From positions 1-42,109 of the forward strand of contig JBAXOY010000010.1 in assembly GCA_037133055.1 (NCBI GenBank): DNA of 42,109 nucleotides, read 5' to 3'. The translations under genes and the position numbers were made by a program. This stretch comes from Chlamydiota bacterium (GTDB taxonomy: Bacteria; Auribacterota; Tritonobacteria; UBA1439). The first letter of the stretch is position 1. The number at the start of each line of letters is the position of its first letter. Below are positions 1 through 42,109 of this stretch, piece by piece. The notes beneath the pieces were generated by a model that was given only the letters and a program-made list of their open reading frames with translations, did not search any database and had not been told where the DNA came from.

Positions 1-1
1 C

Positions 2-2056
2 ACCTTTGCGTATGTCCGCTTCGTGACGGGGAACCGCGCCGGGGCCCTCCTCTCGGCGGTTGTGTTCATCTTCTCGGGGCCGTATCTCCTCCAGCTCTTC
101 CCCGGGCACATCTTCAACCCGCTCCCGTGGCTCCCGCTCTCGCTCCTTTTCGGCGAGCTGGCCGTGCGCCGGAAGCGGGCGGTCTGGTATCTCCTCGCCG
201 GGTGCGTGCTCGGCCTCCAGGTCCTCGCGGGGCACCCCCAGTACGCAGCGTACTGCGCGGGGGCGCTGGTGCTGTATGTCCTTTTCCGCAGCGTCGCGGC
301 CTGCCGGGAGGAATGGGGGATGAAACCGCTCGCGGGCGCCGCGGCCGGGGTCGTCCTCATGATCGCGACGGGCGCGGCCCTCTCGGCGGTGCAGCTCTTC
401 CCCGGCATGGAGTTCGCCGCTGAGTCGGGCAGGGCGCATCTCGCCGGCCCCGCCTCCGTGCGCGACAACTCGCTGCCGCCCGAGAACCTCGCCCTGCTCG
501 CCGTGCCGGGGCTCTTCGGCGACATGCAGGGGGTGCGGTACTGGGGCCGGTGGCTCTACTGGGAGACGTGCCTCTACGTGGGGATCTTCCCCCTTCTGCT
601 GGCTCTTGTCGGGGCAGTGCGATCGAAGGACCATGCCGCGCGCTTCTTCGCCGGTTTGGCCATCGTCTCCCTCGTCCTCGCCTTCGGGGCCTACTCACCG
701 CTCTTCGGATTCCTGTACGCGCGCGTACCGGGATTCTCCCTCTTCAGGGCCCAGGCGAAGTTCATCGCCCTCGCGGCGTTTTCGCTCGCCGTGCTCGCCG
801 GCTTCGGCTGCCGGTGCCTCCTCGATCGCGGGGAGGAGACGAGACGCCTCATCGCGCGATTCGGCGCCGCCTCAATGATCATCGCCCTCGCGCTCGCCCT
901 TCTCGCGGCGGCCGCCGCCGCGACCGGCGGCGGGGAATCCCCCCTCTGGGGCCGCGTGGTGCTGTATCGCCACGCGCGGGGGTTCGAGGGGACGCCGCCC
1001 ATCGACCCGGCCGACACGGCGTCGCGCGCGGCGTCGTACCGGACCGCCCTGCGCGGCGCGCTCACCGCTTCGGCGATCTTCCTCCTCTCCGGGGCGGTCT
1101 TCCTCTCCGCGCGGCGGATGAAGCCCGCGCCCCTCGCGGCAGCCGTCCTCCTCCTCTCGATCGGCGACCTCTGGCATTTCGGCGCGCGGTACATCATCGT
1201 GAGCCCGCTCGAGTCGTGCCGCTGGCCGCCTGATCTCGCGGCGTCCATGCGCTCCGACCGATCGGTGTACAGGATATGCGCACCGAACATCAGCGTGCCC
1301 GGGGCGATGCAGAACATCCGGGAGGGGGTCGCGGCGATCGACGGGTACGAGACATTGAACGTCGGCCTTTACAAGGACTACGTGGACGCCTCGCAGGGGG
1401 TACGGCGGGGGGCCAGGATCGACTTCGCGATCGACGGGATCGCGCCGATGCTCGAGGCGCTCAATCTCAAGTACCTGCTCCTCCCGGCGCCGCAGCGTTT
1501 CGCCTTCCCCGGCTACCGCCGCCGGTTCACGGACGGGCGGGTGACCGTGTACGAAAAGGAAGCCCCCTCCCCGCGGGCATTCGTCGTCCACCGGGCCCGG
1601 GTGATCCCCGAGCCCGACGCGGCCCTCGCCGCGCTCCGTATGCGGGGGGAGGCGGTCAGGGACGAGGTGATCCTCAGCGCCGACCCCGGGGTCCCGCTCC
1701 CGGCGCCCGCCCCCGGATCTCCCCGGGACCGCGCCGAAATAGTCGCCGAGCATCCCTCCGAGGTGCGCGTCGCCGCGGAGCTCTCCTGCCCCGGCTTTCT
1801 CGTCTTGAGCGACGTCTACTACCCGGGCTGGAGGGCGTACGTGGACGGAAAGGACGCGCCGATCCGGCGCGCGAACTACGCGTTCCGGGCGGTCCATCTC
1901 GGGGAGGGGACGCACGAGGTGCGCTTCGTGTACGCCCCGCGCTCGTTCGCCATCGGCCTGCGGGTGAGCGCCGCGGCGGCGCTGCTCGTCGGTATTGCGC
2001 TCGCCCGCGCGGCGTTCGGAGGCCGCGCGCGCCCTCTTTCTGATGTGCGGCGGTGA
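2..2056 (+). CDS. YfhO-family polytopic membrane protein (GT-C-like), 5' truncated by window edge
   Basis: Frame is open from position 2. Many TM segments, GHPQ motif, LYVG motif, and the C-terminal YfhO signature LVLSDVYYPGWRAYVDG..RANYAFRAV..G.HEVRFVYAP before a final TM helix. Confidence 0.85.
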   Translation, partial: TFAYVRFVTGNRAGALLSAVVFIFSGPYLLQLFPGHIFNPLPWLPLSLLFGELAVRRKRAVWYLLAGCVLGLQVLAGHPQYAAYCAGALVLYVLFRSVAACREEWGMKPLAGAAAGVVLMIATGAALSAVQLFPGMEFAAESGRAHLAGPASVRDNSLPPENLALLAVPGLFGDMQGVRYWGRWLYWETCLYVGIFPLLLALVGAVRSKDHAARFFAGLAIVSLVLAFGAYSPLFGFLYARVPGFSLFRAQAKFIALAAFSLAVLAGFGCRCLLDRGEETRRLIARFGAASMIIALALALLAAAAAATGGGESPLWGRVVLYRHARGFEGTPPIDPADTASRAASYRTALRGALTASAIFLLSGAVFLSARRMKPAPLAAAVLLLSIGDLWHFGARYIIVSPLESCRWPPDLAASMRSDRSVYRICAPNISVPGAMQNIREGVAAIDGYETLNVGLYKDYVDASQGVRRGARIDFAIDGIAPMLEALNLKYLLLPAPQRFAFPGYRRRFTDGRVTVYEKEAPSPRAFVVHRARVIPEPDAALAALRMRGEAVRDEVILSADPGVPLPAPAPGSPRDRAEIVAEHPSEVRVAAELSCPGFLVLSDVYYPGWRAYVDGKDAPIRRANYAFRAVHLGEGTHEVRFVYAPRSFAIGLRVSAAAALLVGIALARAAFGGRARPLSDVRR

Positions 2057-3717
2057 ACCCGCTCTGGTATCATACGGGCCAACCCCCGGGGACTCACATG
2101 CGCACGCGGAACAGCGACACGCTCCTCGCCCCGGCCCTCCTGTTCGGCCTCTCCTGCCTTATCCTTGCCCCCACGCTCATCTATCCCTACGGGAGGGACC
2201 AGGGGATATTCGGCTACGCGGGGCACGCGGTGCTCGGGGGGGGAGTCCCGTTCAGGGACTTCTGGGACCCGAAGCCGCCCGCCCTCTACTACGTCTACGC
2301 CCTGGCCGAACTGCTCTTCGGCTATTCGATGGCTTCGATCAGGATCCTCGACCTCCTCTGGCAGGCGGCCGCCGCCGTCGTCATATCCCGGATCGCCCGG
2401 CGGGTCTCCGGGAGCGGCGGCACGGCGCTCGCCGCCGGACTCATCTATGTCCTCGCGTACGCCTCGACCGGGTGGTGGAGCACAGCCCAGCCGGACGATT
2501 TCCTTAACCTGCCCCTCGCGGGCGCGGTCCTGCTCACCCTGCGCGCGTGCGGGCGCGGGCGGGCGCCCGGCGTCTCGTTCTGCATCGGCCTCCTCGCGGC
2601 GTGCGCCTTCTATTTCAAGTACCCGATGGGCGCGATGCTCCCCGTCTGCATGGCGTGCCTGGCGGCGACGCGGGGCGCGCGTCGCGCCGCCGCCGACATC
2701 GTTTGGATGGCCGCGGGGTTCGTCCTGGTCGCCGGGGGGTACGCCGTCTATCTCCACGGCGCCGGGGCATGGCGCGAGTTCCTGTACGCGGAGTTTGTAT
2801 GGGTGGGGCGGTATGCCCGGCTCGGGGAGGGGACGGGCGGCCTCGGGGCTCTGCTGCATCTCCGGGATATCCTGAACTCGCACTTCAGCGTCACGGCCCT
2901 CGGCGCCCTCGCCCTCGCGGGGGTCGCCTGGGCGGCGGTCCGGCGGCATGTGAATGCGGCGGGCGCGCTCGTCGCCTTCTGGGCCGCAGTCGCGCTCCTC
3001 AACCTGTACATCCAGAACAAGTTCTACCTCTACCACTTCGGCCCGCTCCTCGCCCCCCTCTCCATCGGGGCTTCAGCGGTCGCCGTGGCGCCCTTCGACA
3101 GCGGGAACCGGCCCGGCCTGCGCCTGGCCGCGGCCCTGGGCGCGGTTGCCGCGGTCGTGGTCTCGTACATGGCGGTCAACCCCCGCTACAACGCCTACTG
3201 CCTGAAGACCTACGCGGACACGGCCGGCGCGTGCGCGTCGCGCGCGATCGCGAAAAAGCCCCTCGACGGCTACTACCGGAATGTGCGGTTCACCTCGGAC
3301 GATTTTTCCCTGCCCGCGGACCTCGCGGTGGCCGAGTACCTCGACCGAAACACCGCCGGGAACGACACGGTGTTTGTCTGGGGCTACGAGACGCTGGTCT
3401 ATTTTCTCGCCCGGAGAGGATGCCCCTCGCGCTTCGTCCACAACTTCCCCCTGCGCTGCGCCTGGGTGCCGGAGCGCTTCGGGGACGAGCTCCTCGCGTC
3501 CCTTGACCGGGAGCGGCCGAAGTACATCCTGGTGCTCGTGAACGATCCCGCGTGGTGGGCGACGGGCACGCGCGAGGATTCCCTCCGGGCGCTGCGCCGG
3601 TATCCGGGGATCGAGCGGCTCATCGCCTCGCGCTACGCGCCCGAGGGGCGGATAGAGGATTTCCTCCTGTTCAGGCTGCGTGGGCGCGAGGCGGGGAGGG
3701 ACGGGAATGCGCGCTAG
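2053..3717 (+). CDS. GT-C superfamily (GT39/ArnT-like) membrane glycosyltransferase
   Basis: First-loop motif RDQG..Y..G..PFRDFWDPKPP, ~12 TM helices, C-terminal soluble domain VFVWG.E..VYF. GTG start overlaps the upstream TGA; an alternative ATG is at 2098. Confidence 0.8.
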   Translation: MNPLWYHTGQPPGTHMRTRNSDTLLAPALLFGLSCLILAPTLIYPYGRDQGIFGYAGHAVLGGGVPFRDFWDPKPPALYYVYALAELLFGYSMASIRILDLLWQAAAAVVISRIARRVSGSGGTALAAGLIYVLAYASTGWWSTAQPDDFLNLPLAGAVLLTLRACGRGRAPGVSFCIGLLAACAFYFKYPMGAMLPVCMACLAATRGARRAAADIVWMAAGFVLVAGGYAVYLHGAGAWREFLYAEFVWVGRYARLGEGTGGLGALLHLRDILNSHFSVTALGALALAGVAWAAVRRHVNAAGALVAFWAAVALLNLYIQNKFYLYHFGPLLAPLSIGASAVAVAPFDSGNRPGLRLAAALGAVAAVVVSYMAVNPRYNAYCLKTYADTAGACASRAIAKKPLDGYYRNVRFTSDDFSLPADLAVAEYLDRNTAGNDTVFVWGYETLVYFLARRGCPSRFVHNFPLRCAWVPERFGDELLASLDRERPKYILVLVNDPAWWATGTREDSLRALRRYPGIERLIASRYAPEGRIEDFLLFRLRGREAGRDGNAR

Positions 3718-5680
3718 ACGCGTCCTGCACGGCGCCGCGCTCGGCGCCCTCTTCCTGATCGCCTACGCGTGGTTCCTGCCGTCGAAGTCGCCGGAGCTCT
3801 TCGGCACGAACAACGCGGTGAGGTTCTATCTCGCGAAGAGCCTCGCCCTCGACGGGAGTTTCGCGATAGAGCGTTACTACCGGGGGGGCATCGACGCCGC
3901 CGAGTTCAACGGCCACTTCTACTCCGGCAAGGCCCCCGCGGCGTCGTTCCTCGCGGTGCCGGTTATCCGGATGCTCTCGGCCGCGTGCCGTGGCCGATGC
4001 GCGGCGCCCGACTGGGTATATCTCTACGTCGCGCGCCTGGCCGTCATCTCGATCCCCTCCGTCGTTATGATCCTCACGCTCCACGGATTCCTCCTCCGGC
4101 GCGGCGTTCCCGACCGGATGGCCGACCTGATCGTCGCCGGGTACGGCCTGGGCACGATGGCGTTTCCCTATAGCACCGAGTTCGTCGGGCACCAGCTCGC
4201 GGCGGTCTTTCTCTTCTGGTGCTTCCTGAGCCTGGATGCATGGCGAAGGGTGTTCGCTGAATACGAATGCGAGCCGGCGAAGCGGCGAAACGGCGAGGGG
4301 GCGACTTTGAAGATCAGAGTAGCGCCGGTTCGCCGACACGCCGGTTCGCCCTTTCGCCGGTTCGGCCCGCTCCTCATGGCCGGCCTCTGCGGCGGGATGG
4401 CGGTTGCCGCCGACTACCAGACGGCCCTCATCGTGGCGGTCCTCTGCCTCGCGATGCTGCCGCTCCGGCGCCCCCGGTCCGTCGTCCCATTCGCGCTGGG
4501 GTGCATCCCCGGAATTCTTCTGGTTCTCGGGTACAACTACGCCTGCTTCGGGAATCCCCTGAGCTTCCCGTACGCGCACGAGGCGATGCCGATCGCGCGC
4601 GAGGTGCAGGCGCAGGGGCTCTTCGGGGTGCAGGCGCCCAGGCTCGTCCCCTTCGTGAAGCTCCTCTTCAGCCCGTGGCGCGGCATCTTCTTCGGCTCGC
4701 CGTTCCTACTCCTCTCCCTGCCCGGTCTCTGCGCGCTGTGGAGGGACGACGCTGCGGATGCGGACGGCGCGGGCGGCAGGCGTCTCGCCGCGCTCGGCCT
4801 GTGCGCGTGCGGCGGCTATCTCCTTTTCAACTCCTCCTACGGGGCGTGGTCGGGCGGGGCGGGGTACGGGCCGAGATTCCTCGTCCCGGTGATCCCCTTT
4901 TTCGTCATCCCGGTCGCGGCCCTCTCCGTGCGCGGGCCGAAAGGCGGCGGCATCCTCATGGCGATCCTCGTCGCGTATTCCGTCGCGTTCCATTTCGTCG
5001 CGACCTCCGCGGGGCCGGTTGCGCACGAGTTCCTGAGAAACCCGGTTCGCGAGTTCCTCCTCCCGTCGTTCCTCCGGGGGAACGTCAGGCCGAACTGGGG
5101 CGCCGAGGCGGGGTGGCATGGCGCGGCGGGCCTTGTCCCCCTCATCGCCCTCCTCGCCGCCTGCGGCATTCTCGCGCGGCTGACGGGGGAGGGGAGGGCG
5201 CGTGCGGAAGTTCGGCGCGTCCCCGGACGCGTCGAGCGGGTGCTGCTCGCCCTGTGCGGCGTTGCCGCCGTCGCGATGGCGGGGCTTTTCGTCTTTCATG
5301 GAACGGAAGAAACGGCCTACCGCCATGCGGTGCTCGGCCACAGCTACGACACGGCGGGGGACCCGGATGCGGCGATCCCCTGTTTCGAGAAGGCCCTCGC
5401 CATGGACCCGCGGGATCCCCGCGTGATCGACGATCTGACGCGGATCCTGGTCGGGAGGGGAGAGTACCGGAAGGCGCTCGAGGCGAACCTCCGGGCGCTC
5501 GCATCCCGCCCGGGCGACAGGGGGCTTCAGGCGCGGGTGAGCGCGCTCATACGGCTGTGCGGCGTCGCGGATGCGCTGAAAAAAAAAGGCGGCGATCCGC
5601 AGCTCCTCGCGGAGCAGGCCGCCGCGCTGGAGATACTCGGGATTCTGGAACCATCCCGGGGGGAGAAGGGGGCACGGTGA
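3707..5680 (+). CDS. GT-C-like membrane protein with C-terminal TPR region
   Basis: ATG 3707 after GGGAGG. Loop motif IDAAEFNGHFYSGKAP, YNYACFGNPL and W.GG..YGPRFLVP motifs. TPR-like LGHSY..GDPDAAIPCFEKALAMDP. Confidence 0.75.
   Translation: MRARRVLHGAALGALFLIAYAWFLPSKSPELFGTNNAVRFYLAKSLALDGSFAIERYYRGGIDAAEFNGHFYSGKAPAASFLAVPVIRMLSAACRGRCAAPDWVYLYVARLAVISIPSVVMILTLHGFLLRRGVPDRMADLIVAGYGLGTMAFPYSTEFVGHQLAAVFLFWCFLSLDAWRRVFAEYECEPAKRRNGEGATLKIRVAPVRRHAGSPFRRFGPLLMAGLCGGMAVAADYQTALIVAVLCLAMLPLRRPRSVVPFALGCIPGILLVLGYNYACFGNPLSFPYAHEAMPIAREVQAQGLFGVQAPRLVPFVKLLFSPWRGIFFGSPFLLLSLPGLCALWRDDAADADGAGGRRLAALGLCACGGYLLFNSSYGAWSGGAGYGPRFLVPVIPFFVIPVAALSVRGPKGGGILMAILVAYSVAFHFVATSAGPVAHEFLRNPVREFLLPSFLRGNVRPNWGAEAGWHGAAGLVPLIALLAACGILARLTGEGRARAEVRRVPGRVERVLLALCGVAAVAMAGLFVFHGTEETAYRHAVLGHSYDTAGDPDAAIPCFEKALAMDPRDPRVIDDLTRILVGRGEYRKALEANLRALASRPGDRGLQARVSALIRLCGVADALKKKGGDPQLLAEQAAALEILGILEPSRGEKGAR
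4271..4363. repeat. Inverted octamer tandem array inside CDS (4x GAnnnGGC, spacer, 5x GCCnnnnC)
   Basis: gagccggc gaagcggc gaaacggc gagggggc (4271-4302), then gccggttc gccgacac gccggttc gccctttc gccggttc (4324-4363). Confidence 0.85.
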
Positions 5681-5717
5681 GCGGGTTCGGAAAGGCCGCG
5701 GCGCCACGGGTAAAAAT

Positions 5718-7451
5718 ATGAGCAGCGCGAGGATGGCATTTCTTTTCCTGGCGTTGGCGATCATCCTTATCCTGCCCGCCTTTTACGGCGGCGGCGGGGG
5801 AGGCCTCGACATCTGGCAGCAGGGGCTTTTCGTCGCGGCGGTGCCGCGCCATATCATGCTCACCTATCGCCAGTTCCCCTTCTGGAACCCGTGGGGTTCG
5901 GGCGGCGTGCCCTGTCTCGGGCATCCGTATTCCTCGTTCCTCTCGCCCGGGTATCTCTTCACCCTCCTGTTCGGCCCCGTCGCGGGGCTCAAGCTCCGGG
6001 TGGCGGCTGCGCTCTGGCTTGGGCTCACGGGCGGGTATCTGCTGGGACGCCGCTTCTCCCCGGGGCGGTTCGCCCCGTATCTCTGCGCGGGCGTCTTCCT
6101 CCTCTCCAGTTGGTACCCGCTCTACATGTCCCGGTGGCACGTGGAGTTCATCCCGTTCGCCTGTCTCCCATGGCTGCTGCTGTTCTACCTGAAAGGGATC
6201 GAGGACCTGCGATGGGCCTCGTGGGGAGGGGTTGTCTTCGCGCTCGTGATCCTCGACGGCGGGACCTATCCGCTTCCCCTCTCCGTTCTTTTCCTGTCTT
6301 TCTACGCGATCCTCGACGCGGCCGTGCGGCGGAAGGGGAGGCCCCTCGCCGTCGCGGCCCTGATCGTCCTGCTCGGCGCCGCGATCAGCGGGGTCAAGTT
6401 CCTCCCGATGCTGCGCTTTATGCTGGAGAATCCGCGGTACACCTACTGGAAGGAGCCGGTGCTTCCCCTTCGCGCCCTGCCGCGCATGTTCCTCGGGAGG
6501 GACCAGCTGAGCCCGACCGATTTCCGCGGCGCGTGGCTCGGCTGGTGGGAGTACGGCGCCTATGTCGGGATCGTCCCGGCCGCGCTCGCCGCCCTCGGTG
6601 TTTTCATCGCGCGGAAGAGGATCGTCCCCGCGGCGGCCGCCGGGCTTGTTTTCTTCGGCGTGATGTTCGGCGATTTCGGGGACGCCTCGCCGTGGCGCTG
6701 GCTGCACCAGGCCCCGCCGTTCTCGTCTCTCCACGACACCGTGCGGTTCCGCGTGCCGTTCGTCTTCTGTTTGGCGCTGCTCTCCGCCGCGGCGCTGTCG
6801 CGCGTGGAGGGAGGGGCGGAAACCCTCCGTGGGCGCGGGAGGACGGTCCTCCTCGCGGCGCTGGGGGTTTTGACGGCGGCGGTGCTGCTGGATCTCGTCC
6901 TCGTCTCGGCGCCCCTCTACGGCCGCCTCGCGATCGATTTGCCCGCCCCGTCAAGGACGCCGGGACCGTTCAGGCAGGTGTTCCTCGCGGAGAAGGAGCG
7001 GAGCGGGGCATGCGTCTATAGGACCTTCCTCGGGAACGAGGGACTGGTCAACAACTGGGACGGCCTGGACCTCCGGCCGGCCGATGTGCGCCCGTTCGGA
7101 TCCCCCGCCTACCGCGGGGAGGCGTGGATCGAGAACGGGGGGGGGGGTGTCACGGTCTCGCGGTGGAGCCCCAACGAGCTCGTCTACGACGTCGCCCCGG
7201 GGCGGGCCGGAGACCTGGTCGTCAACCAGCGGTACGACCCGGGCTGGAGCGTGTCCGACGGGAGGCCGGTGAAGGCCGTGAAGGGCGTCATCACGGTGCC
7301 GGTTTACGCGGAGGGCGGAAGGATCGCCCTGCGGTATCGGCCGCCGTGGCTGCCGGCCGGGTGCGCGGTGTCGGCGCTGGGCGCGCTCGCGGCCTGCGCC
7401 GTGTGGAGGATCGGCCGGGCGCGGATCAGCGGGAAGGGGCCGGCGCGCTGA
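5718..7451 (+). CDS. YfhO-like polytopic membrane protein
   Basis: QFPFWNPW.SGG.P..GHP motif, WWEYGAYVG, C-terminal WSPNEL..LVVNQRYDPGW..LRYRP plus a TM helix. Confidence 0.78.
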   Translation: MSSARMAFLFLALAIILILPAFYGGGGGGLDIWQQGLFVAAVPRHIMLTYRQFPFWNPWGSGGVPCLGHPYSSFLSPGYLFTLLFGPVAGLKLRVAAALWLGLTGGYLLGRRFSPGRFAPYLCAGVFLLSSWYPLYMSRWHVEFIPFACLPWLLLFYLKGIEDLRWASWGGVVFALVILDGGTYPLPLSVLFLSFYAILDAAVRRKGRPLAVAALIVLLGAAISGVKFLPMLRFMLENPRYTYWKEPVLPLRALPRMFLGRDQLSPTDFRGAWLGWWEYGAYVGIVPAALAALGVFIARKRIVPAAAAGLVFFGVMFGDFGDASPWRWLHQAPPFSSLHDTVRFRVPFVFCLALLSAAALSRVEGGAETLRGRGRTVLLAALGVLTAAVLLDLVLVSAPLYGRLAIDLPAPSRTPGPFRQVFLAEKERSGACVYRTFLGNEGLVNNWDGLDLRPADVRPFGSPAYRGEAWIENGGGGVTVSRWSPNELVYDVAPGRAGDLVVNQRYDPGWSVSDGRPVKAVKGVITVPVYAEGGRIALRYRPPWLPAGCAVSALGALAACAVWRIGRARISGKGPAR

Positions 7452-9126
7452 AGGTCGCCTGCTTCAGGACGACCTGCGGGTTCTCATACACCGTCTTCGT
7501 CATGGACGAATCGAAGGTGAGTGCCGCCCGCCCGTCGGGGACATACAAGGGTACCCGGATGCGGTCCACGTAGAGCAGCCGGGTGAGTTTCCCGCCCGCG
7601 ACGAGGGCCGCGACGGCGTTCGGGTCGTCGAGACGCCGCTCCCGGTAGCAGCGGGAGTACAGCGTGAGGTACTGATCGAGCACGAACTGCGGCGTGGAGT
7701 CCGGCGGCCGCATCAGCCGGGGCGAGAGGAACCAGGTCCGTTCGTCCGCCAGCCCGTCCGCCGCCCGCGCAAGCCGGTAGAGCCCGCGGTGGTCGAAGTA
7801 GAAGTAGAACTTCATTTTCTGCGCCCACCATTTCTTCTCCTCGACGCGGCAGGGAATCCGGTCGCCGGTGATGCCGAGAAGAAGGCCCGTGCTGTGGATG
7901 TTCGTCCACACGAGCGTCCCGAAGAAGAGGAGGAGCAGGCCGGAAAGGCGGATCCTCCCGAACCGCGTCAGCGCCCGCGGCCCTTCTCTCCCGAGCAGCG
8001 AGTCCCAGCATATTCCGAGGGTGAGAAAAACCGGGAGCGTGAACGAGTCCCACCGCTCCACGACCCACGAGTCATAGAGGAACGAGTGCCCGGCGTCGAG
8101 GAGAAACCATGCGAAGAGTATCCTGACCGCCCGGCTCCGCCTTCCGTGGAATGCGGCCGCGGCGTAGAGACAGAAGAAGAGCGCGATCAGCACGGGGCCG
8201 AGTATGTCGCGGTCGTACAGGTTCGTGTGGATGTAGAGTTCCTGGAATGCGTAGAGGCTCGAGCGGATTCCCGCCCAGACGAAGGCCAGGTGGTCGCGGA
8301 GAGGCGGGTGCGGGGGCGTGAGGAAGAATCGCCCCGGCACGCGGTGGAACACCCAGAAGTCGACCTTCGACGAGACCGGCTCCGCGGCGCTCTGAGTCCA
8401 GTAGAGCCCGTAGAGGAGCCCGAACACCGTAAGGAAGCCGAGAAGCGCCGTCGCCGCAATCCTCGCCCGGCCCGCGCGCGACGGCGGACTGAAGAAGGCC
8501 GGAGCGATGAGGAGGGGGAGGGCGACGATGTTCTTCAGGTGCGCGGCCATGCTCAGCCCCGCGGCGGCGCCGGAGATAAACGCCCAGAGGAGCGGGCGCC
8601 GCTCCCGGCGCGCTTCCCGGACGGCCCCCGAGGCGACGAGCACGCAGGCCACGAAGGCGAGGTTGAAGAAGTTCGCGAGCGGGTTGTCGTCGGCGGTGGT
8701 GATCAGCCACGAGTAGCCGAGCGTGAAGAGGGGGATGAGGCTCGTCGCCAGCATGACCGGCACGCTTCGCATTGCGCCCCGGCAGATGAAGAAGAGGAGG
8801 GGGACGGTGGCCACGGCGCAGAGGAGCGTGAAGGCCTTGAACCCCAGGAGAAAATCCCACGGCCCCCACAGGGCGCAGGCCCTGGTGACGAGATAGACCA
8901 TCGAGAACATCAGGAGGTGGAACTTCGCGAACCAGCCCTTGATGCCGATGCAGCTCATGAACGTCATGCGGTCCCTGAGCGGCTCGAGGGAGACGACGTA
9001 GTTGAGGGTGTCCTGGTCGACGCAGAAGTTCGAGAAGATGCTCCATGCATAGATCCCCGCGGTGAGCGCCATCGCCGCGAGGAGGGCGAGGAGGTGCGCG
9101 GGGCGAAGTCTCGCGGGACTCGTCAT
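7426..9126 (-). CDS. Polytopic membrane protein, probable GT-C fold
   Basis: ATG at 9126. Acidic first-loop motif DQDTLNY, ~11 TM helices, soluble C-terminus. Overlaps the convergent gene by 26 nt. Confidence 0.7.
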   Translation of the reverse strand: MTSPARLRPAHLLALLAAMALTAGIYAWSIFSNFCVDQDTLNYVVSLEPLRDRMTFMSCIGIKGWFAKFHLLMFSMVYLVTRACALWGPWDFLLGFKAFTLLCAVATVPLLFFICRGAMRSVPVMLATSLIPLFTLGYSWLITTADDNPLANFFNLAFVACVLVASGAVREARRERRPLLWAFISGAAAGLSMAAHLKNIVALPLLIAPAFFSPPSRAGRARIAATALLGFLTVFGLLYGLYWTQSAAEPVSSKVDFWVFHRVPGRFFLTPPHPPLRDHLAFVWAGIRSSLYAFQELYIHTNLYDRDILGPVLIALFFCLYAAAAFHGRRSRAVRILFAWFLLDAGHSFLYDSWVVERWDSFTLPVFLTLGICWDSLLGREGPRALTRFGRIRLSGLLLLFFGTLVWTNIHSTGLLLGITGDRIPCRVEEKKWWAQKMKFYFYFDHRGLYRLARAADGLADERTWFLSPRLMRPPDSTPQFVLDQYLTLYSRCYRERRLDDPNAVAALVAGGKLTRLLYVDRIRVPLYVPDGRAALTFDSSMTKTVYENPQVVLKQATFSAPAPSR

Positions 9127-9132
9127 GCGGGC

Positions 9133-9141
9133 ACTATAGCA
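9133..9141 (-). promoter_or_regulatory. Extended -10 promoter TGcTATAGT, probably leaderless
   Basis: Minus strand reads TGCTATAGT-gcccgc-ATG(9126), with no SD. Confidence 0.55.
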
Positions 9142-9192
9142 CAATTCCGCTCACGCCCGGCGCGCGAAGGGGGTATACTGATACGCCATCCC

Positions 9193-10923
9193 ATGAAACG
9201 CGCGCTCGAATGGATCGCGGTCGCCGCCGTTCTCGCCCTCGCCGCCGCTCTCCGCTACGTGGACCCGGCGAACCTCGCGGATCTCGCCATCATCCCCGAC
9301 TCGGCGCAGTACACCGTGGGGGGATGGAACCTCGCCCACGGCAGGGGGCTCTGGATCTACATCAACGACCTGAAACTCCCCCTCCAGTACCCGTGCGGAT
9401 TTTCCCTCATCCTCTCGATCTTCTACTTCGCGACGGGCGCCGCGCTGCACCAGGGGATCTACATCGTGCTCCTGTTCGCCCTCGCGTCGATACTCCTCGC
9501 CTACCTGTTCGCGCGGCGGGTCTACGGCAGGAAGATCGGGCTCCTCGCGGCGGCGCTCCTTGCCGTCGCCCCCTCGTGCGTCGGGTACAGCCAGGTCCTC
9601 ATCAGCGACATGGTCTCCAATACCTTTATCGTGGCGGGGCTCTGGCTCGCCTGGAGCGCCGCGGCCCGGGAGGAATCCCGCGGAGGAGAGTGGGCCTGCG
9701 CGGGGATCTTCTGCGGTTTCTCCGCCACGGTGCACATGCTGAGCGGGCTCACGATTATTCCCCTGTGCGCGGCGTGCCTGTGCGGCCGGCGCGCCGCGGC
9801 CCCGCTTCTCTGCGCGCTCGGGGGATTCGCGGTCGGCCTCGCGCCCGTGCTGGTCTACAACGCCGTGGCCTTCGGGAACCCGCTTCGCACGGGATACGAC
9901 TACTGGGCGCGATGGGGCGAGGGGCAGCACAACTTCTCTCTCAGCTACGCGCTGCGGAACACCGCCGTCTCCGAGCGCGGGGACGGGCGCGGCAACATCG
10001 GGTTCTTCATCTGGCATTTCCTGGGGAGGAGCTGGCCCACGCTCTTCGCCCCGTATTTTATGACCATCCTGCCCTTCGCCGCAGCCGGCGCGGGGGGCGG
10101 GGTGATCGCCACACGCCGGTCGGCGGCGGCGCCGATCGCCGCCCTGATGGTCGCCGTGGCGGCGTGCGCGCTCGCCTTCCCCCTGGCGCCCTGGGTGAAC
10201 GCGCCGCTCCTCGCCGCGGCCGCTGCGGCGCTCTGGTTCCCCGCCCCCCGCCCGGCAAACCGGGGCGAGCGCCTCTTCTCGCTTTTCGCCGCCCTGCTGA
10301 TCGGGGCCGTGGTCCTGGCCCTCTTCTGCTACAGCTTCCAGATGTCCAAGTTCCTCATCCCGATCGTCCCGGTTGTGTGCATCCTCGCCGCACGCGGCAT
10401 CGCGCTCCTCGCCGGGGAGTGCAGGGGCTCAGGCATCCGCCCCGTCCTCATGCGCATCCCCGCGGCGGCCCTGCTCGCGCTCACCGCGTGGGGCTGCGTG
10501 CTGCCGTTTGCCCGGGGGCACTTCTCGCATGTCCCGTTCCCGTGGCGGTGGTACGAGGGGATGGAGGTGCTCGACCGCATCGCCCCTCCGGACGCCATCC
10601 TGATCTCGGGGATAGACGGGGTGTTCGCGACGCACTATTTCGTGCGGGGGACGCGGCGGAGCTACATGCCGATCTCCCGTGACCCCGAGTACATCCGCCA
10701 GAGGAGATTGCCCCTCACGGTTGCCGTGGAGGACCAGGCATATCTCGCGGCCGCGGCGGCGGGCGGAAAGAAAGTCTATATGGACGGCTACACGTATCTC
10801 GAGTGGGGCAGGTACAGGGCGGCGATGGAGCGGAACTTCGTCTTTGTCCCGGTCGCGCCGTACTGCGGCGCGGCGCTGCATATCTTTGAGCTCCGGCCCC
10901 ATGTGCCCAGTCCAACCTCGTAG
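9193..10923 (+). CDS. GT39/PMT-like membrane glycosyltransferase
   Basis: The true start is ATG 9193 (MKRALEW), inside the 1044-aa track ORF. PDSAQY motif, YP.GFS, YNAVAFGNPLRTGY, multiple TMs. TATACT at 9174-9179. Confidence 0.8.
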   Translation: MKRALEWIAVAAVLALAAALRYVDPANLADLAIIPDSAQYTVGGWNLAHGRGLWIYINDLKLPLQYPCGFSLILSIFYFATGAALHQGIYIVLLFALASILLAYLFARRVYGRKIGLLAAALLAVAPSCVGYSQVLISDMVSNTFIVAGLWLAWSAAAREESRGGEWACAGIFCGFSATVHMLSGLTIIPLCAACLCGRRAAAPLLCALGGFAVGLAPVLVYNAVAFGNPLRTGYDYWARWGEGQHNFSLSYALRNTAVSERGDGRGNIGFFIWHFLGRSWPTLFAPYFMTILPFAAAGAGGGVIATRRSAAAPIAALMVAVAACALAFPLAPWVNAPLLAAAAAALWFPAPRPANRGERLFSLFAALLIGAVVLALFCYSFQMSKFLIPIVPVVCILAARGIALLAGECRGSGIRPVLMRIPAAALLALTAWGCVLPFARGHFSHVPFPWRWYEGMEVLDRIAPPDAILISGIDGVFATHYFVRGTRRSYMPISRDPEYIRQRRLPLTVAVEDQAYLAAAAAGGKKVYMDGYTYLEWGRYRAAMERNFVFVPVAPYCGAALHIFELRPHVPSPTS

Positions 10924-10955
10924 GTTGGCCTTCGGGCCAACCTACGAGGTTGGAC
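10910..10955. repeat. Perfect 21-bp inverted repeat with cTTCGg loop, REP-like (GTAG)
   Basis: gtccaacctcgtaggttggcc-ttcg-ggccaacctacgaggttggac. It contains the TAG stop of the upstream gene. Confidence 0.9.
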
Positions 10956-10971
10956 AAAAAAGGGGAAAATA

Positions 10972-12060
10972 GTGCGAAAAGGCGAGTGTAGCACGGCGGC
11001 GAAGGGGCTGTGCGCGCTTTTGGGCGCGGTGGTATTCTGCGCCCTCGCGGGCGAGATCTGCCTGCGCCTGTTCGCCCCCTTCCCCGATTACACCGCGGGA
11101 ACCATCCACTCCTTTCCCGATCGCTACCACCCGTTTTTCGGCTACACGGGAATCCCGAACCTGGACACGACGTTCACCCTGCCCGATTTCACGCACCGCG
11201 TGCGGAACAACTCCCGCGGTTTCAGGGACCGGGAGCGGGCGTACGAGAAGGGCGGGAAGCGCCGGATCGTTGTCATCGGCGATTCCACGGCCTGGGGATG
11301 GGGAGTGGATGCCGAAGAGAGGTTTTCCGACATCATGGAGCGGAGGCTCAAGGGGTGGGAGGTCATCAACCTCGCGCAGGCGGGCTATTCGACGGACCAG
11401 GAGCTCCTGCTCCTCGAGAGCGATGGGCTCGCCTATCGCCCGGAGGTCGTGCTGCTCCTCTTCGACCGGAACGACGTCGCCGAGGGAAACAATGCGAAGG
11501 TCATCGACGGGATGCAGCCGAAACCATGGTATGAGGATAAGGATGGCGCGCTGGAAATCCGGGGCGTGCCCGTCCCGTGCGACCCCGCGTACTGGGCGAA
11601 GAAAGCGGCGCTCGCCCGGACCTACGGCGGGCCGCCGTCTCAGGGCGCGTGGGAGCGGTTCCGGGACGGGGTGCTCACGCGGTCCCAGCTCTATAACTGG
11701 ATCTCGTTCCGCATCGCCCACCCCGCGTGGAGAAGAGAAGGAGAGGAGGAGAAACCGGGGGACCCGAAGGTGATCGAGGAGCGGTTCGGGCTCACGAAGA
11801 AACTCCTCGCGCGGATGAACCGGCTTTGCTCGGGGCGCGGGGCCCGCCTGGTGATCGCCGACGTGCCCTCCGCGTACACGCCCCTCCTCGCGCGCTTCTG
11901 CCGGGATGAGAAGATTCCGTACCTCGACCTCCGCCCCGCCCTCGAGGGGAGGCTGAGGCCGGTCATGCACCGCCGGGTGGGGCACTGGAACCGCTACGGG
12001 CACCGGCTCGTCGCGGATGCGGCGGTCGATTTCCTGAACAGGAACGGGCTGCTGGGGTAG
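10972..12060 (+). CDS. Membrane-anchored SGNH/GDSL hydrolase (possible polysaccharide O-acyl modifier)
   Basis: N-terminal TM with GEICLR, NSRGFRD, block I GDS (IGDSTAWG), NLAQAGYSTDQ, block III ND, GHWN..GH. Confidence 0.85.
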   Translation: MRKGECSTAAKGLCALLGAVVFCALAGEICLRLFAPFPDYTAGTIHSFPDRYHPFFGYTGIPNLDTTFTLPDFTHRVRNNSRGFRDRERAYEKGGKRRIVVIGDSTAWGWGVDAEERFSDIMERRLKGWEVINLAQAGYSTDQELLLLESDGLAYRPEVVLLLFDRNDVAEGNNAKVIDGMQPKPWYEDKDGALEIRGVPVPCDPAYWAKKAALARTYGGPPSQGAWERFRDGVLTRSQLYNWISFRIAHPAWRREGEEEKPGDPKVIEERFGLTKKLLARMNRLCSGRGARLVIADVPSAYTPLLARFCRDEKIPYLDLRPALEGRLRPVMHRRVGHWNRYGHRLVADAAVDFLNRNGLLG

Positions 12061-12063
12061 GGT

Positions 12064-13713
12064 GTGATGAAAGGTCCCGGAATGCAGAAACCGGCGGACT
12101 ATTCGGCGCTCCTCGTCAGGCTGATCGCGGTCGCCGCGGTCGCACTCGTCTTCGCGCCGTACGTCTGGGGGCATTTCCACGAGCCCCCCGGCATGGTGTT
12201 CATGGGCTTCGCCGACCACCCGTACGACCAAAACGTCTACCTCTCCTACATCCAGCAGGCGTCCGAGGGCAAATTCTTCATCCGCCGCGACCACACCCTC
12301 GAGCCCCAGCGTCCGCTCTTCTTCAACCCGTTCACCTGGGTCATGGGGCAGGCGGTGCGCCTGTTACGGGTGACGGCGCTCCAGGTGTATTACGCCGCCA
12401 TCGCCCTCTACGCCTTTCTCCTCTTTTGGGTCATCTACTGGTTCATCAGTTTTTTCATCGCCGATCGCCGCGCGCGTGTGTTCGCCTTCGCCCTCTGCGC
12501 GTTTTCGTCGGGCCTCTGCTGGCTGATACCCTACCGGGAGTGGCTCGTCCTCGCGTCCCGCTCGCCGATTGAGGGACATAACCTCATCCCGATCGACTAC
12601 TGGATCGCCGAAACGATCACCTTCGAGACGATACTCTCGGTGCCGCAGAAGGCCGCGACCGCCCTGCTCATGTTGCTGGCCTTCGGGTTCTTTCTCAAGG
12701 CGTCCGGGGAAAGGACGGTGGCGCGCGGAATCGCCGGGGGGCTCGCCGTCTTCGCCCTGAGCCTGGTGCACCCCGTCGATGTCGTCCCCGTCGCCGTCGT
12801 GATCGCCGCGTGCGCGGCCGTCGCGCTCATACGGTTCAGAAACGCCGCCCCGCGGGCCGCCGCCGCAGGCGCCCTCATCGCGCTCACGGCGCTCCCCGCC
12901 TTCCTTTACATGGTGTATCTCTTCAGGACGGAGCCGGTCTTCATCGAGTGGTCGAAGGAGAAGTTCATCTCGCCCCACCCGCTGAGCTACGTGATCGGGT
13001 ACGGCCTGGTGCTCTTCCTCGCGGTCCCGGAGATCGTGTGGATCGTCAGGAGGGGGCGATTCCCGGACTGGCTCCCCGCGGTGTGGGCCGTCGCCGTGGC
13101 GGCGCTCCTCTACGCGCCGCTCTCGTACCAGCGGCGCCTCTCGACCGGCGTGCATGTCGCCCTCTGCGTGCTCGCGACGCGGTTCGTCTTCCGCAGCGTC
13201 CTGCCGGCGCTCCGGAAAATTTTTGCCGCGGGGTGGGGCCCGCGGGTCGAGGGTGCGGCCCTCGCGGCGCTCGTCATCGCGACTGCGCCCGCCAATTTCG
13301 TGAAGGTCGCCCTCTGCATCCGGGACATGCGGGCGAACCCGCTCGAATTCTATCTCCCCCAGGGGGATGTCGAGGCGATGCGGTGGATGCGGGGGCGGCA
13401 CAACGAGGACGCCGCCGTGCTTTCGACCTACAAGAGCGGGCTCTATCTCCCGGCCTACACCGGCAACCGGACCTACGTCGGGCACTGGTCGGAGACGCTC
13501 AGATTCAACGAGAAGGCGCGGACGGCGGAGTGGGCGCTCTTCGCCCCCGGGGATGAGGCGGCAAAACGGGAATTCATGAAACAGCAGGGGATCCGCTACG
13601 TATACTTCGGGAACTTCGAGCGGATGCGGGGGCGGTTCGCCCTCGAGGGGGCGCCGTACCTCGAGGAGATCTACAAACGGGGCGGCGTTTCGATCTACCG
13701 GGTGGCGTGGTGA
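12064..13713 (+). CDS. GT-C-like polytopic membrane protein
   Basis: DQNVYLSYIQQASEG first-loop motif, HPVD, C-terminal LPAYTGNRTYVGHWSET..IRYVYFG..E domain. Alternative ATGs at 12067 and 12082. Confidence 0.75.
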   Translation: MMKGPGMQKPADYSALLVRLIAVAAVALVFAPYVWGHFHEPPGMVFMGFADHPYDQNVYLSYIQQASEGKFFIRRDHTLEPQRPLFFNPFTWVMGQAVRLLRVTALQVYYAAIALYAFLLFWVIYWFISFFIADRRARVFAFALCAFSSGLCWLIPYREWLVLASRSPIEGHNLIPIDYWIAETITFETILSVPQKAATALLMLLAFGFFLKASGERTVARGIAGGLAVFALSLVHPVDVVPVAVVIAACAAVALIRFRNAAPRAAAAGALIALTALPAFLYMVYLFRTEPVFIEWSKEKFISPHPLSYVIGYGLVLFLAVPEIVWIVRRGRFPDWLPAVWAVAVAALLYAPLSYQRRLSTGVHVALCVLATRFVFRSVLPALRKIFAAGWGPRVEGAALAALVIATAPANFVKVALCIRDMRANPLEFYLPQGDVEAMRWMRGRHNEDAAVLSTYKSGLYLPAYTGNRTYVGHWSETLRFNEKARTAEWALFAPGDEAAKREFMKQQGIRYVYFGNFERMRGRFALEGAPYLEEIYKRGGVSIYRVAW

Positions 13714-13795
13714 AGGACGATGCGAAAAAAGTCGTGGACAGATGCGCGGCGTGCTACACTGGGCGCCGGGGTTGGACAGACAGAGGGGTGGGGGT

Positions 13796-14542
13796 ATGAA
13801 CGGGGCAGGGCAGGGGGGCCGTCACGGGCTGACGCTCCTGGGCATGATGCTCGCGGCCGGGATGATCGTGTCGACCATCGTGGCCTCGCGGAGCATCGAG
13901 AAGATCAAGCTCGCGGGCCAGACCATACGGGTGAAGGGCTCGTCGGAGAAGAGGATCGTCTCCGACTGGGCGGTCTGGGACGCGCGGTTCACGGCGCGGG
14001 ACCCGGCCCTCACCGCCGCGTACAAGAAGATCACGCAGGACCTCGAGGCCGTCCTCGCGTACCTCGAGCGCAACGGGGTGTCGCGCGATGCGGTGGGTAT
14101 CTCCTCCGTCTCGACGACCATCCAGCACAAGCCCAACGAGAAGGGGAACCCCACCAACGTCATAGAGGGGTACGTGCTCGAGCAGTCGCTCCAGGTGAAG
14201 TCCGCCGACATCCCGCTCGTGGTGCGCCTCGCGCGGGATTCGACGAGCCTCATCCAGCAGGGGATCGAGTTCTCGTCCTCGCCGCCGAACTACTACTACA
14301 CGAAGCTGAACGACCTGAAAATCTCGATGCTCGGCGAGGCGACGAAGGACGCGCGGGCGCGGGCGAAGGGGCTCGCGAAGAACAGCGGGTGCAAGGTCGG
14401 CGCGCTCAGCTCCGCGAGCCAGGGGGTGTTCCAGATCACCCCGGAGTATTCCACCGAGGTGTCGGATTACGGGGTGTACGACACCGGCTCGGTCAACAAG
14501 TGCGTCAAGGCCCTCGTCACCATGGAGTTCTCCATCCGGTGA
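13796..14542 (+). CDS. SIMPL (DUF541) domain protein
   Basis: N-terminal TM, TIRVKGSSEKRIVSD, YYYTKLNDLKISMLGEATKDARARA, ASQGVFQI. Confidence 0.88.
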   Translation: MNGAGQGGRHGLTLLGMMLAAGMIVSTIVASRSIEKIKLAGQTIRVKGSSEKRIVSDWAVWDARFTARDPALTAAYKKITQDLEAVLAYLERNGVSRDAVGISSVSTTIQHKPNEKGNPTNVIEGYVLEQSLQVKSADIPLVVRLARDSTSLIQQGIEFSSSPPNYYYTKLNDLKISMLGEATKDARARAKGLAKNSGCKVGALSSASQGVFQITPEYSTEVSDYGVYDTGSVNKCVKALVTMEFSIR

Positions 14543-14649
14543 CGCGGGGGGGACTGCCCGGACAACCGGCGCCGTCGCGGGCCGTTGCCCGGGCGGATTC
14601 CCCGGCCTCGATTTCGAGATCCTCCCCCCCCTGAACGTGCTGCAGGGGC

Positions 14650-15765
14650 CTACCGCGTCAGGAACGACTGGGCGTGATAGCGCCTCCCCTTCCAGAGCAC
14701 GCCCCGCCCGCTCACCTTCTTCCAGAACGCCCCCATGAGAATCCCGATGGCCACGGCGCAGCCGAGCGGGTGCGCGAAGATATAGCGCCGGTCCGCCCCG
14801 ATGAAGGCGTACCCGCGCTCGGCGGCGAGATGCATGAGGATGAGCTGGGCGAGCGCGAGCCGCGGCCACCACGGCGCCGCGAGATAGGGGAGGAGGTCGA
14901 ACACGGCCACGCACGCGGCGACGAGCGGGAGCGCCCAGATGAAGTCGCTGAAGACGAGAAAGAATATCCGCTCCCACCCCGTGATGAGCTTCCGCAGCGA
15001 GGTGTACATCCTGCACTCGAACATCTCGCGCCCGCAGAGGAGCCGGAAGCGTATCCCCGCGCGCTTCGCGTTCTGCGCCATGGCGATGTCCTCGAGGGGG
15101 AACGACTGCACGGCCTCGTGCCCGCCGATGCGCGCGTACGCGTCCCGCCTGATGAGTAGATACTGCCCGTTGGCGAACGCCGTCCGTGACCGGTCCCGGT
15201 TGACCCGCGGGAGCGGAAAGAGCATGAACAGCATGATGCCGACGATCGGCTGGACGGTCTTCTCCCAGAACCCCTCGCAGGCCGGACGCGGGAGCAGGGA
15301 GAGGGCCCCGACGCCGTTCCTGAGCGCCCAGGCGAGCGGGACCTGGATCGAGAGGGGCGAGTGCACGGTGTCGGCGTCGGTGAAGAGGAGCCAGTCGCCG
15401 CGGGCCTCCCGCGCGGCCACGGCGAGGGCGTGGCTCTTTCCCGCGCACCCCTCGGGCAGGGAGGGGATCCTCACCGCCCGCACGGACGGGAACTGCTCCC
15501 GGAGTATCTCCGGTGTCGCGTCCTCGGAGCGGTCATCGGCGACGATGATCTCATAGCGGGGGTAGCGCTGGCCGAGGAGGGATCCGAGACAGCGCGCGAT
15601 GGCCCGTTCCTCGTTCCGCGCCGCGACGAGCACCGAGACAAGGGGGGCGTCGGAGAGCGGCTCCCGCAGGGAGGGGTCGGAGAGCCGGTTCATCCACGGC
15701 AGGGTGAGGGACACGAGGTACCGCTTCAGCCAGACCGCGAGGACGAAGAGCATCAAGAGGCGCAT
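14650..15765 (-). CDS. Glycosyltransferase family 2 (HpnB/CrtQ-like)
   Basis: VSVLVAARNEE, DDRSEDAT, GKSHA, FTDADT (DxD), ANGQY, EDIAMA, C-terminal TMs and WKGR. Confidence 0.88.
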   Translation of the reverse strand: MRLLMLFVLAVWLKRYLVSLTLPWMNRLSDPSLREPLSDAPLVSVLVAARNEERAIARCLGSLLGQRYPRYEIIVADDRSEDATPEILREQFPSVRAVRIPSLPEGCAGKSHALAVAAREARGDWLLFTDADTVHSPLSIQVPLAWALRNGVGALSLLPRPACEGFWEKTVQPIVGIMLFMLFPLPRVNRDRSRTAFANGQYLLIRRDAYARIGGHEAVQSFPLEDIAMAQNAKRAGIRFRLLCGREMFECRMYTSLRKLITGWERIFFLVFSDFIWALPLVAACVAVFDLLPYLAAPWWPRLALAQLILMHLAAERGYAFIGADRRYIFAHPLGCAVAIGILMGAFWKKVSGRGVLWKGRRYHAQSFLTR

Positions 15766-15843
15766 GGTGCGGCTATTCTAGCAGGGGAATGGAATCCTGT
15801 CTGCGGTTTCGGATGATGAAGCATAGAATCGACTGCGAAACAA

Positions 15844-16034
15844 TTCAACGTCGGGACGCAGATGAACGCAGATCGTCAGGATGAACGCAAATTGAGGGAT
15901 CAGTTTCTCGTTTCCGGTTAAAAGTGGAAAGGGAAGTTTCGTTGCAATCCGCGTGCATCCGCGTTCAGAAAAATATAGTTGTATCCCTGCCTATCCTGAC
16001 GATCTGCGTTCATCTGCGGGCCACGTTATCGCTG
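15844..16034. repeat. Dispersed GCAGAT/CAGGAT inverted-repeat element, copy 1 (reverse orientation relative to copy 2)
   Basis: 26-bp perfect IR cgcagatgaacgcagatcgtcaggat (15857-15882) / atcctgacgatctgcgttcatctgcg (15993-16018). Inner motif atccgcgtgcatccgcgttc at 15947-15966. Confidence 0.9.
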
Positions 16035-16129
16035 GCTTTTTCCCCTTGCCGGGTGCCGTTATTCGGGGTACTATGGTGCATGGGCACGGGCGGCACGAAA
16101 CCGTCACGCGCGACAGGAGGAACAGTTCC

Positions 16130-16393
16130 ATGGCGAAAAAGATCGCGGCGAGGAAAAAGACGGCGCGCGTGAAATCGGCGAAGCGCAAGGCCCCGGAAGC
16201 CACCGCGCGCGTGAAACCCGCGAAGCGGAAGGCGTCGAACGCGCCGGCCCGCCCGCGGCTCAGTCCGCGCGAGCTCGGCCTGCTGATTCAGAAGACGGCC
16301 TACGAGCTGTACGCGCGGCGCGGTTACATCCACGGGCGCGACTGGGCGGACTGGCTCGAGGCGGAGCGGATCGTCCTGGCGAAGAGGCGCTGA
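16130..16393 (+). CDS. DUF2934 domain protein with Lys/Ala/Arg-rich N-terminus
   Basis: AGGAGG RBS then ATG 16130. IQKTAYELYARRG..HGRDWADWLEAE signature. Confidence 0.85.
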   Translation: MAKKIAARKKTARVKSAKRKAPEATARVKPAKRKASNAPARPRLSPRELGLLIQKTAYELYARRGYIHGRDWADWLEAERIVLAKRR

Positions 16394-16427
16394 CCGGCGC
16401 CGGGGCGCGCGCCGTACGGGCTCATCC

Positions 16428-18179
16428 ATGAAGCTCGGGACGCAGCTTGTCATCATCTTCACCCTGATCATCGTCAGCACGGTCGGGACCATCGGCTTTC
16501 TCTTTTTCAGGACGGTCGAGGCGATCCAGTTCGACCGCCTGCGCGAGACCCTCACCGCATACGCCGCATCCGCCGCGATGCTCATCGACGGCGACCGGCA
16601 CGCCCTCCTCGCCGGGCCCTCGGCCATGTCCTCCCCGTACTACCGCGAGCTCCGCGACAGGCTGCGCCTCTTCATGCGGATCGACCCGCGCATCGCGGAG
16701 ATGTACACCATGGCCCGCTCCGCCAAGCCCGGGTTCTATGTCTTTGTGGTCGACGCCTCTCCGCCCCGCGACAAGGACGGGGACGGGGTCATATCCGAGA
16801 CCGAGAAGCCGGCGGAGCTCGGGGAGGAGTACGACATCTCCGCGCTCCCGGAGATGAGGAAGGCGTTTGACGCCCCGATCGCCGACCTGAAGGTAAACAA
16901 GGACAAGTGGGGCTGGTGGCTCTCGGCCTACGCCCCGGTGTACGATTCCCGGGGGAAGGCGGTCGGAATCGTCGGCCTGGATGTCTCCGCCGACACGATC
17001 AGGCAGCAGCAGACGAGCCTCAAGCGGCTCATCCTGGCGATCAGCGCGGTGTTCCTTGCGCTCGGGCTCATCGCCGCCAACATTTACGCCTACCGTCTCA
17101 CCCGCCCCCTCCGCGCGATGGTCGCGGCGGCGCGCGAGATCGGGAAGGGCAACTACGAGCACCGGATGACCGACGCCCCCCGGAACGAGATCGGGTTCCT
17201 CGCGGGGACGATGAACTCGATGGCGGAGAACATCCGCAGGAGCTTCGACAAGCTCTCCACCCTCAACCGGACCGCGAATATCCTCGCCTCCACCCTGGAC
17301 TCTGAGCAGGCCCTCCGGATCTCGCTCAACCTCGCCCTCGAGGTGACCCGCTCGAGCCGGGGGGTGATCTTCCTCCTCGACCGCACCGACCGGCGCATCG
17401 ACCTCGCGATCAGCGAGGGGATCGAGGGGCTCAGGCTCGACGGGGGCGGATTCCGGGTGGGGGAGACGCGGATCCCCGTCGCGCTTGAGGAAGACCGCGA
17501 GGCGCAGGTGCGGCGGTGGTGCGAGGCGACGGGGTGCACCCAGAGCCTGCCGCTGATGGTCAAGGACACTCTGCGGGGCTATTTCCTCCTGAACCCCGAG
17601 ATCCACGACGAGGAGTACCTCAATACCCTGATGCAGCAGGTCGCATTCGCCATCGACAACGCGCGGCTCTTCCACGACGCGATCACCGACGGCCTCACGG
17701 GGCTCTTCCTGAAGCGGTACTTGGAGATGCAGCTCGACATCGAGGCGCGGCGGGCGCTGCGCAACGGCCGCGACATGACCCTCATGATGATCGACATCGA
17801 CCACTTCAAGAAGGTCAACGATACCTACGGCCATCTCCAGGGCGACGCGGTGCTGCGCGAGGTCGCGCGCGCACTCAAGGCGTGCGTGCGCGACGTGGAC
17901 GTCGTGGCGCGATGGGGAGGCGAGGAGATGGCGATGATCTTCCCCGACACCGGGCTCGCGCAGGCCCGCGCAATCGCGGAGCGGATACTGGGCGAGGTGG
18001 GCGGGAAAAAATTCCCATGCGAGGCGGGGGTCCTCGCCGTGACCGTGAGCATCGGGATCTTCACCCTGCGCGGCGGGACTGCCCTCGCGCCCGAGGAAGC
18101 GATCAGGCGCGCCGATGAGGCGCTCTACCGCGCGAAAAAGGGGGGGAGGAACCGGGCCGAGGCATGGGAGGAGGCGTAA
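16428..18179 (+). CDS. Membrane diguanylate cyclase (sensor-HAMP-GAF-like-GGDEF)
   Basis: Two TMs, HAMP region NEIGFLAGTMNSM, TDGLTGL, DIDHFKKVNDTYGHLQGD, RDVD I-site, RWGGEEM, ADEALYRAKKGGRNR. Confidence 0.92.
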   Translation: MKLGTQLVIIFTLIIVSTVGTIGFLFFRTVEAIQFDRLRETLTAYAASAAMLIDGDRHALLAGPSAMSSPYYRELRDRLRLFMRIDPRIAEMYTMARSAKPGFYVFVVDASPPRDKDGDGVISETEKPAELGEEYDISALPEMRKAFDAPIADLKVNKDKWGWWLSAYAPVYDSRGKAVGIVGLDVSADTIRQQQTSLKRLILAISAVFLALGLIAANIYAYRLTRPLRAMVAAAREIGKGNYEHRMTDAPRNEIGFLAGTMNSMAENIRRSFDKLSTLNRTANILASTLDSEQALRISLNLALEVTRSSRGVIFLLDRTDRRIDLAISEGIEGLRLDGGGFRVGETRIPVALEEDREAQVRRWCEATGCTQSLPLMVKDTLRGYFLLNPEIHDEEYLNTLMQQVAFAIDNARLFHDAITDGLTGLFLKRYLEMQLDIEARRALRNGRDMTLMMIDIDHFKKVNDTYGHLQGDAVLREVARALKACVRDVDVVARWGGEEMAMIFPDTGLAQARAIAERILGEVGGKKFPCEAGVLAVTVSIGIFTLRGGTALAPEEAIRRADEALYRAKKGGRNRAEAWEEA

Positions 18180-18268
18180 GGGGATGCGGGGGAGAAGCCC
18201 CCGGCTGAATTGCGTTCCCCGGCGTTGCGTCCCTTTGCTACACTGTCGGCCCCAGAGGGATTGCGCAC

Positions 18269-18706
18269 ATGGGAAAGACCCTTTTCATCATCAAGCCCGA
18301 TGCGGTACAGAGGGGGATCGAGGACGAGATCCTGAAACGGGCCGCCGCGGCCGGCCTGAAAATCGCCCGGTTCGAGCGGCGCAGGCTCACCAGGGCCGAG
18401 GTCGAGGCTCTCTACCACGAACACCTGGGCAAGCCGTTTTTTCAGCGGAACGCGGAGTTCATCGCGAGCGGGGAGCTGATTCTGTGCCTCGTCGAGGGCG
18501 GGGGGGACATCGTCAGGCGCGTGCGGGGGTTCATGGGCGACAAGGATCCGGCGCGGGCGCGGAAGGGAACGATACGGGGGGATTACGGCATCGATCCCTC
18601 GCACATGGAGCGCAACCTCGTCCACGGCTCATCGAGCGCAAAGGATGCGGAGAGGGAAGTCGCGCTTTTCTTCGGCGGCGGGGGAGCGCCCCGCACGGGG
18701 CGCTGA
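18269..18706 (+). CDS. ndk: Nucleoside-diphosphate kinase
   Basis: TLFIIKPDAV, YHEH.GKPFF, GTIRGDYG, RNLVHGS phospho-His motif. Confidence 0.95.
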   Translation: MGKTLFIIKPDAVQRGIEDEILKRAAAAGLKIARFERRRLTRAEVEALYHEHLGKPFFQRNAEFIASGELILCLVEGGGDIVRRVRGFMGDKDPARARKGTIRGDYGIDPSHMERNLVHGSSSAKDAEREVALFFGGGGAPRTGR

Positions 18707-18745
18707 CGCGCTTCGCCGATCCACACGGCCATCAAGGGAGGGTCC

Positions 18746-18850
18746 ATGTCAAAGCCACATCGCGTATCGGAAAAAAAGCAGCGCAGGAGGAAGTACCTGA
18801 AGAGAGTCGGCAAAAAGCGCAGGACCGCCGCGGCTCCAGAGGCGAAATGA
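18746..18850 (+). CDS. 34-aa highly basic small protein (not in ORF track)
   Basis: AAGGGAGG RBS. MSKPHRVSEKKQRRRKYLKRVGKKRRTAAAPEAK*. Fills the ndk-moaA gap. Confidence 0.65.
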   Translation: MSKPHRVSEKKQRRRKYLKRVGKKRRTAAAPEAK

Positions 18851-18880
18851 CGCCGTGACGATCCCGGGGGAGAAGCGCTG

Positions 18881-19828
18881 ATGCCTCCGCTTGTCGACCC
18901 GCTGGGGAGGCCGGTCACCTACCTCCGGATATCGGTTACGGACCGCTGCAACCTCCGCTGCGGCTACTGCATGCCGCGCGAAGGGGTGAATCCCATCCCG
19001 CACGCCGACGTCCTCCGCTACGAGGAGATTCTCGCCGTGGTGCGGGCCGCCCGGTCGCTCGGCTTCGACCGGTTCAGGGTCACGGGCGGCGAGCCCCTTG
19101 CCCGGCGGGGGGTGCTGTGGCTCCTCGAGCGGCTTGCGTCCGAGGGGGCGCCCGTCTCCATCACCACCAACGGCATACTGCTTGCCCGGTTCGCCCGCGA
19201 CATCGCCGGGGCGGGCCTCCGGCGGATCAACGTCGGCCTGGACACCCTCCGCGGCGACCGTTTCCATCGCATCACCGGCACGGACGGGCTCGCGATTGTG
19301 CTCCGCGGAATCGACGCGGCCCGCGCCGAGGGGATCGCGCCGCTCAAGGTGAACGTGGTGGTCATGCGCGGCGTCAACGACGACGAGGTCGTGGACTTCA
19401 TCGACTGGGGGAGGAGAGAGCGCCTCGACGTCAGGTTCATCGAGTTCATGCCCGTGCGCGGGGAGGACCTGTTCGTTTCCCTCGCGCCGTTCATCGCATC
19501 CGTGGAAAGGTCGGGCGGGCTCCATCCCGCGGCGATTGAGGGCGGGGGCCCCGCGCGGAGCTTCCGGTATCTGGACGGGGCGGGGACCGTCGGGTTCATC
19601 ATGCCCCGCACAGAGCCCTTCTGCGCCGGGTGCAACCGCGTGCGGCTCACCGCGGACGGCACGCTGCTCCCGTGCCTCTTCTCGCAGGAGGGAATTCCGC
19701 TGCGCGACGCGCTGCGGAGCGGCGGCGATATCGCCGCCCTGATCCGGGACGCAGTCCGGGCGAAGCCCGAAGGGCACGGCCTGAAGATGCGCCTCCACCG
19801 CTACGGCATGCACGCCCTTGGGGGATGA
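18881..19828 (+). CDS. moaA: GTP 3',8-cyclase MoaA
   Basis: YLRISVTDRCNLRCGYCMP radical-SAM motif, TGGEP, RFIEFMP, FC..CNRVRLTADG.L.PCL, C-terminal GG. Confidence 0.96.
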   Translation: MPPLVDPLGRPVTYLRISVTDRCNLRCGYCMPREGVNPIPHADVLRYEEILAVVRAARSLGFDRFRVTGGEPLARRGVLWLLERLASEGAPVSITTNGILLARFARDIAGAGLRRINVGLDTLRGDRFHRITGTDGLAIVLRGIDAARAEGIAPLKVNVVVMRGVNDDEVVDFIDWGRRERLDVRFIEFMPVRGEDLFVSLAPFIASVERSGGLHPAAIEGGGPARSFRYLDGAGTVGFIMPRTEPFCAGCNRVRLTADGTLLPCLFSQEGIPLRDALRSGGDIAALIRDAVRAKPEGHGLKMRLHRYGMHALGG

Positions 19829-19900
19829 GCCCGCAGACGCAGCAGGCAACCGTCGAGGAGATCAGCAATAAGAGCAACCCGTACACTTTCGGTTTCCGTT

Positions 19901-20749
19901 GTGATTGCCGCACGCTGGATGCTACCTGTATCCTGCCTCGGGGCCGACGTTCGCCTGGCCAACGGGATCCGCCTGCACTATGAAACATCGGGCAGCGGGG
20001 CCATACCGGTGGTGCTGGTGCACGGGTACGGCATGTCGTCCGCGGTGTGGGAGAAAACGCTGCCGCTTCTCCCGTCCGGCTACCGATGGCTGGCGGTGGA
20101 TCTTCGCGGGTTCGGCCGCTCCGACAAGCCCGAGGGCGGCTACGGCTGCCCGGAACTGGCGGAGGATATCGCGGCGTTCCTGGATGCCCTGGGAATATCC
20201 CGGGCCGTGCTGATCGGCCACTCATTCGGGGGCCTGGTGATCCAGCATTTTGCGGCGCGTCACCCCGAGCGAGTGCTGGCGTTTGTGCTATCCAACACCT
20301 TCTCCGCCGCCCTGCCGCCCAGGGGCCTCACACCGGTTGTGGAACAGCGCATCAATGGCTACGGGACCGCCGAAAGTAACCGCAAGGTTTTCGATGCGGC
20401 CGTTCCGCGCTACTTCGACGCTTCCAACGTGACCGCGGCGGATATCGAACGGTTTGTCACAATCGGGCTCCAGGCGTGCACTCCCGCCCTGCGGGAGACC
20501 CTGAGGGCAAATTACACCACGCCGGCCATACCGGCCCCGCAACTTGCAGCCGTTCGGGCGCCGATCATTATCCTCGTGTCCGCGCATGATCCGTTCGGCA
20601 CCTTCGACCAGGCAGTCGCCATGAGCGACGCCCTGCCCGACAGCCGCATCCGGGTATTCACGCGCTGCGGCCACACCCCGATGTGGGAGAAGCCGCAGGA
20701 ATTCGCCGGGACGGTCGCGGATTTCCTGAAGACCGCCGGCCTGAGATGA
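19901..20749 (+). CDS. Alpha/beta-fold hydrolase
   Basis: VLVHG, DLRGFGRSD, GHSFGG nucleophile elbow, HDP acid, CGHTP His. Start uncertain (see findings). Confidence 0.9.
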   Translation: MIAARWMLPVSCLGADVRLANGIRLHYETSGSGAIPVVLVHGYGMSSAVWEKTLPLLPSGYRWLAVDLRGFGRSDKPEGGYGCPELAEDIAAFLDALGISRAVLIGHSFGGLVIQHFAARHPERVLAFVLSNTFSAALPPRGLTPVVEQRINGYGTAESNRKVFDAAVPRYFDASNVTAADIERFVTIGLQACTPALRETLRANYTTPAIPAPQLAAVRAPIIILVSAHDPFGTFDQAVAMSDALPDSRIRVFTRCGHTPMWEKPQEFAGTVADFLKTAGLR

Positions 20750-20850
20750 CCGACCTGAGAGAAACGGATTCTCCCCGGGGGTAAAATAATGTAGCATACC
20801 CTCTGTGAGGGGATTCAATTTCAACGGCTGCTTTGAAAAGGAGGGAGGCC

Positions 20851-22311
20851 ATGAAAGACAGGAAGAAGAAACTGACCACCAACGCCGGGGCGCCGGTCCC
20901 CGACAACCAGAATATCATGACCGCCGGACCGCGCGGCCCGGCGCTGCTCCAGGATATCTGGTTCCTGGAAAAACTCGGCCACTTCGACCGGGAGGTCATC
21001 CCCGAGCGGCGGATGCACGCCAAGGGCTCCGGGGCCTACGGCGCCTTCACCGTCACGCACGACATCACCCGCTACACGAAAGCAAAGATATTCTCCCGGG
21101 TCGGGAAGAAGACCGACCTCTTCGTCCGCTTCTCCACGGTGGCGGGCGAGCGGGGCGCGGCGGACGCCGAGCGCGATATCCGGGGCTTCGCCGTCAAGTT
21201 CTACACGGAGGAAGGCAACTGGGACCTGGTGGGGAACAACACCCCCGTGTTCTTCCTGCGCGATCCGTTGAAGTTCCCCGACCTCAACCACGCGGTGAAG
21301 CGGGACCCGCGCACCAACCTGCGCAGCGCAAAGAACAACTGGGACTTCTGGACCTCCCTGCCGGAGGCCCTGCACCAGGTCACCATCGTCATGAGCGACC
21401 GGGGCATCCCCGCCACCTACCGGAATATGCACGGATTCGGCAGCCACACCTTCAGCCTCATCAACGCCGGGAACGAGCGGCACTGGGTCAAGTTCCATTG
21501 GGTCTGCCGGCAGGGCATCAAGAACCTGACCGACGCGGAGGCCGAGGCCGTTATCGCCAAGGACCGTGAGAGCCACCAGCGCGACCTCTACGAAAGCATC
21601 GAGAAAGAAAATTTCCCGAAGTGGAAGCTCTGCATCCAGGCGATGCCGGAGAAGGATGCGGCCACGTGCCCCTACCACCCGTTCGACCTCACCAAGGTCT
21701 GGTTCCACAAGGACTACCCGCTCATGGAGGTGGGGGTCATGGAGCTGAACCGCAACCCCGAGAACTACTTCGCCGAGGTCGAGCAGTCGGCCTTCAATCC
21801 GGCCAACATCGTGCCCGGCATCGGCTTCTCGCCGGACAAGATGCTGCAGGGGCGCCTGTTCTCCTACGGGGACGCCCAGCGCTACCGGCTCGGGGTGAAC
21901 CACCATCTGATCCCGGTCAACAGGTCACGCTGCCCCTTCCAGAGCTACCACCGCGACGGCGCCATGCGGGTGGACGGCAATTACGGCGGCACCCTCGGGT
22001 ACGAGCCGAACAGCTACGGCGAGTGGAAGCAGCAGCCGGAATTCGCCGAGCCGCCGCTGAGCCTGGAGGGGGCGGCCGACCACTGGAACCACCGTGTGGA
22101 CGAGGACTACTACAGCCAGCCCGGCAAGCTCTTCCGCCTCATGAGCCCCGCGCAGCGGAAGGCCCTCTTCGGCAACACCGCCCGCGCCATGGGTGACGCC
22201 CCGAAGGAAGTAAAGGTCCGCCACATAGGCAACTGCCTGAAGGCCGATCCCGCCTACGGCAAAGGGGTGGCCGCCGCGCTCGGGATCCCGCTGAGCGAGG
22301 TCCCGAACTAG
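20851..22311 (+). CDS. katA: Monofunctional heme catalase (small subunit)
   Basis: [15 protein letters not shown] active-site signature, [21 protein letters not shown] proximal-Tyr signature. GGAGG RBS. Confidence 0.97.
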
Positions 22312-22320
22312 GAGCCTGTC
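22308..22320 (+). repeat. CTAGGAGCCTGTC motif, possible IS/MITE terminal-repeat remnant
   Basis: Exact reverse complement at 32188-32200 and a 1-mismatch copy at 23420-23431. Contains the katA stop. Confidence 0.5.
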
Positions 22321-22433
22321 GATCGCAGTCCGGTCGGCGCCCCGCGCCACCCGAGTTATTCACCGGGCCCGCCTCTGTCTGTGGCCTGAGCTCTCGGTTC
22401 TGTTAAGGCGTGATAATGAAAGGAGGATCGGCC

Positions 22434-22955
22434 ATGGCAAGGCGGGTTTCCATATTGTGTGCCGTTTGTTTCATGCTGGCGGTCTTTGGGATTGATGCCC
22501 GGGGCGAACATGCGGGGGGTGCACTTCGTCTTGGGGTCTATGACAATCGGGCGATTGCAGTTGCCTATGCGCACTCGAAGTTGAACCCGGTCAGTGAGAA
22601 GGTGAAGGAACAGAAAAAGGCGCGGGAGGAAGGAGATACGAAGAGGGTGAAAGAGCTTGATGCATGGGGCGAGAAGCATCAGCGGGAACTCCACCGTCAA
22701 GGATTTGGACGAGTACCTGTCAATGACATCCTTGCACAAGTGAGGGATAAGCTCCCCGAAATCGCACGAAAGGCGAGGGTCGACGCAATAGCATGGCAGT
22801 GTGACTATGCAGGACAGAATGTTGAGGTTGTTGACATCACAAGGGAACTGGTTCTCCTGTTTGATCCGTCGGAAAAAACGCTGAAAGCGGTTGAAGAAGT
22901 CAAGAAACATGCTCCTCTGGACCTTGACGAAATCGAGCAGCATCACGAGCATTGA
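22434..22955 (+). CDS. Secreted hypothetical protein (loosely OmpH/Skp-like layout)
   Basis: AGGAGG RBS, signal-peptide-like N-terminus, LGVYD..AI strand, charged helical core, DIT.ELV. Visibly lower GC than neighbours. Confidence 0.7.
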   Translation: MARRVSILCAVCFMLAVFGIDARGEHAGGALRLGVYDNRAIAVAYAHSKLNPVSEKVKEQKKAREEGDTKRVKELDAWGEKHQRELHRQGFGRVPVNDILAQVRDKLPEIARKARVDAIAWQCDYAGQNVEVVDITRELVLLFDPSEKTLKAVEEVKKHAPLDLDEIEQHHEH

Positions 22956-23006
22956 TTTGGTGCGAATAAAAACGTCGGGTTCATACCTCGGCCATCGACT
23001 AAATGC

Positions 23007-23422
23007 GTGCCCCGGGCGGTGTGCCCGGAGGCATTGTCCCTGGTTGCCGTGTCGCATGGGCGGATTGTCGGGCACATCCTCTTCAGCCCGGTCACCGTCG
23101 AATCCGGGGACCGACAGATTTGCGGTATGGGACTCGCCCCCATGGCGGTGCTTCCAGGATTTCAGCGTGGGGGATCGGATCCCGTTTGGTCGAGGCGGGC
23201 CTGGGTATCCTTCGCGGGTAGGTGTGCCCGTTCGTTATCGTCCTCGGGCACCCGGAGTAGTATCCCCGTTTCGGTTTTGTGCCCGCCTCGCGGCACGGCC
23301 TGCGATGCCAGTGGAATGGTGTGCCGGACGAGGCGTTCATGGTGCTGATCCTCGACGAAAAGGTCATGGCCGGAGTGTCGGGTGTCGCAAGGTACCGGGA
23401 TGAGTTCGATGCAGCAATGTAG
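23007..23422 (+). pseudogene. GNAT N-acetyltransferase (YhbS-like) pseudogene
   Basis: LSLVAV..GRIVGHILFSP..GLAPMAVLP.FQR, frameshift near 23168, then GIGSRLV..LRG*VCPFVIVLGHPE*YPRFGF..VPDEAFMVL..ARYRDEFDAAM*. In-frame TAGs at 23219 and 23258; N-terminus missing. Confidence 0.88.
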
Positions 23423-23480
23423 GCGCCTGTCCGAGTAATGGATCTCGACGCGTTGCGAAATGTTACGAAAGGAGGATGGG

Positions 23481-24110
23481 ATGAGGAGATCGCGCCACGA
23501 GAGAGATGATCGGGAACATGCACCCTCGTCTCTGAGCTCCGCCGTCGCGGAACTGGAGTCCCCGGGCGCGAAAAAGTTCAGGACGGCCAGGAACCTCATC
23601 GCGCTCAGCGAAAAGGACCCGTCCGCCCTTGTGCCGTTTTTCGACGATTTCCGACGCCTCATGGGCGCAGAGAACAAGATCATCAAATGGTCCGTGTATC
23701 AGATCATCGCCAATCTTGCCTGCGCGGACAGGCGCGGGCGCATCGCGGCGATCCTCGACGAATACCTTGCTCCCATAAAGGGCCCGGCGATGGTCACGGC
23801 GGCGAACGCGATCCGTGGAGGAGCGAAGATCGCCGCGGCGCACGAAGGCCTCGCCCCGCGGATCGCATCGGCGATTCTCGGCGTCGAGCGCGCGCGGTAC
23901 AAGACCGCGGAATGCAGGAATGTCGCGATCGGTCATGCCGTCACCGCCCTGGAATCGATGGGCGACGACGTGAAGCGCCCGGCGAGGGTGGTCGCCTTCG
24001 TGAAGAGGCAGACGCGCAACCGCCGCGCCGGGACGCGCAAGAAGGCGGAGGCATTCCTCATGAGAATCCGGGGAGAGACCTCCCGCGGCGCCCATCTCGC
24101 CCCGCGATGA
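23481..24110 (+). CDS. Hypothetical all-helical (HEAT/ARM-like) protein
   Basis: AGGAGG RBS, amphipathic helical pattern, high-GC codon usage. Confidence 0.65.
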   Translation: MRRSRHERDDREHAPSSLSSAVAELESPGAKKFRTARNLIALSEKDPSALVPFFDDFRRLMGAENKIIKWSVYQIIANLACADRRGRIAAILDEYLAPIKGPAMVTAANAIRGGAKIAAAHEGLAPRIASAILGVERARYKTAECRNVAIGHAVTALESMGDDVKRPARVVAFVKRQTRNRRAGTRKKAEAFLMRIRGETSRGAHLAPR

Positions 24111-24159
24111 CCGGGCCGGGCACGGGAGCCGTGGCGGGGGCACAATCCGCAAAATCGCC

Positions 24160-24188
24160 TTGCCCCCCACGCCCGATCGTCATATACT
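24160..24188 (+). promoter_or_regulatory. Sigma70-type promoter TTGCCC-17-TATACT
   Basis: -35 at 24160-24165, -10 at 24183-24188. Confidence 0.5.
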
Positions 24189-24213
24189 ACACGTAGTGGA
24201 ACGCGCAGCGGCG

Positions 24214-24246
24214 GAGGGGACCCGGTCGTCCGGGGTTCCTTTTTTT
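24214..24246 (+). terminator. Intrinsic terminator-like hairpin plus T7
   Basis: gaggggacccgg-tcgt-ccggggttcc followed by ttttttt. Confidence 0.6.
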
Positions 24247-24290
24247 AACCTGAGGCCCGCTTCTGCGACGGTTTTAAGGAGGACGGGCGG

Positions 24291-25046
24291 TTGAAAGCGC
24301 TCATCATGGCGGCGGGGTACGCGACGAGGCTCTACCCGCTCACGAAGAACAACGCGAAACCGCTCCTCCCGATTGCGGGCCGACCGATCATCGACTATAT
24401 CGCCGACGCCCTCGACCGTGTCGCGGAGATCGACCGCATATCCGTGGTGACCAACCATCGGTTCGCCCCGTTGTTCGCGAAATGGGCTGAGAAAAGGCGC
24501 GGGCGGGCCCCCGTGACGGTCGTGGACGACGGGACGGTCTCCGACGCGGACAAACTCGGCGCCATCGGCGACATCCGGTACGTGATCGGGAAGGAAAAAA
24601 TCGACGACGACCTGTTCGTGGTCCTCGGCGACAACCTGTTCGACCTTGACCTGACGCGTATCGTCCTTTTTTTCAGGGAGAAGGGGACCACGGTCGCCGC
24701 GTACGACGTGGCGGACCGGGATGCCGCAAAGCTTTACGGCATCCTCGGCGTGGACGGGGCGGGGCGCGTCGTCAATTTCGTCGAGAAGCCCGCCGACCCC
24801 CCCTCGACGCTCGCCGCGATCGGGATGTACCTGTTCCCGCGGGAGAAGATCGGGCTCTTCGAGGAGTACGCGCGGGAGGGGAGCAAGATGGACGCGCCCG
24901 GCTTCTACATACGGTGGCTCTACCCCCGCGAGACCATCTACGCCTATGTTTTCCGGGGTGTCTGGTACGACATCGGGGACCTGGAGATGTACCGGAGGGC
25001 CGACGCGCTGTACGCGGCGGGGATGAAGGAGAAAGCGGGGGATTGA
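24291..25046 (+). CDS. Sugar-phosphate nucleotidyltransferase family protein
   Basis: TTG start after [40 protein letters not shown]. Confidence 0.9.
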
Positions 25047-25071
25047 CAGGCGGGCGCGAAAGGGGTAGAGT
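25043..25071 (+). promoter_or_regulatory. Sigma70 promoter TTGACA-17-TAGAGT for metK
   Basis: Consensus -35 overlapping the upstream stop codon, with a 17-nt spacer. Confidence 0.6.
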
Positions 25072-25117
25072 ACCACTGCCTGGGATGGGGAACACCAGCA
25101 CACAAAGGGAGGATGCC

Positions 25118-26284
25118 ATGGCATCACGTTATCTTTTTACCTCTGAATCGGTCACGATGGGGCACCCCGACAAGGTCGCGGACCAGATCTCCGACGCGGT
25201 CGTCGACGCCGTCTACGAGAAGGACCCCAACGGCCGGGTGGCCTGCGAAACGCTGCTCACCACGGGGCTCGTGGTGATCGCCGGAGAGATCACCACCACC
25301 GCCGATATAGATTTCCAGGAAGTCGCCCGCCGGACGATCAAGGAGATCGGCTACACGAGCAGCGATATCGGCTTCGACTACAAGAACTGCGGCATCCTCG
25401 TCTCCGTGCACAAGCAGTCCCCCGACATCTCCCAGGGGGTCACCGAGGGGCAGGGGTTGCACAAGGAGGCGGGCGCTGGCGACCAGGGGCTGATGTTCGG
25501 CTACGCCTGCCGCGAGACGAAGGAGCTGATGCCGCTCCCGATCCACCTCGCGCACCGGCTCGTCGAGCGCCTCGCGTACGCGCGCGAGAAGAAGCTCATC
25601 CCCTGGCTCCGCCCGGACGGCAAGTCGCAGGTGACGGTCGAGTACAAGGACGGCGCGCCGGTCCGCGTCCACACCGTCGTGGTCTCGACGCAGCACTCGG
25701 ACGGGGTCCCCTACGCGACGATCCGCAGGGAAATCATCAAGAAGATCATCCTGCCGGTCATCCCGAAGGGGATGCTTGACAAGGACACCATCTACCACGT
25801 CAACCCGACCGGGCGCTTCGTGGTCGGGGGCCCCGCCGGCGACACCGGCGTGACGGGCCGGAAGATCATCGTCGACACCTACGGCGGCAGGGGCCGCCAC
25901 GGCGGCGGCGCCTTCTCCGGCAAGGACCCGTCGAAGGTGGACCGGAGCGCGAGCTACATGGCGCGCTACGTCGCCAAGAACGTCGTCGCCGCAGGGCTTT
26001 CCGACCGGTGCGAGGTGCAGCTCTCGTACGCCATCGGCGTGGCGGAGCCGCTCTCGATCCACGTGGACACCGAGGGGACCGGCAGGATACCCGACGAGAA
26101 GATCGTCGCGCTCATTCGTAAACACTTCCCCCTGACCCCCGCGGGGATGATCGACCACCTGAAGCTGCGCCGGCCGATCTACAGGGAGACCGCCCGCGAC
26201 GGGCACTTCGGCCGCCCGCTCCCGAATTTCACCTGGGAGAAGATCGACAAGGCGGCGGCGCTCAGGAAAGACGCGGGGCTGTAA
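25118..26284 (+). CDS. metK: S-adenosylmethionine synthetase
   Basis: [43 protein letters not shown]. Confidence 0.98.
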
Positions 26285-27592
<1,308 letters not shown>

Positions 27593-27642
27593 CGCGCGGG
27601 ACGGGCGAATAATCCCGACGGCTCGCGTGGGCGAGACGACGC

Positions 27643-28413
27643 ATGTCCGCGGGAGCCATGAGAGAGACCGGCACGCAGTCCCTGTGCGTCGCGCTGTGGC
27701 GGGGAATCCTCGGCCTCGTCTTTCCGGCGCACTGCGCGCTCTGCGCCGTCCCGCTCGCCCCCGGCCGCCCGACCCCTCTCTGCGACCGCTGCTGGGACGC
27801 GCTCCCCTCGATACGGCAGCCCTACTGCCCCCGGTGCGGGAGGCAGATACGCGGCGCGACCCTGGTCCCGTTCGACACCCCCTGCGGCGAGTGCCGGATC
27901 GAGAAGCCGCGATTCGGGATCTGCCGGTCCGCGGGGCTGTACGAGGGATCGCTGCGTGAGTGCGTGCATCTCCTGAAATTCGGCGACCGGCGTGAGCTCG
28001 CCGCCGCGATGGGGCTCTTCATGGCGGAGTGCCTCGCGCGGGAGCTTCCCGGGGCAAAGTATGACGCGCTTGTTCCCGTCCCGATTTCGCGGGCGCGGCT
28101 CCGCGAGCGGGGCTTCAACCAGGCGCGCGACCTCGCCCGGGCGCTCGGGGCGCGGGCGGGGATGCCCGTGGAGGCGCGGGCGCTGACGCGCGGGGAAGGG
28201 CGACCGTCCCAGCGCACCTTTTCGAGGGCAGAACGCTGCAAGAACGTGTGCGGCGACTTCACCGTTTCGGACGCGGGCGCGGTCGAGGGACGGCGCCTCC
28301 TCCTGATCGATGATGTCTACACGACGGGCGCGACCGTGGACGAATGCGTCCGGGTCCTGCTTCGGGCCGGAGCGGAGGCGGTCGACGTGTTCACGCTCGC
28401 GCGGGGTGCCTGA
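27643..28413 (+). CDS. comF: ComF family (double zinc ribbon plus phosphoribosyltransferase)
   Basis: CALC, CDRC, CPRC, CGEC, RGFNQA, LLLIDDVYTTGAT. Confidence 0.9.
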   Translation: MSAGAMRETGTQSLCVALWRGILGLVFPAHCALCAVPLAPGRPTPLCDRCWDALPSIRQPYCPRCGRQIRGATLVPFDTPCGECRIEKPRFGICRSAGLYEGSLRECVHLLKFGDRRELAAAMGLFMAECLARELPGAKYDALVPVPISRARLRERGFNQARDLARALGARAGMPVEARALTRGEGRPSQRTFSRAERCKNVCGDFTVSDAGAVEGRRLLLIDDVYTTGATVDECVRVLLRAGAEAVDVFTLARGA

Positions 28414-28424
28414 CGCCGGGCGCG

Positions 28425-28635
28425 CAGCAATGACGTAGCCCGCAGATGAACGCAGATCGTCAGGATAGGCAGGATACGGAAGAGCAAAGAAAGAACCGCC
28501 CAAATGGGACGCAGATGAACGCGGATTCAAAACGTGTACCGAACCCTGAACTTTGAGTCAGAACCCCGAATGCTGAACCTTGGTTGTCTCTGCGTTTATC
28601 CTGACGATCTGCGTAATCTGCGTGCCGGCGTTGAA
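28425..28635. repeat. Dispersed GCAGAT/CAGGAT inverted-repeat element, copy 2
   Basis: Left arm cgcagatgaacgcagatcgtcaggataggcaggata (28441-28476), middle gggacgcagatgaacgcggat (28506-28526), right arm tatcctgacgatctgcgtaatctgcg (28597-28622). Confidence 0.9.
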
Positions 28636-28667
28636 GCATTGAAACGCTGCGGGAGACTTGAACACCC

Positions 28668-29348
28668 ATGACGCGCATCGCGATCCTCATCGCCGCGACG
28701 ATCCTCGCGGGCGCCGCCGGCCCGCGGCCCGCGGCAGAGCGGATCTGGGCTTTCGACTGGAGCCCGCGCGCCCGGGCGGAGGCCGCCCGCGAGACGGCCG
28801 GGTTCCGCATCGAGGCGGAGCCGGTCCCGGGGGCGCAGATCAGGAGACCCGAGGGGGAGTTTGGCTCGATCAGGCGCAACGGGATCAGCTATCACAAGGG
28901 GGTCGACTTCGTCGCCCCCCCGGGCACGCCGGTGCGGGCGGCGGCCGCGGGGTTCATCTGCTACAACGAGATGAACGGCGGCCCCGACTCGGGGTACGGC
29001 TACACCGTGCTGATCGATCACGCCGACAACTTCTACACGCTCTATGCGCACCTGAACGAGCCGTCGCCCCTCCCGAACGGCCGGTGGGTGGGGGCGGGGG
29101 AGCGGATCGCCAGGGTCGGGCGGAGCGGCAACGCGATGAAGGTGCCAAAGGAGTTTCAATACCAGCTCCATTTTGAGATACTACATGCGCCGTCCGGTCT
29201 TATGGATCTCGGGGGCCTCCGGGTTGTCGACCTTTTCAGCCCTCACGGCCTCACCACGCTCAGGCAGATCGGCGAGGCGGTCTACGGGATCTACCGGGGC
29301 GGAGTGCTGAACCCCGAGGATTTCGGGAGAGACCGATGCGTGCGTTGA
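28668..29348 (+). CDS. Secreted M23 (LytM) family protein
   Basis: Signal peptide, HKGVDF, GTPVRAAA.G, GYGYTVLIDH, YAHL, VGRSGN, QLHFEI. Confidence 0.88.
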   Translation: MTRIAILIAATILAGAAGPRPAAERIWAFDWSPRARAEAARETAGFRIEAEPVPGAQIRRPEGEFGSIRRNGISYHKGVDFVAPPGTPVRAAAAGFICYNEMNGGPDSGYGYTVLIDHADNFYTLYAHLNEPSPLPNGRWVGAGERIARVGRSGNAMKVPKEFQYQLHFEILHAPSGLMDLGGLRVVDLFSPHGLTTLRQIGEAVYGIYRGGVLNPEDFGRDRCVR

Positions 29349-29533
29349 TCATCGCGGCGTGCGCCGCATGGGCGGGACTGACATTCGCCGGATGCGGCAC
29401 CGCATCCCGCTACGAGTATTACGATTATGCGGGCAAGACCGTCGACCAGAAGAACGCCGACAAGGCCGACAAGATCGGGCGCAATTTCAGGGGGCTTGTC
29501 CCCTCGGCGGGGACATCAGGGAGGACGAGGTGA
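29336..29533 (+). CDS. Small lipoprotein
   Basis: GGGAG RBS, hydrophobic N-terminus with FAGC lipobox. Confidence 0.65.
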   Translation: MRALIIAACAAWAGLTFAGCGTASRYEYYDYAGKTVDQKNADKADKIGRNFRGLVPSAGTSGRTR

Positions 29534-29541
29534 GGGAACGT

Positions 29542-29626
29542 AAAATCCAAAATCCTGCCCGCCATGAAGGTGGGCCGTCCCGCCGAATGGCGGAACAAAT
29601 CCCAACGCGAAGCGCATGGGCGGGGA
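29542..29626. repeat. REP-like palindrome cluster (CCGCC-N4-GGCGG)
   Basis: aaaatccaaaatcc, gcccgcc-atgaa-ggtgggc, gtcccgcc-gaat-ggcggaa (29577-29595). Confidence 0.6.
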
Positions 29627-29636
29627 ACGGGCACAG

Positions 29637-29888
29637 ATGAAAGACAAGGGCATGCTGAACAGGCTTCTCCTGGGGCTCGGCTTCGACTGCCGCGACGGCA
29701 TCTGGCGCGTCACGCGCGGCTCGAACTTCCGCCTCTACGGCGGCTCCGAGGACACGCACGGGGAGATGCAGGAGAAGGCGATGAAGCTGAACGAGCATCT
29801 CGAGAAGAAAAAGAAGACGCTCGACACCGTCTCCATGGACGAGTTCATGGAGATCGCGGACAAGATCGACATGTTCAAAAAGAAATGA
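29637..29888 (+). CDS. Conserved hypothetical protein
   Basis: LLGLGFD..DG..RVTRG.NF.LYGGSEDTH.EMQEKAMKLNE. Stop overlaps the folE start (ATGA). Confidence 0.75.
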   Translation: MKDKGMLNRLLLGLGFDCRDGIWRVTRGSNFRLYGGSEDTHGEMQEKAMKLNEHLEKKKKTLDTVSMDEFMEIADKIDMFKKK

Positions 29889-30454
29889 GCCGGGGGACGA
29901 TGAGGGAGATGCTCAGGGAGTGGCTCAGGTCGATCGGCGAGGACCCGGACCGCGAGGGGCTCCGCCAGACCCCCGAGCGCCTGCGCGAGGCGTGGTCGTT
30001 TCTCACCGGCGGCTACGGCGAGGACATCGCCGGCATACTCGCCGCGGAGATCAGCACCGACATCTGCGACGAGATGGTGCTTCTTAAAGATATCGAGCTT
30101 TTGAGCGTTTGCGAGCACCATTTCCTCCCTTTTTACGGGCGCTGCCACATCGCCTACCTTCCCGACCGGATGATGCTCGGCCTCGGGCGGATCGCGCGCC
30201 TCGTGGACGCGTTCTCGAGGCGCCTTCAGATACAGGAGCGGCTGACGACCCAGATCGCGGACGCCATTCAGGAGCACCTGAAGCCGAAGGGGGTGGCGGT
30301 GGTGATCGAGGCGCGCCACCTCTGCATGGTGCTCCGGGGCGCCGAGAAGGGGCACTGCAGGGCGGTCACCTCGGCGATGCGGGGATGCTTCCGCTCGCGG
30401 CAGGAGACGCGCATGGAGTTCCTGAACCTTATCGGCCGCCCGGCGTTGTCGTAA
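29885..30454 (+). CDS. folE: GTP cyclohydrolase I
   Basis: GEDPDREGL.QTP.R, CEHHFLPF, RRLQIQERLT, ARHLCM..RG. Confidence 0.95.
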   Translation: MSRGTMREMLREWLRSIGEDPDREGLRQTPERLREAWSFLTGGYGEDIAGILAAEISTDICDEMVLLKDIELLSVCEHHFLPFYGRCHIAYLPDRMMLGLGRIARLVDAFSRRLQIQERLTTQIADAIQEHLKPKGVAVVIEARHLCMVLRGAEKGHCRAVTSAMRGCFRSRQETRMEFLNLIGRPALS

Positions 30455-30474
30455 CCCATTGGAGGTGCTGCTCC

Positions 30475-30822
30475 ATGGTGAAGCGCGGCGCACGCTATGT
30501 CGTCGTGATGATCACGTGCGACAAGAGGGATGAGGCGCGGGAGATCGCCCGCGCGCTCGTGCGCGCGCGCGCCGCGGCGTGCGTGAGCGTCTACCCGAAG
30601 GGGGAATCCTTCTACTGGTGGAAGGGCTCGATGGAGACGGCGCGCGAACATCTCCTGCTCGCGAAGACGAGCCTCGCCGGGCTCCCGCGGCTTGTCGAGG
30701 CGGTCAAGAAGCTCCACAGCTACGAGGTGCCGGAGATCGTGGCGATCCCCCTCGTCGGGGGAAGCGGGGAGTACCTTACATGGCTCTCGGAGGAGTTATG
30801 CGGGAAAAGATCGAGAAGGTGA
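30475..30822 (+). CDS. cutA: Divalent-cation tolerance protein CutA
   Basis: AACV, SFYWWKG, LHSYEVPEI, YL.WL. GGAGG RBS. Confidence 0.93.
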   Translation: MVKRGARYVVVMITCDKRDEAREIARALVRARAAACVSVYPKGESFYWWKGSMETAREHLLLAKTSLAGLPRLVEAVKKLHSYEVPEIVAIPLVGGSGEYLTWLSEELCGKRSRR

Positions 30823-31025
30823 TCAGGGATGAAGTGACGCCGATGCTCGCGGTGCACGGCGGAAGCGTCGAGCTTGTCGATGTCACGGCCGAGGGCGTGG
30901 TGCGGGTGCGGCTCGCCGGGGCGTGCGCCGGATGCCCCGGCGCGCGGATGACGCTGACGCACGTCGTCGAAAACGCCCTGCGGAGCAGGGTCCCCGAGAT
31001 GAAGGGGATCGAGGCGGTCGACTGA
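30798..31025 (+). CDS. NifU C-terminal/Nfu-type Fe-S carrier
   Basis: P.LA.HGG.VELV..VRL.GACAGCP..TL. GGAGGAG RBS. Confidence 0.92.
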   Translation: MREKIEKVIRDEVTPMLAVHGGSVELVDVTAEGVVRVRLAGACAGCPGARMTLTHVVENALRSRVPEMKGIEAVD

Positions 31026-31057
31026 TTTCACGCTGACGTATAATCCCGGAGGCGGCG

Positions 31058-31918
31058 ATGGCGGACACGCTTGCGGCGATGGTGCAGTCCCGCGCAAAGG
31101 CGGGTGCGCCGCATCCCACCCTCACGATCCGCGACGTCGGGGAACTCGCCGCCGCGGCGGGGGTGACCAGGCGCGAGGTGGAGCTCTGCGCCCTCGCCGA
31201 GGGTGTGGTGCCGCGCAGGTACCTCCGCAACATCGGCACGCTCGGCGTGGAGGGCCAGCTCAAGCTCCGGCGCGCGCGGGTCGCGGTCATCGGGGCCGGG
31301 GGGCTCGGGGGAGCGCTGGTCGAACTCCTCGCAAGGCTCGGTGTCGGCGCGCTTGTGGTGGCGGACGGGGACACGTTCACCGAAGACAACCTCAACCGTC
31401 AGCTCCTTTCCACCGAGGGCACCATCGGGGAGGGGAAGGCCGCGGCGGCGGCGGAGCGGGTCTCCCGCATCAATTCGGCCGTGGAGGTCCTGCCGCACAA
31501 GATGTTCGTGGACGACGCCAATGCCGACGGGTTTCTCTTGGGGTGCGATCTCGTCATCGACGCACTGGACAACATCCCCTCCCGTCTCGTCCTCCAGCGC
31601 GCGGCCGCCCGGCTGCGTATCCCCTTCATCCACGGCGCGATCGCGGGTTTCGTGGGCGAGTTGATGACGGTATTTCCTGGGGACCGCGGGCTCGAGGTGT
31701 TGTACGGCGAGGCGGCACACGCACCCGAGAAGGGGATCGAGGTGACGGTCGGAACGCCCACCGTGACTCCCGTGGCGGTGGCGGCGCTCCAGGCGGCCGA
31801 GGCGGTGAAGGTGATAACCGGGACCGGCGAGCTCATGCGGGACAGGGTCCTCTTCATCGACCTCGAGACGGGGAGCAGCTCGACGCTCGAGCTGTCGCCG
31901 CGGGGGGGGGCGCGGTGA
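31058..31918 (+). CDS. HesA/MoeB/ThiF family E1-like adenylyltransferase
   Basis: RYLRN, GQLKL, VIGAGGLG, DGD.F..DNLNRQ, DLVIDALDN. TATAAT and GGAGG upstream. Confidence 0.92.
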   Translation: MADTLAAMVQSRAKAGAPHPTLTIRDVGELAAAAGVTRREVELCALAEGVVPRRYLRNIGTLGVEGQLKLRRARVAVIGAGGLGGALVELLARLGVGALVVADGDTFTEDNLNRQLLSTEGTIGEGKAAAAAERVSRINSAVEVLPHKMFVDDANADGFLLGCDLVIDALDNIPSRLVLQRAAARLRIPFIHGAIAGFVGELMTVFPGDRGLEVLYGEAAHAPEKGIEVTVGTPTVTPVAVAALQAAEAVKVITGTGELMRDRVLFIDLETGSSSTLELSPRGGAR

Positions 31919-31932
31919 CGGGGGAGGAGGCC

Positions 31933-32178
31933 ATGCGGGTCACCGTGCAGACGGTGAGCGACCTGAGTCACCATTTTGGGAGCGGGGAATTCCAGGTGAC
32001 GCTTCCCGCGCGGTCAGTGGGAGACCTTCTCGATCACCTCAAGCAGGCGTATGGGTTCGACCTCGCCGCGCACGAGCACACGATGCTCTTCCTGAACGGC
32101 AGGGGGTGTGTGGACCTGTCGCGCCCTCTCCGGGACGGCGACCACGTCGCCATCGTGCCCATCCTCGCCGCGGGGTGA
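31933..32178 (+). CDS. MoaD/ThiS family ubiquitin-like sulfur carrier
   Basis: GGAGGAGG RBS, SVGDLLD.L, LFLNGR, L.DGD.VAIVP. Ends in AAG rather than GG. Confidence 0.8.
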   Translation: MRVTVQTVSDLSHHFGSGEFQVTLPARSVGDLLDHLKQAYGFDLAAHEHTMLFLNGRGCVDLSRPLRDGDHVAIVPILAAG

Positions 32179-32244
32179 GGAACGGAAGACAGGCTCCTAG
32201 GGTTTAAAAGTCCCGACGGCCCCCCGAGCCGGATCGCGGGGAAC

Positions 32245-32271
32245 AAAAAATGCCGCCCCTTGCGGGGCGGC
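32245..32271 (-). terminator. Intrinsic terminator for the Zn-ribbon gene
   Basis: gccgcccc-ttgc-ggggcggc stem (32252-32271) preceded on + by aaaaaa, i.e. a U-tract on the minus strand. Confidence 0.75.
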
Positions 32272-32303
32272 GACGGAATAACCCGCCACTCGAACGCGAT
32301 CCC

Positions 32304-32489
32304 TCAGCCGGCGACAACCTGGAAGGAACGGCAGTCCGCAAGGTTGAGCTGCCAGAGGTACTCTACGAAAAGAAAAGTCTCGCCGCATTCATCATTCGAG
32401 CAGCGCTTCCAGATGAACTTGCGGCTTCCCTCCACCTTCTCGTCCTCGACCACGAGTTCGCTGAAGCAATACTCACATATCTCTTTCAT
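32304..32489 (-). CDS. 61-aa zinc-ribbon-like protein
   Basis: CEYC ... CSNDEC. GGAG RBS; own promoter and terminator. Confidence 0.7.
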   Translation of the reverse strand: MKEICEYCFSELVVEDEKVEGSRKFIWKRCSNDECGETFLFVEYLWQLNLADCRSFQVVAG

Positions 32490-32517
32490 GGCAATTCTCC
32501 AACCCGCATTTTAGTTA

Positions 32518-32533
32518 AGCAATAAACATGCCA
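32518..32533 (-). promoter_or_regulatory. Sigma54 (-24/-12) promoter
   Basis: Minus strand TGGCAT-GTTTA-TTGCT matches TGGCAC-N5-TTGCW, in an AT-rich upstream region. Confidence 0.7.
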
Positions 32534-32715
32534 TGATGAAGATATATCGATGTATTTCTAATGCTTAGCAGTGCAATAAGTTATAAAGTTTATAGATAGA
32601 TTGACATACCATAAAGTAGGAAATTAATGAAAAATAATGCAACCCATCCCGCAATACCATACAAATATTGCACGCTCGTGAGCTGGATGAACTGAGGATC
32701 AGAGATCAGGGGTCT

Positions 32716-32780
32716 GTCCCGCCATCCGGCGGAATAGCCCGCCCCGCCATAGGCGGGGCGTTGCGCCTTTACGGCGGGCT
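32716..32780. repeat. REP-like nested palindromes (CCGCC/GGCGG)
   Basis: gtcccgcc-atcc-ggcggaa (32716-32734), cgccccgcc-ata-ggcggggcg (32740-32760), agcccgcc..ggcgggct. Confidence 0.6.
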
Positions 32781-32791
32781 GGGATTGACAT

Positions 32792-33232
32792 CTACCTATG
32801 CCTATGCCTCTTAAGATACTTCACCATCTTGAGCTCGGTGCCGATCCGCGGGCTCGTGTCATACCAGACCATGTCCATCGATCGCCGGATAAAATAGACA
32901 CCGAGCCCCCCGGGCTTCACGTCGTGCAGCTCCCGGGACCTGATGCGCGCGGGGTGGACCTTTTTCCCGAAGTCCTTGATGGTGACCTCGAGACGGTCGA
33001 GGCGCTCCCGGAGGATGAGCACGATCTTCTTGTCGAAGTTCCCGCCGTAGCCGTGCGTGATGACGTTGGTGCACGCCTCGTCGACGGCGTGAATCACCTC
33101 GCTCCGGGCCTTCACTGAAAACCCCATCTCGTAGGTGACCTCGTCCAGCATGGAGCGCACCGCGCGAAGATACTTCGGGTTGCTGGGGATGATGACCGTG
33201 ATGGTGTCCGGGATCGCGCGCATGCCTGTCAT
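32792..33232 (-). CDS. RsbW-like anti-sigma factor / Ser kinase (HATPase_c_2)
   Basis: AVDEACTNVITHGY (N box), IKDFG (G1), PGGLGVYFIRRSMD (G2). Confidence 0.9.
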   Translation of the reverse strand: MTGMRAIPDTITVIIPSNPKYLRAVRSMLDEVTYEMGFSVKARSEVIHAVDEACTNVITHGYGGNFDKKIVLILRERLDRLEVTIKDFGKKVHPARIRSRELHDVKPGGLGVYFIRRSMDMVWYDTSPRIGTELKMVKYLKRHRHR

Positions 33233-33236
33233 GATT

Positions 33237-34565
33237 TCACCCGATCCGTATCGCCATTGCCGTGAGATCGTCGTACTGGTGCACGCCGCGTGAAAAGGCC
33301 TCGACCCGCCGCATCACGCGCCGCACCATGGCTTCCGGCCCCGCCGCGGGGCCGGTGAAGATGTGCCTGAGCCGCGGGAGCCCGAACTCGCGCCCCTTCC
33401 TGTCGCGGGCCTCGATGATCCCATCGGTGTAGAGAAAAAACAGATCCCCCTTCTCGATCGGAACGGTGTGCATCTGGTAACGCACCCCGCGTTGAACCCC
33501 GAGCGGCATGCCCGAGGGCCTCTCGAGAAATTCGATGCCGCCCGCGCCGCCCTTTTTCCAGAGCATCGGCAGGTGGCCCGCATTGCTGTACGAGAGGGTT
33601 CGCCCCCCGGCGTCCACGATCGCGTAGATGAGCGTGACGAACATCCCGCTCGTGCTGTGCGTCAGCAGGCTTTCGTTCAGCTGGTCGAGGACCCTGTCCG
33701 TGCCGTCGGAGCTTGAGGCCCTGAACCGGAACTCGCTCAGGACCTTTACCATGTAAAGGGCCGCCGGGACTCCCTTCCCCGACACGTCGCCGACGACCAC
33801 CCCGAAACGGTGGGGGCCCATTTCCACGATATCATAAAAATCGCCCCCCGTCTCCCAGGCCGGGAGGGTCCTCGCGTACACCCGGGCGCCCGCGATTTTC
33901 GGGAACGAGAAGGGGAGGAAATCGCGCTGGATCTGGTTGGCGATCTGGAGCTCCTGCTCGACGTGCTGCTTCTCGAGGAGCCTCGCGTGCATGCGGGCGC
34001 TCTCGATGGCGACGGCGGCCTGGCTCGCGAACGCGAGGAAGAGCGCCATGTCGTCCTGCGAGAAACCGCCGGGGCTTTTCGAGTTGATGGCCTCGAGCAC
34101 CCCGAGCATCTTCCCCTGGCCCTTCAGGGGGACGCAGAGTATGGAGCGGGTCCTGTGGTTGAGGACCTCGTCAGGGGTGCGATAGAACCGCGCGTCCCTG
34201 GTCACGTCCGGGACGAGGAGCGGCTCCCCGTGGGCGGCGACCCATCCGGCGATGCCCTGGCCCATCTTGAGCCGGAACCTGTCCTTGAGCTTCTTCCCCT
34301 TCTCCCCGAGGGCGACCCGGTACAGGAGCTCGTCGCCCCGCTCGTCGATGAGCATCAGGGAGCCGCTTTCGGCGTTCAGCACCTGCTTGATTATTTCCAT
34401 GATCATGGTGAGAAGGGTGTAGAGGTCGAGCGTCGAGTTGATGATCTTGCTTATCTCGACCAGGGCGGAGAGGTTGGCGACCTTCTGGTTCGCGAGGCGG
34501 AGCTGCTCCTGTATCGCCCCGAGCTCCGCGATCTTGTCCCTCATCGGAACCGCGTCAGTGTCCAT
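33237..34565 (-). CDS. GAF plus SpoIIE/PP2C phosphatase (RsbU-like)
   Basis: GAF GQGIAGWV..SILCVPL; GGDFYD, GDVSGKGVPAAL, NAGH, YTDGI.EA, DDLT. Confidence 0.93.
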   Translation of the reverse strand: MDTDAVPMRDKIAELGAIQEQLRLANQKVANLSALVEISKIINSTLDLYTLLTMIMEIIKQVLNAESGSLMLIDERGDELLYRVALGEKGKKLKDRFRLKMGQGIAGWVAAHGEPLLVPDVTRDARFYRTPDEVLNHRTRSILCVPLKGQGKMLGVLEAINSKSPGGFSQDDMALFLAFASQAAVAIESARMHARLLEKQHVEQELQIANQIQRDFLPFSFPKIAGARVYARTLPAWETGGDFYDIVEMGPHRFGVVVGDVSGKGVPAALYMVKVLSEFRFRASSSDGTDRVLDQLNESLLTHSTSGMFVTLIYAIVDAGGRTLSYSNAGHLPMLWKKGGAGGIEFLERPSGMPLGVQRGVRYQMHTVPIEKGDLFFLYTDGIIEARDRKGREFGLPRLRHIFTGPAAGPEAMVRRVMRRVEAFSRGVHQYDDLTAMAIRIG

Positions 34566-36525
34566 CGTTCCTTCCCGCCGCCCGGCCGATCAGCTCGTGC
34601 ACCACCACCGTCTTCTCCTTGCCCTTCACGGTCACCTCGCCGAGGAGCCGCGTCTCGACGACGTCCTGCACCATGCGGCGGGTCGACTCGGAGATGACGA
34701 TGTCGACACCGTACCCCCTCGTGAGCGCCTCGATCCGGGCGCCGAGGTTCACCTCGTCCCCGAGGACCGTGTAGTCCCAGAACTCGTTCGAGCCCATGTT
34801 CCCGACGACCATGGTTCCCGTGTTGATCCCTATCCCCATCGCGAACGAATCGACCCCGCGCGCCCGCGCATCCGCTCCCATCCGCCGGAGCTCGTCCCGC
34901 ATGTCGATGGCGGCGAGGACCGCCCTGCGGGCGTGGTCCTCCTGGGGAAGCGGGGCCCCCCAGAACGCCATGACCGCGTCTCCGATGTACTTGTCCAGGG
35001 TGCCGTCGTGCTTCCAGATGATCCGGGTCATCCGGTCGTGCAGCTCGTTCAGTCGCGGGGCGATATCCTCGACCTCGCTCTTTTCGCAGAACGCGGTGAA
35101 CCCCTTCACGTCGGCGAACATGACCGTGAGCTCCCGCCGCGCCCCGCCCAGCTTCAGCTCGGCGGGATTCCGGAGTATCTCCTCCATGACGTTGCGGGAA
35201 AGATACTTCCCCAGCACCCCGCGGTAGAACCTGCGCTGGCGCTCCTCGGTCGCGTACCGGTATGAGGTGATGAGGGTGTAGACGAAGACCACCATCATCA
35301 ACCCCGGAACGACCGGCAGGATGACCGCGAGGGCGAAGAAGGCGGCGTAGGACGCCGCGAGGTAGACCGCCAGGCAGAGCAGCGAGAGCCCGAGGCTTGC
35401 GCCCGCCCTGAAGGAGCAGGAGATGACGCCCGCGAGCGCGCCGAGAAGAAGCAGGATCGCCACGGCGGTCCGGGGCGCCGGTTCGCGGAGAAAGGAGCGG
35501 GAGAGGATGGTGCCGATGGCGTTCGCGTACACGGTGAGGAGGGGGCTCTCGGGCGAGAGGGGCGTCGGCTTGGTGTACGACTCGATCACGCCGGTCGCGG
35601 TGACGCCGACGAGGACCAGCTTCCCCTCGAAATCGGAAAGGTTCACGGGGGCGTGCGCTCCCTTCTCCTGGAGGGCGAAGGACTGAAGAACCTGGGAGAA
35701 GACGCTGCGGGAAAACTCGCTGTCCCGCGCGGTGTAGTTGACGCGCATCATTCCCCGCGCGTCGATGGGGATCGAAACGGGCGGGCCCCCGGGGACGTCG
35801 AATTCGACGCGGCGCCCGAGGAGCACCCGCACGCGCGCGGGCTCGACGTTATGGTAGCGGAGCGCCGCCATCAGGCAGAAGGAGGGATACACGCTGTTCT
35901 TGAATCGGAGCACGAGCGGGACGCGCCGCATGACGCCGTCCTCCGCGTCTCCCTGCGCGTTGGCGAAGCCGAGGGCAGCCCGCGCGGCGAGCGGACGGAG
36001 GGGGAGCGTCACCTCGACGGTGCGCGGGAGGGAGGAGAGATCGCCCTCCACGACGCCCAGCGCGCCCCGGCGGAGCAGCTCATCCGGGGGCCCGCCGTCC
36101 CCGGAGGCCGGAGGGGCGGCGCTTCCCTCCTCCAGATCGAAGTAGTAGGGGTAGACGGTGTCCCCGAGACGCCGCGTCGCCTCGACGAGCTTCTCCTCGT
36201 CGCTTTTGTCCTGCCCGCTGCCGGGGAGGAAGAGGACGTCGTAGGCCACCACCGCCGGGAGCTTTTCCGAGAGCGCCTCGAGCAGGAGCGCGTGCCATCG
36301 CCAGGAGATCGGCCAGCAGCCTCCGAGGGCGCGGAGGGTCTGGTCGTCGATCCCGATGAGGGCGATCTCGGGGGAGGGGGACGGACCGCGGAGCCGGTAC
36401 CGCCAGGAGAAGCGGGAGTCGACGGTCTTCGCCTCGTACATCCCGAAAAAGGCGGTCCGGGTGAGGAGGGTCACGAAGGCGAGACTGAGCAGCACCGTGA
36501 GGATCGCGATCTGCCGGATTTTCAT
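34555..36525 (-). CDS. CHASE2-domain class III adenylate cyclase
   Basis: CHASE2 (IALIGIDD, DVLF, DGVMRRVPL, GKLVLVG), three TMs, FADVKGFT, DKYIGDAVMA, DYTVLGDEVNLGAR. K and D specificity residues indicate ATP. Confidence 0.93.
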   Translation of the reverse strand: MKIRQIAILTVLLSLAFVTLLTRTAFFGMYEAKTVDSRFSWRYRLRGPSPSPEIALIGIDDQTLRALGGCWPISWRWHALLLEALSEKLPAVVAYDVLFLPGSGQDKSDEEKLVEATRRLGDTVYPYYFDLEEGSAAPPASGDGGPPDELLRRGALGVVEGDLSSLPRTVEVTLPLRPLAARAALGFANAQGDAEDGVMRRVPLVLRFKNSVYPSFCLMAALRYHNVEPARVRVLLGRRVEFDVPGGPPVSIPIDARGMMRVNYTARDSEFSRSVFSQVLQSFALQEKGAHAPVNLSDFEGKLVLVGVTATGVIESYTKPTPLSPESPLLTVYANAIGTILSRSFLREPAPRTAVAILLLLGALAGVISCSFRAGASLGLSLLCLAVYLAASYAAFFALAVILPVVPGLMMVVFVYTLITSYRYATEERQRRFYRGVLGKYLSRNVMEEILRNPAELKLGGARRELTVMFADVKGFTAFCEKSEVEDIAPRLNELHDRMTRIIWKHDGTLDKYIGDAVMAFWGAPLPQEDHARRAVLAAIDMRDELRRMGADARARGVDSFAMGIGINTGTMVVGNMGSNEFWDYTVLGDEVNLGARIEALTRGYGVDIVISESTRRMVQDVVETRLLGEVTVKGKEKTVVVHELIGRAAGRNDGH

Positions 36526-36723
36526 GGTGGTGTCACCCGGGACATTCTACACGGAACCGCTCCGCAGCGCAATATCCGCGCCCTTATGGCAACACGTCAT
36601 GCGCGGCTGCGAACCCGCGCGTTCCCGTGCGAACCCGTGAATCGAAACCGTGAATGGGCTGGACGCTCGGGATGTCGTGTGGTAACTTGAACCGTGCCCG
36701 CATCACGGGCGGGGAGGGATACC

Positions 36724-38166
36724 ATGAAACCGGAGCTCGCCATACTTGCCGCCGCGCTCCTCGTCGGAGGGACTCAGGCCGGTCCGGGCGCCCCGCAGGG
36801 GGCGTCGCTCGTCAAGGTCTACCGGCAGGCGGAGTGCCTGAAGCCCCCCTCCGGCGCCTGGGCCCCCGCAGCGGCGGGGACCAAACTCGCGGCGGACGAT
36901 TCCGTGAGGACGCTCAACAACTCCTACGCCGACCTCCAGATGGATCCCCCCAACCGCTTCCGCCTCAAGGAGAACTCCATCCTCAAAATTGAGCGGTTGT
37001 TCGCCGAGTCAAAGGACGCGGACGGCGCGGTGGTCCGCCTGACCGATCTCGGCATCCTCAAGGGCGAGGTCGTCGCCCGACTCGACAAGCTCCCCGCCGG
37101 CGCGCGGCTCACCCTGAAGTCCCCGGTCGCGATCGCCGCGGTCCGCGGGACGGGGTTCTCCGTGGCGGTGGGCGGGGACGCGAAGACGACCGACGTCGCG
37201 GTTGCAAACGGCAGCGTGCGCGTCGAGGCGGTGGGGGAGCCGGATAAGCGCGTGACGGTGAACCCCGACCAGCGCACGACGGTCTCCCCGTGGGCGGGCG
37301 CGCTGCTGCGCGCGAAGGGGACCGGGCTTCCGCCCAGGGAACTGCTCCTGAAGCGTCTCGAAGACCCGAAGGTCCCCGTGAAGGACGCGAGGGAGCTCCT
37401 CGAGAGGCTCAAGAATCCGGCGCCGAGCCTCGCCCGGATCGTGATCGGGGGCGAGGCCCGCGTGACGGCCCCGGCCGATATCGCCGATGCCGCGGATGCC
37501 GAACGGTGGGCGAGGGAGGAGGCGCGGTATTGTGCGCAGAAGGGGATCATAGACAAGATCGAGACGATCATGCTTTCCGGGAAGGAGACGGTCGGCGACC
37601 TGATGAACAAGGACCCGAAGATATGCCGCGCCATCCTCGATGCCACGAACGGCGCATCCGTCGCGGCGTCCGACTACTCCACGGCCGGGCGCACGGCGTT
37701 CGTCAGGCTCGAGTTCCCGCTCGAGACGGTGCGGAAGATCACGGGCAGGGACATGACGCTCGCATGGAAGGGGATCGCCCCCGTGTCGCTCACCGATTAC
37801 GCCGCCCTTTTCGGGGGGTTCATCCGCGCCGCGACCGAGCGGGCCGCGACGGTGGACGCCTACCGGCGGCTCGCCGAGAAGATCTACGGGACGGTGGTGA
37901 ATTCGTCCACTACGCTGAAGGATTTCGCGGTCCAGAACGACCAGGTCGACATCGCCGTGAAGGGCGTGGTGCAGGGCGCCGGGGAGGTTTCGAAGACGTA
38001 CTACTCAGACGGATCGATCGACGTGACGCTCGAGATCGCGGGCGCCGCGGTCAAGGGAAGTCTCGTATCAGTCCCGGGCCTCGCCCTCGGCGAGCAGTAC
38101 ATGGCGTCCCCCGCCGCGCTGGACGCGGACGATTTCATCCGTCTCCTCAGTCTGGACCGGATCTGA
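36724..38166 (+). CDS. Secreted FecR-domain protein with two LPP20/FlgP-like modules
   Basis: Signal peptide. FecR LKSPVAIAAVRGTGF..V.V.NGSV.V. C-terminal RAATVDAYRRLAEKIYG..NSSTTLKDF..ND.V...VKGVVQGA, with an earlier degenerate copy. Confidence 0.8.
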   Translation: MKPELAILAAALLVGGTQAGPGAPQGASLVKVYRQAECLKPPSGAWAPAAAGTKLAADDSVRTLNNSYADLQMDPPNRFRLKENSILKIERLFAESKDADGAVVRLTDLGILKGEVVARLDKLPAGARLTLKSPVAIAAVRGTGFSVAVGGDAKTTDVAVANGSVRVEAVGEPDKRVTVNPDQRTTVSPWAGALLRAKGTGLPPRELLLKRLEDPKVPVKDARELLERLKNPAPSLARIVIGGEARVTAPADIADAADAERWAREEARYCAQKGIIDKIETIMLSGKETVGDLMNKDPKICRAILDATNGASVAASDYSTAGRTAFVRLEFPLETVRKITGRDMTLAWKGIAPVSLTDYAALFGGFIRAATERAATVDAYRRLAEKIYGTVVNSSTTLKDFAVQNDQVDIAVKGVVQGAGEVSKTYYSDGSIDVTLEIAGAAVKGSLVSVPGLALGEQYMASPAALDADDFIRLLSLDRI

Positions 38167-38197
38167 CGGGAAACGGGCAACCCTCGCGGAGATCGCG

Positions 38198-38932
38198 ATG
38201 CTGCTCTTCAAACTCCTCGTGCTCGCGCATCTCGTTGCCGATTTCCCCCTCCAGTCCGCCCGTGTCTACCGCCTGAAGACCACGAACCTCGCGGGCCAGC
38301 TCCCGCACGCGTGCATCGTTCTTGCGGCGATGGCGCTCGCCTGCTACCCGCTCGCGGGGGAATGGTCGTTCTGGGCGTTCGCGACGGCGGTCGCGGGGCT
38401 CCATCTCCTGATCGACGCGCTGAAAGTAGACCTCGGCGACCGCGGGACGTGGGGCGGGAGCCTCTGGGCGTTTCTTCTCGATCAGGCGATGCACGTCGCG
38501 ACGCTCGCCACGGTCTTCCTCACCCCGCTCCCGGCGGCGCCGGGGCTTCAGGCGAGCGCCCTGGAGCGCCTGGACGTGGACGGCGCCATAACCCTCGCGA
38601 TCCTTTTCCTTACCGCCACCTTCGGGGGCGTCTACCTGCTGAGCGCCGTGCGCCGGACGCTCTTCGAGGCGGGCGGGGGGGCGAGATCGCCGGGAGGGTT
38701 CGAGAAATACTACGGGATCGCCGAGCGGGGGGCGCTCTTCCTGATCATGACGGCGGGCGGGTGGGCGCTCTGCCTCGTCCCGCTCGTCCTGCTTGTCCGC
38801 GTTCCGGCGGCGAACCGCGCCGTGAAGCGGTTCAGCCCCGAGCCGTTCCTCATGTCGTCCCGCAACGCCGCGGGCAACCTCCTGCTCTCCGCCGCCTGCG
38901 CGTTCGCGGGCATCCTCTCTTCCCGCGGTTGA
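38198..38932 (+). CDS. DUF3307 membrane protein
   Basis: LAHLVADFPLQ, H..I, HLLID.LK, FLLDQAMH, YGIAER. Confidence 0.88.
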   Translation: MLLFKLLVLAHLVADFPLQSARVYRLKTTNLAGQLPHACIVLAAMALACYPLAGEWSFWAFATAVAGLHLLIDALKVDLGDRGTWGGSLWAFLLDQAMHVATLATVFLTPLPAAPGLQASALERLDVDGAITLAILFLTATFGGVYLLSAVRRTLFEAGGGARSPGGFEKYYGIAERGALFLIMTAGGWALCLVPLVLLVRVPAANRAVKRFSPEPFLMSSRNAAGNLLLSAACAFAGILSSRG

Positions 38933-39080
38933 CCTTCCCCCCGAGGCAGAGCGCGCACCGCTCGTCGCTGCACCACCCGCATGAAAAGCAGTCCGGGCAG
39001 GGGTGTTTCTTCGGGGCGGAGGGGTCCGCGTCGGGGACGTATACGAGGCCGGGTACGCCGCGCATCCGCATGAACGCCAT
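38850..39080 (-). CDS. Small Cys-rich protein
   Basis: AGGAG RBS directly after the thioesterase stop. KKHPCPDCFSCGWCSDERCALC. Confidence 0.6.
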   Translation of the reverse strand: MAFMRMRGVPGLVYVPDADPSAPKKHPCPDCFSCGWCSDERCALCLGGKVNRGKRGCPRTRRRRRAGGCPRRCGTT

Positions 39081-39089
39081 GGGGGCTCC

Positions 39090-39521
39090 TCAGGCGCCGC
39101 CCGCGCAGCGCGCGACAAACGCCTCGGGCACGCGGGCGATCGCGCGCGTCCGGTAATCGAAAAAGACGATCCCTGTCCTGGCGCGCGCGACCTCCTTCCC
39201 GGATGCCCGGTTCGTGAGGCGGTAGAGGAGGTCGCAGCCGCACCGGGTGACGCCGGCGACCGCCACCTCGACCGTCAGGGTGTCGCCCAGGAATCCCTGC
39301 GAGGTGTAGACGATCGCGGCGTCGGTCATGAGGATCCCGGGGCCGTCGACGTTTCCCTCGGCGAAGCCGTGGCGCCGCAGAAACCTGACGCGGGCCTCGT
39401 GGACGAGGGAGAGCACTGCGTCGTTCCCGAGATGGCCGCCGTAATTCAGGTCGGTGACGCGCACGGCGATTTCGGTGGAAAAGGGGAACGTTTCGGGGAG
39501 ACTCAGTCTCAGTCGCGGCAT
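39090..39521 (-). CDS. Thioesterase (4HBT/hot-dog fold)
   Basis: VRVTDLNYGGHLGND..HEARV, VFFDY...VPE.F. TGcTACACT lies 6 nt before the ATG. Confidence 0.9.
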   Translation of the reverse strand: MPRLRLSLPETFPFSTEIAVRVTDLNYGGHLGNDAVLSLVHEARVRFLRRHGFAEGNVDGPGILMTDAAIVYTSQGFLGDTLTVEVAVAGVTRCGCDLLYRLTNRASGKEVARARTGIVFFDYRTRAIARVPEAFVARCAGGA

Positions 39522-39596
39522 GGGCACAGTGTAGCAGAAGCGCCGCGGGGATTCCAGCAGCGGGGCGGCCGATAGGTCCCATAGGACCTATACTGC

Positions 39597-40610
39597 CTAA
39601 GGGACAGGACTGAGCCGCGTTTTCCGGAGCAGGCGGAGGGCGGCGGCCGGGCTGATGTCCCCCGGCTCGAGCGTCATCGCGTTTGCCGCGCCGCACGCCA
39701 TGCCGAATCGGACGGCCTCGGGCATCGGCCGTCCCCGGGACAGCGCATGGGCGATGCCCGCCGTGCAGGAGTCGCCGGACCCGACGCTGTTGAGGGCTTT
39801 CACCGCGGGGGGGATGAATCGCCATGCCCCGCTTTCGCCGGCGAGGAACGCCGGCCGGGAGCCGTCGGTCACGAGGACCCAGCGGGCGCCGCGGGAGACG
39901 AGCCCGCGAAGCGCCGCGGACATCCGCGCGCCGGGTGCGACCGGATGGCGGACGGTCCGCTGAAGTTCATCCCGGTTGAGCTTTGCGAGCAGCGGGCGAT
40001 GCGGGAGAGCGGCGAGAAGTGCGGGGCCGTGCGCGTCGATCAGGAAGGGAACGCCGCGCGCGGCGGCATCCCGCGCCAGGAGTGCGTACGCATCCACGGG
40101 GCACCCCGGCGGGAGCGCGCCCGCGGCAATCGCCATTCCGCAGCGGGGGAGCAGAACCGCGAACTTTCTGTGCAGAGACTGGAGCTCCCCTCCCGCGGGG
40201 ACCGGCCCCTCCTCGACGATCTCGGTCACCCCGCCGCGGGATTCGTCGAAGAGCGTGGTGCAGATCCTGGTCTCCCCCCGGCTCCGGACAAACTCATGCG
40301 CGATCCCCATCCGGCGGAGGATCTTCCGCATCCGGTCGCCGTTCACGCCGCCTGAGAAGCCGGTCAGGCAAGGGGCGCCGCCGAGGGCGGCGAGGGCGCG
40401 CGCCGCGTTCACGGCCTTCCCCCCGACGGTGAGAACGGCGGAGTGCGCCCGGTTCACCCGCCCGATTTCAAGCCGTCCGACTCTCAGTATCCTCTGGAGG
40501 CAGGGCGTTACCGCGACGCACAGCACGCGGATATTCCCGTCCCTTCCCGGGTGATCGGGGCGAAACGGGGCGGCCTGGGACATGGACGGGCTCCCGGGGT
40601 CCGCGGTCAC
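39597..40610 (-). CDS. PfkB family (1-phosphofructokinase-type) hexose kinase
   Basis: GGKAVNAAR, ETRIC, AKLNRDEL, VTDG, NSVGSGDS. GTG start overlaps the SPFH stop; an alternative ATG is at 40583. Confidence 0.9.
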   Translation of the reverse strand: MTADPGSPSMSQAAPFRPDHPGRDGNIRVLCVAVTPCLQRILRVGRLEIGRVNRAHSAVLTVGGKAVNAARALAALGGAPCLTGFSGGVNGDRMRKILRRMGIAHEFVRSRGETRICTTLFDESRGGVTEIVEEGPVPAGGELQSLHRKFAVLLPRCGMAIAAGALPPGCPVDAYALLARDAAARGVPFLIDAHGPALLAALPHRPLLAKLNRDELQRTVRHPVAPGARMSAALRGLVSRGARWVLVTDGSRPAFLAGESGAWRFIPPAVKALNSVGSGDSCTAGIAHALSRGRPMPEAVRFGMACGAANAMTLEPGDISPAAALRLLRKTRLSPVP

Positions 40611-41455
40611 TCACCGGTCTTTTTCACGACCGCCTTGAACGATTCCATCACGTCGAGCGGGATGGCGAGGACGACCGTGTTCGAGGCGGAGGGGCCGAGG
40701 CCGTCGATCGTCTGGAGGGTCCGGAGCTGCATCGAGCCGGGCGACTTTATCATCGTTTCGGCCGCGGCGGCGAGATTCACGGCCGCGAGCTTGTCGCCCT
40801 CGGCCTTCGTGATCGTCGCGCGCTTCTCCCGCTCCGCGGAGGCCTGCCGGGACATCATTTTCTTGAGCTCCTCGGGCATGTCGATGTCCTGTATCTTGAT
40901 CGCGGTCACATCGAGGCCCCAGTTCTGGCTCTCCTTCTCGACAATCTTTTCGATCTCGTTGCAGATCTGCTCGCGCTCGGAGAGGAGCTGGTCGAGCGAC
41001 ATGCCGCCCACGACGTCCCGCAGGGCAGCGAGGGCGTACTGGGACATCGCGTAGGTGTAGTTCTGGACCTTGATGATCGCGTCCTCGACCTTGCTGACCT
41101 TGAAATAGACGACGCCGTTGATCGACACGGGCACGTTGTCCTTGGTGATGACCTGCTGCGTGGGGATGTCCAGCGTCAGGACCCGCGTGTCGACCAGGGC
41201 GACGTTGTCCACGATCGGGATGATGAAGAAGAGCCCGGGGCCCTTGATGCACGAGAACTTCCCGAGGCGGAGGACAAGGCCGCGCTCCCACTGCGCGGCG
41301 ACCCGCACGGCGCTCGATGCGAGGATCGCGAGGAGAAACGAGGCGATGAAGCCGAGCACGCCCAGGGGAGGACTCGCGAGGAAAAGCGGGAAACTCACCA
41401 TGGCGCCGAGGATGAGGACGACGAAGAAGATCAGGACCGGGATGCCCTTGAACAT
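40607..41455 (-). CDS. SPFH/band-7 (slipin/stomatin-like) protein
   Basis: AAGGAGG RBS before ATG 41455. WERGLVLRLG, GPGL.FIIP, Q.VITKDNV, QASAEREKRA, QLRTLQT. Confidence 0.93.
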   Translation of the reverse strand: MFKGIPVLIFFVVLILGAMVSFPLFLASPPLGVLGFIASFLLAILASSAVRVAAQWERGLVLRLGKFSCIKGPGLFFIIPIVDNVALVDTRVLTLDIPTQQVITKDNVPVSINGVVYFKVSKVEDAIIKVQNYTYAMSQYALAALRDVVGGMSLDQLLSEREQICNEIEKIVEKESQNWGLDVTAIKIQDIDMPEELKKMMSRQASAEREKRATITKAEGDKLAAVNLAAAAETMIKSPGSMQLRTLQTIDGLGPSASNTVVLAIPLDVMESFKAVVKKTGE

Positions 41456-41844
41456 AGACGCCTCCTTGAATGGTGCGGGGGATATGCGTCCCCCTCGGAT
41501 GTGAGATGACGGTGCGGGATGAGCGGCGGAACGGGCCGCGGGCTGGAGTGCGATCTGCGTGCGGGACGATTGCGGCGCGCCGGGCTGATCCCCGCCGGGC
41601 AGGGATTTCGCAAAAGCGGCGCTTGAAGCGGGGGGGACCCGCTTCCAGTTTCGGGCGAGGCTGACTGCGACAAACACGACGAAGATCAAGAAGGGGAAAA
41701 GGTTGCGCATGCCCGTGTCCCTCGCCGAATGATGACCGAGTATAAAACCATCCGCGCGGGAAAACAAGCGCAATAATGGGACAGGGCGGGAGGGTAGTGG
41801 GACAGTTTCGGGGGTACAACACCTATACTGATCCGGCTTTAACG

Positions 41845-42109
41845 GTAGCACGCAGATGACCGCAGATCGTCAGGATAGACAGGATATACAATACGACAAA
41901 ATTCTTTTGGACGCGGATCGCCGCGGATGGGACAACAGCTTAAAGTTTAAAGTTCAAAGTAACGAGGCATTCAGGGCGCAGATTTCGCAGATGAACGCAG
42001 ATAAAGAAACAGCACATGACTTTCAAGAATGAATGGGACGCAGAGCCTCCTTCACTTCCCGCTTATTCCCTTGAACTTTCAACCGTAGTTTTATCTGCGT
42101 ACTCTGCGT
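41845..42109. repeat. Dispersed GCAGAT/CAGGAT element, copy 3 (compound, truncated by window end)
   Basis: gtagcacgcagatgaccgcagatcgtcaggatagacaggata (41845-41886), ggacgcggatcgccgcggat, cgcagatttcgcagatgaacgcagataaa, and an inverted tttatctgcgtactctgcgt at the end. Confidence 0.88.

Follow-up and report, generated by a model that had tools for sequence, protein, structure and literature searches.

Gene-less inverted-arm elements in a Chlamydiota genome share their ends with the cassette of a predicted GxxExxY nuclease

The window studied here, a 42,109-nt stretch of a Chlamydiota genome, carries three copies of an element whose inverted arms are built of 9-10-nt units, and these copies belong to a large genome-wide family whose ends are shared with a GxxExxY gene cassette. 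On the best reading of the evidence, the elements are non-autonomous, REPIN-like shells of that cassette, the product of which is predicted to be a nuclease. We give a little better than even odds, about 55%, to a nuclease-driven process in which the copies are gene-less family members that GxxExxY cutting, followed by repair, would spread and reshuffle.

The first-pass annotation had described three copies of an element of about 200 nt, and all three are present where it placed them, copy 1 in reversed orientation (Table 1). The arms pair perfectly over 26 bp in copy 1 (15857-15882 with 15993-16018) and over 18 bp in copy 2 (28450-28467 with 28597-28614). The ends are defined, as had been proposed: the alignment of reversed copy 1 with copy 2 covers 54 columns at one end, 50 of them identical, and 46 at the other, 41 of them identical. 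The interiors are AT-rich, with 44-50% GC compared to 67% for the window, and folding gave z-scores of -7.0 for copy 1 (as RNA) and -4.6 for copy 2 (as DNA). The number and size did not stand, since the genome has 83 loci and the 25 complete ones range from 77 to 644 nt. Nor is copy 3 a free element of about 200 nt; from position 41794 on, it lies within a miniature transposon. Beside copy 1, a DUF2934 gene contains short Lys/Ala/Arg-rich coding repeats with a 42-nt period (16146-16243), which appear ordinary.

Table 1. Features of the three copies and their flanks in the 42,109-nt window
Feature	Coordinates	Strand	Remarks
Copy 1 flank, family 2 glycosyltransferase (PF00535)	14650..15765	-	
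Copy 1, B-type end linker	15844..15856	+	TTCAACG + 5 nt + GGA
Copy 1, left terminal cluster	15857..15892	+	9-10-nt units; 26-nt core common to both ends
Copy 1, central segment	15893..15946	.	without partner elsewhere in the genome (blastn)
Copy 1, inner cluster	15947..15963	-	two CGCGGAT units, reversed
Copy 1, side segment	15964..15992	-	includes a degenerate fourth unit; blastn partners on C166 and C56
Copy 1, right terminal cluster and A-type end linker	15993..16034	-	
Copy 2 flank, ComF-like gene (PF18912 and PF00156)	27643..28413	+	
Stretch missing or substituted in three related strains	28419..28650	.	joints 28418 to 28651, 28418 to 28666, 28423 to 28681
Copy 2, A-type end linker and left terminal cluster	28425..28475	+	
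Copy 2, side segment	28476..28509	+	purine-rich; no partner in blastn
Copy 2, inner cluster	28510..28526	+	
Copy 2, central segment	28527..28587	.	contains 7-nt-period words that belong to a different repeat family; has a partner in C28
Copy 2, right terminal cluster and end linker	28588..28635	-	linker B-like (hybrid)
Copy 2 flank, M23 peptidase gene (PF01551)	28668..29348	+	
Left end of the GTA...TAC miniature transposon carrying copy 3	41794..41836	+	IS66-type by ends and the family's 8-bp duplications
Copy 3, A-type linker and terminal cluster	41837..41885	+	
Copy 3, two side modules with inner clusters	41886..42002	+	segment classes S7 and S5
Copy 3, central segment and first reversed cluster	42003..42109	.	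segment class S6; ended by contig end

In the 2.99-Mb assembly (G000, 92% complete) the core motif occurs 184 times, versus none in either of two order-4 Markov simulations. Grouping of this motif by script gives 83 loci, which contain 247 clusters of CGC(A/G)GAT units. Each locus is a stack of such clusters pointing inward between two distinct ends, A and B. In the arms a non-palindromic unit is repeated directly in tandem, with spacings (n=370) of 10 nt in 274 cases, 9 nt in 56 and 19 nt in 36. Every forward cluster lies to the left of every reversed one in 62 of the 64 loci that have at least two clusters; the two exceptions, C111 and C166, consist of entire hairpin units arranged head to tail. 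The units of these runs (C111:1-300 and C166:2513-2860) are joined B end to A end, and the one in C111 lies directly upstream of a GxxExxY gene; they could be tandem insertions or the trace of a circular form. The 97 terminal clusters are divided evenly between the end types (46 A, 46 B, 5 unclassified). The 28 left-right end pairs, a number that includes three repeats of C111, comprise 23 A+B, one B+B, three unclassified and a single A+A, which is copy 2 with its hybrid right linker. One copy seemed to lie within a gene (C6:32918), but the ORF called there is an artefactual fusion. In 400 kb of a relative (G004, 2.7 Mb), 47 loci follow this grammar with a segment set of their own; 25 of 37 segments are shared, 16 of 17 alignments have one polarity, and 2 of 28 multi-cluster loci break the layout rule. 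The same-genus genome G001 (80% complete) has none of these elements.

The spacers had been taken for unique sequences and, in the same proposal, for exchangeable cargo. Among the inter-cluster segments of at least 15 nt (n=161), 146 have a partner, i.e., a blastn match in another locus, and these include 5 of the 7 segments of the window. Thus the spacers are not unique, and exchangeability stands in the form of a shared pool of recurring modules rather than unique cargo. All 825 side-segment alignments have one orientation with respect to the adjoining cluster, the strand so defined is purine-rich in 111 of 112 side segments, and the same segment classes recur in differing orders and on either side. 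Selection on the mRNA strand was considered as the source of this polarity and fits poorly with two-sided elements, whose orientation to transcription is 7:11. At three unrelated loci, C60, C71 and C73, the 290-nt interiors are near-identical and the likeness ends at the terminal clusters; relative to C71 and C73, the A and B linkers of C60 are exchanged, a reciprocal swap. A linker of one type is joined to a tail of the other at 21 of 87 classifiable ends. Finally, C103 and C8 have in common a derived miniature-transposon insertion at one site, yet are one module apart. G000 thus supplies marked recombinants, with swapped ends, a shared insertion marker and shared modules, that show how the family changes.

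The genome has two GxxExxY genes, on C111 and C122 (PF13366/TIGR04256), whose proteins score above the curated cut-offs of TIGR04256 and PF13366, at 133-139 bits. The first-pass annotation had asked whether some copies enclose an ORF, and inverted arms of the present family do flank both genes (2/2). In the C111 cassette the A end is on the upstream side and the B end on the downstream side, an arrangement like that of the gene-less copies. Upstream of the C122 gene are six forward clusters with 25-109-nt segments, and its likely start codon is within the innermost cluster, as is that of a GxxExxY gene in a Thermodesulfobacteriota record (L091; 1 of 15 loci had the gene). Under a strict test for inverted tandem arms, 19 of 31 GxxExxY genes passed, versus 1 of 300 control genes from this genome, the one being the C111 GxxExxY gene itself; the 31 are the 30 best-scoring loci plus C122 rather than a random sample, and 12 failed the test. 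Across 41 genomes, at least eight unit pairs were found in 13 of 25 with TIGR04256 and in 0 of 16 without it, these 16 having at most one unit pair each. The Fisher p of 3.7e-4 for this co-occurrence is overstated, as the genomes are kin and the cut-off of 8 was chosen after the counts. This arm word is lacking in 12 of the 25 TIGR04256-bearing genomes. The proposal of a non-autonomous element with a GxxExxY partner is therefore supported by gene-arm association, by co-occurrence across relatives and by the empty sites described below.

The tree of GxxExxY proteins divides 14 from 17 (support 99/95), and the script-picked arm words contain GAT in 14/14 of the first clade and 0/17 of the second, although 8 of the 31 labels are weak and at least two are spurious by eye. 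The arm word follows the main split of the protein tree; it is one split, which shows co-inheritance rather than recognition. A CACGGAG arm word is seen at clade II GxxExxY genes. A CACGGAG/CACGAAG repeat family in G000 matches these clade II arms, and the assembly has no clade II gene. The structural model of the protein (pLDDT 92.7) has Cas4 SSO0001 as its best match (E 1.8e-5), with an alkaline exonuclease and the Holliday junction resolvase Hjc further down; VIA-align likewise gave restriction-fold matches, with middling Z scores of at most 7.9. E29, D68, K80, Q92 and Y96 never vary in the GxxExxY alignment, E78 hardly ever does, and no cysteine is invariant. A PDB sequence search with this alignment gave nothing significant. 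With the fold and the D...ExK residues present, the protein is predicted to be a Cas4/Hjc-like PD-(D/E)XK nuclease; in the available text of PMC3424549, the function of the family is given as 'Unknown'. A close-relative search of viral contigs gave no relative of the C122 protein. The arm word of the present family was seen at gene junctions in six stretches on three viral contigs (L146-L151), with no GxxExxY gene within the 1.4 kb examined.

Empty sites at orthologous loci, which the mobile-element proposal called for, were found for copy 2 in three strains and six related genomes. In strains X7, X11 and X16, which are 93-96% identical to the window and are represented by contigs from three runs of three studies, the comF-like gene is joined to the M23 gene without copy 2. 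The gap holds other letters instead (77, 38 and 23 in X7, X11 and X16, respectively), and at 93-96% identity the boundaries of the empty site are not clean. Copy 2 is also missing in 6 of 6 related genomes in which the comF-like and M23 genes are adjacent; two of the six have short 7-nt-period relics in the gap. In G003 (L016:2455-2784) the gap is filled by a GIY-YIG gene (PF01541) in GTCAT-type hairpin arms, and such arms surround many CGCAGAT elements in G000. Among six metagenome loci for the M23 gene, five are without the copy 2 element; the closest (L075, 94%) ends 69 nt upstream, with different sequence there, and is otherwise uninformative. The simplest reading is that copy 2 is a recent gain. 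At copy 1, the element is missing from the gap in both same-genus genomes, and in the X7 strain the match continues as far as 15881, inside the left arm, beyond which the sequences differ. For a near-identical strain (X2-X4 contigs), no joint across copy 1 or 2 was seen among those listed, from contigs that drop rare variants. Two further candidates for empty sites, C76 and C67, were set aside, as deletions at short homologies fit as well.

For copy 3 there is in addition a conventional route of spread, which the first-pass annotation overlooked. From 41794, it is identical at 303/316 and 299/309 positions to the ends of contigs C36 and C1, and its outer shell has GTA...TAC ends, which we take to be of the IS66 type. 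For eight of 11 GTA-type left ends there is a right end with exactly the same 8-bp flank, seven of these pairs spanning contig breaks and one lying within C85; an 8-bp duplication is given for IS66 in the available text of PMC3281130. The right end of the transposon carrying copy 3 lies outside the window, and the window's own left end (41794) had no exact 8-bp partner among the right ends. By a loose pattern, 16 of the 83 loci adjoin miniature-transposon-like ends, so part of the spread needs no nuclease. Other repeat families are also present. Elements of about 100 nt with GTA...TAC ends have a CCCTC-type hairpin in place of the CGCAGAT element (C34:23812-23914, C3:32378-32480, C11:2484-2585). 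A second miniature transposon family, GTAAC...GTTAC, of about 185-200 nt, has 8-bp duplications and 7-nt-period arms; its sites include C22:27966-28162, C38:15361-15551, C44:19077-19260 and C135:447-890, and in C135 its ends enclose a four-helix-bundle (TIGR02436) gene. Further intergenic arm families nested with the CGCAGAT family are CACGGAG/CACGAAG, TTGAACCG and AAAGTT-type heptads.

A rival account is that the elements are passive relics of GxxExxY cassettes, spread by miniature transposons or tyrosine transposases and shuffled by host recombination, with the nuclease uninvolved. Copy 3 is indeed a passenger, the 8-bp flank pairs speak for spread by such transposons, several repeat families nest in each other, and the genome has eight Y1 tyrosine transposase genes (PF01797), which could act on the elements in trans. 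Against this, 67 of the 83 loci, copies 1 and 2 included, are without a transposon end nearby, and none of the eight Y1 genes has CGCAGAT-type arms within 1.2 kb. Several Y1 genes have their own inverted GGGGTC-type, TIRtron-like ends (C64, C17, C88, C4, C11). The genome was searched with the transposase and recombinase profiles PF01797, PF03050 and PF00589, and the IS66 transposase (PF03050) had no match in the 92% complete assembly. Around 34 complete elements target duplications are not in excess, the longest flanking direct repeats being as in shuffled pairs, in agreement with the earlier remark that no target-site duplication was seen. Together with the end of the C60/C71/C73 likeness at terminal clusters, these observations leave passive spread an unlikely account, and we continue to prefer the nuclease-driven one.

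Three other explanations make the elements regulatory sites, RNAs or guide arrays. That the paired arms are regulatory or nucleoid-binding sites (IHF/HU), held by selection and looping the intervening DNA, would suit their intergenic position, their 10-nt phasing and their conformity to one genome-wide consensus, and is the reading offered for class 2 sites of Geobacter in the available text of PMC2700814. It is improbable here, given that orthologous sites in close strains and relatives are empty or hold other repeat families or a GIY-YIG cassette instead, that G001 has no such elements, and that the arms enclose a nuclease gene; moreover, the gene contexts resemble background (32 co-directional, 10 divergent, 7 convergent; n=49, with a rough gene caller). 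A structured RNA family had been put forward in the first-pass annotation; such RNAs could be long hairpins processed like rRNA intervening sequences, or could serve as terminators or stabilisers. The hairpins are strong, many elements lie between co-directional genes, and an RNA-library contig spans the empty copy 2 gap, so that inserted copies may be transcribed. An RNA function is nevertheless more improbable still, and that part of the proposal is not supported: no Rfam match was found in the window, the main stem of copy 2 has no terminator-like site, orientation to transcription is unbiased (7:11, with the rough gene caller), and there is no arm-to-arm covariation, left and right arms sharing 2 variants versus 1.9 expected by shuffling (25 elements, few variants and low power). 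Least credible of all, and already largely refuted, is that the stacks function as arrays of the CRISPR kind, with spacers that guide, or were acquired by, the Cas4-like nuclease. The fold and the six spaced clusters before the C122 gene brought this to mind, but segments recur between loci instead of being unique, and all 105 matches listed outside the elements are to other repeat families, with no unique gene among them. By blastn, copy 1 had no match in 50,697 phage records, and copy 2 none in 72,556 plasmid records.

For the nuclease-driven process that we favour, we infer nuclease activity, sequence-specific binding, and repair by gene conversion or inter-cluster inversion. The predicted nuclease from the two intact GxxExxY genes would bind the 10-base-phased CGC(A/G)GAT units and cut at clusters. 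Interiors would then be copied and modules reshuffled, either through repair templated by a different copy or through inversion between clusters that face each other, and gene conversion or inversion between clusters would keep the polarity of modules and the single centre of symmetry. Stacks would be built by repeated insertion into existing loops, with later deletion. The entry of a bare element into a new site is the least supported step; a lone PD-(D/E)XK nuclease is not known to have strand-transfer chemistry, so cutting does not account for entry into a new site. A fuller version, tentative and in our estimate short of even odds, is that the family is transposase-free selfish DNA, in which a 130-residue Cas4/Hjc-like nuclease would recognise and cut helically phased clusters, move gene-less shells into further intergenic positions and drive combinatorial module exchange, each protein clade serving its own repeat word.

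The named comparison system is REPIN/RAYT (Bertels and Rainey 2011, PMC3116915). As far as the available text of that paper goes, both systems have many extragenic, gene-less, hairpin-forming inverted doublets in multiple copies, higher-order mosaic clusters, and a low-copy gene flanked by the same repeats; here no target duplication was seen. The partner here is a PD-(D/E)XK-fold protein, not a Y1 tyrosine transposase, the arm is made of tandem non-palindromic 9-10-nt units in place of REP's imperfect palindromic core, and the spacing is variable (77-644 nt) between two unlike ends. A matching architecture is that of the putative regulator binding sites of Geobacter metallireducens (PMC2700814, 2009), paired inverted three-unit sites at variable distance. 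In the available part of that report they resemble our elements in having opposite-strand pairs of three tandem repeats each, at variable distance, and in that different multicopy sequences occupy the same gap in sister species; their consensus, TCTCCGTS[Y], approximates the reverse complement of CACGGAG, the clade II arm word. The Geobacter word differs from ours, and the IHF/HU reading given there comes without a link to a nuclease, mobility or module shuffling. Non-random clustering of multicopy sequences is described in the available text of PMC2996986. The claim of an undescribed system thus does not fully stand for the architecture, since paired arms are in PMC2700814. The nuclease link is absent from the available part of that paper, and a literature search that was thin on subscription papers gave no report connecting such arms with GxxExxY. 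In TIRtrons (Di Nocera 2013, PMC3733652), as described in the available text, one small gene is likewise flanked by inverted repeats, which also occur as a dispersed family, but with a tyrosine transposase and GGGGWSAS ends; the Y1 genes of this genome fit TIRtrons and are without CGCAGAT arms. The likeness to IS66-type MITEs, by ends and by the family's 8-bp duplications, is confined to the outer shell of copy 3, whereas the CGCAGAT element is without duplication and mostly stands alone. A free-standing homing endonuclease gene is a small nuclease gene spread by breakage and template repair at one conserved homing site. The present family differs in its many dispersed gene-less copies, its repeat arms and its many unrelated sites.

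In sum, the family is real and is a variation on the theme of autonomous and non-autonomous repeats, in which the candidate enzyme is unusual. GxxExxY (PF13366) is widespread, and arms with two end types, together with a protein clade for each arm word, make its function testable. Should movement or reshuffling of the elements prove to be the work of the nuclease, the two would form a REPIN-like autonomous/non-autonomous pair founded on a restriction-fold nuclease, not a transposase, and, if so, the paired 'regulator sites' of Geobacter would be re-explained.
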